Of a stretch of 64,000 nucleotides of DNA, positions 1 to 64,000 are shown piece by piece. The first letter of the stretch is position 1. Each line of letters begins with the position of its first letter. Under the pieces are notes generated by a model. It saw nothing but the letters and a program-made list of their open reading frames with translations. It made no database searches and was not told the origin of the DNA. Made by a program: the position numbers and the translations under genes. The DNA is from Octopus vulgaris (Eukaryota), in assembly GCA_951406725.2 (NCBI GenBank), contig OX597821.1:38006001-38070000 (forward strand), read 5' to 3'.

Positions 1-4
1 ACAG

Positions 5-295
5 TAACGAAGCCTCGAATCGTGGATTTTAAGAACAAACGCGTGAATCCCGGAGAATATACGGTTTTCAACTGCACTATTTCAGCCTTTCCTACTCCTC
101 GGCGAAACGATATTACTCTCAAGAGCTCTGTTAAGAAACAAATTACATTAAGTGAATCTCACGAACTAAAAACATTCAAAAATAGTCGGGCCAATATTTT
201 TAAAGTAAATTCTGTGGCCCAAAATGAGAAATATACATGTTATATGGATGGCGAGTCTGGTAAGACGTCTCTTACGATTCCTGTCGACCTGTATG
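5..295 (+). CDS. Exon 1 in window: Ig-like domain of an RPTP-like cell-surface receptor
   Basis: Open frame TKPRIVDFKNKRVNPGEYTVFNCTISAFPTP...EKYTCYMDGESGKTSLTIPVDLY with the Ig Cys pair (FNC...YTC). Donor G|gtgagt at 296, phase 1. The acceptor cag at 2-4 is at the window edge and less certain. Confidence 0.85.
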
Positions 296-1720
296 GTGAG
301 TCTTTTCTTTTTTAAGTTTCATTGGAATTTTTTTTGAAAGTTTACAGATGTAATCACCTCTAATATAGATTCCAAGGCCAGAAATTTCGGGCGTTGGATA
401 ACTGGTACTTATTTTATCGACTGCAAAGAGATGACAGGTGATGTCGATCCTGGCGGTATTTGAATTCAGAACGTAAAGTCGAAAGAAATGCCCCTAAGCA
501 TTTTGTCCGTAACGATTCTTCTAGCTCGCCGTTTTAGTCATCTCTAGGAATGATTCTATATTTTAAAGTGAGTCTTGTAATAAAAATGCCAGTAAATATG
601 TCTGAGCTTTACTTCTCAAGAACGAAATCTCTCTTACATAGCATTGTAGTTCAGAAGGGTGTTCGCTTTTTGTCTGAAACTCCAACAATATTCAATATTA
701 CAATTTCAGAAATAAACAGTTTCAGTGCCGACGTCTATTCGAATCACTACATCTCTTTATACTCCTATCAGTATCACACTTTGGACATTTTGTTTATGGC
801 ACGCAGCTCATTAAAAGTATGAAGTACACCTCTTAGAAACATTAGTAAGAGACAAGCGATGACGATATTCAGAAACGTCTTGCTGCTTGCATAATTCAGG
901 AGCATCAGCTCAGACTAATTGGTCATGTAGTACGATTTTCAGTATTGTATTCTGCATAACGTGTCCTCTTCTCTGAGGATCTGGCTGGGGTGACGGTTAT
1001 TAGTCGGCTACGTGCCACATAGTCACGGTGTTTAGGCAAATCTTCTCACCAAGAAGGGGACTGACAACGACATTGCTCGGAATGTTTCCAGGGACGAGCA
1101 GAGAAAATACCGACAAAAAGAGGTTGTAGCGACACGCTTCACTCATACCTGACCTGGCCTTTTACAAACAATAAATTGTTTAAATTAGACCATTCGTTAT
1201 ATACTTTCCTAATTAGTGAAAGTCAATCACCTTGTGCAATAGTCGTAATTGAAAATATTGATAGCTGTTTAATGGGACGTTTTATATCACGTTTTCTTCT
1301 ATTTTTTGAAATGCTAACTTTACTTCCTTTAGAAATTCTTGCACAAGTTCCCATCAAGACTGATCTGTAAATCATGCAGAAATTGTTAAATTTATTGATC
1401 TCTATCGTGCTTCACAAATGCCCTACATTTGTTGACAAATAGAAATACAATAGTGTGCTGTCCTTATAGGTCCCAAAGGTTTAACAGGCGTCATTGAAAT
1501 AATTATCGTTCAACGAAGAATGAGAAGATTTTCACAATCTCAGCTGAAATACTCAAGAAGCTATTAAATAATTGATTCCACTGCTAAGAAATTGGTTTCT
1601 GTATCAGATTATCCCAATGAAATTTCAACTCCGGTTGTACTGAAACTAAATTAAGTACAGCAAATCGTTTAACAAGACACTCTCAGTGTTTGAGTTGTTA
1701 ATGTCCTTTCAAATATTAAC

Positions 1721-1935
1721 GCGGCAAGCTGCTGGCAGAATCATTTGCACGTCAGGCAGAATGTCCAGCAGCATTTCGTCCATTTTTACGTTCTGAGTTC
1801 ATATGGCGCCGGGATCGACTTTACCTTTCATCCTTTCAAGGTTGATTAAACAAGTAGCAGCTGACCAATGGGGTCGATGTATTTGGCTTATCTTCTTCCC
1901 AGAAACTGCAGACCACGTGCCAAAATTCGAAACGA
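1721..1935 (+). mobile_element. Short interspersed repeat (third family); diverged copies at about 370-532, 3935-4275 and 21870-22075 on the minus strand
   Basis: Blocks gctggcagaatc...gcatttc...ttctgagttca...gtcgac/tttcatcctt...ggggtcgat are shared among the copies. Confidence 0.65.
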
Positions 1936-2039
1936 AAATCTTAAAAAATTTTCTTTACTTAAAATACAATAGTGTTATGGTTCTACGCTCGATCTCTCTT
2001 TAAAGTAGATATACTCCCACATTCATTAGATTTAATATA

Positions 2040-3002
2040 TACAAGGGGTACCCAAAAAGAAACCGGAATTTTAAAATATTATTTTATTCACTTAGTTTTA
2101 CATGTTTACACATTTATCGCCTTCAAAGAATTCTCCATTTTAAGTAAAGAATCGGCTCAGGGGTGTTTTTCACTGTCGTGATGACATCACTTTGCCACAG
2201 GTTGGGGCGTTTTCGTCTCACCATATCTCGCAAATACTTAAGAATTCCCTAGTAAAATATCTGGTTAACAATTTGACCAAGAGGAACAAATTGTGTGGAC
2301 AATTTCTTTCGCATCGATGAAACAAATCAGTATCGTCTTGTAGCCGTAGCACCATCTTTCATCACCAGTGATGACCTTCGAAAAAAGACCCGGATCAACT
2401 TCCAACCGTTCTTTCAATTCATAACACGCATCCAGTCATGACTGCTTTTGATCTTTCCTGAGCAAGCGAGCTATAAATTTTGCTGCAACCCTTTTCTTTC
2501 ACAATTCCTCGCTCCAAATTCGTTGGTAGGAGCTCCAGGACACACCAGTCATATCAACAAGTTAGGCAACTGTTCGGTGATGGTCCTCCAAGATCAGTTC
2601 ACGAATTTTCGTGATGATTTCATTCGTTCGAGAGGCCAACGGTCGTCCTGAACGAGTTTGGTCTTCAATCGAAAAGTGCCTATTCCTAAAGCATGAAAAC
2701 CATTCATAAACTTGTGTTCTGCTCAAGGCAGCGTCTTTTTAAGCTATTTGAAGTATGACAAAACAGAATTTCACAGAAACACGCTGTTCCTTCGCTTCAG
2801 CCCGTCTCAAAAACCGACGATCAGGGTAGAAGCACTGCAAAACAAAGACGCACCACATTCTTGTACGGCCTCACCGGATGACGCTGGTTGGTAGACTGAT
2901 GCTTGAGGGTCGCATCAAGTGGCTTCTATCGGTGAAAATCTGAACTACAACGAGCTTCTCCCACAGATAACGTTTCCGGCTACATTTGGGTGCTTCCTCG
3001 TA
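2040..3002 (-). mobile_element. Internally deleted mariner transposon relic
   Basis: Imperfect TIRs TACAAGGGGTACCCAAAAAGAAACCGGAA / TTCCGGCTACATTTGGGTGCTTCCTCGTA with TA ends. The minus strand near 2340-2385 encodes KVITGDERWCYGY (mariner ITGDEKW motif). Confidence 0.8.
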
Positions 3003-5497
3003 CACTATTGATACCCATCGCCTTACTTTTTTGTGGGGTGATTTTATAACATAAAGGGCTGAATATTTTATTTAAGATTTTCTTGTCACGTTCACTTTCA
3101 TTCACCTTTTTACTGTCTTTTTCTATCTTCTTGTAATTTCCTTTTGTTTTCCCTCTCGTAGATTCCTTTATTTGTTCCATCATTTGTGCTGGTAGATATT
3201 GTATTTAAAATATACACAGAGAAACTTGTGTCAGTTCCGGAAATGATTTATTACATTTCCATCAGTATTGATCTGAAAAGTTTCTTGTACATTATTCTAA
3301 ATAACGTGTTATTGGTGAGGGTTTGGGTCAGGCCATCGGACTAAGGACCATATCCGAGGTTGAAAGTGTCTTAATTCGTTTTACTGTTTTCCAGTGCCGT
3401 TCTTGATTACAATATAAGCAATCATCAAGTAATACGTAATAAACGTAATTTCCATTAAAATAAATTACTTATACATTTAAACGAGGTAAAATAATTCGTA
3501 AGTAATTCATTCTTCTATTTTTTTATTATGACAAGAGTAATGGAGAAAAAATATATTGGTCTTTTTTTCCCTTTATTGTCCCCTATAAGAGCAAACATAA
3601 TTATAAATTACATTCAAAGATCATATTTCCCCCCAAATATATTGATTATTTCAGGAATGAATTGTGCACGGAAACCTCTTTGATCAGAAATGTACCAAAT
3701 TAATAGAAGTTAATATTTCCACTAATCACTGGAAGTGAAATTTTAATCAGAAAATTCCATAATGTGTTTTCATGTTATTTTTATTTACTTGAAATATATA
3801 TTGTTCTCAGATATCATTATGCTTCGTATATTTTAGAACAATTCTTATGTTTTGGACTTCTAAATCTTTCTGAAGTGAACGATGGTTCCATCATTAGTCC
3901 CCTCGAATTTGCTGGTCTGATACCTAAACTATTAAAGTTGTTTCAAATTTGGCACAAGGTCAGCAATGACGGTGAAGGGTTTGTCGATTACATCGACCTC
4001 CGTACTTCACTGATACTTTACTTTATTGGCCGCGACAGGATGAAAGACAAAGTTGCCATCAGTAGAATTTGATACCAGAGCGTCATTTCTACAGGATCTT
4101 TATCCACAGAAATGCCGTTCAGTATTTTGCCCGGGGTGAAAACTTTTCTGCCATCTCACAGACTTAATAATAATCATTTCTACTATAGGCTCAAAGCCTG
4201 AAATTTTAGGGGACGGGGCATAGCCGATTTCATCAACCCCAGTAATTGACAGGTACTTATTTTATCGACCCCGGAAGAGCTGAGTGATTTAACACTACCG
4301 GACTGGTTCTTCCCCCCTACCTAACTGTTTGCTAACTAGTTGGATATTTGCACAAAATTGCATTGTTTTATGTTTTTCCTGTTATGATAAGTACATATAT
4401 CCCCACACCCACTTACGTGTACACACATACACGCACACATACATAATGGACGTAAAATATGGACACTGGTAACTTCTAAATTAATGCTTTAGTTCAGCCA
4501 GCGACTTCCAACTCAAACTGCCTGTATTTGTCGATAATACTGTAGCTGCGTACATTATTGTTTCTGTTGGCTAATATGTCGATTCAAGTGCTTTCAGAAA
4601 TATATGGCAGACAAAACACAAAACCCTTATAACCATGTAAATCTCGACTGATCCTAACACAGGCTCATGTCCGCTTATACATAAATAAAGTCGAAGGATA
4701 AGGTCTAAAAGTTGAATTGGAAACAATAAATATAAATATTGTGGTAGCGAGTTGAAAAAAAAACTTCTTATAACTGAGATTGTCCAAGTTTGCTTTCGGG
4801 TTATTTCAGATCTAAAAACAGCAAGCAATAAGAGACAACTTCGAGATCAGTTGATTGACGTTTATGGTCAATATAGACGACGTAAATTTCATTAGATGTT
4901 GTCTGTAGAACCGACCTTTGAAAGGAACGAATATGTTTTGTTATTACTGGACCTCACTCAATTTGCACGTGTATTCTACTCAATTTGCACGTGTAAGAGA
5001 AAGAACTACACACACACACACACACACTCACATACATTGCTTCCCGAATGTGTTTAGTTGAGGTTTTCATGCAAAGGCTCACCCCAATTACAACAGCAGC
5101 TCTAATTTGATTGCCGGCCATGGCTTAGAGACGCCAAGTTCGCCCTATGTAGCTTGCTGCAGGACACCCACGGATGCAGAGCTTACATCGCTCTATGCAG
5201 GGCAGGGGTGGCACCAGTTCCCTGGGATGTCCACATCGACAGCGACATAGAGAAGTTCACATGGACAGTGCATACATGTCGTATGGACAGATTCACTCTA
5301 ATAATGATAATAACAACAGCAACACTTCTCAGAGCGTTGGGTCTTCTTTGCTGTGGTAGAATCCTAGCTGTCACAATAGAGCAGTTTTGGGGCTTGCTCT
5401 GCTCTCATGTCAATTCCGATTTCTCTGACATATATCTCGAACTTGGTTGTTATTGCTCTGAGTGCCCCTACAACTACTAGAATGACAGATACACTCC

Positions 5498-5775
5498 TCA
5501 TAACCACATTCTTGCAATTTCGTCTTTTAGTAGATTGTATTTTTCAATCTTTTCTAGTTCTTTGTCACTTAAGTGTGCATCCCCAGGTATTGCAATATCT
5601 ATTGTTTTGGTTTCCCTTTTTCCTCTATCTACCACAACAATATCTGGTCTCCGAGCATCGATTAGTGAGTCACATTGGATTGTAAAATCCCACAATATTA
5701 TATATTCTTTGTGCTCAGTGACTCCTTCTGGCTCATGTTCGTACAATTTTCCATGCTCTGTTCAGACCGTACTTT
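5498..5775 (-). mobile_element. Dong/R4-like LINE endonuclease fragment
   Basis: ILWDFTIQCDSLIDARRPDIVVVD...IDIAIPGD...KELEKIEKY (PD..D REL motif). Confidence 0.8.
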
Positions 5776-5825
5776 CCACGTAACCTCAAGTGGAAAAACT
5801 TAGCCTCGTTTCATGTACCATCCCA

Positions 5826-6003
5826 GTCGTCGTCGTCGTCGTCGTCGTCGTCTTCTTCTTCTTCTTCTTCTTCTTCTTCTTCTTCTTCTTCTTCTTCTTC
5901 TTCTTCTTCTTCTTCTTCTTCTTCTTCTTCTTCCTCTTCCTCTTCCCCCTCTCTTCTTCTTCTTCTTCTTCTTCTTCTTCTTCTTCTTCTTCTTCTTCTT
6001 TTT
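5826..6003. repeat. Compound microsatellite (GTC)n(TTC)n
   Basis: Direct reading. Confidence 0.98.
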
Positions 6004-8345
6004 CGTCTTTAATGACTATCTCTGGTCGATTATCCTGGATCGTTATTATTATTACTGAATGAGTGACATTGGGGTAAAATATACGAAGCCTAGTTTACCT
6101 ATCATAACTACCCGTCTGATGAGGGTACACCTCGCACATGCATCACAACCACATGTGCGCGACATGGTGGTCTCATATCAAGATAAACAGCGTATGACTT
6201 TGCAGGTGAAGCCCAGTGAGGATTTTCTTCAGGTTGAGTAGCCCATTCTCAAAAGGTTGTTGAATAAGGGTTGTTTAAGGATGATGAACAAAACACTAAG
6301 AGACATGCTCAACTAGTTATGGTAAAACAGCTGACAAGCAAATCTGGTTTTGAGCAGAATATTTGCTGTAGCCCATCTTTTATACCAAGACAAAACATTG
6401 TACATGATAACACTTCCAATCAGTTAAGATCAAAAGCTATGAGAGCCACTACTTGGTACTGCGTCAGGGCATCTCATTTATTTTTACCTGATTCATAACG
6501 GCGATTTGTCCCCATACATCCGTAAAGAGTATCTCTCTTTAAGGACAATTGTTTATCTCCAGTGCATTCCTTATCAAAAAGACCTTCCCTTAAAGGAATT
6601 GAACCTTGAATAGCTTCATAATTTTTACAGATGTACATGTTTGAATTATTCAATGTGTCCCAGCTTATATAAGAAACTATAATGTGCTTGAAGAATATTT
6701 GGCTGCTAATATTAGCAGATCGAGCGACCATCGAGAGGCTCCTCCATTGGCATGTTGTGTTTTGGAAATGTTTCTGTAATTTTGAAGAGCACTCACCCGC
6801 CGATTTACTCTCATAGCTCCAGTTTAAGTTTAGATACGAAGCAGATATTTCTGTATGGAACTTGGCTTTTTACAAAGTGTTTAAACTGTAATTAATCCGG
6901 CTTCTTTTCTGATTTATTATAATCGGTTCTTTAATCGACGTATAAAATTTTGTTAAATCTTTGTATTAAGTACAAAAGTTACGAAATGTTGACTTAAGTT
7001 TATTTTATGCATTTTTCGTTATAATTTCTTAGTTTCAAAATAAATTTGTAATCCCACCAAATGTCATGACGGAATGATTATTTCCCTTGAAATAACTGTC
7101 CATAACACGTGTTTGAAATGCTTTATACATTCTATTAATATAACTGGAAGAAGAATAGGACAAGAATTCACTGCTACTTCTAGCGTGTTGAGTGTCAGCT
7201 CGTAAACTCCATTATAGTTTTAGTCGACAACCAGCCAATATATTGCTCTCCTGCATACATCACATGCATCATGAACAAAACAACATATTAATGTTTCTCT
7301 ATTTTAACACACAATATGTTCTAACATCAGATGATATTCCACTATTTTTATAATTTATATGATATGCACAAAATATATTGTGTTTAAACAATGCTAAAAA
7401 TACGAGCCATTCTGTTGAATTACAGCAGGTATTCACATGTTACCGTCCATATAAATTAAATAACCTATTGCCCTCAAACAAAACTACCATTTTCTTTTGT
7501 AAATTGTATGATTACAATTTGGAACATAACTAAAGTGGGCTTGCCTCATGAATTTAGATGATAGTTTGTATAGGTGGTTGTGTACGTAGAGAATTCTAAA
7601 TGACGTGAAATTTTCCAAGAAAATAATTTCACGGGGGTAAGTATAATGACTTTCAGACAAAAGCAGAGACAATTTGTAAAACTTAAGAACAAATTTCACA
7701 AAAAAATTGCATTTTCCTATTTTGTGGGAAATTTAGTCTTTGTTACAGACTTGTTCCGATCACATTAGACTTTTTTAGCGACGCATAGTATAAACGAGTA
7801 GAAACGTCTTTTGGACAATAAACATGAGACAAGGGAAATAACTCATGTGGAACAATGGCGTGAACTTTGATAATTCATGCGAAGTGGAGTGGTGATCAGA
7901 AGAGTATACGTTGATATGTATGTTTTAAAAATATCAAACAATTAAAACAGAGTAATATGTTAATTATATATTTGATCTTATTAAGTATAAACAGTTTTGA
8001 AACAAACAGTTCATTCAAACACAATCACTTTTCATTGTTTATTATGTATGTCTTTGTAGTTCACTGTTTTTTCACACATAACCATAATGGTATCAATTCG
8101 ATTGTTTATTTTAATGGTGCAATTAGCTGCTGTCGATATTTACCAGTGCAGTGATTACTGTTTTGCTTATTTCTATATTTTTGTATGTCTCTCATTTCAT
8201 ATCACCATACAACAGGGTATCTACAAGTGACGTATACATATCCGTTTTATATACATGCCATTTTTGGTTCATTTCTTTCTTAAAGGAATACTTATAAATT
8301 TAGATTTGTTTCTGATTACATAAGTAAAATTAATTTTATTTAAGA

Positions 8346-9509
8346 CTAGCAGCATAGCCCGGCGTTGCCCGGGTATGTAAGAGCCCCTAGTAGGCAACGA
8401 CTAATCCCAATCTAGTCCTTTCCCTCTAGGGAACGAAGGCGCATGTGTAGGTTGCAATGTCTTCTCTTCACTCCCAAATAACTATGAAACAGCTATCGAT
8501 AATTCAACCCAACCAATTCCTACCAGGAAGAAATTACATTCGAGACTTTACCCCCAACACCGATACTTCTGCTAATAGCTGATGCAGCCGCAAGTTATTC
8601 GAATACTTTTTTTGTTTAAACTTTCTTTATAACTACCACCCCAAACGTTTTACCTTAAAATTTTGACGTACCCTAAGGGTCCTCGAACGCTACTTGCAAA
8701 CTCTTGGTTTATCATAAACCGCTTTTGTCGTGTGCACCGAAAAACTTTTTCCATTCGTTTGTTCAGTTTGGTCACTTTTGACTTTTTCGTTGTTGTCACT
8801 CACATTGCTGCCCGCTTTTTTGCCGATTTTGTACACTTTTATACATTTTGGGATACTTACCCCACGTGTTCCGAGAGTTAAAAAGGTCGAGTTGCGTCCC
8901 TTAGACAGTCTGTGGTTTGTGTTTAATACACAAATCGGTTTGCTATGTGTGCCACATATGATTTAATTAACCGATTTTTTCCAGTAATAAAGTATCCTAT
9001 TGGAATAAAAAGGGCCATATAGCTCCTTGGAGCAGACATGATGCTCGCTGTGAATTAAAAAAAAATTCCTGCCAATTTGTGAAAGATATTGTCGAAAATA
9101 TGTCATCTTGAATTTGAACGCGATTTCCCAAAATGGCATGATTTTATCGATTTGTTTCTGATGGTAAGGTATTACATGAAAAACTAACGTCAGAAATAAG
9201 TTTCTTAGGGTAACATTAAGCTTCACCATGAGTTTGGTGAAAATCGATTGCAAGTTGCGAAAACTACAACAGAAAATGTGTTGCATATAAAAAGCTTAGA
9301 TTCTCGACCCCATGTCGAATTTATCGATTATTTTCAGAACTGGGGGAACTTTTCAAAATTTTCGCTGCGTTAGTTTTGAATTATGACATTGGGCTATGTG
9401 TGTGTCAAGTTTCATCAGAATCGGTTGAAAGCCGTGGTCAGGGTGAGGGTACAACCTGACAGACACACAGACACACAGACAGACAAACTGCCGTTTATAT
9501 AGAGAGAGA
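8346..9509 (-). mobile_element. Non-autonomous Helitron (1164 bp)
   Basis: The minus strand starts A|TCTCTCTCTATATAAAC and ends CCCGGGCAACGCCGGG (GC hairpin)-ctatgctg-CTAG|T. This gives 5' TC, a 3' hairpin plus CTAG, insertion in an AT dinucleotide and no TSD. Confidence 0.8.
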
Positions 9510-10508
9510 TGCATGGCAATGTAGGTAAAAAAACAAACAATGCAATAAAATATTAGAAAGAAGGAAGGAGCATAAGAAAACAGGTTCCATTAATGGTCTG
9601 TATAAGTGTAGAAATATGAATATATAGTTTTGTGTATTTCATGGAGAGAAACAGTGTTTAGATTTGTAAGTAACGTACGTTTAAATAGAACTAATATATG
9701 TACTGGGGTCCTGCATCATACGTCACCTACACAATTCAGATTCACAAAATAGATACACAGCCAGAGAATCACTTTTCCTCAACAGGTCCCGTTCTATTTA
9801 ACATTAACCCAAAAAGAAATCAAAGAAAAATATCCCTTCACCTTCAAGCGATACAGGGACAAATTTCTTCAAGGAATATCATACAAGCCACCTGTACTCG
9901 GATATACCTCAGTCAATAACGACTCCCTACTTGTAAGAGCCATACTACCTCAAAACTCCACTTAACAATTACTTAACAGAATCCGTCATGTGGAGCTATG
10001 AAGTTAGTCAATCTCTCCTTTTCCTTGAAGGCAGCATGCGTTGCTGGCAAAATTGGCTTTCATGTTTTAGTGTTATTGAAGTAGTGTTCATAATTACAAT
10101 GTTCTTTTATCGCTACTGGAACTAAAATCTAAGTTACGTAAATGTTAACTCATGCTCAAACGATGATGGTAATCAATGTGAACTCTCAGATTGACGTATT
10201 TTTTCATTCGAAAATATTTGCTATTTTAATCTTGAAAATTATCCAACTTTCTTTGACTGGCAATAACTGATAAATTGTAGCATTATTGAAGAACATGGAA
10301 CATAATTTCCGTTTGCTAAATAAAGGAAACCAAAGAAAAAAAGATGACAATATATAATATGAATATTACTTTGAGTAATCTGGGGATTAATAATTCTTGA
10401 TGTTTTGTTAACTCGATGACATATAAAGATTGTGCCCAGACCTTTAGAAACTTATTTGAAAGTATATAAACGACATATTTAGATTAAGATCAATTTTTTC
10501 TGTAAAAT

Positions 10509-10559
<51 letters not shown>

Positions 10560-11952
10560 ACACTTTCTGTACACAGTACGACAAATAATTCTACTTATAG
10601 ATGTATGGATGCTGTGTACATTTTTGTAGTATAAATTCAAAATTAATGAGGGAATATCATGAAGATCTTGGAGAATGTCAACATTTCAAGTCCCTCTACA
10701 TAATCGACGGTACGTAGTAAGCATCAAGATGCTTAGTAACGGTAAAGAAAGGAGAATCTCTCACATTCTCTATTACCGTCCTACAAACTAGTGGTCACCT
10801 TTACTTATTCTTAAGAGAGACTCTACCTCCCACGTAGTTTTGGTTCTATAAATAAAACAATATATTCACTTCGATTGACTTCATACAGATATTAGATATA
10901 CTCTTTATTATTCTGCATAATACTTACTGTATTATATGTATAAATCACAGAGGAAACTTTATTGGGCCACTCTACCGCCTAGAAATAGTAGACAGCAACT
11001 ACCTCAGTACCCATCAAACTACCTTAACTAAACGAGGACGCTGTTAAGTCATCTTAAGCTTTAACACACTGCATTTTCTTTAGAATTGTTTCACCTGCCC
11101 TGTTACTACAGGGGCGGGGAACTCATACGGTGACATGTGTTATTGAAGTGTACTAAAGGTTAAAAAATACCCTTTAATTCTTCGTCATCGACAACGGATC
11201 GACACAGGATCATCTGAAACGCACCATCTCGACGGTGACTTACAGCTTTATCAGTTTTTTTGTTGTTGTCTAGTATGACAATAAAGCCCCCTAGCTGTTA
11301 CTGGATGGTTAATGTCTTAACGGACAATATAGTCTTAATAATCAGTATACAGGTTGAAAGATGGCAAATTCAAATCCATTGGAGGTAGTCGTTGTGTTCC
11401 TAAATGACATTTTCGGTTTTGTACAGTTACGGACAAAATTTCGAACCGATGTTGTAGCAATGTTTACAAAATAGATCAAAACTTCCTTTCGAGGAGGATA
11501 TTTATTTATCCTCTGCATTTTACAAGGAAGCCAGATATATGGAGCACACCTTGAAAGCTAATAACGCTTAAAAATTTATGTTTACGCATTGAATGATTTC
11601 TTTTCCGCATTCATTTCTTCTGTCTGCAACCATGGTTTTTATTGTAAATAGCCAGAACACTTGCTGATTTTCATGACTGTTATCTTAGATTTGTTGGCTT
11701 CTCTTGGATAACTTCTAGGTCGATATCCACGTGTTGAAAAACGTAGCAATAGAACTTTCACTTTCATTTATATCAGTTCGTTGAATATGTCACAATATTT
11801 TAATTTAGACCTATTCGGATATTATATAACCACTCTGCCTGACTCATTTCAGTTAATTCGTAGAAATCGATATATATATATATCGATATATACCTACGAG
11901 TGAGTGGTCAAACTAAAAAAGGTCACTCAACGAATTTATTGGGAGTTACATG

Positions 11953-12243
11953 TATGGATCAAATCAGTTTGATTCAAATTCGTTGGTACTCTTGGGTTTC
12001 TAGGGTCATGTTAGTCATCAGCTATTTTGAATTTGAATGACAAACGTTGATTGTTATTACCGTAAGGTGGGCTGTGATTGGTCGAGGAAGGAAGGTCACG
12101 CGGTGTCGTGGTATGATGTTGGTATATGGGTAACAGTTAGTTGGAAAGTACCTCATGGCGAACTGTCATTCAAATTAAGAATGGCTAACGACTAGCATCA
12201 CGCTTACAAGGCGTACCAACGAATTTAAATCATATTATTCTGA

Positions 12244-12250
<7 letters not shown>
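11953..12250. mobile_element. MITE-like element
   Basis: Roughly 35-bp imperfect terminal inverted repeats (...TGATTCAAATTCGTTGGTAC / GTACCAACGAATTTAAATCA...) in a TA context, no ORF. Confidence 0.6.
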
Positions 12251-12282
<32 letters not shown>

Positions 12283-12435
12283 CACACACACACATACAGA
12301 TTTCAGTCGATAACTGATGAAGAATTAGTGTCCTTCTGTGTCTGTCCTATGTGTACGTTTTTTTTTTTAGTATTTAATATATTTTCCATTCATGGAATAA
12401 CTGAACAGCGCGCATCTCGACTTTCGTCAACAGTA

Positions 12436-12481
<46 letters not shown>

Positions 12482-13617
12482 TATATAATTATGTATATAT
12501 GTTTGTATACACGCATACATAAATTCAGGCAGAGAAAACAAAACACACATGAATCTTAATCTCATGATTTATTCAGTTTTGACCCTGCTAAACTTTGTTC
12601 CTGGACCTGATAAGTATTATATGCTTTTTTCACTAATATCCACCGTGCACCGACACTGTCTCCCTTTTCCAAGCTGTAATTCTCACAATCTTATTTGTTA
12701 AAGTAATTTTATAATGCTGATTCTATAAGGAGAAGCTTCTGGTTTCCAGTTCTAGTATTGCATATGTTTCTTAATTACGTAATTATGAAATTAATATAAC
12801 GCGTGTGTAATTACATACAATTACAGAAGTGTGTATGTGTGTTTATGGTTGCGTATATCTATATAGTTCCCACTATAAATGAGTGATTCTGACTGTCTCT
12901 ATGTGAGTAAGTACTAACGCAACAATGATTTTACATTCAAGATTGGTTAACAATACTGAAATAAAACGATCAATCATTGCCAATGAGAGAAATATCTAAA
13001 GCAATATAATCATGAAGAGAAAATAAACATTGATAACCTCTGCAAAGATAAGAGAAAGTTGTTACTCCAATCTATGATGGTTGTCATTCGCTGATAGCTG
13101 ATTGGAAATAAAAGAACTTATGGCTAAAAAGTTTTTAAGCAGACGTTATTCACGTGGGAATACTTCAGTGTGTATACATAGATGTTAGTTTCAATTTTTC
13201 TCACGAGTAAATCGAGTCATATTTACAACCGACCATAAATTCACGTCTGTTTACGTTTATATCTTCGGTGCAAAAGTGAGATCTCAACGCTGAATGGGAA
13301 ATGGTAATGTCCATGACGACTAGATCAAGTTTATGATCTTCCATATAACGTAAATGTACGTAATGTACGATGACTGTAATGATTTCCATGTGTGTGTGTA
13401 TGAATTCGTGTGTGTGTGTATGTGTGTTTGAGCATATATACCTACATACATACACACGCGTGTTATAAAGAATAGCTGTGGATACAATAAGAATGTATAC
13501 AGATTGATTATATGATTTGAATGTGTGGAAAAATATATATCTAACCTTCCCTATTTGACGCTAGATTTTGCATAAAGTATCACGTAATAAGTAGTGTACT
13601 GTTTATTGTTTAACTAA

Positions 13618-13920
13618 TGGTTGTTTGTTCCTTCTCGAGCCACGCCTGGCTCATAGAGCCGGTTTCCCGGTTTCCTTGGTGTATAGGTTCCCCACCTGGG
13701 CGGGACACCGGTCCATCGCAGGTGAGCTGCAAGATGCAGGAGGAAAGCGTGAGAGAAAGTTGTGGCGAAAGAGTCAGCAGAAGTTCGCCATTACCTTCTA
13801 CCGGAGCCGCGTGGAGCGTAGGTGTTTCGCTCATAAACACACACATCGCCCGGTCTGAGATTTGAACCTGCGATCCCTCGACCGCGAGTCCGCTGCTCTA
13901 ACCACCAGGCCATGGGACTC
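13618..13920 (-). mobile_element. tRNA-derived SINE (second family)
   Basis: Minus-strand head CATGGCCTGGTGGTTAGAGCAGCGGACTCGCGGTCGAGGGATCGCAGGTTCAAATCTC (A and B boxes), GC-rich body, GAACAAACAAC tail. Confidence 0.75.
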
Positions 13921-14050
13921 CATTTAACTAATGGTGCGCTGTTAAAATTTCAAACAGTAACTTTAGATACCGAAAGTATGGAAGGAATGGGCTGACAGAT
14001 TGGTTTTGTATTACATTTCATTTCAATTACACCATATTGTGAATAAAATG

Positions 14051-14917
14051 TACATGATGTTCGGGCTAAATTTGATAAGTTTCTATGTCAGCTGTCTTTT
14101 CGGAAACAGCTTGGTGTATTGGTGAACAATCAACGGTGTTGGAGAGTATTCAGATTAAGGTCGTAGTTGAAAAAAAGTTAGATAATATGAAGAACTAAAA
14201 GTCATCTGAATATTGGAAAAGAGTTATTTTTATCATGAGGACACGCACCTGATATCAAAGTGCTTATATCATGACCGCTGATATCGATCCTCTGTAGACA
14301 CTGTGAAGGCTGTAAGACGTGCCGTGGACAGCTGCAATGGAGACTACGAATCTGTGGACAGCATGAAGGGACACAATAAGCATTCTGACATTGTCTGCAC
14401 ACCGAAATTCCTCCCCACATCTTTGAATAGGTCCGTCGGCTCTATTCCCACGGTTATGTGAAGCTCCTGGAGACCTTAACCAATCCCTGTCTAAAGAGGG
14501 TTGTTGCTGGAAGTCTATATGTGTAGCAGCAGGACACGAATCCTTGTCGTATTGCCGGAAAGTCAAAAGTGGTTGTGAGAATTTTTACGACTTCACTAGC
14601 CTCAATTTCTCGCTCTATAATTCCTCCGATTGTAACCTCATGAATTACTATCTGTGGGGTACGGTTGAGAAAGAAACCGTCTACTCTGTCGGCAGCACCA
14701 AAGCCAAACTGATAGCCAAGACCAAGGAAGTATTTAAAGATCTTCCCACGTTCTGAAGCTGTCTTGAGGCCGGGGTAGAAGCTGAGGGCGGCTGCATTGA
14801 GTAAACTGTTAATACCCAGCCATAATCTAATTGATATTTTAAAAATTGGGGGCGGGATGGCACATTGATTTCTTTCCCTTTTATGCAAACTGTTAAATTT
14901 ATTCCGAACACTTTGTA
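14051..14917 (+). mobile_element. Tc1/mariner-superfamily relic
   Basis: TIRs TACATGATGTTCGGGCTAAATTTGA / TTAAATTTATTCCGAACACTTTGTA. Residual QQDTNP and YNSSDCNLMNYYLWGTVE correspond to QQDGAP and SPDLNPLDYxxWG. Confidence 0.75.
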
Positions 14918-15244
14918 TATTGTTTAATTAATGACCATCGTCATATTCACATATATGCAAATTAAACTGAACTGCCAAATACGACACTCTCGAATTTGTG
15001 ACTGATCATTTTGTAGCTGAATGTTCTATGTAGTGATTGGGAAGATACCAGTTTAACCTTCCCTGAAAAGTGGTCAACAAACCGTGATTCACCCTCTCTC
15101 GAGACTCTTCCTTCCTTTCTTTTCCGCTCATCAAAAGCGTGGAAGGAAGGTGTTTCAATTTATGTTTCCCCTACAACTATGTCACACACACACACGCACA
15201 CACATACACACATACACACGTATATACATATTCATAAATATCAT

Positions 15245-15425
15245 CGCACGTGGATTGTTGGCTATTTTTCTTTATTTTTCTTTCATTCTCTTTGGACTTT
15301 ACTGTTTCCGACGAAGAGATTATGCTCGAAACTTTAACAACTCTTTCTATTCCCCAAATGTCTAATTAATATATTTCTTGTGCACGTCCTCCCGTTCGTC
15401 TTTTTGTGTGTTTTTCTCTTTTTTT
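15245..15425 (+). mobile_element. Diverged copy of the 25.2-kb Penelope-like repeat
   Basis: tgtttCCGACGAaGAGattatgCTCGAAAC...cacgtcctc matches the reverse complement of 25141-25350 with substitutions. Confidence 0.55.
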
Positions 15426-15587
15426 AATTGTTTGTTTATTTGAATTAACTATATATATATATAACGTATATTATCAGATATAGCAAAAATCGAATATCAA
15501 TAAAAATTAAAGGAGGGCTGTTAGTCACCAGTATTACAATATCTGTATAACATGTAATTACAAAATGTGTTTCTTTTTTTATTGTAG

Positions 15588-15753
15588 AACCGCCTGTTTT
15601 ACGATCTAAACCTGTGGTGCCGAGGAATAAAATATCAGCTACAAACATGACGATTGAGTGGACTCCATGGAACCAACGAAATGGAGATATTGGTGACCCC
15701 CCAATCCTATGGTATACAATATGGGTGAAAACAGCAGCGGAAACTAATTTTAG
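15588..15753 (+). CDS. Exon 2: FN3 #1, N-half
   Basis: ttttattgtag acceptor. EPPVLRSKPVVPRNKISATNMTIEWTPWNQRNGDIGDPPILWYTIWVKTAAETNF. gtaagt donor. Phase 1 to 2 fits both neighbours. Confidence 0.92.
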
Positions 15754-16724
15754 GTAAGTTAGCAATATTGCTTTCTTTAGCATAAACAAAATTATAATGT
15801 TCTATACATAATGTACTTTAGACATATGTACGTTATATAGTTATGAAACATATTGTATAAATATGTACTTTCATCTTTTGGTACACTGTTGTTAAGTACC
15901 TTTCAAAAGGTGACGATGATGATATGAGACAGCTGATATCCTTGTAATGTTACGCATATCGCTTCCGAAGAGAAGATATATGTCTATATCTCTGAATTCA
16001 AAAGACAATAACTGTTTATACAAAATTCAATATTATTCCAATTTCCTAATGTTATGAAACATTTTCTTCCTTGTTCCTGCATACCAGGCCAATATTTTGC
16101 AGGAGAGGGTTTATCGTCAATAACATAGATGGATTATATTGAATGAGTATGTTTCAAAGAGATAACAGATATTCTATATCGGATTTGAAATCCAAATGCA
16201 CAAAGAATGGTTGATGTTTTTATACTCTACCAGCTCATCGCATTCTTCTGCATGGCATAGTCATAGAATTTAGTTTAAATACGTGATTATTCTATGGCAT
16301 ATTTTATCAAATCATAATTGTGAAACATCAATTTGACCCCAATAAGACAAATAGAAAGGATTGTTGTCCGTGTTAATATGTAAATACTTAAACTTATTTT
16401 TATGTAGGAATGATACTGTGGCGTTCATGGTTTTTCAAACAAATTCTTTTCACGCAATGAAAAGAATCACGTAGACAAAAATGTTATTCCTTCCATAACG
16501 AATACCATTTTTGTTCTAAACAAATACATGTCGTTTCGAGTAACCTTTTGTTCTTCCATATTTCCTATATACTAGATTTGATATTTTTTTTCTTACGAAC
16601 AGTCTTATATTTTAAAAAGATGGAGAAATATCTAAATGCATTAATGGTTTGCCAAATAAATGGACTGACCTCATTGTAGATTCAGCTTCCCATCAATCAC
16701 AGAGTGGTCTACAGTATCCGCATC

Positions 16725-16782
<58 letters not shown>

Positions 16783-17122
16783 ACGACAATAACTGCCATG
16801 GATCTAATAAATGAATATTTGTCGTGTATAACATATGACTTGTCATTAAAGAAGAATTTAGTCACCTAACTGTTGTGGTTTGAGTTCTTTTAACGTATGC
16901 AGTTACAGATTTAAAATGGGAGTGCCAATTTGATAAAAAATATTATAAAGATAACATAAGGGACTAAAGCCATCTGAATATGGCTAGGGACAGGGCAGGG
17001 TGGTGGGGGTGTTACTGTTGCATTTAGCCCCAGGCGAACATCGACGTCACCAGAAAGGCTCGACACCGTCACGGTGCCCTTAACCTGCAAAGGGAGGTAA
17101 TTCCCCGATGAAGCGGAAACCA

Positions 17123-17168
17123 CACACGGACCATGGTTTCAAGGTGTATTGCCTATCGTCGGCGTGTG
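17123..17168 (-). ncRNA. Type I hammerhead ribozyme (identical inverted copy)
   Basis: Exact reverse complement of 17617-17662. Predicted cut between 17129 and 17128. Confidence 0.8.
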
Positions 17169-17616
17169 GTAGGCTTCCGCTTCCTCGACGAATTCTCACT
17201 CTGCAGGATATTCATATATAGATTTTCAAGCAAAATACATTTGCTGATTTCGAAAATCTGTTCGAAAGCAATAATAATTCTCTAAAAGAGATATAGACAG
17301 TAACTGCTCGATAACATAAGGGACTAAAGCCATCTGAATATGGCTAGGGACAGTGACGGTGTCGAGCCTTTCTGGTGACGTCGATGTTCGCCTGGGGCTA
17401 AATGCAACAGTAACACCCCCACCACCCTGCCCTGTCCCTAGCCATATTCAGATGGCTTTAGTCCCTTATGTTATCGAGCAGTTACTGTCTATATCTCTTT
17501 TAGAGAATTATTATTGCTTTCGAACAGATTTTCGAAATCAGCAAATGTATTTTGCTTGAAAATCTATATATGAATATCCTGCAGAGTGAGAATTCGTCGA
17601 GGAAGCGGAAGCCTAC

Positions 17617-17662
17617 CACACGCCGACGATAGGCAATACACCTTGAAACCATGGTCCGTGTG
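17617..17662 (+). ncRNA. Type I hammerhead ribozyme (short palindromic helix III)
   Basis: Helix I CACACG (17617-22) / CGTGTG (17657-62); core CCGACGA (CUGANGA with U4C); helix II tAGG-caataca-CCTt; GAAA; helix III C-CATG-G; GUC cleavage triplet, predicted cut after 17656. Confidence 0.8.
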
Positions 17663-18370
17663 TGGTTTCCGCTTCATCGGGGAATTACCTCCCTTTGCAG
17701 GTTAAGGGCACCGTGACGGTGTCGAGCCTTTCTGGTGACGTCGATGTTCGCCTGGGGCTAAATGCAACAGTAACACCCCCACCACCCTGCCCTGTCCCTA
17801 GCCATATTCAGATGGCTTTAGTCCCTTATGTTATCGAGCAGTTACTGTCTATATCTCTTTTAGAGAATTATTATTGCGATTATAAAGATAATTATTACGA
17901 AGTTGATATACACTAAGTATATCAATTCACGGCCAAATTTGAAGTCGGATTTAGCTTTTGCTTACTTTTTGTCATGAAATAATGCTTTATTCTGACATTT
18001 GATATTCTGATAGGCAATGGTTAGATACCATGTTCAAATGAATTTAGTTGATTATACCCGTTGCTACTTACATATTTTCCTACTTCAGGCGGTGAGGAGG
18101 AAACGCTGTTCTTGGCTTCAAGCCATGGAACCAGATATAAAAAAGGATAAAACTAAATAAAGTTATTTTTGTTCGATGCTCAACTACTGATTCTCCCCTT
18201 CTCAGGTTGGTAATAAACGCCACCATAATGAATGTCTTTACAATTGATTGACATAGCATTTCCCAAAACACACTTTGGTACAATTCGTACATTTCATCCC
18301 AAACGGATGTTAACCATTATAGCTTCTATGATACAAATTATAATGATTAATATTATTATATTATTTGCAG

Positions 18371-18543
18371 GATGATGGGTCTCATTTACCACACGTTCTG
18401 TCGTGAAAAAAGAGTATGTAGCCATATCATTCAAGAACTTCGACCAAGTACACGATACAAAATCTATATTGTTACAAGAAGAGATGGTGATGGAGGTTCG
18501 GGCCCACCAGGACCAAGTATATTTGCGAAAACGTTATGCAGCA
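18371..18543 (+). CDS. Exon 3: FN3 #1, C-half
   Basis: ttatttgcag acceptor. MMGLIYHTFCREKRVCSHIIQELRPSTRYKIYIVTRRDGDGGSGPPGPSIFAKTLCS contains the LxPxTxY motif and resembles the TRPGEGGTGxPGP motif of type IIB RPTPs and Tie. gtaagt donor, phase 2 to 1. Confidence 0.92.
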
Positions 18544-18579
18544 GTAAGTACTTAAGATAAAAAAAATTATTGTATATAT

Positions 18580-19490
<911 letters not shown>

Positions 19491-19536
19491 TTTCATTCTT
19501 GTTTTAGTATTGAGTTCCCTTTTTTTTTACTTCATT

Positions 19537-19576
<40 letters not shown>

Positions 19577-21743
19577 TCTCTGTCTCTCTCTATGCACCCC
19601 TATCTCTCCCTCTCTATCTTCTGTCTGTCTACCCGTCTGTCTGTCTACTTATCTCTCTCTCTCCCTCTTTCTCTCTCCCTCTTTCTCTCTCCCTCTCTCT
19701 ATATATATATATACACATACACACAATAACTATATACATACACACACATGTATATCAATGTGTATCCACACGCACACATACAGACACAGTCGCACACACA
19801 CACAGAGGCATAATTTGTGTGTGTATAGGACGTCCATGTCTTTACAGGTGTGTATGAGAATGTGTGTGTATGTAGTGAGACAAATATACTTCATGTATTT
19901 GGTGTAATATATTTCTGTTATTGGCATTGATATTTTGTTTATTGCAGACCGTAATGATTATATCTAAATCTGAAGATTTATGAATCATTGAAAAATTCCG
20001 ATTTAAGACAAAACATTGTACTTCTTGAACACAATCATATAATTAACATGATGATGTATCTTTTATTATTTGAAGAATTATTATTTAATTTAAGCAAAAT
20101 CTCAATACTAGTTCCACAAAAAGTCTATATACGTTGCTATATTTGTACACCTTATGTTATAGTCGTGTAACTAACTCCCTTCTAGTATCCTACTGCTGTA
20201 GTTTAAACAAAAGTTACTCGAACTGATTCTAATAAACAGGTACGTAGAAGCGTCTTGTATTAAATTCTGATGCATCATACTATAAACAAAATAATCATTT
20301 GAATTCTTAGCTTATTTTTGTGAGTTAATATTTCTCTGACAGCTGTTAAACATTCTCAGGCAAACAGCTACGTTTTTAGATTTAACATTTAATCACAATG
20401 AAATGACATACTTCCATAGAAGCAGTTTTGTCCTGAGGTTTTAATGACATCAGTCTTTCCTGTGCAAGTATTGAATAGTTTTAGATGTTTTGCTGTGATA
20501 CATAAAAAGAGTGTGCATAACTTATTAAATTATTCATAGGCATTTTCTCCGTAATTCAAATGAAAAAACACATGGTTTCAAGTTGATGTTGAAAATTAAT
20601 TATATCAAAAGAAATTGCACAAAGATATATAATTCACTAAATAGTTTTTTTCCAGATTGAAAGTAATTTTGTTGAAAAATATACTTTATCTTTTAATTTC
20701 ATTTACACTTTAGGGAAGGCATTTGTTGTAGAAATGTAAAGTGTAGAGACAGAAAAGAGTGTTGGTGGGGGTGGTATTCATTATGTAAATCTGAAGTGAG
20801 CAAAAATAGAAATAACTTATTCTTAGGAAACAAATTTCTTCACTAATTCTACATCAAATATGTTTGGATCAATCTTATAATATATCCTCCCTAGCAACAC
20901 TGCCCTTACGAGATTGCCACCAACACACGGTCTTCCCCAGTTAAGATCCTAACACGTCCGTATCGTAACTGTATCTACCCAATTATTGTCCTAATCTACT
21001 CGCATTTCTCACTGTCTTTACCAGTTAGTATCCTAAAATGTTTGTATTCCTGTCAGTTTGCACCAGTTAGTACCGAGCAGACAAATATAACAAATTTTCT
21101 TTCTCACATCCAAACTCATCCTTTCCAAATAAACAATCTCTAGACAGATCAAGTTGTTTGGTCTTGGCTTATACAAAACAACATATTCCACATCTTCCTA
21201 CTGTAGAACCGACTGATACTTACAGTCAGCCTAGAGAATGGAGTTCTTTCAGATCCACTCTACGAATGCCTTTCACCAACATCGCATTTAATACATCTAA
21301 ATGCTCCCACTAATAGGCTTTTACCCACCATCGCAATGATTCTAAGACTTTTATAGAAAAGCAAATGTCTCATACTGCCTGTTGGTATAGCATCTGGATT
21401 GCCTTCACTTAAACTATCTCTAGATCCTATACATAGTTGATCAAACGTACATGAAACAACAGGGAAATTGCCCTGAAATGAGTTTTTACTGCTTTACAAG
21501 AGACAAAATATAATTGTATCACAATGTTTTATGCTTGAAGAAAAATAAAGTTGGATGTTTAAGGCTTGAACACTCTTGATCGCAGATCGACTTGCCCGGG
21601 GTTGAACTGAGAGTAAACAACAACAACAGCTATTAGTTCAGACCAGGAACAATGCTGCTTCTACCTGACGAAAATTTAGGTTTCCAAATAGGAGTTATTC
21701 CTTACCTCTTTTGCAACCGCTACAAAAACATCTACTCTTCTCT

Positions 21744-21751
21744 ACTACTAA

Positions 21752-21813
<62 letters not shown>

Positions 21814-21865
21814 TTGCTGCTGCTGCTACTGCTGCTGCTGCTGCTACTACTACTTCTACTACTAG
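21744..21865. repeat. (CTA)n/(CTG)n microsatellite
   Basis: Direct reading. Confidence 0.95.
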
Positions 21866-22079
21866 TAATAATAATCCTTTTATCTACAAGCACAAGGCCT
21901 GAAATATAGGGGAGGGGTAAATCGATTTTATCGACCCCAGTATACTCAATGTTATTGTCCCAGAAAGGATGAAATGCAAAATGGACCTCGGCAGAATTTG
22001 ATCTCAGAAGGTGGAGACAGACGGAATGCGGCTATGCATTTCCCCTGGCGTGCTAACGGTTTCGCCTGCTAGCCGCGTG

Positions 22080-22515
22080 CTTTGAGAATGATCAAGAAAA
22101 GTAGTAACAAATTTCTTGACCAGATCCCAGAGAAACCAACAATCTATGAAATTCAAACAGTTGTGTTGACATCAACCGCCCACATTCTCAGGCAGTTTCT
22201 CTCCATCTAAAATATATGTACTTTAGTCGGAAGATGAAATAAAATGCAAATCAATCAGAAAGAGGAATTGGACCGAACCTGAGTCAAATCAAAATAATAA
22301 TAATAACAATAATAATAATCCTTTCACAGTCCTACAGAAAATTTCTCTCTTAGGGACAGCAAGGAATATCAAGACGGTTCTAAGCACTTGAAAGACTGCT
22401 GAAAATTTGTTGATACCTAAGGTTACAGGTAGCAACCCATAACTCATATAAATACTACCATGAATGAGACCGAACCTGAGTCAACCTAAATAATAATAAC
22501 AACAATAATAATAAC
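22080..22515 (+). mobile_element. Tandem LINE 3'-end fragments in (TAA)n
   Basis: GACCGAACCTGAGTCAA..AAATAATAA occurs twice. LQKISLLGTARNIKTVLS is homologous to the C-terminus of the 39-kb LINE. Confidence 0.6.
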
Positions 22516-23834
22516 CCCTCTACGCAAGCCCCTCGACACTGTATCCCATAATACTCTCTCCTAATCCTTTTTCATCAGAGCAATAACAGTCTTCTCCAAC
22601 ACTCGTTAACGGAATATCAACAGCATTACTTTCATAAATCTCTGGCTGGCTTGCTTCTTTGACTGAATTCTAAAACACAACTCAATGGATACTTGTATGA
22701 TGTATTTCATACTATAACCCGCGCTTCAAAGTTCAGCAGCTCCACTTCACAAACATACACACACACAAACACAAACACACACACACACCTATACGCCATT
22801 AAAAGTATTTATGTTACACATTTCTGTTAGGACGTAGTTTTTGCATAGTTATCCTCGAGTTATATGTGAAGGAGAGCCCTCATATATAATAAAGCAAATG
22901 TAGTGAAGTTCAGTTAAGACTGGGGCCCTCTTGTACTGTAGCTTGCAGTCTTTGACATAATGTGATGATGTGTGGAAGTAATAAGCATTCGATATCTATT
23001 TAGTTTTTGTTGGTAGTTAAAGAAGAGACATGCAAGTTGCATTCCGTTTCAATACGTTTCACTCTGTAAATCTTACCGGTTGAAGAAGCTATTTCTAGAG
23101 TAAGGTAGAAAATAATGATTAACATGAAATGTTAAAAAGTGTTTCCCTTTGAATATGACACTAATTTATTTTCTAGTTTGGAAATTAATTTCCACCTAAT
23201 TTCTTAGTAGAAGTAATTACAATAAGACATAGTTTGTTCCTTGGGTTTAATAGCTTCATCGTATTGTTTACTAAATTGAAGAGAGAAGTCTGTCATTTAG
23301 ACTGATTAACGTTCGATGAATTAATACAAACTACTGTAATTTGCTTCAAAAGTCTTGTACATGGCTGTAAATAGAAAGACACTGTGACATCATGTCATCC
23401 ATTTTCTTTATTAAACTACTTTAAAGATAAGGTTTTAAACTATTACAACGTCTAAAATACTTATCAAATATATTTTGACGTGAAACTGAACAAATATAGT
23501 CTTTATGGGGTTGTGAAATTTCAAAAAGAGCGTTATAATAAAGCTGAACTAATACAGTGATGTTCGCAAGTTGTAATGCATGACAACTAATTTCGTGACA
23601 CAACCTTTCATATTAATTGCAACGTAACGATACGATATCTTAAATAGTGATGTCCGCTCGAAAGGAGAGGGAAGATCATTACTATTTGTTTATGTTTACT
23701 AAATTAACCTTGACTGAAATAAATAGAAATAAACACAGTTTAATGTTCGATATGTGTCATCGCGATACATATTATATTTATATGTGTAATGGGTGTATGT
23801 ATATAATATCTATAATATACGTAAGTTAAACACA

Positions 23835-23910
<76 letters not shown>

Positions 23911-24403
23911 ATTATTGGTCAAGCCAAGATTAAACACAGATACGTCAATACATCCTTAAGTAAACCGCCACAAAATATTAATCTGAATATTTCTGTAAGA
24001 TATGATTATGGCTACTCTCATCTCTTTTTTATTATGAATATAATGCATATTGACTAAATACGTTGAAATAAAAAATTAGCTTAAATTGTTTGTATTCGGC
24101 ATATGTCATCGCATATGTTATATATGTGTGTACATATATATACACACACACACACATGAGGGTGCATGGGTTAGGGTGTTGCACACACGATCTACCGATT
24201 GTGATTACAGTTCTTAGACCAGGGGGTGCGTTGCGTTCTTCGGCAAAACAGTTCCTTTCATGTTGCTCTCCAATCTCTTCAACGTTGATGTGATGGAGAG
24301 ACTTAGCCTATGTGTGGCACGAACATTTGATCCCCAGATAAATTGTGCAGGTTGTTCGCCAAGAGATGGACACTCATGCATCGTCTTCAGCAGGAGAGTC
24401 CAT

Positions 24404-24446
<43 letters not shown>

Positions 24447-24767
24447 TTATTTATATATATCCAAATTGAGAGAGTGGAACACAGGCTACATATGTTTCCT
24501 ATCTTGCAGATCCTCGGAAGTAATAGTTACTCAACGACGGGTAATATACTAGCTACATATGGCGAAGACACCTTCATTATATGAAGGTTACATTGTCAAA
24601 GAATTCCATGTTAACTCACCGGAGGTATAAGTTGTGACAATTACACACACACAAACATGTATATATTACCCACGCACACAGGAGGAGTCTGCATGTGCGA
24701 TCGTATGTGTGTCTCATACTCTGCATTCAGAAAATGCAAAAAATGATTTTTCAAATTTATTTTCCAG

Positions 24768-24859
24768 AACCCGATTTACCTCCAAAAGTTGGTCAATTGT
24801 TATCAGCACCACAATATAACATTTCATATCCTAAAACGAAGATTACGATCACATGGTCG
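24768..24859 (+). CDS. Exon 4: FN3 #2, N-part
   Basis: ttttccag acceptor. KPDLPPKVGQLLSAPQYNISYPKTKITITWS. gtaagt donor, phase 1 to 0. Confidence 0.88.
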
Positions 24860-25083
24860 GTAAGTAAATCTTTCTCTTTGGCAATATTCATCCCTTTGTC
24901 TTTCGTAATTGGTTTTACTGAGTAAGATTTCCTGACAAAAAATACTCTTTGCTCATATTCACAATGACGAAAAAATGACATTCATTAGTTTATTTTAAAT
25001 GTTTTCAAATTATGAATCACTCTGTCTGACTCTCCCTCTCTCCCTGTCTGTCTGCCTGTCTTTCCCTCCTCTCTTAAGGTATA

Positions 25084-25140
<57 letters not shown>

Positions 25141-25144
<4 letters not shown>

Positions 25145-25350
25145 TCCAAACATGAAAACACAAAGAGAAAACACAACAACGCGAGGACGTGGAACAAGTA
25201 TAGTATTATTGGACGCTCAGGAAAGGAAGGAAAGAAGGAGGATTCAACGTTTCGAGCGGAGCTCTTCGTCAGAAACACAGGAAAAGGAAAGATCCAAGGA
25301 AGGGAAGACGGAGGAAAAAATCGCCAACGATACACACGCGGTCACATTTT
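25141..25350 (-). mobile_element. Short repeat with a minimal hammerhead-like motif (Penelope-like terminal repeat)
   Basis: The minus strand at 25272-25246 reads CTGACGA-a-GAGC-tcc-GCTC-GAAACGTT. It abuts a (TA)n tract. A diverged copy lies at about 15245-15425. Confidence 0.6.
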
Positions 25351-25559
25351 GATGTACACATACGATATTCCTTGTAATATTATGTTGCTTAATTTGATCA
25401 ACTTCATATACCATTCAGAATTATATTTCATTTTCTGAAGATGACCGCAATGTCGTCGTTGGGATAACAGAATATGTATTTTCTACAGCATGTGTGGTAT
25501 TTTTAAGCGATAAGATCTCATCTTCATTTGATGCAGTTTCCATTTACTTATTACTGTGT

Positions 25560-27000
25560 TGTCCTCCCTCCTAGATTGATGACATTGACTCTCCACTTAA
25601 ACTGTATGTTGACACTTTCCAGAGAGATGTGAGCATGACAAGAGTCCAGCGGACAAGTGTTTTAGGGAGAAAGGTCTAAGATATTAAGTCAGTGAGGAGT
25701 TGGCGATTGTACACAACATAGGAGACGAAAGAAGGAAAGACGAATGTTACACAAAGGCCAAGGTGGCAGTGGAACAAAACCAGCCTGTTTCAAAGTGCAA
25801 AGGACGTTATAGTAGCTATAGAAAGAGCAAGAAGACACAATACTGCTGTGGATTTGATGCTGGGGAGTGAATTTATGTTAATCAGTCGAGTGTTCTTTTT
25901 CTGGATACCGATTACAATGTCGCTGGATGCAGCAGAGGCAGCGTCACTTCACCCGAGGTCAATGTAGTCTCAGTATTTGTGAGAGGAAGAACTTGCTTCT
26001 TAAACTGAGAAGAAAGGATAGTTTTTGAAATGCAACAATCGCTATGTTATCGGGTTGCTCTCACTATATAAGGTGATCGGTTACAACCTGGTCTAACATC
26101 CGAACCGATCGTGAAGGGCTTGGTTTAGTATTTGTCATATCCGATGATGTTAGTCTTATTTCAGTAGCGAATGCGATTATCTGTTGTTGAAAGGGACAAG
26201 TTTCGTCTTTTGAAAGTTCACGAAGTCAATGCAGCCTTGGTGTGTGGTCTCTAGGCTCCGTGTGAATGATGCTCATTTGGGGGAAGTTTAAGGAAGAATG
26301 AAGGTTAGCATCACATGCATAAGAACAGATATTATTTGATACAAAGTTGGTCACACACACTATGAAGGGATTTGGGGTACAGATCTGCATCTTGGGACGC
26401 ACAAGACCTGGTAGAGCGTTAGATAGTAAGAACGATGTGATAGTATGATCTGTTTGGAAGCTATTGATCCAGTGAGTCGAAAGTCGATCGGATTTGATAG
26501 TAGAAACGCATGCCAAATAAAGTGATATTATGGGCAACTAAATTGCTTTCATCAAGTTTTCTGTGAATATATTGGTTGCTGACACAGATGAGTCTCTAAA
26601 GAGTTTGACATTACGGAAACCGTGCTGGGGTCGTTAAAGAGAGAGATTGGAGTTATTTGAGGACATCGATATTGGAAGTGAAGCAGGTCGATAGTTGGAG
26701 ATGGGGAGGAGAGGAAACCTGCTTTGGAAATGGAACGCAGTGCATTTCCAAAAGTCACTGTAAATCTCTTCAGGAAGCGTGAATTTAAAGAGTTTAATCA
26801 GAACAGCCGATAACCCGACTTCACGATGATCGTGTGTAACGGAAGGGAATTGCAATCTACCAAGTTTGTCCCTTTTAGTTTCTTTAGCAGTAAATGACCT
26901 TTGAAGCTAATATTGTGAAAACTGGATGCGTTGCTGAGCATCGTTTCCATTTGGGACACTGGAGAACTGAGTGGTCTTTTTCGAAAAAGCTATCATAACA
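25560..27000 (-). mobile_element. Degraded CR1/L2-like LINE reverse transcriptase fragment
   Basis: Minus-strand remnants PISNYRPASL (NYRPISL) and ICSYACDANL (degenerate YADD), with many stops. Confidence 0.55.
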
Positions 27001-27769
27001 TTTTGGAATAGTGTTGGTGGCTTGGTCAGTTTAAAGTGACCGAATGTACTTTCGTACTTTGCCTGTATATGTACATGACTATGATGAGTTTGGTGTCGTG
27101 GAGTGGTAGATTGGTGGGAGATATTTGTGCAGTATAGAGTTTGATGCAATGTGCAGCATAGAGTTTGATCAAAGTGGCTTTGTTTGAGAGTAGTGTATTG
27201 TTCACATAACAAACACTGTTGTGAGAGAGTCGAGGATTCTGCAAGGTTGATGTAGATCATCATCATCATCATCATCATCTGCATCAAAGTGTATAACTTT
27301 GACAGCGAAGATGGATGATGAGAAATTTCTGTTTCTGAGAGAACAGGCGGGGGGGGGGGTAGTGTTAAAAGCTGATCTGTGGGGTCTAGATTTGCACAAA
27401 ATCCTTGGACTTTAGAGAAGAGAAAAGAAAATTTTCCAGTGACTTTAGTTCTGTTTGTATGCAAGTTGGAGGAGTGCCGGGTGAAGGTGCGTCGAGATCT
27501 TTGTTTCAATCCTGGCCAGAGAGAGCAGACACTGGTAAAGTGCTGAATGAGCCAGGTGGTAGCGTTAAATAAGGTGACTTGTACCCACCCCTCCACTCAC
27601 TTTTCACATTGGGGCGAGTATTCCTTGGTTAACGATATTACATTAGAAAAATGAACTATACTTAACATTTATAACTCGTCTGTCCCTCTGTTGTTACTTA
27701 TGTTTTTCTCTGTTTTACATTGAATGTGCTCTCTTTTCTAATATTTGTTTCTTTGTTTTCTCATTTTAG

Positions 27770-28007
27770 GATCCGCCTAAAGGATCTTGGAATTGTGATA
27801 GCATAACATTATACTTAATTCGATTCACAAGTTTAAAGTATGGAATTGCTCCGAGAGTCATAAAAAGGGAGGGAAACACTGCCAAGTTTCTTACTATTCA
27901 AGATCTCGAACCAGCAACCTCTTATTGTGTTGATTTAATGTTTCATACAAATAAAGGCTTCATTAGCCCGTATTCGGATAGAAAATGTGTCACGACACCA
28001 GAGACAA
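27770..28007 (+). CDS. Exon 5: FN3 #2, C-part
   Basis: ttttag acceptor. DPPKGSWNCDSITLYLIRF...TIQDLEPATSYCVDLMFHTNKGFISPYSDRKCVTTPET. gtacgt donor, phase 0 to 1. Confidence 0.9.
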
Positions 28008-28507
28008 GTACGTAACTGTCTTACACTAATGCTATTTGCCATTCATTGATTTACCAATCTCTGTGAAAACGCACACATTTAGTTAGTGTTATAAATTCTG
28101 CAAACTGAACAATTCAATAAGGCATGTAATTGAATAAGTCTTGTAAACTTTAAGCCATTATAATTCAGTAAACTCTATATTCTAGACAGCTGCAATGTAG
28201 CACTGTTGTAGAAGTCGGATAGATAAATATTACTTGTACATGATCAGAACAGCTTCTCAAAACGATGATGTGATTACATAAAGAGAGGAAGGTGTATACA
28301 TTGCCATCGTTATCTAATAAACACACAGGTTAATAAGGTTCCCGTGAAGAGTTTCTGATCGGGTATCTTAGATTATTACATTGTCCTTTCGTCGAAAAGA
28401 AAATTTGTGTACGCTGTGTAAACAAGAGTTGAATTCATAAATAAAATATTAAACTCTTGTGAGCCGAAATACGAAGCAGATAGAGAGACGCTGTGCTTTT
28501 TATAGCA

Positions 28508-28557
<50 letters not shown>

Positions 28558-28960
28558 TATATATATAGATGGAAGGAGAGAGAGCGCGCGATAGCAGGAA
28601 AGGTGTTATTGCATTTTCTATTGACTCAGATGATAAAAGCAGAGATGATGCTTGAGTATCAACGATAACAATGTTTCAGATCCTTGGATCTCTCCTCCAG
28701 ATCCAATACAGATATGGGTTTTATCAGGAGAAAATCTGACAAAAAGCTTTCTCTAAGAATGAAAGTTGAAATCTATTTCTACTTTAAGCAATCTGATATA
28801 TTGCAACCTAATAAAATTATTGTTCTATAAACAGCTAAATATATGTGTAGATGTGCATATAACTATATACATCCACACTTATTGTAAATAAGATAAATCT
28901 CTCTCTATATATATATATATTGTTTACGTATATTCATGCACACATACATACACATTCATT

Positions 28961-29020
<60 letters not shown>

Positions 29021-30475
29021 TATGAGTATTCACACACATATATGTAAATACATACGCACACATGTATATGTATACATTGATATATTTCCATCATAACTGA
29101 AACTTCAGCTACGCCTAAGACTGCTCATTCATTGGAAATTATTGTTTACTGAGCTAAAGTGTAAAATCTTTATTTTAGGCTTCTAACCATGAACTTGTGA
29201 TGATCGTCTATATTTTTCAATGGCTTAAATGGCATTAATAAAATGGAATAAAGTACCCTAATAGCTCGACGAATAATTGTATTATTTGCTAAATATTCGG
29301 AAATTGTTTGATGGGATAATGTATGGTAAACATATTTTTTCAAAGTTCATTTTCAACTGAAAGAATATAATACTTTCACGAACTGTTACAGTTGATGTCT
29401 AATTTCAGTTTCCACAGTTTTCTCCTTATTATAGACATTTGTGACACATACGCTAGTCTCTACAACATATCCCAGCTTCATAAATTAACTGTTATTTCTC
29501 ATCCTACAACTGAGGCATTTGCTTTCCAGCTTGTCTTTTACCCTGTTTTTTTTAGAAATCTATCACAAGTTACATGCCATTTCTAATTGTTCTTACAGAA
29601 AGTGAGGCTGATATTCTATAAGCATTAACATTAAAAACAAATGTGTTCGTGTGCATATATCTAAAATGTCTGTTATATTATATTTGTATATAATTGCTTA
29701 TGTTCATCCGTTTACATCTGTATGTATGTATGAATGTATGTATGTGTGGATGCATGTATTTATCTGTATGTTCTCTTCTGTTTTTATTTAAAATCTTTAT
29801 CTGAGGAAAGTGCTGGTTTCTAAAAAAAGATAGAAAGCTTCATTATTGGAATGTAGGTAATAAAATCAGTGACACGTTTTAAACTTGAGAAAAATCTTTC
29901 TCTTATTTTTACTGCTACACTCACAGATTGTGTTTGTAATGTGTAAGTTGGTTGACTTCTTTTTCTGGAAACTCTAGCTTATCCAAATTATCACTTGCGC
30001 ATTTGCTCACGAGACCAAGTGCCCCTGTTCTTATTGGTTTCAATGTGAATTATCTGAATCTAGACGCTGGAGGTTTCCAAGAAGTTGTCCATAGTTATCC
30101 TCTTTCTCTCTGATTTTCAAAGAGATATTCACATCATAGGACAGCTGATCTTTATGATGGTACATACTATATGTATGTAATTATTTATGTTTATTTCAAC
30201 ATTTCGAGCCAATAGAGAAAGAGTCGGTTTCTAACATAGATCCAATGATCCTTCATTGAACGAAATCAACCGGGTGTTTTTGTATGTATACGTGAAGATT
30301 TGTATGTTTTGTTTTATGCATGTGTATGTATTCTCATGAATATAGTTACATGACTAGACATGCTCATATGTACTTAAATGATAAACTTCTGGAAAGTTTT
30401 ACAGATGTTTACAGTTCCAATGATGGCTAGGGTATATAGTCTTCGAATCAGCTTTCTTTTTTCTGAATTTGAGAA

Positions 30476-30682
30476 ATGTATGTATATATGTATGTACGTA
30501 TGTATGCATGCATGCATGCATGCATGCATGCATGTATGTATGTATGTATGTATGTATGTATGTATGTATGTATGTATGCATGCATGTATGTATTTATTCA
30601 TGCATGCATGTATGTATGTATGTATGTATGTATGTATGTATGTATGTATGTATGTATGTATGTATGTGCGTGCGTGCGTGTG
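30476..30682. repeat. (TATG)n/(CATG)n microsatellite
   Basis: Direct reading; ends about 50 bp before the exon 6 acceptor. Confidence 0.97.
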
Positions 30683-30730
30683 CAGAAATTTCGGTATCTG
30701 TAATTTTCTGAAATCTATTCTGTGTTGCAG

Positions 30731-30951
30731 AACCACCACCACCAAAGAATTTAATGTTAAAGAAGCGACTGAGTACTTCAGTTGTTGTAAGCTGGGAACA
30801 ACCGGATAATCCCAGGGGTAATATTACAAAATATCAGATCATGTACTGGGGAATCAGCTCGACAGCGATAGGACATGAGGTGGAATCCTCCGGGTATTAC
30901 AATGAATACGCTATTACGGGTCTGAAGCCATACTCGATTTATAAACTGCAG
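30731..30951 (+). CDS. Exon 6: FN3 #3, main part
   Basis: ttgcag acceptor. KPPPPKNLMLKKRLSTSVVVSWEQPDNPRGNITKYQIMYW...ITGLKPYSIYKLQ. gtaagg donor, phase 1 to 0. Confidence 0.93.
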
Positions 30952-31006
30952 GTAAGGTTTTCTATTTTACACCGTCGCACTCCATTCTTACACACATACA
31001 TACCTG

Positions 31007-31061
<55 letters not shown>

Positions 31062-31955
31062 CTATCCATCTATGCATCCATCCATATATGTGTATGTGTG
31101 TGTCTTTGCGTGTGCGTAGTCATTTTCTCACAGTTTTCTGTGTTTTATTATTAAATGTGAACACAAAGACCTAGCAGTGTTTTGTGCCGTTCACGTCCTT
31201 CTGCCGCTCTCCCGCGAGAAGCTGACCAAATCAGTAGCTGACCGATGTATTGTAGTCAATATAATCCAGTAAAAGCTTTGACATCGGTGCCCCGGGAAAG
31301 CCACACCCCAACGCCTGAAATCAATTAAATACGATTCATGCAACCCTAATATATACTAATTGACTATTCGCCTACTAATATAAGTACATCCTCCTTTATA
31401 TGTACACATACACACAAACATATATATGTGTGTCGTCGGCATAGAGGAGTTTTTCCTTGGCTTTCATAATTCGGAACAAGCAGAAAAGAAAGGGGTATTC
31501 TTAAACTGTATACCTATTCCGAATTCGTGTAACTGAGAGTCCGTCGCTAAAGGCATCCATGTACCAGCTGGTGGTGTTGAACCAGGCTGCTCTGTTGAAA
31601 AAATTTCGATCTTGAACCCTCTAGCTATCTTTTCTCATGTTATGAGATCGAAAGTGGGATATCCTGGAGGCCCGAATAAACAATATAGCTTCTGCTGCCA
31701 GTTAATGTTCCTTTTCAGATCATTAAGAACATATATGATTACTACTTAAACTAGCGATGAAACGTTAGCTATTTGCAATTACGTGAACAAATTCGGAGAG
31801 AGAGAGAGAGAGAGTTAAATATCTTAAGCTTCACTATTTCATCGTGCATGCAATGGCAATGTTTTTCTACATTTTATTCAGACCGCATTTGTTTCTTATG
31901 TTAATGTTATTCATGCTAATCAAGAACTACTTTTCAACGAAATCTTTCGATGCAG

Positions 31956-32025
31956 GTTCGTTCAATTAATGGTGCCGGTATCGGACAGTCCGGAGAAGTG
32001 CTTTCTTTTACCACTGACCAGTCTT
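31956..32025 (+). CDS. Exon 7: FN3 #3, C-end
   Basis: tgcag acceptor. VRSINGAGIGQSGEVLSFTTDQS is the typical VxAxNxxGxG strand. gtaagt donor, phase 0 to 1. Confidence 0.9.
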
Positions 32026-32237
32026 GTAAGTTCACTGTCTTAATTTCTAGAAACTTTTAATACATATTTCTGTTTATATACAAGGTTATTAACATTCTTA
32101 AGCATGTGACAGTGTTTCGATCAATCCAATCAAATGTCAGCCAACATAGGAGAATCAATGCAACGGGACTTTCAACGCCCTTACATTTCCTTTTCATACA
32201 CACACACACACACACACACACACAATATATATATATA

Positions 32238-32648
32238 GGAGTGGCTGTGTGGTAAGTAGCTTGCTAACCAACCACATGGTTCCGGGTTCAGTCCCACTGC
32301 GTGGCATCTTGGGCAAGTGTCTTCTGCTATAGCCCCGGGCCGACCAATGCCTTGTGAGTGGATTTGGTAGACGGAAACTGAAAGAAGCCTGTCGTATATA
32401 TGTATATATATATATGTGTGTATATATGTGTTTGTGTGTCTGTGTTTGTCCCCCTAGCATTGCTTGACAACCGATGCTGGTGTGTTTACGTCCCCGTCAC
32501 TTAGCGGTTCGGCAAAACAGACCGATAGAATAAGTACTGGGCTTACAAAGAATACGTCCTGGGGTCGATTTGCTCGACTAAAAGGCGGTGCTCCAGCATG
32601 GCCGCAGTCAAATGACTGAAACAAGTAAAAGAGTAAAGAGTAAAGAGT
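32238..32648 (+). mobile_element. tRNA-derived SINE, near full length
   Basis: A-box-like GTGGCTGTGTGGTAAG, B-box-like GGTTCAGTCCC, internal TA/TG tract and (AAAAGAGT)n tail. Closely similar to 58351-58744. Confidence 0.85.
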
Positions 32649-35600
32649 ATATATATACATGCATACAAAATATCAAGTAGTAATGCAGTGCAATTTTCAG
32701 CTGCACAAAAAATAAATAGAATTTTTACCAGTCGGGCATATTGATATAATTTTTCTCAAATACTTTAACAGAGCAAAAGGATGGCAGAAATTCATGTTGT
32801 CGCTATTGTAGCTAAGAATAGACTACACTCCCAATAATCGCATGAAGCCTATTGGGCTCATAATGTTATAAGGGATTGTAATTCATTTCTAATTCAATTG
32901 TCTCTTTATCAACTACTAAATCTAAGACTAGATGATTGTCTATTTTGAATAAAGGACAAGAGTTGACAGCCAATGGCTAGGTATGGTCATAAATATTATG
33001 ATACGTATCCCCTTTTCGTCAGGGAGGAAAGAAGACATTAAGATAGTCAATTGGATATAAAGTAATTGTCTAAAAAAGAGGCTGGGTAGGGGAAAACTTT
33101 AAATCATGATGTTAATTACCAGTTAAAGGGGGAAAGACGCTAAGAAACCTAAGATGTTAATACAGAGGAAATTTTATTTTTAAACTATTGTTATGATGTA
33201 TAAAAAATAAAATTTAAGATTTTCAAAAATGATATCATAACCAAAATAGGTAAAATGTGTGTTTATATCAATTATAAATATTATATATTATAGATAATGT
33301 TAATTTGCATGTTTCCATTTTGTTATACGGTATAGATATTTAATATATTGTAATGTAGTTCATCCTGTGCTGTTTTTTTGTGCTCAAAACTTTCTAACAT
33401 TCTGAATATTACAAAACCTCAATGTCGTGAAATGAAACCCTAAATATAGTTTTATATTGAACAGTTATAGCATATCCGTCAGGCATCGAATTATTAGTTA
33501 TGCTTATAAAGAACTCATCTAATTTGTTTAACTTCTTCAGTTGTCGTCAATACTCCAAGTATTCACATATTAAAAAATGTTAAAACTTTGGACAAGCAGC
33601 TTCCATAAATGCTTTTATCTTTATTTCCATTTGTACGAGATGACTCGAATAATTGATTTATTCACACTTGTATTTATTTTAGTCCTTTTGATTACATACC
33701 ATGACAACGAGCCACATGCGAGACTTAACGATATAAATAATAAAGACAAATAGTTTTACCGTTACAGAATACGCGCATTTCTTGCAGAAAACATTCCAAC
33801 AAGTGAAAATGTGATATATCGTACATTATGAAAAGAATAAAATAGCCTAACCAACAGCAAAAATGTCATAGATGTTAATGTCTAAGGATAATTGAAGCGT
33901 TTAAAGACATTCATTTGATGCTTATTTGTGCCATAAATTTATTGGCTGTTAATTTATTTCAGTTTTCGTACTCCATTCTCACTCATTTCTATTTTTGTAT
34001 CACTTTGTTGTGATATTTTACCATCATCGATCTGATGAAACATCTTCAGTGTCTAGTTGTACTAACCATCAGGATTCAGCCGTAGTTTATTTTCAGGATA
34101 TGATTATAATTACTCTTCAGGATATGGTAGTTCTTAACCCCCAGGATAAAGATGTATTTAATTTTCAAGATATAGAAGCAGTTAATCCCCATAATATAGT
34201 TGTAATTAATGATACAGTTGTAATTAATCCTCAGGTTACAAGTGCCAAATACAAAACTTGTTAATGACCGAAATCATTGCATTTGATGATCCCCTGTTTA
34301 GAATAAGAATTCAAAATTTACGTTAAAAGGATCAGAGAATTAAAACCTTGACACATCGGAGTTTGATTTATATTCCCACATAACGCATCATTGTCCTTAG
34401 TTTGGATGCTGAACCATGTTGACAGTTCATCTTAGACTTCTTAGATTTTGGAGAAAATCTCCTATTCTAAATATAGTTCCACGTATTTTACTGAATATAT
34501 AAAATTGTTACACATAAATGTAATATCTTTTTCGAAAATGAAGCAGATATCAGAGTAAAGCAATTTCTAATGGTTTTATTTATGTCATATTCCTTAATCT
34601 GGAACTGAGACAGGAATTTGTATTGGGTTTATCAGGAGGAAGCATATATCTAGCTTTTTCTGCAAAGCTCATCTGTATGAAACTAACATTGATGTTTTTA
34701 TGCAGCTATTTAAATTTTGTTTCCAAATAGTACGATATTTTAGGATGCCAAATCTATCAACAAACATTCAGGCTGCTGCGCCGTTCAGCCGGATCTACAT
34801 TATCAGTGATGCAAATCTGATAACTATCCATTACTGATTGAGGCTAATATTTCAATTATCTAAGGGACTAAAAAATAATAGTAAGCAATTGATTATAAAG
34901 TGAAAGCCTTTACTTATTCTATAATATATCCTTCATTTGAGATATGATAACATATGATTTGATAAATATGTCATTTTGAACAAATGTTTTTAATGTAACT
35001 TAGAAAGTAAACCACGTAATTTTATACAGATTAATATACATTTCTAAACTATAAAAAAAGTAAAGTTTCATCGGTAAATATCACAAGGCAGTTTCTCTGA
35101 AACTCCAACGATTCTGCTAAGTCAATACATAGTAGTAAATGGAATAGGAAGAGATCTTCAATGTAAACGAAGGCAGCAATGCAAACAGTGTATCATCAGA
35201 TAAACTGATAAGCTGTTCTGGATATAGTTTATGCTCGGTTATTCACAAAGTCGGTTCACTCATCCGTACGCAAATGTATTAACACTAACAGTTTATTGTG
35301 ATGAAAAAAGAAGTGAATATTTTTATAGTTGGTATTTACATTTACCTTCTCAGTTATTCTTGTAATCTAACACCTATTCAGGAAAACTCTTCACTTGCAA
35401 TTGTCTTTACCTATTTACAGTGAAGTACCTACAAAGTCTCAGCGAAACGAGTATCAGGTTAACTTTCTATAGCAAAATTCTTCAATATATTTACGTAATA
35501 ATATATTTATAAATATATTCTGTAAACATATATTTCTATGGAGATTAATTGTTAAAGTGCTATGTATAAATATTTGTTGTATAAATAAGTGCACGTTGCT

Positions 35601-35848
35601 GGGTTCCATTTCACGGTATTTAAATAGTTTCTCCATTCAATGATGACAGAATATCCTATAAATGAGATTTTAAAAAAAAATCTATTATTCATAATTGCAT
35701 ATTTTAGAAATAGCAAAATGTTTCATTCATTGAGTTGTTTATTGAGTTCTTTTCTAAAAGTATGCTTGATTCTGTTGTTATATTGTCAATTTGTGTTTGT
35801 CTATATATTTTGCAATTCTCTATAAGACTACTTGAAAATATTTTCCAG

Positions 35849-35955
35849 TACCCGGCCCGGTAGGAATGTTCAAGAATATAAGTAGAACATTCAATTCCAT
35901 TACACTTCAGTGGAGTGAACCACCGCACCCCAATGGAAATATTCTATTCTTCATG
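35849..35955 (+). CDS. Exon 8: FN3 #4, N-half
   Basis: ttttccag acceptor. LPGPVGMFKNISRTFNSITLQWSEPPHPNGNILFFM (WxxPxxPNG motif). gtaggt donor, phase 1 to 0. Confidence 0.92.
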
Positions 35956-36508
35956 GTAGGTTTTGTGCTGTTTCTATTTGCTGTTTAACGCGACTATTTA
36001 CTCACCATTTTGCATTGAATATGCATCATATCTCATGAGACATTGCATGTGTAAAGAATCTCGAAGCTATTGTCTGTGTATCAGATGATCTGGATTCATA
36101 AGATACGAAAACAACTCTGTTTTTCTTTTCAATATCAATTTGAAGCTCCATTGACAATGCTTTGAATAAAATTTGATAAAAATAAACAACGTGATTCTTA
36201 AATTTTATCATATTTAACTAAAACGAAACCCAATTGGATCTCGAAAAATTTTATCATAAAGTTCTTTATCATTTAAAAGTTTCCTAATGTTTTAAAAATA
36301 AAACAATGTATTTCGTTTCTCAGTTGCTGATTTTCGGTTCATTTCTGTTTCATTTTTTCTTTGCCTCTTTCCACCTAAATTAGCTTCAACATAAATGTTC
36401 AATACTACATATGTCTCATAAATGATGCAAATTGATCTCAACTAAACATTTTATCTGTTAATATAAAATTAGCCGATATTAATAGTTTATTTGGTTATTG
36501 TTTCGTAG

Positions 36509-36704
36509 CTCTCCTGCCATTCTGCTGACAGTATGGTGAAGAATAAACCATATTCCGGAGGTGTCTTTAAGATCCCTTCAAAAGTGTTTACTCAAACGGT
36601 AGAAAATTTGCATCCAGCGACTGAGTACGACTGTAGTATTAATGCCAGTACGAGTAAAGGAAGTGGACAACGGCGACAGTTAATTGTATGGACTAAAGGA
36701 AAAG
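36509..36704 (+). CDS. Exon 9: FN3 #4, C-half
   Basis: tttcgtag acceptor. LSCHSADSMVKNKPY...VENLHPATEYDCSINASTSKGSGQRRQLIVWTKGK resembles RPTP LxPGTTYxFxIxASTAKGFG. gtatcg donor, phase 0 to 1. Confidence 0.9.
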
Positions 36705-36944
36705 GTATCGTTTGTCTTTTGATTTACTTCTTCGTGAATTATTCACCCTTTGCAGAGAAAATATTTCTAGAATGTTTTTTATCCATACCGCGGTATGAGG
36801 GTATTTTGAAGGATTACGAATCCTTCAGGATCGTGTTTGAAATTTACTCCAAGCAAATTCTGTAGTTCTTGAGAATTGTCGATATTTTCATAGCCCAACA
36901 TAATGAGTGTTAGTTAGTTGATGACGTCATCAAATTTTTAGTAA

Positions 36945-37290
36945 AACTGGTTGTGTTGAAGTGGTTTCCAGTTCAGTTCCATTCTGCGGTACCCTTGGCA
37001 AGTGATTCTTCTATAGGCCATGGTCGACCACTACCCTACGGTTGAATTTAACAGGCGGAGAGTGTGCTTAAGCCGGTCGAATATATATGTATGCGTGTGT
37101 GTTTCTGTGTTTGAGCCTCAGTGCTTGAGGACCGATGATGGTTTGTTTCCATCTTTGTAATTTAGCACTTCGGGAAAGAGATCTATAGAATAGGTAACAA
37201 ACTGAGAAAATTAGTACTAGAGTCGATTTGTTCCAGTAAATCCTTGAAGCTGTTGCTCCATTATGGCCACAGTTCAAGAAAGAAGATAAA
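36945..37290 (+). mobile_element. Old diverged copy of the same SINE family
   Basis: Recognisable blocks gttcagttcc...ccttggcaagtg...ttctatag...gtcgatttg...gctcca..atggccacagt. Confidence 0.6.
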
Positions 37291-37998
37291 AGTTATATAC
37301 ATATATGTGTGTTGTATGTATCTGTATGTGTGTGTGCATGTACACTTGTATGTGTATGTAAGTGTAGGTCCGTATGTGTTTCGGTGTCGTCTTGGCAATG
37401 TGTAATCGTTGTAAATGAACGTTACTGTTATAAAAGCGGTTTAATTCGTTTCTGAGATTTTCTGTAAGACCATGTCTAGTCCAGGGGGAAATATTACGCT
37501 GCTTAGAAACAGCTGATAGTTGGCGACTGGATAAGCCCCTGGCCACAGAAAATCTACTTCAATAAACTTCGTCCAATCTATGTGAACAGGGCAAAATGGA
37601 GATTAAAGTATTATGACGACGATGATGCTACAGAGGAATAATTAATGAATGAAACAACATTTAGTAAATATAAAATCTCATTTGCTGGAATGTACCACAG
37701 TCTCTCGGTAGATACACGTATGGACACGAATGTTTTGGCATTTTTCAAATCTGAAATTTCTTCCATTTAAAATCATATTGCTTTACAATGAAGCGTTCGG
37801 CAATTCTTTCATAATTTAATACATCGTTTACATCTCGATGCAAACACTAGAATTCCGTATTAATTTCTTTCTGTAAACCAATACTATCTACATAAAGATC
37901 CTATTTTTACTTAAACTATATGTTGCTGGTTTGATGAAGCAACGTTTCTTTAGTTTTCTGCGTCTGTATTTATTTCTTTGAATGATTTTCAATTTCAG

Positions 37999-38089
37999 CC
38001 CCACTCACACCACACAATCCCAAGATAATAAATCACTCCGACAATTCAGTGACCGTTGAATTGAAACCTCGATATGATAAAGACATAAG
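37999..38089 (+). CDS. Exon 10: membrane-proximal FN3 #5, N-part
   Basis: tttcag acceptor. APLTPHNPKIINHSDNSVTVELKPRYDKDI. gtaaat donor, phase 1 to 2. Confidence 0.88.
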
Positions 38090-38387
38090 GTAAATATTGA
38101 TAATTATATTTATATTTATATGTATATACGTAAAGTTTGAATTTGTGGTTACTGGAAACTTTAAAGACAGACATATCAGTTTTAGATACCATTATTATTC
38201 CTGTGTGTTGAAATTCAGCTTACTAAAATATTTTCAGAAGAAAATATGTTGGTAAAGAAATATAACTTTAACTCGATTTTAAATACCATGTTCGTATCAA
38301 TATATATTACTCTCAATATTGAATGCACAACTGAACATTCTGTAATCTTCTTGGAATCAATTGTATCTTATTTGTTATTTCTTGCAG

Positions 38388-38658
38388 TTTCTATCGTTTG
38401 ATAGTGGAGAGAATTACTAACGATCATGGCAGAAAGAAACGTTCTTTGCCAGCTAAAATTGCCGATGTAACTGCGGACTATTACTCTGCTCTCAATTCTA
38501 ACGACAACTGTTATGTCACTGCCCAATTCCCACCCTCCAATGTTCGAAGCCCATTCATGATCGGGGATAACTTGACCTACAGTAACTACTTCAACGGTCC
38601 TCTACAACCGGACTATGCCTATAATATATGGTTTGGAGCATTCTCAACAGTGGATGGG
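38388..38658 (+). CDS. Exon 11: membrane-proximal FN3 #5 with RKKR furin site
   Basis: ttcttgcag acceptor. FYRLIVERITNDHGRKKRSLP...CYVTAQFPPSNVRSPFMIGDNLTYSNYFNGPLQPDYAYNIWFGAFSTVDG. The FxIGDNxTYxxYxNxPL motif is characteristic of the type II RPTP juxtamembrane FN3. gtaaga donor, phase 2 to 0. Confidence 0.95.
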
Positions 38659-38984
38659 GTAAGACAGTTTTATGCAATTTCTATGAAATAAAATGCTATA
38701 AATGTTTCTCTATCTTTCTAGTGAGGGGTATTTCCATGAATTAACTCATGTGAAACAGTTGTGAATGTTCATCTTCATAGAATATTAGTAAACCAGCCAA
38801 AGAATCAATAGTCCGTCCATTGAACTGTAAGTAGAGGAGTCGGGTGCTTTAAAATTGTGTAACCCAATAAGAAGACTCATGGCATCTAACGCTACTTGTA
38901 GCCCGGTATTAGAATTCTTTTCTATTCCAACAGTCTAATCTGTTGAGTGTATATGAAAATAATAATAATAATAAGAAGAATAGG

Positions 38985-39816
38985 TGGGTAAAGAAAAGAA
39001 TTCATGGACAATTTCATAGGGATGTTGAAGATAAGATAGAGAAAAAAGGTGGCTGTTGATGACTAAAAGCGATTTAAAACCGGAAACGGAGACTCTCATC
39101 TGTGCTTCCCAAGAGCAAGCACTAAGAATAAACTACATAAAATACAGAATAGACAACACACCAGGAAGTGATAAGTGCAGAATCTGTGGACAAAATGGTG
39201 AAACCGTATGGCATATTACCAGTCAATGTACACCACTAGCCCAGAAGGAATATAAGAGGTGCCACGACAATACAGCAAGGGTTGTCCATTGGACATTTTG
39301 CAACAAATATGAACTTGACAGAGCAAAAAATTGGTACGACCATAAACCCGAAGGCATCATCGAAAACGATAATGCAAAGATCCTGTGGGATTTTATGATT
39401 CAGTGTAACCATGAGATAGAGACTACGAAACCAGACAGTCTTAATTGAGAAAGAAAGTAAACTATGCTGGATCATAGACATAGCATGTCCAGCTGACAAC
39501 AAGGTATGCGATAAAGATGAAAGAAAAGTTGAGAGATATGACAGGTTAGCTTGGGAAGTTTAGCAGTTGTGGTCGATGAAAAAGGTAGCAGTACTAATAA
39601 TTGTCGGAGCCGGGGAACAGTGAGTAAAAATCTTGAGAAATACATGGAACCAATAGAGGCTGCCATAAGAGTGGAGCACTTGCACAAAACAGCACTGCTT
39701 GGAACCGCTCGAATATTCCGGAAGGTGCTCGAAAAATAACGGGTGTTACTTTAGTTCCCTGGTAGTCAACAGCTGACACCGTAGTATATCTCCAGCGTTA
39801 GAAGCGGTGTAAATGC

Positions 39817-39849
<33 letters not shown>

Positions 39850-39850
39850 T
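38985..39850 (+). mobile_element. 5'-truncated Dong/R4-like (REL-endonuclease) LINE
   Basis: AxQEQALRxNY, CRICG...HITSQC zinc knuckle, YKRCHD, ILWDFMIQ...KPD...IDIACP endonuclease. Frameshifts present; ends in (TAA)n. Confidence 0.85.
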
Positions 39851-39970
39851 ATAACAATAATAACAATAATAATACATGAACTTCTAACTTGTCTTTTGAG
39901 GTCTCTGGATGAGACTTGGAGCCAACTTGTACAAATACAAAGCAAAAGTCAAACATATATAATAATAATG

Positions 39971-40016
<46 letters not shown>

Positions 40017-41548
40017 GAAGAAGAAGAAGAAGAAGAAGCAGAATATTAGTCTGGCGTCATAAAAACTGGATGTTGAAACGCACGAAGAAGGCCGGAGGTC
40101 ACTAAAATTGAAAATTGTGTATCTAAAGAAAAATTTAAACAAGAAAAGAGAAATGACAAAGAAAAGAAAATGTACGGTGAGTTTACGAGAGATGTGAACT
40201 CCAAAACAGATACAGAGGATCGGTGGTTATGGATGTGGAGGATTGAATTGAAGATAGACAGCAGAATCATTCACATGCGCAGCTCAGGACCAATCGTTAA
40301 AGACGAACTATATGAAGTGCAGAAAGTTATTGTTTAACAGGGGTTGTGAGGAACTGGGTAGGAAAACACCCTTGCTTACATGCACAAACTATATATACAT
40401 ACATGTGTACATATATATGTACGCAATTTTCTAGAACTGAGTTTAAAAGAGTAATTTTTCAATTAATTTCTGTATAAGTGGTAAAACCAATATTCTTTAT
40501 AGAAATGTTCCTGGTCAAATCAGTTTTCCGTTGTTTCTGAATAATTCCACTTTATTATCATACTAATGGACATTTGGAAATTGCCCATTTTCATTTCGTT
40601 TTCTTTCCACTTTTGATTCAAATAACATTTGTTTTCAAAGTAATTTTATTTTCTACATTTTTTTAAAATTTCATGTTTTATTTGTATTTTTATATTGACA
40701 AAACAACTTCATTTTTCAATTTATATTTTTGATTCCATTTAAGTTCACTTTTAAGTTTCAATTTTTTCATTATATTTTTCATAATTTTTCCTCTCCGTTC
40801 ATCTTTGTTTCCGTAATAAATTTAATATAAAATCTATATTTCATTATTACATGATCTATTTTGCTAGAGTTAAAATTCTTTGTGTCAAATGAAACGAACA
40901 TTTTTTGTTTCACATTTCATTGACTGCACAACAAAAGTAATAATATTTTCTTTGGAAAAGGCAGGAAGTTAATGTGTGGAGGAGTGGAAGAGATTCATTG
41001 ATGACAGACTGTTACTATTAAACACTTCTGTCAAGATTGGAAAAAGAGGCAAAATCGAACTTTTGTACACACAATGTAAAGCCATAATGCAAGACAGTGT
41101 GGCATTTTGCCATTTCTCTGACCAGGCTGTACTACATATATTTCCGCCACCGTAATGATTTTTAACATTAACCCAAGACCAACGTATTTTTGAGAAATTC
41201 TAAGGTCAATCAACAGAACTCTGATGCTTTACTACATAATCTTTCCACGTTTTAATACAGAATGCAAAATAACTAAATATCTTAAGGAACATCGTTCCAT
41301 AACTTTCAAATCAGAAATGTACAATCAGAAATGCAAACGTGTTGACCGACATGGCAAAGCGCATTTTCTATTCACTGCGAAAACCATTTTCAGTTTAACT
41401 GCGTTGACGATCCTCACTGAGTAACATTAAACATCGAAGCATCCTACTTTCCTTCTCCAAAAATAGTTAGTAGAACTCAATATTAAGAACACAGAACATT
41501 GTTGACATTATTATATAAAAAAATACATTTTTGCTCTTTTTATTTCAG

Positions 41549-41591
41549 GCTATCCAAAAGTCCTTTGCCAAAACAACAGCTCCTCTGAACA
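41549..41591 (+). CDS. Exon 12: short 43-nt exon (end of FN3 #5 / stalk)
   Basis: ttttatttcag acceptor. AIQKSFAKTTAPLN. gtatgt donor. Phase 0 to 1 is exactly what is needed to join exon 11 to the TM exon. Confidence 0.8.
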
Positions 41592-42296
41592 GTATGTACT
41601 TCGAAACCTTTATTTCCTTTTATTTTATTGATTTATTTATTGTTGTCACCTGAATATCATATCGATTCAAATTCGCAATTACTGTTAAGTAGAACGTTTA
41701 TTACTGTTTACACTGCATTAAATTGTTATCATGTAAATGATGAAGACATTTACCTTATTGTTCTTATGGCTAATATAACTCTCTTTGAATCAATCAAGGA
41801 TTTGAAAGTGGAAAACTACATCACTGAATTGTGAACAATTTCTGAGAAATTGGTCATGTATTTAATATCATGGAGCGTATAAAGACTTACCTACCTTAAC
41901 GGAGACAATGTTTATCTAAGAAAAAAAACTGCCCAGTTGAGGAAAACACTCCAAAATAACGACACAGTTGCTAAATATATGGATGAACAGAGTTACTACT
42001 TTTGTAGGTCTCAAGTGTATATCCCTTTGTTCCTGCATCAGATGATGGAGTGCATTAAATTAAGGATGGGTAGCCCAAGACAGATAACTGTCGGCCAAAC
42101 GATAAAATATCCAGTTTCTAATGCATGTGCATGTGTGTGTGTGTGTGTGTGCGCCTGCGAACCTAGAAAACAGCTATTCTTACAAACAAGCATTCAGGCC
42201 GTGAATGTATTTAATCTTTTTATTTCAATATTACCATATTATCTTTCATACTATGAGACTGAGATCTTATAATGTCAAGAGATGAAGTGATTTCGG

Positions 42297-42299
<3 letters not shown>

Positions 42300-42376
<77 letters not shown>

Positions 42377-42471
42377 ATGTATGTATGTATGTATGTATGT
42401 ATGTATGTATGTGTGTATATATGTATGTATGTATGTATGTTTGTATGTATGTATGTATGTATGTACGTGTA

Positions 42472-42508
<37 letters not shown>

Positions 42509-42515
42509 ATGTATG
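42300..42515. repeat. (TA)n(TG)n(TATG)n compound microsatellite
   Basis: Direct reading. Confidence 0.97.
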
Positions 42516-42691
42516 TTCGTTCTGAAAATGTACCATGCCCACAACATAGAGCGCACTTCATATTCAAGGCTCTGATAAAGCTACTGGATGTTATCCAGGT
42601 ACTCAACTAAGAGTCCACGTCCTATAGCAGAAACAGCCGTAAGATAATGAAGTTCATTACATAACATTTGTTTTTCCACTGTCATATCTGT

Positions 42692-42751
<60 letters not shown>

Positions 42752-42842
42752 CTGCGATGGTTTTGATGAGCAGCATCGATTTTTATAGATCTGTAAATTC
42801 TGTAAATTATAATAGTATTTTGCAAGCTTAAAGCTGATAAAA

Positions 42843-42923
<81 letters not shown>

Positions 42924-44162
42924 CATTTATATTCAAACATACACACACACCTATATATAAGGGTTATATATGTGTATATTATGTATACATATATACACAC
43001 ACGCACATATACATACTTACACAAATGCATACACATATGCATGTATATATATATATGTATATATGTATATATATGTATATATATTTATTTGGGAATTTAT
43101 TGAGAGTCCATAGAAGTTTGTAAAATCCAAAATCTTCTGTTTCTAGCTACCATGGTTAAAACAATAGAAAGGTTAAAACATTTAATCTGATCTTCAAATC
43201 ACAAATCTGGCTTTGGTCTTAAAGCTTTCTGTATTACGACATGTTGTCGAATTCATGAGAGGACAGCTACATGTGATTACAAACATGTGTACTGGATCGT
43301 TGTATTTTATTGAGAAAGAATATAGAGAATTTAAAATTTAACATAGATTGTCATTTTACTGCTTTAAAATTAAACTAGACTTTACACAGAACGAATTTAT
43401 TCATATCTAAAAATATAGAATGTATTTACATAATAAAGTAAATCATGCAACGTGAATAAACGAAAACTATGCTAGAAAATAAATAAAAGTATACTACGAA
43501 ATCGATTTAATTTGAATTCCTAACTTTATAAAAGCAGTAAAACTTGTGCATATAATTAGTATAAAACAATAACCTACACACAAATCAATAACTTTAATAT
43601 CAATGTATTATTTTTTTCGACAAATTTTAAATAAAAATTCGAATATTTTCAGGCCCCTGCAAAAATTTTTCTAATCCTAATAAAATTGTTTTTCTACGAG
43701 AACAATTTTTACAATTTGTAGAAATTTATCGGGCTATTAAAATGCTTTTTGAACCCTATAAAAATCTTGAATTGCTTAAACAATTTTCTACTCCTACTAA
43801 AATTGTCTTTTTGCCCCCATCCCTCAAAATATTTGCACCCACTAAAAATGTTATGCATCTCTTACAAATTTGGTGCCCCTTAAAAAATTATCGACCTTTT
43901 AAAAAGATTCTCTACTCTATCAAAATAGAAAAACTACATGGTCAATAAAAATCATTAAATTATCAGAACAATATTACCAGGTAGCATACCAAATTTCACA
44001 TCGGTATCCTGAATAATTTGAAGAATTTTCTTTAAATTTTAAGAGGAGAGGCAATTATGTTGGCTCCAACAGACAGAAATGATTTTTTTTCTGAATCTAG
44101 CATTAGTTTTTGAGCAAAAATGCACGTGAGCATGATCGCAGCAGACATAAACATGCAATTAC

Positions 44163-44253
<91 letters not shown>

Positions 44254-45055
44254 ATACATATATATATATATCGACACCTTACAATTTTACCTACTCTAAG
44301 TTTGGTATTTAGTCCCTGGGAGTGCACAATGACTCAACTGTAAGGGGGTGGTGCATGGATTTATATATAAATACAATTTTAAAAATCTGTAGAACCTCAA
44401 ATATGCCTCATCACAAATTACCTCCTTGTCCATCAAAGTGTTTCGGTGACTAATCATTGTCGTAGCCGCTGTTGAACTAAAGTGTGTCACTTATTAACAC
44501 AGGCGACACTTGTTAACACCAGTAGAGCCTGGTATATAAATTGGCAAAAAACGACGATTGGAACGAAGTGGTCAGTTTATGCATCTTTATGTTTAAGGTT
44601 TTGTAATAGTTTGTGGTATCTTGGTAGTATCAAAATTTGCTTTTGAACATGAAAACTATTATAGATATATAATTGTTCTGTTTTTTTAAAGCTGTTATTA
44701 TTGTTTTTAAACTTATGCTAGAATAGCTCAAAAGTGGGACACAGACCACAGATTTTAATTTATACTTTTACCTTACATATTTTAAAATTTGTGATTGTAC
44801 ACTGGGGATATTCTTTAGATTTTTTATTTTAAGTGCTTATACATTGAATATAGCCAAATAGTTAGCTTTAAAACATAAGCAGACACTCTGCTAACATATA
44901 TGATCTACTATATGTGAACATAGGAGAAAACTTTGCTACTTAATGGCATTATTAAAAAACACTAATAAAACAAAATATATAGCATCGTCGGAAGTATATA
45001 TGTATATATATACACGTCATATACGTATAAAATCTGTGGCTCATCATATACATAC

Positions 45056-45137
<82 letters not shown>

Positions 45138-47413
45138 GAACATATATATATATATATATATACCATTATGCTACAAATTCATATAATATCTAACATAGAT
45201 GTCTGTATTTATGCTGTTGATATTTTACCGTAGACATCAGTTTAAATGGCATCTACTTATGAAATATCACAGGACTTCTATAAAACTTTATTTAAACAGT
45301 TAACGTTGATCTGCTATGAGAGAGAGATTATTAAACTTCATGCGTCTGTGTTTTTATGAAAAAAGCTGATCTATGTTACTTTTATATACGACAATCAGGG
45401 TTATTCTAAATTTACAGAGTGTATTTTGGCCACTCATTCGTCAAGTCAGGCGGAATGTTATATGAAAATAAATTTACGAATTCTATTTTATCCAAAATCT
45501 TGTAAAGGAATGCCTTTCAACGGAACACTAATTTTTCGTTAAAAAATGTTGGGAAAGAGAGACACACAGCATGAAACATTGGCTTTAAATAGTTTCCTGT
45601 TGTTTACTAATTCACTTTTATGCTATTCTGCATGAAATGTCTTCACACCTCAAGTGTAGAAGAAATTATAGAACATACACATATACACACACAGACACGT
45701 ACTCGCGCGCACACACAGTGTCTCTGTGTGTATCTATATGTATAACAGCATTGCGGCTCGTCTCTGTATGCATTAGGAGGAAAAGAGTCTTATCTTCAGC
45801 CGATTCTTCTGCTTCCCATATTTCTGTGCTTGCATTAAATTGATATATCATATGTCTGTGATTGCTCGTCCCACAGAAGAAAGCTGAGACGTCGTCACGG
45901 CATTTTGTTGTGACAGGATAACTGTTGTTGGTAAAGGTAGCTAGTAACAGTGGGTGATGTGGTGTGTCACAGCAGCAGTCGTAGTAGGTGTCCTACTACG
46001 TAGTTATTGTTGTGTGGAAAAGGTCACTGGACAATAACTGAACTTTAAGATAAGCCATTTCGAGTTTTGCTTTATTCAAGAAGTAAATCATTAAGTAAAT
46101 AAATATATATAGGGTAAGTTGTATTCAGCTGTGAGGTGTGGTGAAATATGTTATAGTAATGTGGGGAATGTGTGTAAGAAAGGGGTGAATAAATGAGGCA
46201 CAATAGAATAATTTGATGTGGGTGTAAAAAGGAGCATTGGAAAAAGTCATTGGACAGTAGCTGAGCTTTAGTAGGCCACGAGAGTATGGCATACCTCAAA
46301 AATATACAGACATAATTCAAATTTTGCATTAGAAGCAGCTCTGTAATGTAATAATTATCAATGTCATACATAATATACGTGTGTTGTGAAATGCTTTTAG
46401 GCTGCGATTTTTCATACGAAGAAAATCCTTTTAAAGAGGTGGAGTGTTAAAAAGCACAGTGTATTTCGAAACCAGGCAAAACGAAGCGCCCTGAAATGAA
46501 CGAGACCGACAGATATCGATATTTCGCAGTTGTTTCTGCTTATCGTGGTATAAAAATATATTTTGAATTTGATATATCTTTTGACACGGTCCAAAAATTA
46601 ATATTTACATATCTTTGCTCAGATCGATATTTCTTTATGGGTAAGGACCTCGGCATAGCAGCACTATATCTGACACTAAGTTCTTATATTGTAAGAAGCA
46701 GGTTTCAAGACCATGTGGCTTACGGCCCATGAGAACAAAAGGATTTTCTGTGCATATTTCTGCGTGGGTGCGTGTGTGTAAAAATATATTTGAATGTGAG
46801 ATGGAAGAAAAAAATGATATCAAAGTGAATCGCGCATTTTAATCAAATAGTTTACCTTATCATTTCAAAATCTCCTGTATAGATTTATAATTCTGCTAAA
46901 CTAGATTCAAGTTATTATTTGTTTTTCCTTCAAGAAACGTTTATGAACGTCTCATTGCTAAGTGAAGTCAATATACAAAAATAAAAGAAATATTGGTTGA
47001 GATATGACAAATATGATTCCATTGAACTCCACCCATCCTTTCAAATGATATATTTATGCAATGTGTATTATAAAAACTTTCGTATTTCATTCATATTTTT
47101 TCTCTTGTATGTATAATTTTGAACGACACAATGAAACAAAATATATAAATTCCAAATATTTGAAATGTTGCGAAACTGCTAAAATGATTTTGACCAAACA
47201 AGAAGAAAGGAGATAATGAAATTTTAGAAAGATTGGTAAAATATCATTATCATAATTTCTTTTATTCTCTGCAAAGATATTGTAAAAAGGAAATATGTTC
47301 ACAGATAATTGTATTACATTTCTATTAATGTTTTCATTTTCTACTCGTTCTATTTTATAGACTGAGAATGGAAATATTTTTTTTTCATTTCTGTTCTTTT
47401 ATTTTTGTTCCAG

Positions 47414-47525
47414 TGCGAAGAGTCGATTCTGTGTCTCCAAGCAGTCATATATCAGTTATTATTGGTGTCATCGTCGTATTCGTTTTCCTCATCATTACTT
47501 TCGCCATTTTACTTATGATATGGAG
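47414..47525 (+). CDS. Exon 13: transmembrane helix
   Basis: tttgttccag acceptor. MRRVDSVSPSSH-ISVIIGVIVVFVFLIITFAILLMIW-R. gtaaga donor, phase 1 to 2. Confidence 0.93.
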
Positions 47526-49583
47526 GTAAGATATTCCAGCTTATTGGCAATTTATATATTTTATGCATTTAGGCTTAGATTTATTATTCTGAGCTAATAC
47601 TCTGTTAGCCAAATATTGGAAACTTGGACTCTGTGTATGTGCCTGCGTTCCAAAAATTAAAGCAAAATTTAGGCACTATTTTCAGGACACTGCCATTTCA
47701 GAAATCACAGTGAGTTAAATCCCTTTTCTAAGTAATTCATATGCTAAGAGCGATAATATATCAGATAACTGCAGCTGTCAGTAGGTTTACGTTATTGTCA
47801 AAGTATCCACTGCTGGTGGTAAATTACTTCAGTGCTCCAAGCAGCAGATTCTAGTCTGGAATTTATTATTTCATTGGCTTTCAATACTTCGGTGTTTCTC
47901 ATGAGATAAGTTAGTTGCCGTTGACAAATTTCTCATCAAGGGTGAAATGCATTTCACATCTGCTAAAGAAATCTGACCACGAGCAATAAAGAGTTTTGAG
48001 GTACGGAATGGTCGAACGTTTTACATAATGTTTCCAGGAATAAAGTTTAGATCAGGATGGGGTATATTTTTGTAACTTCAGTTAAATATTGATCGCTATA
48101 ATTCGAGCCATGACACTAAAATTATAGTTTGACTAATACTGTAGACATCATTTATTAAACACAGAAAATTGCAAATATTACATTGAGAAAATTCAAGAGG
48201 GACATTAATCGAAAGAAATGTAAATATTCCAATTGACCAAGTGGGAATGGTGTCAAAACTGTTACAAACTTTTAGCAAAACGTTATCGTGTTAATATACT
48301 TGTTATATTGTGACATACCAGAAATACTTGAAGGGCCGTGTGTGACTGGAGTGCCTCTGGTTCCCCATGCAAGAACAAAGTACATTCAGAGAATCTTTGT
48401 TTTTATATATTACTGACAGAGGCAGTATTAAGACTGAGAGGTGATATTTATCCCCATTTAAATATGAATGTTCTGTTTGAAGAAACTATACTGCAAGAGA
48501 TACCATGAATGAGATCCTCATATTGGATTTTGGTGCAAAATGCACTCTTATTTCTATTGCTAGCGGGGAGATAAAACCTAACCATCTCTAGCGCTGAGAC
48601 CACCACATTGCGTGATTCCCACCTTCCTTGGTCTCACCAATGATGGACGATCGAGTGATAGAGTTAGCAGCGACTCGGCTCCCCGACAGCGATAGATTGG
48701 AAAACATTAGTATTTACACGTATGTTATTTTAACGGGAGCCTCAACTTTGGTAGGAGTACAATTTTTGTCAAATTTAAAGTAATACAAAATATAGTAGAA
48801 AAAAATGTTCATATTGTATTTGAAGATGTTAGAAAATTTTTGAACAAATTCTTCTGCATAGAGTGAAATATTTGAGATAATTTTCACAATTCTTTTGCAT
48901 TAATGAGGATACACTAAATAATTTCTCTCCTTGAAATATTTTAGTCGCAATATGTCGAGAAAATCCTTGCTGTCTACACTTGCAGGCACGCTTAGATGAA
49001 ATGGTGGAACCCGTTATATTTTTTCTAATCTTGTGCGTTAAGTTCGAACTTATCATCACCGAAAACCTTTAATCTCACTAAAATGTTCTTAACAAATGCC
49101 ACTACTCTGATTATACAAGGGTGTGTCACATGATATATCCTATTCCATTTTTTCGTATCATACGAAATTTAAAACAATCCCTTTCACCATTCCTTTATAC
49201 CATTCGTTAAGTACATTTATTAAAAATACTGCAGTAGTAGTAGTTCGTAGTAGTAGTAGCATTGTGTCATGCTTTGCAACAGTGCGGCACTGAATCCACC
49301 ATTTATTGGTGATTCCCTACTCCTGGTGGATGACATCTTTGAACTATAAACAACTCAGGCAATAACCCTCCAATCTATGGATTTATTTGGGTTGTCTTCG
49401 CTGCTGATGGTTTTCCACGGTCTAAAAAGAAATCCTACCTCAATCTCTGTCAGTCACCTTTTTACAATACTCAGAGGAAATTTCGGGTCTATTTTTGACT
49501 TGCCGGTCCTCACAGAGCACAAGTATATTGTAATTAAAATTAATATGTAATTAAAACTAACATGATTTTAATTCCGATTTCAG

Positions 49584-49684
49584 GCGAAAGCATCTGACGG
49601 CGGAGCGCGAAAAGGCGGATATGCCGTCTTTTGGACCGACTATCTTACCGGAGCCAGATACATCTCCACCGTCTACGCCCATTG
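49584..49684 (+). CDS. Exon 14: cytoplasmic juxtamembrane segment
   Basis: atttcag acceptor. RRKHLTAEREKADMPSFGPTILPEPDTSPPSTPI begins with a basic stop-transfer sequence. gtaaga donor, phase 2 to 1. I could not identify any later exon in the window. Confidence 0.9.
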
Positions 49685-49782
49685 GTAAGAACGTACAAGC
49701 AATATTTTCCAGTATGTATGCCTGCTATTTATTTCATTTCCTTCAGTTACGAATACAGTCATTAGTTTTATTTTCAGTTTAG

Positions 49783-49783
49783 C

Positions 49784-49850
<67 letters not shown>

Positions 49851-49879
49851 GCTGTTGTAGTTATTGTTGTTATTGTTGC

Positions 49880-49954
<75 letters not shown>
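49783..49954. repeat. (TTA)n microsatellites (also 42845-42925)
   Basis: Direct reading. Confidence 0.97.
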
Positions 49955-49955
<1 letters not shown>

Positions 49956-50265
49956 CTGCTATGCCGATGTTTGTAATGTGCCACACATGCATGCTATTTT
50001 GAATGCTTTCTAGAAAAAGTAAATCACTCTCACTAAGAACATTCCATTCACAGGAAACGCCATACAACAGCAGATAATAATGCAAATATAAGTTTTATTT
50101 CTCTTTCTAAGTTGTTTGTTCTTTTTCAATAGGCTGTAGCATCTCTTCTGATAATTATGAAGGAAAACTGAATAGTGTTTTGTGGGTAGAATGGAGGTAC
50201 TCTTAGGTTGGCTCTTTAAAGTAAAATTATCAGGAAATATATATATGCGTGTGTGTGCGTGTAAG

Positions 50266-50321
<56 letters not shown>

Positions 50322-50440
50322 TTCATTTATATATGTATATGTATACACATGTATCTATATGTGTCTATATACACAAATATATACATATATTCATTTATAT
50401 ATGTATATGTATACACAAGTATCTATATGCGTCTATATAC

Positions 50441-50485
<45 letters not shown>

Positions 50486-51050
50486 TACATATATTCATTT
50501 ATATATGTATATGTATACATAAGTATCTATATGTGTCTATATACACAAATATATACATATATGCACGTGTATGTTGTTTATGTGCATTACTTTGAGCGTA
50601 TATGTGCGTGTGTGTTCGTTTGTATGTGTGTTTGTTTGCTTGTGTGTATGTGTGTGTATTGTGCTTACACGCGCGAGTTACATTCGAGAAGTGAAAGTTT
50701 TGGTCATAAAATATCTGGGTTAAAAGGATTTCTCAATGAGATAGAAACGAATAAAGAGGAAAAAGTTTGAAGTTTTGACTGAAGTAGTTTTTGTTTGAAA
50801 CACAAATTGTGGATAAGTAAGTGGTGTATAGATTGGAGTTTATTGTGAGAAAGTGAGTAGCACGGGGATCATTTGAGGGATTAAGGGGTTGTTATTTATT
50901 GGGAAGGATGTGTATGGGATTTTGCGCGAAGTGGGTAGGTGGTTCTAAAACAGAAAACGAAATCTACAACGTGGCGTAAGCACTGCACATCTATATGTAC
51001 AGGTTTTAGGAAAGCAAGGAAGCACAAAAATGCACGTATAAACACAAATC

Positions 51051-51081
<31 letters not shown>

Positions 51082-54000
51082 ACTCTCACACACGCACACA
51101 AATGCTCAGGGACCAGTATATCCACACAAATGCTCAGGGACCAGTATATCCACGCACATTAACACACATTAGACATACGAAATTATATGGATATATTCCA
51201 GGAGAGGAATTTAGAAGGAACGGTCTCTATAAGTAGAGGGACTTGATGAGGAAACGGAGATATGAGTTACTTCAGGGTCAGTTCAAGAAATATTTAAGCA
51301 ATGAAAAGGCGGTTTTTCACCATTTCAAATGTTTTTAATATCATAAACCCCAGTAAGATTCAATAGCCTGATTAAGAGAACATATTTATTGGTTGAATAA
51401 CAAAGTGGCTTTAAACGTTTCTGCCAATGGCACCGTGGCAAGTGATTTACTAGAGAGAGTGGTCATCGAAAATTATGAAATGGGGGGGCTGGGAATTGAA
51501 ATTAATTGATAATTTATTTACGTAGATTTACTGGAAACATTTATGAAATAAGAATGTGAAGCTGATTATTCTTAATTTTATCAACATCAGAAATAACCAG
51601 AGCAGGGTTAGATGTGGGGAGCGTAGTGATTAATAATAATACGTTTGTGTTAACTAAACTTATTCTTTGGGTCGAACGAACAACGAGGGATACAACTCTG
51701 AATGTTTATGGCTATTACTCTTCAGATTTGTTTGTTGAAATGTTCATAACAATCAGCGAGTGTTGCTGGGAAGTGAGTGTGATAATTGAATTATGAAGAG
51801 AGACATTGATGACACATTTAAGTAATAAACCGTACATTTCACTGATTCCGTCGAGTGTCCCCGGCAAATCATTGCTTGCTGGTCATAGCAAATGTTTCTG
51901 TAATGGTTTGCATAAACAAAAGAAAGTCGTTCATTGTTTGCTTAGATAGCATGGTTGGTAGTTTGTTGGTAGAGAAGGCTGAGTTAAAATATTTTAGTTT
52001 TTATTTTATGAGATGTTGTACCCCAGAGATAAGAAATATATCACATCAATTCGTTTTCGATGTTACTAAAAAAACAAAATTTGACTAAAATGATTTAAAA
52101 AAATAAAACTAGCAATCGAATGTGTCTACTTGATCAAATCACGTTTACATCGAAACTTACAGCGCAACTAATTTCTTTAGGCCTCTCATAATTTGGGATT
52201 TCATACAATAGTTTCATATCGATATTAGTGAAGGGAAACGACAATTTTCAGTTTCAAAACTCAGAATAGTGTTGTGTTTTGTCATATTTCAAACATCTAA
52301 TTTCAAATCCCAACGAAGTGAAACTACTTCCCATCCTTATGGGGTAGATAAAATAAAGTAAAAGTCAAGCGTGTCGGATTGGCACTAGGTATTAAATTGT
52401 CGGACAGAATTATGCCTTGCGGTATTTTTTCCATCCTTTTGTATTCTGAATCTTGCGGGACTTCATTGGATGATAGACTTCGTTACCTGGCCCTAATCTA
52501 TCATTAGCGGAAGCATTCACTCTATTTGAAACAGTGAGATCTCTCATCAACTTGAGGTCCCTTCTTTCTTCACCCCTTCCCATCAATAATAAGGTCTCTG
52601 AAAAAGTTAAGGATACATCCTTTACTCTTGTCTATCATTCTTGTCTACGATTACGCACACCTACAGTCTTGTAATATGGCAATAACTGATAATTTAATAT
52701 CTGATAAAATTTAATATAGAAAACAGAATTAACTCTGCTAATATTTCATATCCTACTATAAATAGTCGAATGTCAATAACTGGGAAATACAGACTCCAAA
52801 TTAAGCCATGTCATCATTTCTGCTAAACAGATTAATTATTTGTATATTTGCATTTTGCTGACATATCACAAAAATAGACAACACTATAAAAATATGTTTG
52901 CAAAATTATAACAATAAATAATGTTTTAAAACGGAATTGTATGCAAATATAACAAATTAGTCATTAATTTTATGTTAACGTATTTGACTTTATATTTTGA
53001 TGATAAATCGATTGATTCAAAAGCTCATCATTTATGTTGATGCGTTAATCATATGTAAATTATATGCTGTAAGATTTTATTGGCACGAGAAATATAATTC
53101 CTTAATAACATAGATTGAATGAGGCATGAATTGCTTTAGTTTCTCTTTCATATAAAACAGAATTGGTTTAAAATATCGTTGCTAAACATACATTCACGAT
53201 AATTTAAATCACCTTAGATGAAGCTTCTCTCTATTTGCGAGTTCTGACTACCTCAGACTCATGTTTGATGATACAGCGACTGGTCGTTACGGAACAGGTC
53301 GATTTGCACTAATTTTAGATCTGTTTCCTATGCGTGGGCTCCCCACCGATCACATTTATATTCAATTAGTCATTGCACTGATCATAAAAGACTTTACCAT
53401 GTCGTCTTAGTTAAACTAACATAATTTGTGTGGCTAGACTTTTTCCTTGTATTCCATTCTCGGAAAATCCTTAAAACTCTGCCTGGAAGCTTCTATCCTG
53501 ATTAATTTAAGGTTAAAGAGAAAACGTAATTTGCCGAACCTTTATCAGATTCAATTTGGAATTCTCTAATGGTTAGAGACGCTCTGAAGAGCTTCTGCTG
53601 TTTAAAGGGGTTAAATGAATCTACATGATATCGACTGTCATCACCGTTGCTTAGCATTCTCTTCAAATTTCAATAACGTTTATTTCCTCAGAAAGGAATT
53701 ACAGACTCATTTACAATTTATGGCCATCCATATATGGAGTTCTTAGGTTATTCTTTACTTTGATATTTAATTCGTATAACTCATTAACTTAGAAGAATCG
53801 TGGGTAATTTTACGATACGCGATTCTTTCAATCAGTAAAACCTAATAACTTCACAAAATTAATTCAAATGAAATAACCAAGTTAAATAACATCACATATT
53901 ATGAGGCCATCAGAGAGATTTTGTTGCTCGACTTACAAGAAATGGTAGCCAAATCACCCTCAAATCACAACCCACCGTCTTCTGTAAGGAAATACTAAAC

Positions 54001-57000
54001 TGGATAATGTCATCTTAGATGCGTGAAAAACACGGAGAGATTATGGCTGGAATGCCTAGGTCTGCCCAATCAGGGTTGACCAGGGTTGAAACACTACCAC
54101 CATCAACAGCAACAACAACAACAACAACAGCGACAACAAAAACAATAACAACCACAGAAACATCATCATCATCAACAACAACACTAGACATAATGTTTTC
54201 TTCAATCTATTCTTCATTTTATCGGTATATTTTCTGATATAAATTGTAGCGTTGCATCGAGTGGAATCTAATTTTAAGGGATTTGCAATACTGAGAGCAG
54301 TCAAAGAAACGAGAATAAACATTTACAAAATATTTTGCATATCTTAAACGAAAATATTATTTCTTATATGATAATATTACCTGCTTTTTTTTTTTTATCA
54401 AAATTCATTTTCTGGATAAGCGATTTTTAAAACTGACATAAGTTTTATTTTTGCAGTTGCATATTTCGGAAATTGAATAGTTCCGCCATATTAGCATCAG
54501 TTCAATTGTAAAACTAGAATTCTCTGTGTAGAGGCTCGATGATTCTCAACCCTAAGTTTAAGTGGTTGCAGTAGTTATGTCTCATACATAAAACCATTTT
54601 ATTCTGGAATCTCTTGAATGTTTATAGTCCTTGTACTTTAAAATCTGTCGTGCATTTTGTTTAGAATTCAATACTCGGTTTCATATCCACCTAATATTTA
54701 TTCGTTTGCACCTTCTACTTCGTAGTTATTGCAGTTTTCCAATATTGATATTTTTACCCTTTTTCAAATTTCTATCATATCAATATGGTTGCTTTAATGG
54801 AATACTTCAGACAAAGAGTGATAAAGACAGAGAAATAAAGGAGAGAAAGAGAGAGAGGCGGAAGATAGAAATGTATTTCCCTCACTTATCATTTAAACAT
54901 TAATATTAATTCCCATTAATTTTAGACTTCGTTATAAATCGCATCTATCGTAATTTATATTACATATTTTCACATAGCCCTAGTGATAACAAGTTTCCAA
55001 TGGAACATGAAGACACGTTTCTCGCAAATTTTTTATTTCAATTGAAGAGGAATTAACATTATTATACATTGATATATTTAAAACTGTTATAATCAAAGAA
55101 CTTTTGCCCACCTTTAGTTGCTTGCTTGTTGGGTAAATTTCTCGAAATTTCGCCCCGAATCTTTCATTTCTTGTCCGCGTTTACAGTGTTCTCATATCGC
55201 TCTCGATACCAGCGATATTTCCCGCATTAGTTATCCTCGTACTTGTGATATTATTTGATCGCCCAATCCCTTTATCAGTGAATCTGTATATTCTAGTTGA
55301 AGCAAGACGAATAATGACAAATATGGAAAAAGAAAACTCTGCATTAACAGCAGAAAGAGAACAACTTTCCCTGTTGCCATTGAGTGATTACAAAATGGGT
55401 TGTGTTAAAAAGTTTGTAAACGTTACCGACAACGTGAATCATTGAAAGTAGACTTAAAATTACAACAGCTGAAACACTGTAGCCATAACAGTGAAGAAAA
55501 GAATGCTACTCAGAATATCGTATATTATCATTTCTCATTACGCTACGAATGTTTGAAAGACACTCCGTATCAACAAATAGTACTTTTCCTGTGTCTGATT
55601 AAAGAGTAGATCGCAAAACTAGCACGTAAATAATGCTCTTTGCATTTAGATATCCCTATTGATATAGGTTTAAATTAAAACTGGCTCTCTGACGATGCAA
55701 CTAATGATGTCAGGTTGAACGTTTATCTTTTGTATCTGATACAATTTCTAAACAAGATCTTAAGTAACTCTGTACGACATTAATGTGGACAGCTTCAATG
55801 CTTCGTCGCTTTAAGGATGATCTTTCAACGGACATCACAGTATTAAGCAAATGTTGACTTAAATAAATTTGTCTGAAAAAATATATTGGTGCCGTTTCAG
55901 TTCCTATTTTCTTTGTCAATCAAATATCCTTCTATTAAGTATAGAAGGGTGAAAAGGTATATTTGTAAAGAATATCTGCTTCTAAAATATTGACAAATGC
56001 ACCCATTTAAAATGTGTTTGAATAACGAAATCCCTTAAATGTCTTTACGTGAAACTAGTGTTTTCATTGTATACATTTACAAGCTTTATAATCGTTTTAC
56101 GCACTTTCATATTTACACGCATACTCTAAGTAACAAAATATCCATTATTTGCACAGAACGAAAACATTAAAAGAGAAAAGAGGACACGTGATAAATGTAA
56201 GAGTTGTATAATAGAATGTTTAATCCTATGTTCTTAAGTAGTACGGAGACTCTTGGTTGGTTTCAGCTTTAAATCAAACATTTGTGGACTAGTAACGCTT
56301 AGTTAAACACTACATAACAGATACGTTGTGAAATTCATAATTTTGTTTGATGTTAAGTGGCGCTGTTAAACCTGCCATATAATTGCTATAACTCTACCAA
56401 ATGAAATTAGCCGCGAGTTTCTTTGTTAATAACAACAACTTTATGCGTTTAGTAGAATATTATAATAATGATAGCAATTTGCGCTTTGAACATCGAAATA
56501 GAAACAATTGCGAACAGGATCACACAGAATCCTATAAAGTCATATAAATTCATTGATACCAAAACGTATAAACACTTGCACATTTTATGCAAATCGAAAT
56601 AATATTTATTTCTATTAAGGATGTCATGTTGTTATGGATGTATTTGATATATTACATCATGCATCTATTTCCCTATATACTATACATTTACAAACATCCA
56701 CACGTATAAAAATTACATATAAACCTAAGTCCACGCTTGCATATGCAAATGTAAATCCCCATTCAGTGATGGTGGACCAGGAGTTTTTCATCTAGAAAAT
56801 TCCTTTGGAAAGCGTAAGCGTAGGCAAGATCTCTGTGGAAAACTTTCTGTTGCCCATGTGTCCTAGTTTCTTATGGTACTGAGGATGTCCAAGAAAGAAG
56901 TAAGGCTTGGCAGCAGTATCATCGTAGGAGTTATCATTAGAAAGAAAAAAGAGCCAACACGGGAACTGTAACACATCCCGTCTGTCTCTTTAATCTTTTG

Positions 57001-57339
57001 TCCATACACTGCTCCGGATTCACTCTTTCATATCGCTTGAGTAGGGCACAATTGATCTACGCAGGAGTGGAAATCGGAGAGCAGACATTTGCTTCTTGAC
57101 TCCTTTTTTGTATCAAACTAACATTCTCGGTTTGACTTTCGAGTTGCTCCTGTTATTAGTTTTGAGTACACGCAAAGACATATGTATGCATACACGCACA
57201 CAAATCTGCATATACGTAAATCTATATACACATAATTGTAAATTATATGAGTGTATGCATATATATGGGGATATGTACATGTACGTGTGTGGGGGGGTGT
57301 TATTGCGCTCGAGTACATAAGTCAAGCATAATAAGTGGT

Positions 57340-58110
57340 TTAATAGGAGTGTGTCCCCGAGTCGTTTGAAGAATGGTCGGAAATATTCGGAAATATGCGA
57401 AAACATTAAACCTCGGTTTCCAGGATTCTGAATTTGTTCTCAGAAAGGCTACAATTTTGTAAATTGGAGCTATCAGACTCCGCCTTATGTTTACAATGCT
57501 ATTGTAGCGACTGAATGAAGTTAGCGTAAGGCTACTTTTCAGGAATTTGTTTGTCGCAACCAGTTAATAATTTGTGCATAGCTCCAGTATATTTTCTATA
57601 TTTGAATTAAGTTGTCATATCTTGTTCCGCTCCAGGATTACAATTGCTAAGGACAGCTTGATAAAACCACCAGTTATGCCATTTGCAATCGCTATTGAAC
57701 ATTTCGGTGCAAAACACCATCTTCATCTAACAGGCTTCTTTATATCCACATGGACAATATGCCTAGCATTCGGCATTGTTGCTGGAGAAGAAGTTCCGTT
57801 GAGTGGGTCACGTGATTAATATAGATGATCCTTGGTTCCCAAGGAAGGTTGCCAAATTTCAGCGAGTTAAAATGTGGGAGCCTTCGAAGATAGTGCTTTG
57901 ATCTTCCTAATAAGGGTATACACGAAGCCATATTTAAATGGAGTTGATGACAGTGTGATTGCATTGGAACAGACAGCGACTTGCGATGAATGCTGGCGGT
58001 GAGCTACAAAGAAGCACCTAAAACTAGCAGAAAGGAACTTGATGACACCAGAAGGAAAGACATTTTTAAAAATCACACTGAACTACGTTACATTTTCTCA
58101 AAAAATTCCA
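57340..58110 (+). mobile_element. Degraded RTE-like LINE fragment
   Basis: Frameshifted remnants GHVINIDDPWFPRK..FSELKCG and LEQTATCDECWR resemble the RTE C-terminus (GHVxRM..R.PK..LYGEL; WE..A.DR..WR). Confidence 0.5.
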
Positions 58111-58283
58111 TGGTATCTGTAATCTCGATCTTTCTAGTAATTTTGATTTATTTTGGTTTAAACATTCAATAAGAGAGAAGCGCCACTGATTAATTTTCTT
58201 TATTGAATTTATAAAAAAAGAAAGAAAGAATTTTCTGTTATAAGATCATATTGTGCCAAGAAATGGATAGAGAAATATACACA

Positions 58284-58346
<63 letters not shown>

Positions 58347-58350
58347 ATAT

Positions 58351-58744
58351 TACTCTTTTACTCTTTTACTTCTATCAGTCATTTGACTGCGGCCATGCTG
58401 GAGCACCGCCTTTAGTCGAGCAAATCGACCCCGAGACTTATTCTTTGTAAGCCCAGTACTTATTCTATCGGTCTATTTTGCCGAACCGCTAGGTGACGGG
58501 GACGTACACACACCACCATCGGTTGTCAACCAATGCTAGGGGGACAAATACAGACACACAAATACACACACATACATACGTATATATACATATATGCGAC
58601 AGGATTCTTTCAGTTTCCATCTACCAAATCCATTCACAAGGCTTTGGTCGGCCCGAGGCTATAGTAGAAGACACTTGCCCAAGGTGCCACGCAGTGGGAC
58701 TGAACCCGGAACTATGTGGTTGGTTAGCAAGCTACTTACTACAC
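58351..58744 (-). mobile_element. tRNA-derived SINE, same family as 32238-32648
   Basis: Reverse complement of the 32.2-kb copy with few differences. Confidence 0.85.
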
Positions 58745-58935
58745 GTATGTATATGTATGTATGTATATGTATATATGTATATATGTATATATGTATATAT
58801 GTATATATATGTATATATATGTATATATATGTATATATGTATATATATATGTATATATATATATATGTGTATATATATATATGTATATATATATGTATAT
58901 ATATATGTATATATGTATATATATATGTATATATG

Positions 58936-58966
<31 letters not shown>

Positions 58967-59182
58967 GTATATATATATGTATATATATATGTATATATTT
59001 ATATATGTATATTATATATATATATATATATGTATTATATATATATATATATATATTATATATTATATATATATATGTATATATGTATATATATGTATAT
59101 ATGTATATATATATGTATATGTATATATATTATATGTATATATATGTATATATATATATATGTATATATATGTATATATGTA

Positions 59183-59213
<31 letters not shown>

Positions 59214-59296
59214 ATATATATATATATATATTATATATTATATATATATGTATATATGTATATATATATTATATATTATATATATATATGATATAT

Positions 59297-59340
<44 letters not shown>

Positions 59341-59370
59341 GTATATATATATATATATATTATATATATA

Positions 59371-59416
<46 letters not shown>

Positions 59417-59636
59417 ATATATATTATATATTATATATATATGTATATATGTGTATATATGTGTATATGTATATATATATGTATATATGTTTTTGTATAT
59501 ATGTATTATTATTATATATATATTTTATATATATATGTTATATATATGTATATATTTTATATATATATATATGTATATATGTATATATATTATTATATAT
59601 TATATATATGTATATTTATATATATATGTATATATG

Positions 59637-59667
<31 letters not shown>

Positions 59668-59678
59668 GCATATATATG

Positions 59679-59733
<55 letters not shown>

Positions 59734-59750
59734 GTGTGTGTGTATGTGTG
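58745..59750. repeat. About 1-kb interrupted (TA)n/TATG tract
   Basis: Direct reading. Confidence 0.98.
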
Positions 59751-61346
59751 CGTGTGTAAATAATGAGTATATAAGTAAATACTTTGAAAGTGTGTATAGA
59801 AACATGTTTCACATAATATCAAATAATGCTTATCCCACTTGAAGCGTTTTTTTCTTCCGTTCCTGTATGATACGGTGGTGTTGGCCGTATGATTCTCTGT
59901 GTATACATAACGCATGTATAAGCATTTGAATAAAATGGCCCAATAATATATTACAATGGTAATGTAGAAATATAGTCAAAGATGTGTTGTGCTATTACAC
60001 AGCTAATTTAACTCAACGATAGCTGCAACGTTGTTTTTGTACATAGCAAACATGACTTTTTCATTGTGATTAATCAAATCAAGGGTACAGCAATTTATAT
60101 AATATTTGCGGTTATACTGATTCCAACAGCAAAAATTTTGGTGATTATTTATAAGCGAAAACGTATAGTTCGGTTTTAGAATACTGCATTATGCTCAAAT
60201 TATTTTGATAAACTGGATGATGCTTGCTGTTGTATGGGTAAATAACAATGGTGTTCGGAATACACATTGACGTCATTGCTGAGATGATGACAGCTAAAAT
60301 TTAATGATATGCGTAAAACGTCGAAAAAAGCGGATTTTATGAGCTTGTCAAAATAACTATATTGGTAAAATTCCGTGTGGTAATACTGCTACGGAAACTC
60401 TTGTGAGATTGTTAATTGAAAATGTGAATATTAGGATAAAGAGGAAAATTAATAAACATAAAGAGAATTGTTAACAAAACCCCAGTATTCTGCAATATTC
60501 TAAGTGTTTGGAACGGTATATTATGCTGTTGCTATTCATCACAAAGCTGTGGTTAGGTAGGTTATTAAACTTTATTCTACTAAACAGGTAAGCATTTACT
60601 TGAAAAGAAAACATATTTGAAAATTTGCCAGAAATATTCATGCAGAAAACAAAAGTCTATAGTACTCACCAAAAATAAATAAAAGAAATTAAAAAAACAT
60701 TTTTTTCAAAAGGCAAATGGAATTTTGATCATATTAAATTCATTAAGTATAAACGCAGAATTTCATTAAAACCACAATTAAATAATGAGAAACAAAACTT
60801 TCTTTTTATGTTAAAAATCTTTTTGTTTATCAACATAAATTCAATTATAGAATGTAGAGAATTGAATAATGAAATTAAAACGCGTGTCGCATGCTATTAA
60901 GAAAATACTTGTAGCTAAAGAAGTAAATGGCTATGTGATAACGGTCTCTAATTGTCTACTTACAATAAAATTCTCAGCTGTTCACTATTAAGTGGAACTA
61001 TTTAAAGCTATAATGGTTGCATCTATGGTTGCATGGTTAAGAAGTTCGTTTCGCAACCATAGTGTTCCAGGTTTGATGCCTCAGTCCGACATACTGAATA
61101 ACTGTCACGAATACATCCCAGAAATATCCCCTATCTTCAATAAAATTTTCAATCTCTGTCTTCATCTCTCTCTCTCTCTATCTCTTTCCCCCTCACTATC
61201 TCTCTCGTAACATATATTAATCTTTGGAAACACGCTACAGTGACAGGCAACCACTTTGGACCTGCAGCTTGTCATTCCAGCACACCCACTTCCGACAATA
61301 TCCATGAAATCATCTTCAACGTCATAAATATCTTTCAATGTATTTT

Positions 61347-61388
<42 letters not shown>

Positions 61389-61567
61389 TCGTTATAAGAT
61401 CATAAATCAGAAAATGGAGCATACCTTATAAAAATAGAGAAGAGTTATTGTTTAGAGAAACTGAAGATATGTCAAGTTCACAGTAGATAAGAGACCAATG
61501 GTTTTTCTCTAAAACTGTTGCTTTACACAAACATATATCTATCTATATCTATCTATATCTATATCTA

Positions 61568-61651
<84 letters not shown>

Positions 61652-61863
61652 AATAAAATCTTGTTACCTTATCAAGTAATCTTGAGGCATATTTAAGCAC
61701 GTAAGAAAGCCGTTTACTGTATTTCATAATGGAGAACGTTCCTCGCTGTTTACACTTATCTAAGTGTAAACACACCAAGTCAGTTAAAAGCAATATCTTA
61801 CCAGACTGATAGAAGCTTGCATTTCGGAGTAGTTAACTCCTTATCACCATCATATATAGATGC

Positions 61864-62085
61864 GGGCGCATGGCTTAGTGGTTAGGATGTTGCATTCACG
61901 ACTGCAAGATCGTGGTTTCGATCCCCAGCCAGAGCGTTGCGATGTGCTCTTGAGCAAACACTGTATTTCATGTTGCTCAGCGCTCTTTTCGTTATCAGAC
62001 GTGTGGCACATCGGTCACCTGTATAAGTAATGTCGATTTGATGGATCATCTCTGCTGTTGTTCAGCAAAGAGTTGTAGAATACCT
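61864..62085 (+). mobile_element. tRNA-derived SINE fragment
   Basis: GGGCGCATGGCTTAGTGGTTAGG...GGTTTCGATCCCC A/B-box head. Confidence 0.65.
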
Positions 62086-62090
62086 CATAC

Positions 62091-62091
<1 letters not shown>

Positions 62092-62168
<77 letters not shown>

Positions 62169-62589
62169 ATATGTATGTATATATGTATGTATATATATAT
62201 GTATATATATATGTATATGTATATATATGTATATATATATGTATATATATATATATGTATATGTATATATATGTATATATATATGTATATATATATGTAT
62301 ATGTATATATATATGTATATATATATGTATATATATATGTATATATATGTATATATATATGTATATGTATATATATGTATATGTATATGTATATATATGT
62401 ATATATATATATATATGTATATATATATGTATATATATATGTATATGTATATATATGTATATATATAAATGTATATATATATGTATATGTATATATATGT
62501 GTATATATATGTATATATATATGTATATATATATGTATATATATGTATATATATATGTATATGTATATATATGTATATGTGTATATATG

Positions 62590-62620
<31 letters not shown>

Positions 62621-62753
62621 GTATATGTATATATATATATGTATATGTATATATATGTATATATATATATGTATATGTATATATATGTATATATATATAT
62701 GTATATGTATATATATGTATATATATATATGTATATGTATATATATGTATATG

Positions 62754-62842
<89 letters not shown>

Positions 62843-62880
62843 ACATATATGTATACACACACACATACATGTATGTATAT
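62092..62880. repeat. (CT)n followed by about 0.75-kb interrupted (TA)n/TATG tract
   Basis: Direct reading. Confidence 0.98.
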
Positions 62881-63450
62881 ACACAGCTTGAAAGTACGTT
62901 TCTGTCAGAACATGCGTCATCAGCATAAAAGCTATCTGATCCTGACATCAGAAAATGTCTGAGACATATACATAGAGTTAGAAACTTTTCTGCTCTGAGA
63001 TAATTTACAGTATTTAAGGAATAAGTTCTCGGAGAAATAACTCAGTGTATCTAGTGTCATAAATATGGACGATAAAGACGAATATCGTTATACCAAATAC
63101 AAGATATATTCTTGATTCATCGCAATTATTTTTGTTGTTACAAAGAAAACGAAACAAATGCCTAGTGGCTACAGTAAAGAAGTGAAAGTAATTTCAACAT
63201 CATCAAAGCGTTTAGAAATAGACAGTTTGACTATAAGGAGATTATGATTATAAGGAGATAAAACGATAGCAATGGCTACTTGTGTCTGCCTTAGTTGGAG
63301 TTGTGAGCACAGCTTTTGTCCTACCTTGATTTCTGCAAATGTTAGATCTCGACATGTACAAAATGAGTGTGTAATATGATGAGAGGCAGAGAGAGAGATA
63401 GAGAGAGAGATAGAGAGATAGAGAGAGAGAGAGACAGACAGATGGAGAAT

Positions 63451-63483
<33 letters not shown>

Positions 63484-64000
63484 AGAGATGTGCATTCACT
63501 GGACTCTCCTCTAAAATTTTAAATATATAAGTAATTATGATCGGTGAAAATTACTGAAACAGCATCAACATGCACATAAGTAGATTTAATCAATTTTGCC
63601 TGCAATCTATTATTACATGCAGGTCAGTATTTTAACACATAAAAGGATGTATAGAATAAAAAATAATAAAGAGATAGTATTGACTGAACAGAATCATCGC
63701 AAACTGGGACGATTTCTCAGCTGTAATTCTAAAGATTTGAAAAGGAATTGGTAATGGGAATCCGTTGATATATCTAGGTGCTCCGTAAAATGTACACACA
63801 CTTTCTATATATGGGTGAGGTATCATGAGATTTCTTTAAAAAAGGAAATAATAAATAGAAACTATTTATAAATCTTTAAGAGAGAAATTGTTATGAGATC
63901 CACTGTTTGAGCATGGCTGTATTTTGTCTGATTCCTGGGTTGGAAGTTCTACACACTTCAGTTCCTTGAATGCATGACATTTATTAAAGAAAGCACGAGA

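What the first reader, a model, noticed from the sequence alone, without database searches (positions are those of the whole stretch)
17617..17662. Variant type I hammerhead with U4C core and a palindromic CCAUGG helix III
Seen: CACACG-CCGACGA-uAGGcaauacaCCUu-GAAA-CCAUGG-UC-CGUGUG has all hammerhead elements in the correct order. It has C at core position 4 and a U.U pair at the base of helix II. Helix III is very short and self-complementary. Established: such short-helix-III hammerheads in Penelope and satellite repeats cleave efficiently as dimers. Inference: cleavage would be favoured in multimeric transcripts. The + copy is sense to the host pre-mRNA, about 700 nt upstream of exon 3, so it could cut intron 2.
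Basis: partly seen in the sequence, partly recalled or inferred. Interest (0 to 1): 0.8.

Follow-up and report, generated by a model that had tools for sequence, protein, structure and literature searches.

The report
Octopus retrozyme with variant hammerhead core
The motif is a hammerhead-type RNA, predicted to cut itself, with one normally fixed core letter changed across its whole family; it sits in a 360-base, highly repeated, likely transcribed non-coding element of an octopus that was likely pasted into this intron by Penelope-type transposon enzymes, and here it is predicted to be locked in a hairpin rather than to cut the host gene's transcript.

Summary
The motif is exactly as described, and a descriptor finds it in 1 of 100 shuffled windows. 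It is one part of a 360-nt non-coding repeat unit. The unit is inserted in an intron of an octopus receptor phosphatase gene as 1.46 direct units plus a 404-nt inverted copy, inside a 13-bp target duplication. One arm carries an extra 42-47-nt tail, the Penelope insertion signature. Public contigs show thousands-fold excess depth, 360-nt cyclic contigs in 4 of 4 runs laid (one with spliced RNA), and C4 fixed: the only core variant above 5% is the free position N7. It is most likely an animal non-LTR retrozyme family with a weakened U4C core that CUGA-based searches and Rfam miss. Cleavage and circularity are untested. U4C and the U·U pair are each published. This scan noted U4C in phage hammerheads and a similar Penelope-type insertion in another animal, but not this sequence.

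The parts
16942..16954 (.). left target-site duplication, 13 bp, AT-rich; its last 5 bp also match the element end
   Evidence: exact 13-mer, present only twice in the window
16950..17353 (-). inverted arm, 404 nt = 1.12 units, exact reverse complement of 17432-17835
17123..17168 (-). second hammerhead copy, identical to the + copy
17347..17353 (.). head-to-head junction of the two arms; 1 nt exact overlap, 5 of 7 letters shared
17353..17877 (+). direct arm, 525 nt = 1.46 copies of the 360-nt unit (17353-17517 repeats exactly at 17713-17877)
17518..17877 (+). one full 360-nt unit, about 46% GC, no coding signal; closes head-to-tail in 4 of 4 runs laid
17575..17704 (+). long rod that extends helix I and carries the hammerhead at its tip; the family variants at 17575 and 17704 are a compensatory pair in the predicted fold
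   Evidence: (z -6.8 for 17560-17709)
17617..17662 (+). type I hammerhead: helix I 6 bp, core with C4, helix II with U·U at its base, palindromic helix III; predicted cut 17656|17657
17836..17877 (+). 'tail' of 42 nt (47 if the 5-nt overlap belongs to the target) present at the 3' end of the direct arm only
   Evidence: compared with PMC3846280, PMC8557442, PMC11167929
17879..17891 (.). right target-site duplication; one unmatched G at 17878
   Evidence: junction matched with no difference by an X2 contig covering 17851-18113
15588..15753 (+). upstream host exon (receptor tyrosine phosphatase, fibronectin type III region)
   Evidence: joined to the next exon in run X1
18371..18543 (+). downstream host exon

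Best explanation
This is a variant type I hammerhead (C for U at core position 4) inside a 360-nt, high-copy, non-coding repeat unit, most likely an octopus non-LTR retrozyme that is likely transcribed, predicted to self-cleave slowly, and likely copied into new sites by Penelope-like reverse transcriptase and endonuclease supplied in trans. Shown: the motif, the unit, the tandem-plus-inverted layout, the target duplication, the tail, family-wide C4, head-to-tail closure in four runs. Inferred cycle: (1) tandem copies are transcribed as multimers. (2) The hammerhead cuts at 17656|17657, probably slowly and best as a dimer through the palindromic helix III or with protein help, and some monomers are ligated to 360-nt circles. 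(3) A Penelope protein makes a staggered cut in AT-rich DNA, and both DNA ends prime reverse transcription at two internal start points about 42-47 nt apart. (4) On a circle or an uncut multimer both cDNAs run through the cut site and beyond one unit (404 and 525 nt) and are joined head to head. This copy is very recent and, in the host pre-mRNA, is predicted to form a 404-bp duplex that silences its own ribozyme; any effect on the host would come from the double-stranded RNA, not from cleavage.
For: Layout matches the Penelope pattern of partial tandem, adjacent inverted 5'-truncated copy, tail at one end and target duplication (passages of PMC3846280 and PMC8557442). A purified Penelope protein cuts and extends both strands at AT-rich sites and starts at two internal RNA sites (PMC11167929). 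Unit size, GC, long target duplication and lack of coding match animal retrozymes (PMC7229834); in DNA-guess run X2, summed depth is 1.8e5-1.1e6 on the unit against about 36 on the flank. Of 360 positions, 6 vary at >=5% in X2; the only one in the ribozyme is N7 (C>U, 59%), and C4 has no variant row. All 6 keep the predicted pairing or are unpaired, and two are compensatory; random placement gives both in 0.4% of 100,000 trials. The joint 17877->17518 appears in 4 of 4 runs. X1 and X5 each hold one 390-nt contig (360 + 30 overlap) with 0 and 1 differences. X1 has the spliced host mRNA and no cover of the intron flank, and its contig carries A17610, which is 9% of depth in X2, so random DNA carry-over is unlikely. 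Loop 1 and the start of loop 2 resemble the Rfam HH9 consensus shown. X2 depth rises 2.8-fold across the predicted cut (263k to 732k), as expected if many copies were made from cut RNA. U4C and U10.1·U11.1 are each reported in active natural hammerheads (PMC3088659; PMC7229834).
Against: No cleavage data. U4C considerably lowers activity in vitro (PMC3088659), and here it is combined with U·U. The active fold lies 8.8 kcal/mol above the best fold (4.8-7.8 for three U4 controls), and a slipped helix I is preferred (P of active helix I 0.27). Eight of nine predicted frog retrozyme dimers did not cleave in vitro (bioRxiv 10.64898/2026.07.22.740005). Rfam does not recognise the motif. A cyclic contig cannot tell a circular RNA from a tandem transcript, contigs give no strand, and the RNA label of X1 and X5 is a guess. 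Summed contig depth is no copy number, swings about two-fold locally, and related families sharing only the 3' part could produce the step. The compensatory pair has predicted probability of only 0.42 and 0.14 in the two haplotypes, and the test was chosen after seeing the data. No autonomous Penelope partner with a matching end could be searched. The tail is a little longer than the published 30-40 nt.
Confidence: 0.72

Rival explanations
1. The element is a non-autonomous Penelope parasite whose hammerhead is a relic: U4C plus U·U abolished cutting, the family spreads on uncut multimeric transcripts, and C4 is fixed only because the founder had it.
For: Two weakening changes; the inactive slipped fold is preferred. 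Both arms run intact through the cut site. Hammerhead mutants did not block insertion by a Penelope protein in vitro. The family is young, with only 6 variable sites at >=5%, so an intact core may reflect age.
Against: The one core variant is at N7; C4 lies in a CpG yet stays fixed while the CpG three bases away is 59% changed; depth steps up at the cut site; cyclic contigs occur in RNA-guess runs. U4C kept enough activity in vivo for viroid infectivity (PMC3088659).
Confidence: 0.2
2. The insertion is only the truncated pseudo-LTR end of an autonomous Penelope element, not a separate retrozyme family.
For: The layout is that of Penelope insertions. Pairs of hammerheads 100-700 bp apart on opposite strands were ascribed to truncated Penelope elements (PMC4209133). 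Octopus has recent Penelope families.
Against: The unit repeats head to tail with a 360-nt period and no ORF between copies, and it closes on itself in 4 of 4 runs. A truncated autonomous copy would show the end of the ORF upstream. Helix I of 6 bp with an internal loop is the canonical retrozyme form, not the minimal Penelope form.
Confidence: 0.05
3. One reading: the + copy cuts the host pre-mRNA in this intron and so affects the phosphatase gene.
For: The + copy is sense to the host gene and 714 nt upstream of the next exon.
Against: Predicted 404-bp duplex with the earlier-transcribed antisense arm; helix probabilities 0.000; 88.9 kcal/mol penalty; no second sense ribozyme in cis; spliced mRNA across the intron is seen in X1, though whether that animal carries this insertion is unknown.
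Confidence: 0.03

Closest known systems
Animal non-LTR retrozymes (Cervera and de la Pena 2020, PMC7229834; Li, Clavereau and Pollet, bioRxiv 10.64898/2026.07.22.740005)
   Same: Unit of 150-450 nt (mussel 350-390), GC under 50%, non-coding, tandem, type I hammerhead, target duplication longer than 4 bp, highly paired predicted circle, high copy number.
   Different: Core C4 instead of U4 across the family; only one ribozyme per strand at this locus, so it fails the 'two complete units' test for an active copy; an inverted arm and tail are documented here; no cephalopod case turned up.
Axolotl HHR_Amex2 hammerhead (PMC7229834)
   Same: Helix III of two pairs with a tetraloop, U·U at the base of helix II, unit about 350 nt; weak as monomer (22% in 1 h), much better as dimer.
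   Different: No core change is mentioned for it in the text read; this one adds U4C. No sequence comparison was possible (supplement unreadable).
Endonuclease-bearing Penelope-like elements (PMC3846280, PMC8557442, PMC11167929)
   Same: Partial tandem, head-to-head inverted 5'-truncated copy, tail at one end, target duplication in AT-rich DNA, hammerhead upstream of the 3' ends.
   Different: No RT or GIY-YIG ORF; 360-nt period; tail 42-47 nt against 30-40; target duplication 13 bp (8 if the overlap is excluded) against 8-10 in Adineta.
U4C viroid hammerhead variant (Ambros and Flores 1998, known to me only as cited in PMC3088659)
   Same: Same core substitution, described as much less active in vitro but sufficient in vivo.
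   Different: There it is a rare viroid variant; here it is the family consensus of a chromosomal repeat.
Unassigned U4-core type I hammerhead family in metagenome contigs (L007, L019, L045, L111 and others)
   Same: Same palindromic helix III sequence and type I topology; weak Rfam HH9 hits.
   Different: 16 of 16 structured hits have U4 and a paired helix II base; none of 56 C4 pattern matches passed the structure filter; no sequence similarity to the unit outside the searched motif.

Membership tests
Type I hammerhead ribozyme | Three helices around the core, helix I open | tested here: met
   helix I 6 bp, helix II 3 bp plus U·U, helix III 2 bp (8 bp in a dimer)
Type I hammerhead ribozyme | Strict core C3 U4 G5 A6 N7 G8 A9, G12 A13 A14, A15.1 U16.1 H17 | tested here: not met
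   C at position 4; the other positions match. Under the rule in PMC3088659 it is a candidate core variant until activity is measured, so it is filed as a variant, not a strict member.
Type I hammerhead ribozyme | Pair 10.1-11.1 closing helix II | tested here: not met
   U·U; an alternative register (extra U, then A-U) has predicted probability 0.002 against 0.048. U·U is a published tolerated mismatch.
Type I hammerhead ribozyme | Loop 1 / loop 2 tertiary-contact letters | tested here: inconclusive
   UAC before helix I, U after it and loop 2 starting CAA resemble the HH9 consensus printed; compared by eye only
Rfam hammerhead clan CL00010 | Covariance-model score | tested here: not met
   no hit
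Type I hammerhead ribozyme | Site-specific self-cleavage | not testable with these tools
   only a hint: 2.8-fold depth step at the predicted cut in X2
Animal non-LTR retrozyme | Non-coding unit of 150-450 nt, GC under 50% | tested here: met
   360 nt, about 46% GC; 4 stop-to-stop frames gave no Pfam hit below E 0.05
Animal non-LTR retrozyme | Head-to-tail repetition and many copies | tested here: met
   1.46 units here; joint back by 360 in 4 of 4 runs; depth 7,000-31,000 times the flank in X2, a rough figure and not a copy number
Animal non-LTR retrozyme | Target duplication longer than 4 bp | tested here: met
   13 bp
Animal non-LTR retrozyme | Two consecutive units with complete ribozymes (criterion for an active copy) | tested here: not met
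   one per strand at this locus; other loci could not be seen
Animal non-LTR retrozyme | Transcribed | tested here: inconclusive
   full-unit contigs in X1 (spliced RNA present) and X5, with an allele that is minor in X2 DNA; the run type is a guess
Animal non-LTR retrozyme | Accumulates as circular RNA | not testable with these tools
   390-nt cyclic contigs fit a circle or a tandem transcript
Penelope-like element (autonomous) | RT plus GIY-YIG ORF between pseudo-LTRs | tested here: not met
Penelope-type insertion | Partial tandem, head-to-head inverted copy, tail at one end, target duplication | tested here: met
   tail 42-47 nt, slightly over the published range
Penelope-type insertion | Sequence shared with the end of an autonomous partner | not testable with these tools
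   no genome is held for this window and no repeat library is on hand

The most novel reading that the evidence does not exclude
A whole animal retrozyme family has been selected for a slowed U4C ribozyme so that its 360-nt RNA persists as a circle. Penelope enzymes then copy it two ways: short copies running from the internal start to the ribozyme cut, and longer-than-unit copies rolled off the circle from both ends of one DNA break, as frozen at this locus. This would be direct molecular evidence for circle-templated, Penelope-driven retrozyme transposition, and would mean that CUGA-based surveys undercount animal retrozymes.
Probability: 0.3. Interest if true: 0.7.

Novelty: new variant of a known kind. 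Interest (0 to 1): 0.45.

Why it matters
That animal retrozymes are moved by Penelope enzymes has rested on co-occurrence and phylogeny (bioRxiv 10.64898/2026.07.22.740005) and on a proposed circle-templated model (PMC7229834). This one young insertion carries the Penelope end signature on a purely non-coding unit, with two longer-than-unit arms, and is identical to a contig in a spliced-RNA run. That makes it a ready substrate for the existing in vitro Penelope assay. A family-wide U4C core would also show that a 'forbidden' core change can be the norm in an animal repeat of very high copy number, invisible to Rfam and to CUGA descriptors. Each ingredient is separately known, so the surprise is moderate.

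Tried and rejected
Rfam at gathering score on the whole window: 0 matches. Rfam at E<=10 on 1,051 and 101 bases: only microRNA-hairpin and frameshift-element matches far below threshold, taken as chance hairpin hits. No whole genome is held, so copies could not be listed. No other copy of the element in the 64 kb. Metagenome pattern scan (119 loci from 9 of 64 parts): no relative of the unit; 16 of 119 structured hits, all U4; 0 of 56 C4 matches structured. Viral scan: 4 matches, 0 structured. No RNA polymerase III A or B box on the + strand by simple patterns, so the promoter is unknown. The run search listed no holder on record as RNA, which is no evidence either way. Assembly fold-back artefact: rejected because of the target duplication, the unequal arms and a contig matching the right junction; the left junction was not tested. 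Single-copy decay as the source of C4: rejected. Not held: Lunse et al. 2017 on Penelope hammerhead variants and Ambros and Flores 1998; the first may already list a C4 family. The supplement of PMC7229834 was unreadable and the supplements of the 2026 preprint were not seen; either could hold an octopus family. PMC11014351 had nothing relevant. The circle shuffle test (z -5.9, 0 of 100) used a unit that included the arm junction and differed by 2 nt; the correct unit folds at -118.2 against -119.0 kcal/mol.

Full report
Observation. The 46-nt motif is present as written. Helix I has 6 pairs, the core is C3 C4 G5 A6 C7 G8 A9 (17623-17629), helix II has U·U plus 3 pairs and a 7-nt loop, and GAAA is followed by a perfect 8-nt palindrome (17648-17655) and C17 at 17656. 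A descriptor relaxed at position 4 hits only this copy and an identical copy on the minus strand at 17123-17168; 1 of 100 shuffled windows gave a hit. Rfam does not recognise it, while 4 of 4 U4-core control loci gave weak Hammerhead_HH9 hits.

Host. An exon of the window is 100% identical over 88 residues to P0002, which a source names receptor-type tyrosine-protein phosphatase T of Octopus bimaculoides (3 hits among 58 candidates). Its exons map along the + strand, starting at residue 266, so 'intron 2' is a window-local count. The motif lies in intron 15754-18370, 714 nt before the next exon.

The element. The motif sits in a 924-nt insertion between two copies of a 13-bp AT-rich sequence (16942-16954 and 17879-17891) that occurs nowhere else in the window. 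The right part (17353-17877) is 1.46 head-to-tail copies of a 360-nt unit. The left part (16950-17353) is an exact 404-nt reverse complement of 17432-17835. The arms meet head to head with a short imperfect overlap, and their 3' ends differ by 42-47 nt. The unit is about 46% GC, shows no coding signal, and folds as a circle far better than shuffles (with the 2-nt caveat given under Tried and rejected). The ribozyme is at the tip of a long rod. Partial tandem, adjacent inverted truncated copy, a 30-40-nt tail at one end and a target duplication are the described pattern of Penelope-like insertions (passages of PMC3846280 and PMC8557442). A purified Penelope protein nicks and extends both strands at AT-rich DNA and starts copying at two internal RNA sites that bound the tail (PMC11167929, parts 1-2 of 4). 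Octopus genomes have Penelope families, including recent ones (passages).

The family. Twenty of 24 listed runs, from 10 studies and three organism labels, hold 65-100% of the unit's sampled words. I laid 4 of them on 17518-18560 (all are contigs). In X2 (DNA guess) summed depth is 1.8e5-1.1e6 on the unit and about 36 on the flank. That points to thousands of copies but is not a copy number. One X2 contig matches the right junction with no difference. Six of 360 positions vary at 5% or more in X2. The only one in the ribozyme is N7 (59%). C4 has no variant row in X2 and is C in the full-unit contigs of X1, X5 and X20, so U4C is the family state among copies at least 80% alike. All six variants fit the predicted fold, and 17575 with 17704 is compensatory. 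Random placement does both in 0.4% of trials, but the test is post hoc and that pair has probability 0.42 and 0.14 in the two haplotypes. All 4 runs show the joint 17877 back to 17518. X1 and X5 each hold a single 390-nt contig, a closed cycle of the unit with 0 and 1 differences. X1 also holds the spliced host mRNA and does not cover the intron flank. With thousands of copies, trace DNA could give such depth; against that, both cycles carry A17610, which is 9% of X2 depth, whereas X20 carries the alternative alleles that are common in X2. I read this as transcription of a young subfamily identical to this copy; strand and circularity are not shown. X2 depth rises 2.8-fold across the predicted cut and averages 3.4-fold higher on its 3' side. 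That fits many copies made from cut RNA, but related families that share only the 3' part (loose ends) could also cause it.

Can it cut? Not tested. For: all other core letters, plausible loop contacts (by eye), the palindrome (dimer helix -11.2 kcal/mol), N7-only variation. U4C is described as much less active in vitro yet sufficient in vivo in a viroid, and U10.1·U11.1 as the best-tolerated mismatch (passages of PMC3088659). The axolotl HHR_Amex2 has the same helix II and III build and cuts weakly as monomer, better as dimer (PMC7229834, parts 2-4 of 6). Against: two weakening changes together; an active fold 8.8 kcal/mol above a slipped alternative (controls 4.8-7.8); low activity of minimal Penelope hammerheads even as dimers (PMC4209133, parts 1-2 of 4 and part of the supplement); and 8 of 9 frog dimers inactive (bioRxiv 10.64898/2026.07.22.740005, parts 1-3 of 5). 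I put slow but real cleavage at about 0.65.

Host intron. The + transcript meets the antisense arm first and folds into a 404-bp perfect duplex (-857 kcal/mol for 1,001 nt). All hammerhead helices have probability 0.000 and the active fold costs 88.9 kcal/mol. The minus copy is likewise preceded by its antisense. Cutting of the intron is therefore unlikely; a long duplex could instead draw editing or small-RNA processing (inference from general knowledge, not tested).

Mechanism, committed. Multimeric transcripts are trimmed slowly by the hammerhead, some monomers close to circles, and Penelope proteins copy the RNA from both ends of a staggered DNA break. Both arms exceed one unit and cross the cut site intact (shown), so the template was a circle or an uncut multimer (inferred); these data cannot tell which.

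Novelty. Searches for hammerhead + U4C returned one paper. Octopus + hammerhead ribozyme (5 papers, 4 listed) and cephalopod + Penelope + ribozyme (4 papers, 3 listed) showed no title or abstract start on a cephalopod retrozyme. Two cephalopod repeat papers do not mention ribozymes in the main text. Lunse et al. 2017 and two sets of supplements could not be read and may bear on this. The same helix III occurs in an unrelated U4 family, so the palindrome is ordinary. Earlier notes of this scan report U4C in several phage hammerheads and a Penelope-type tandem insertion in another animal (unchecked), and no look-alike of this sequence. Verdict: a new variant of a known kind, a U4C retrozyme family in octopus with a clear Penelope insertion signature; interest 0.45.

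Noticed in passing
run contigs laid on window 17705-17830 (loose ends in X1, X2, X20): Diverged sequences share pieces of the unit's 3' part, suggesting related repeat families with a common 3' region, possibly including the autonomous partner.
   Followed up: no
L007, L015, L019, L028, L030, L042, L045, L054, L065, L066, L068, L087, L096, L105, L106, L111: An unassigned family of canonical type I hammerheads with the same palindromic helix III; below Rfam gathering score in the 4 tested; no tandem period within the 0.3-1 kb held.
   Followed up: partly
window 17615-17666: Helix I can slip by two bases because of a CA/UG repeat, giving a 9-bp inactive register that is preferred in the predicted ensemble; it could act as an off state.
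   Followed up: partly
window 39035-39448 (+) and 5498-5761 (-): Fragments that look like the C-terminal part of a non-LTR retrotransposon protein; a weak zf-RVT hit (E 0.0036) for the first, none for the second.
   Followed up: no
window 14454-14927 (-) and 18757-19241 (-): Broken reading frames that resemble Tc1/mariner transposase by recall; no Pfam hit for the two stretches scanned.
   Followed up: no
window 4-49710 (+): At least 11 exons of a kringle- and fibronectin-containing receptor tyrosine phosphatase (P0002 residues 266-998).
   Followed up: partly
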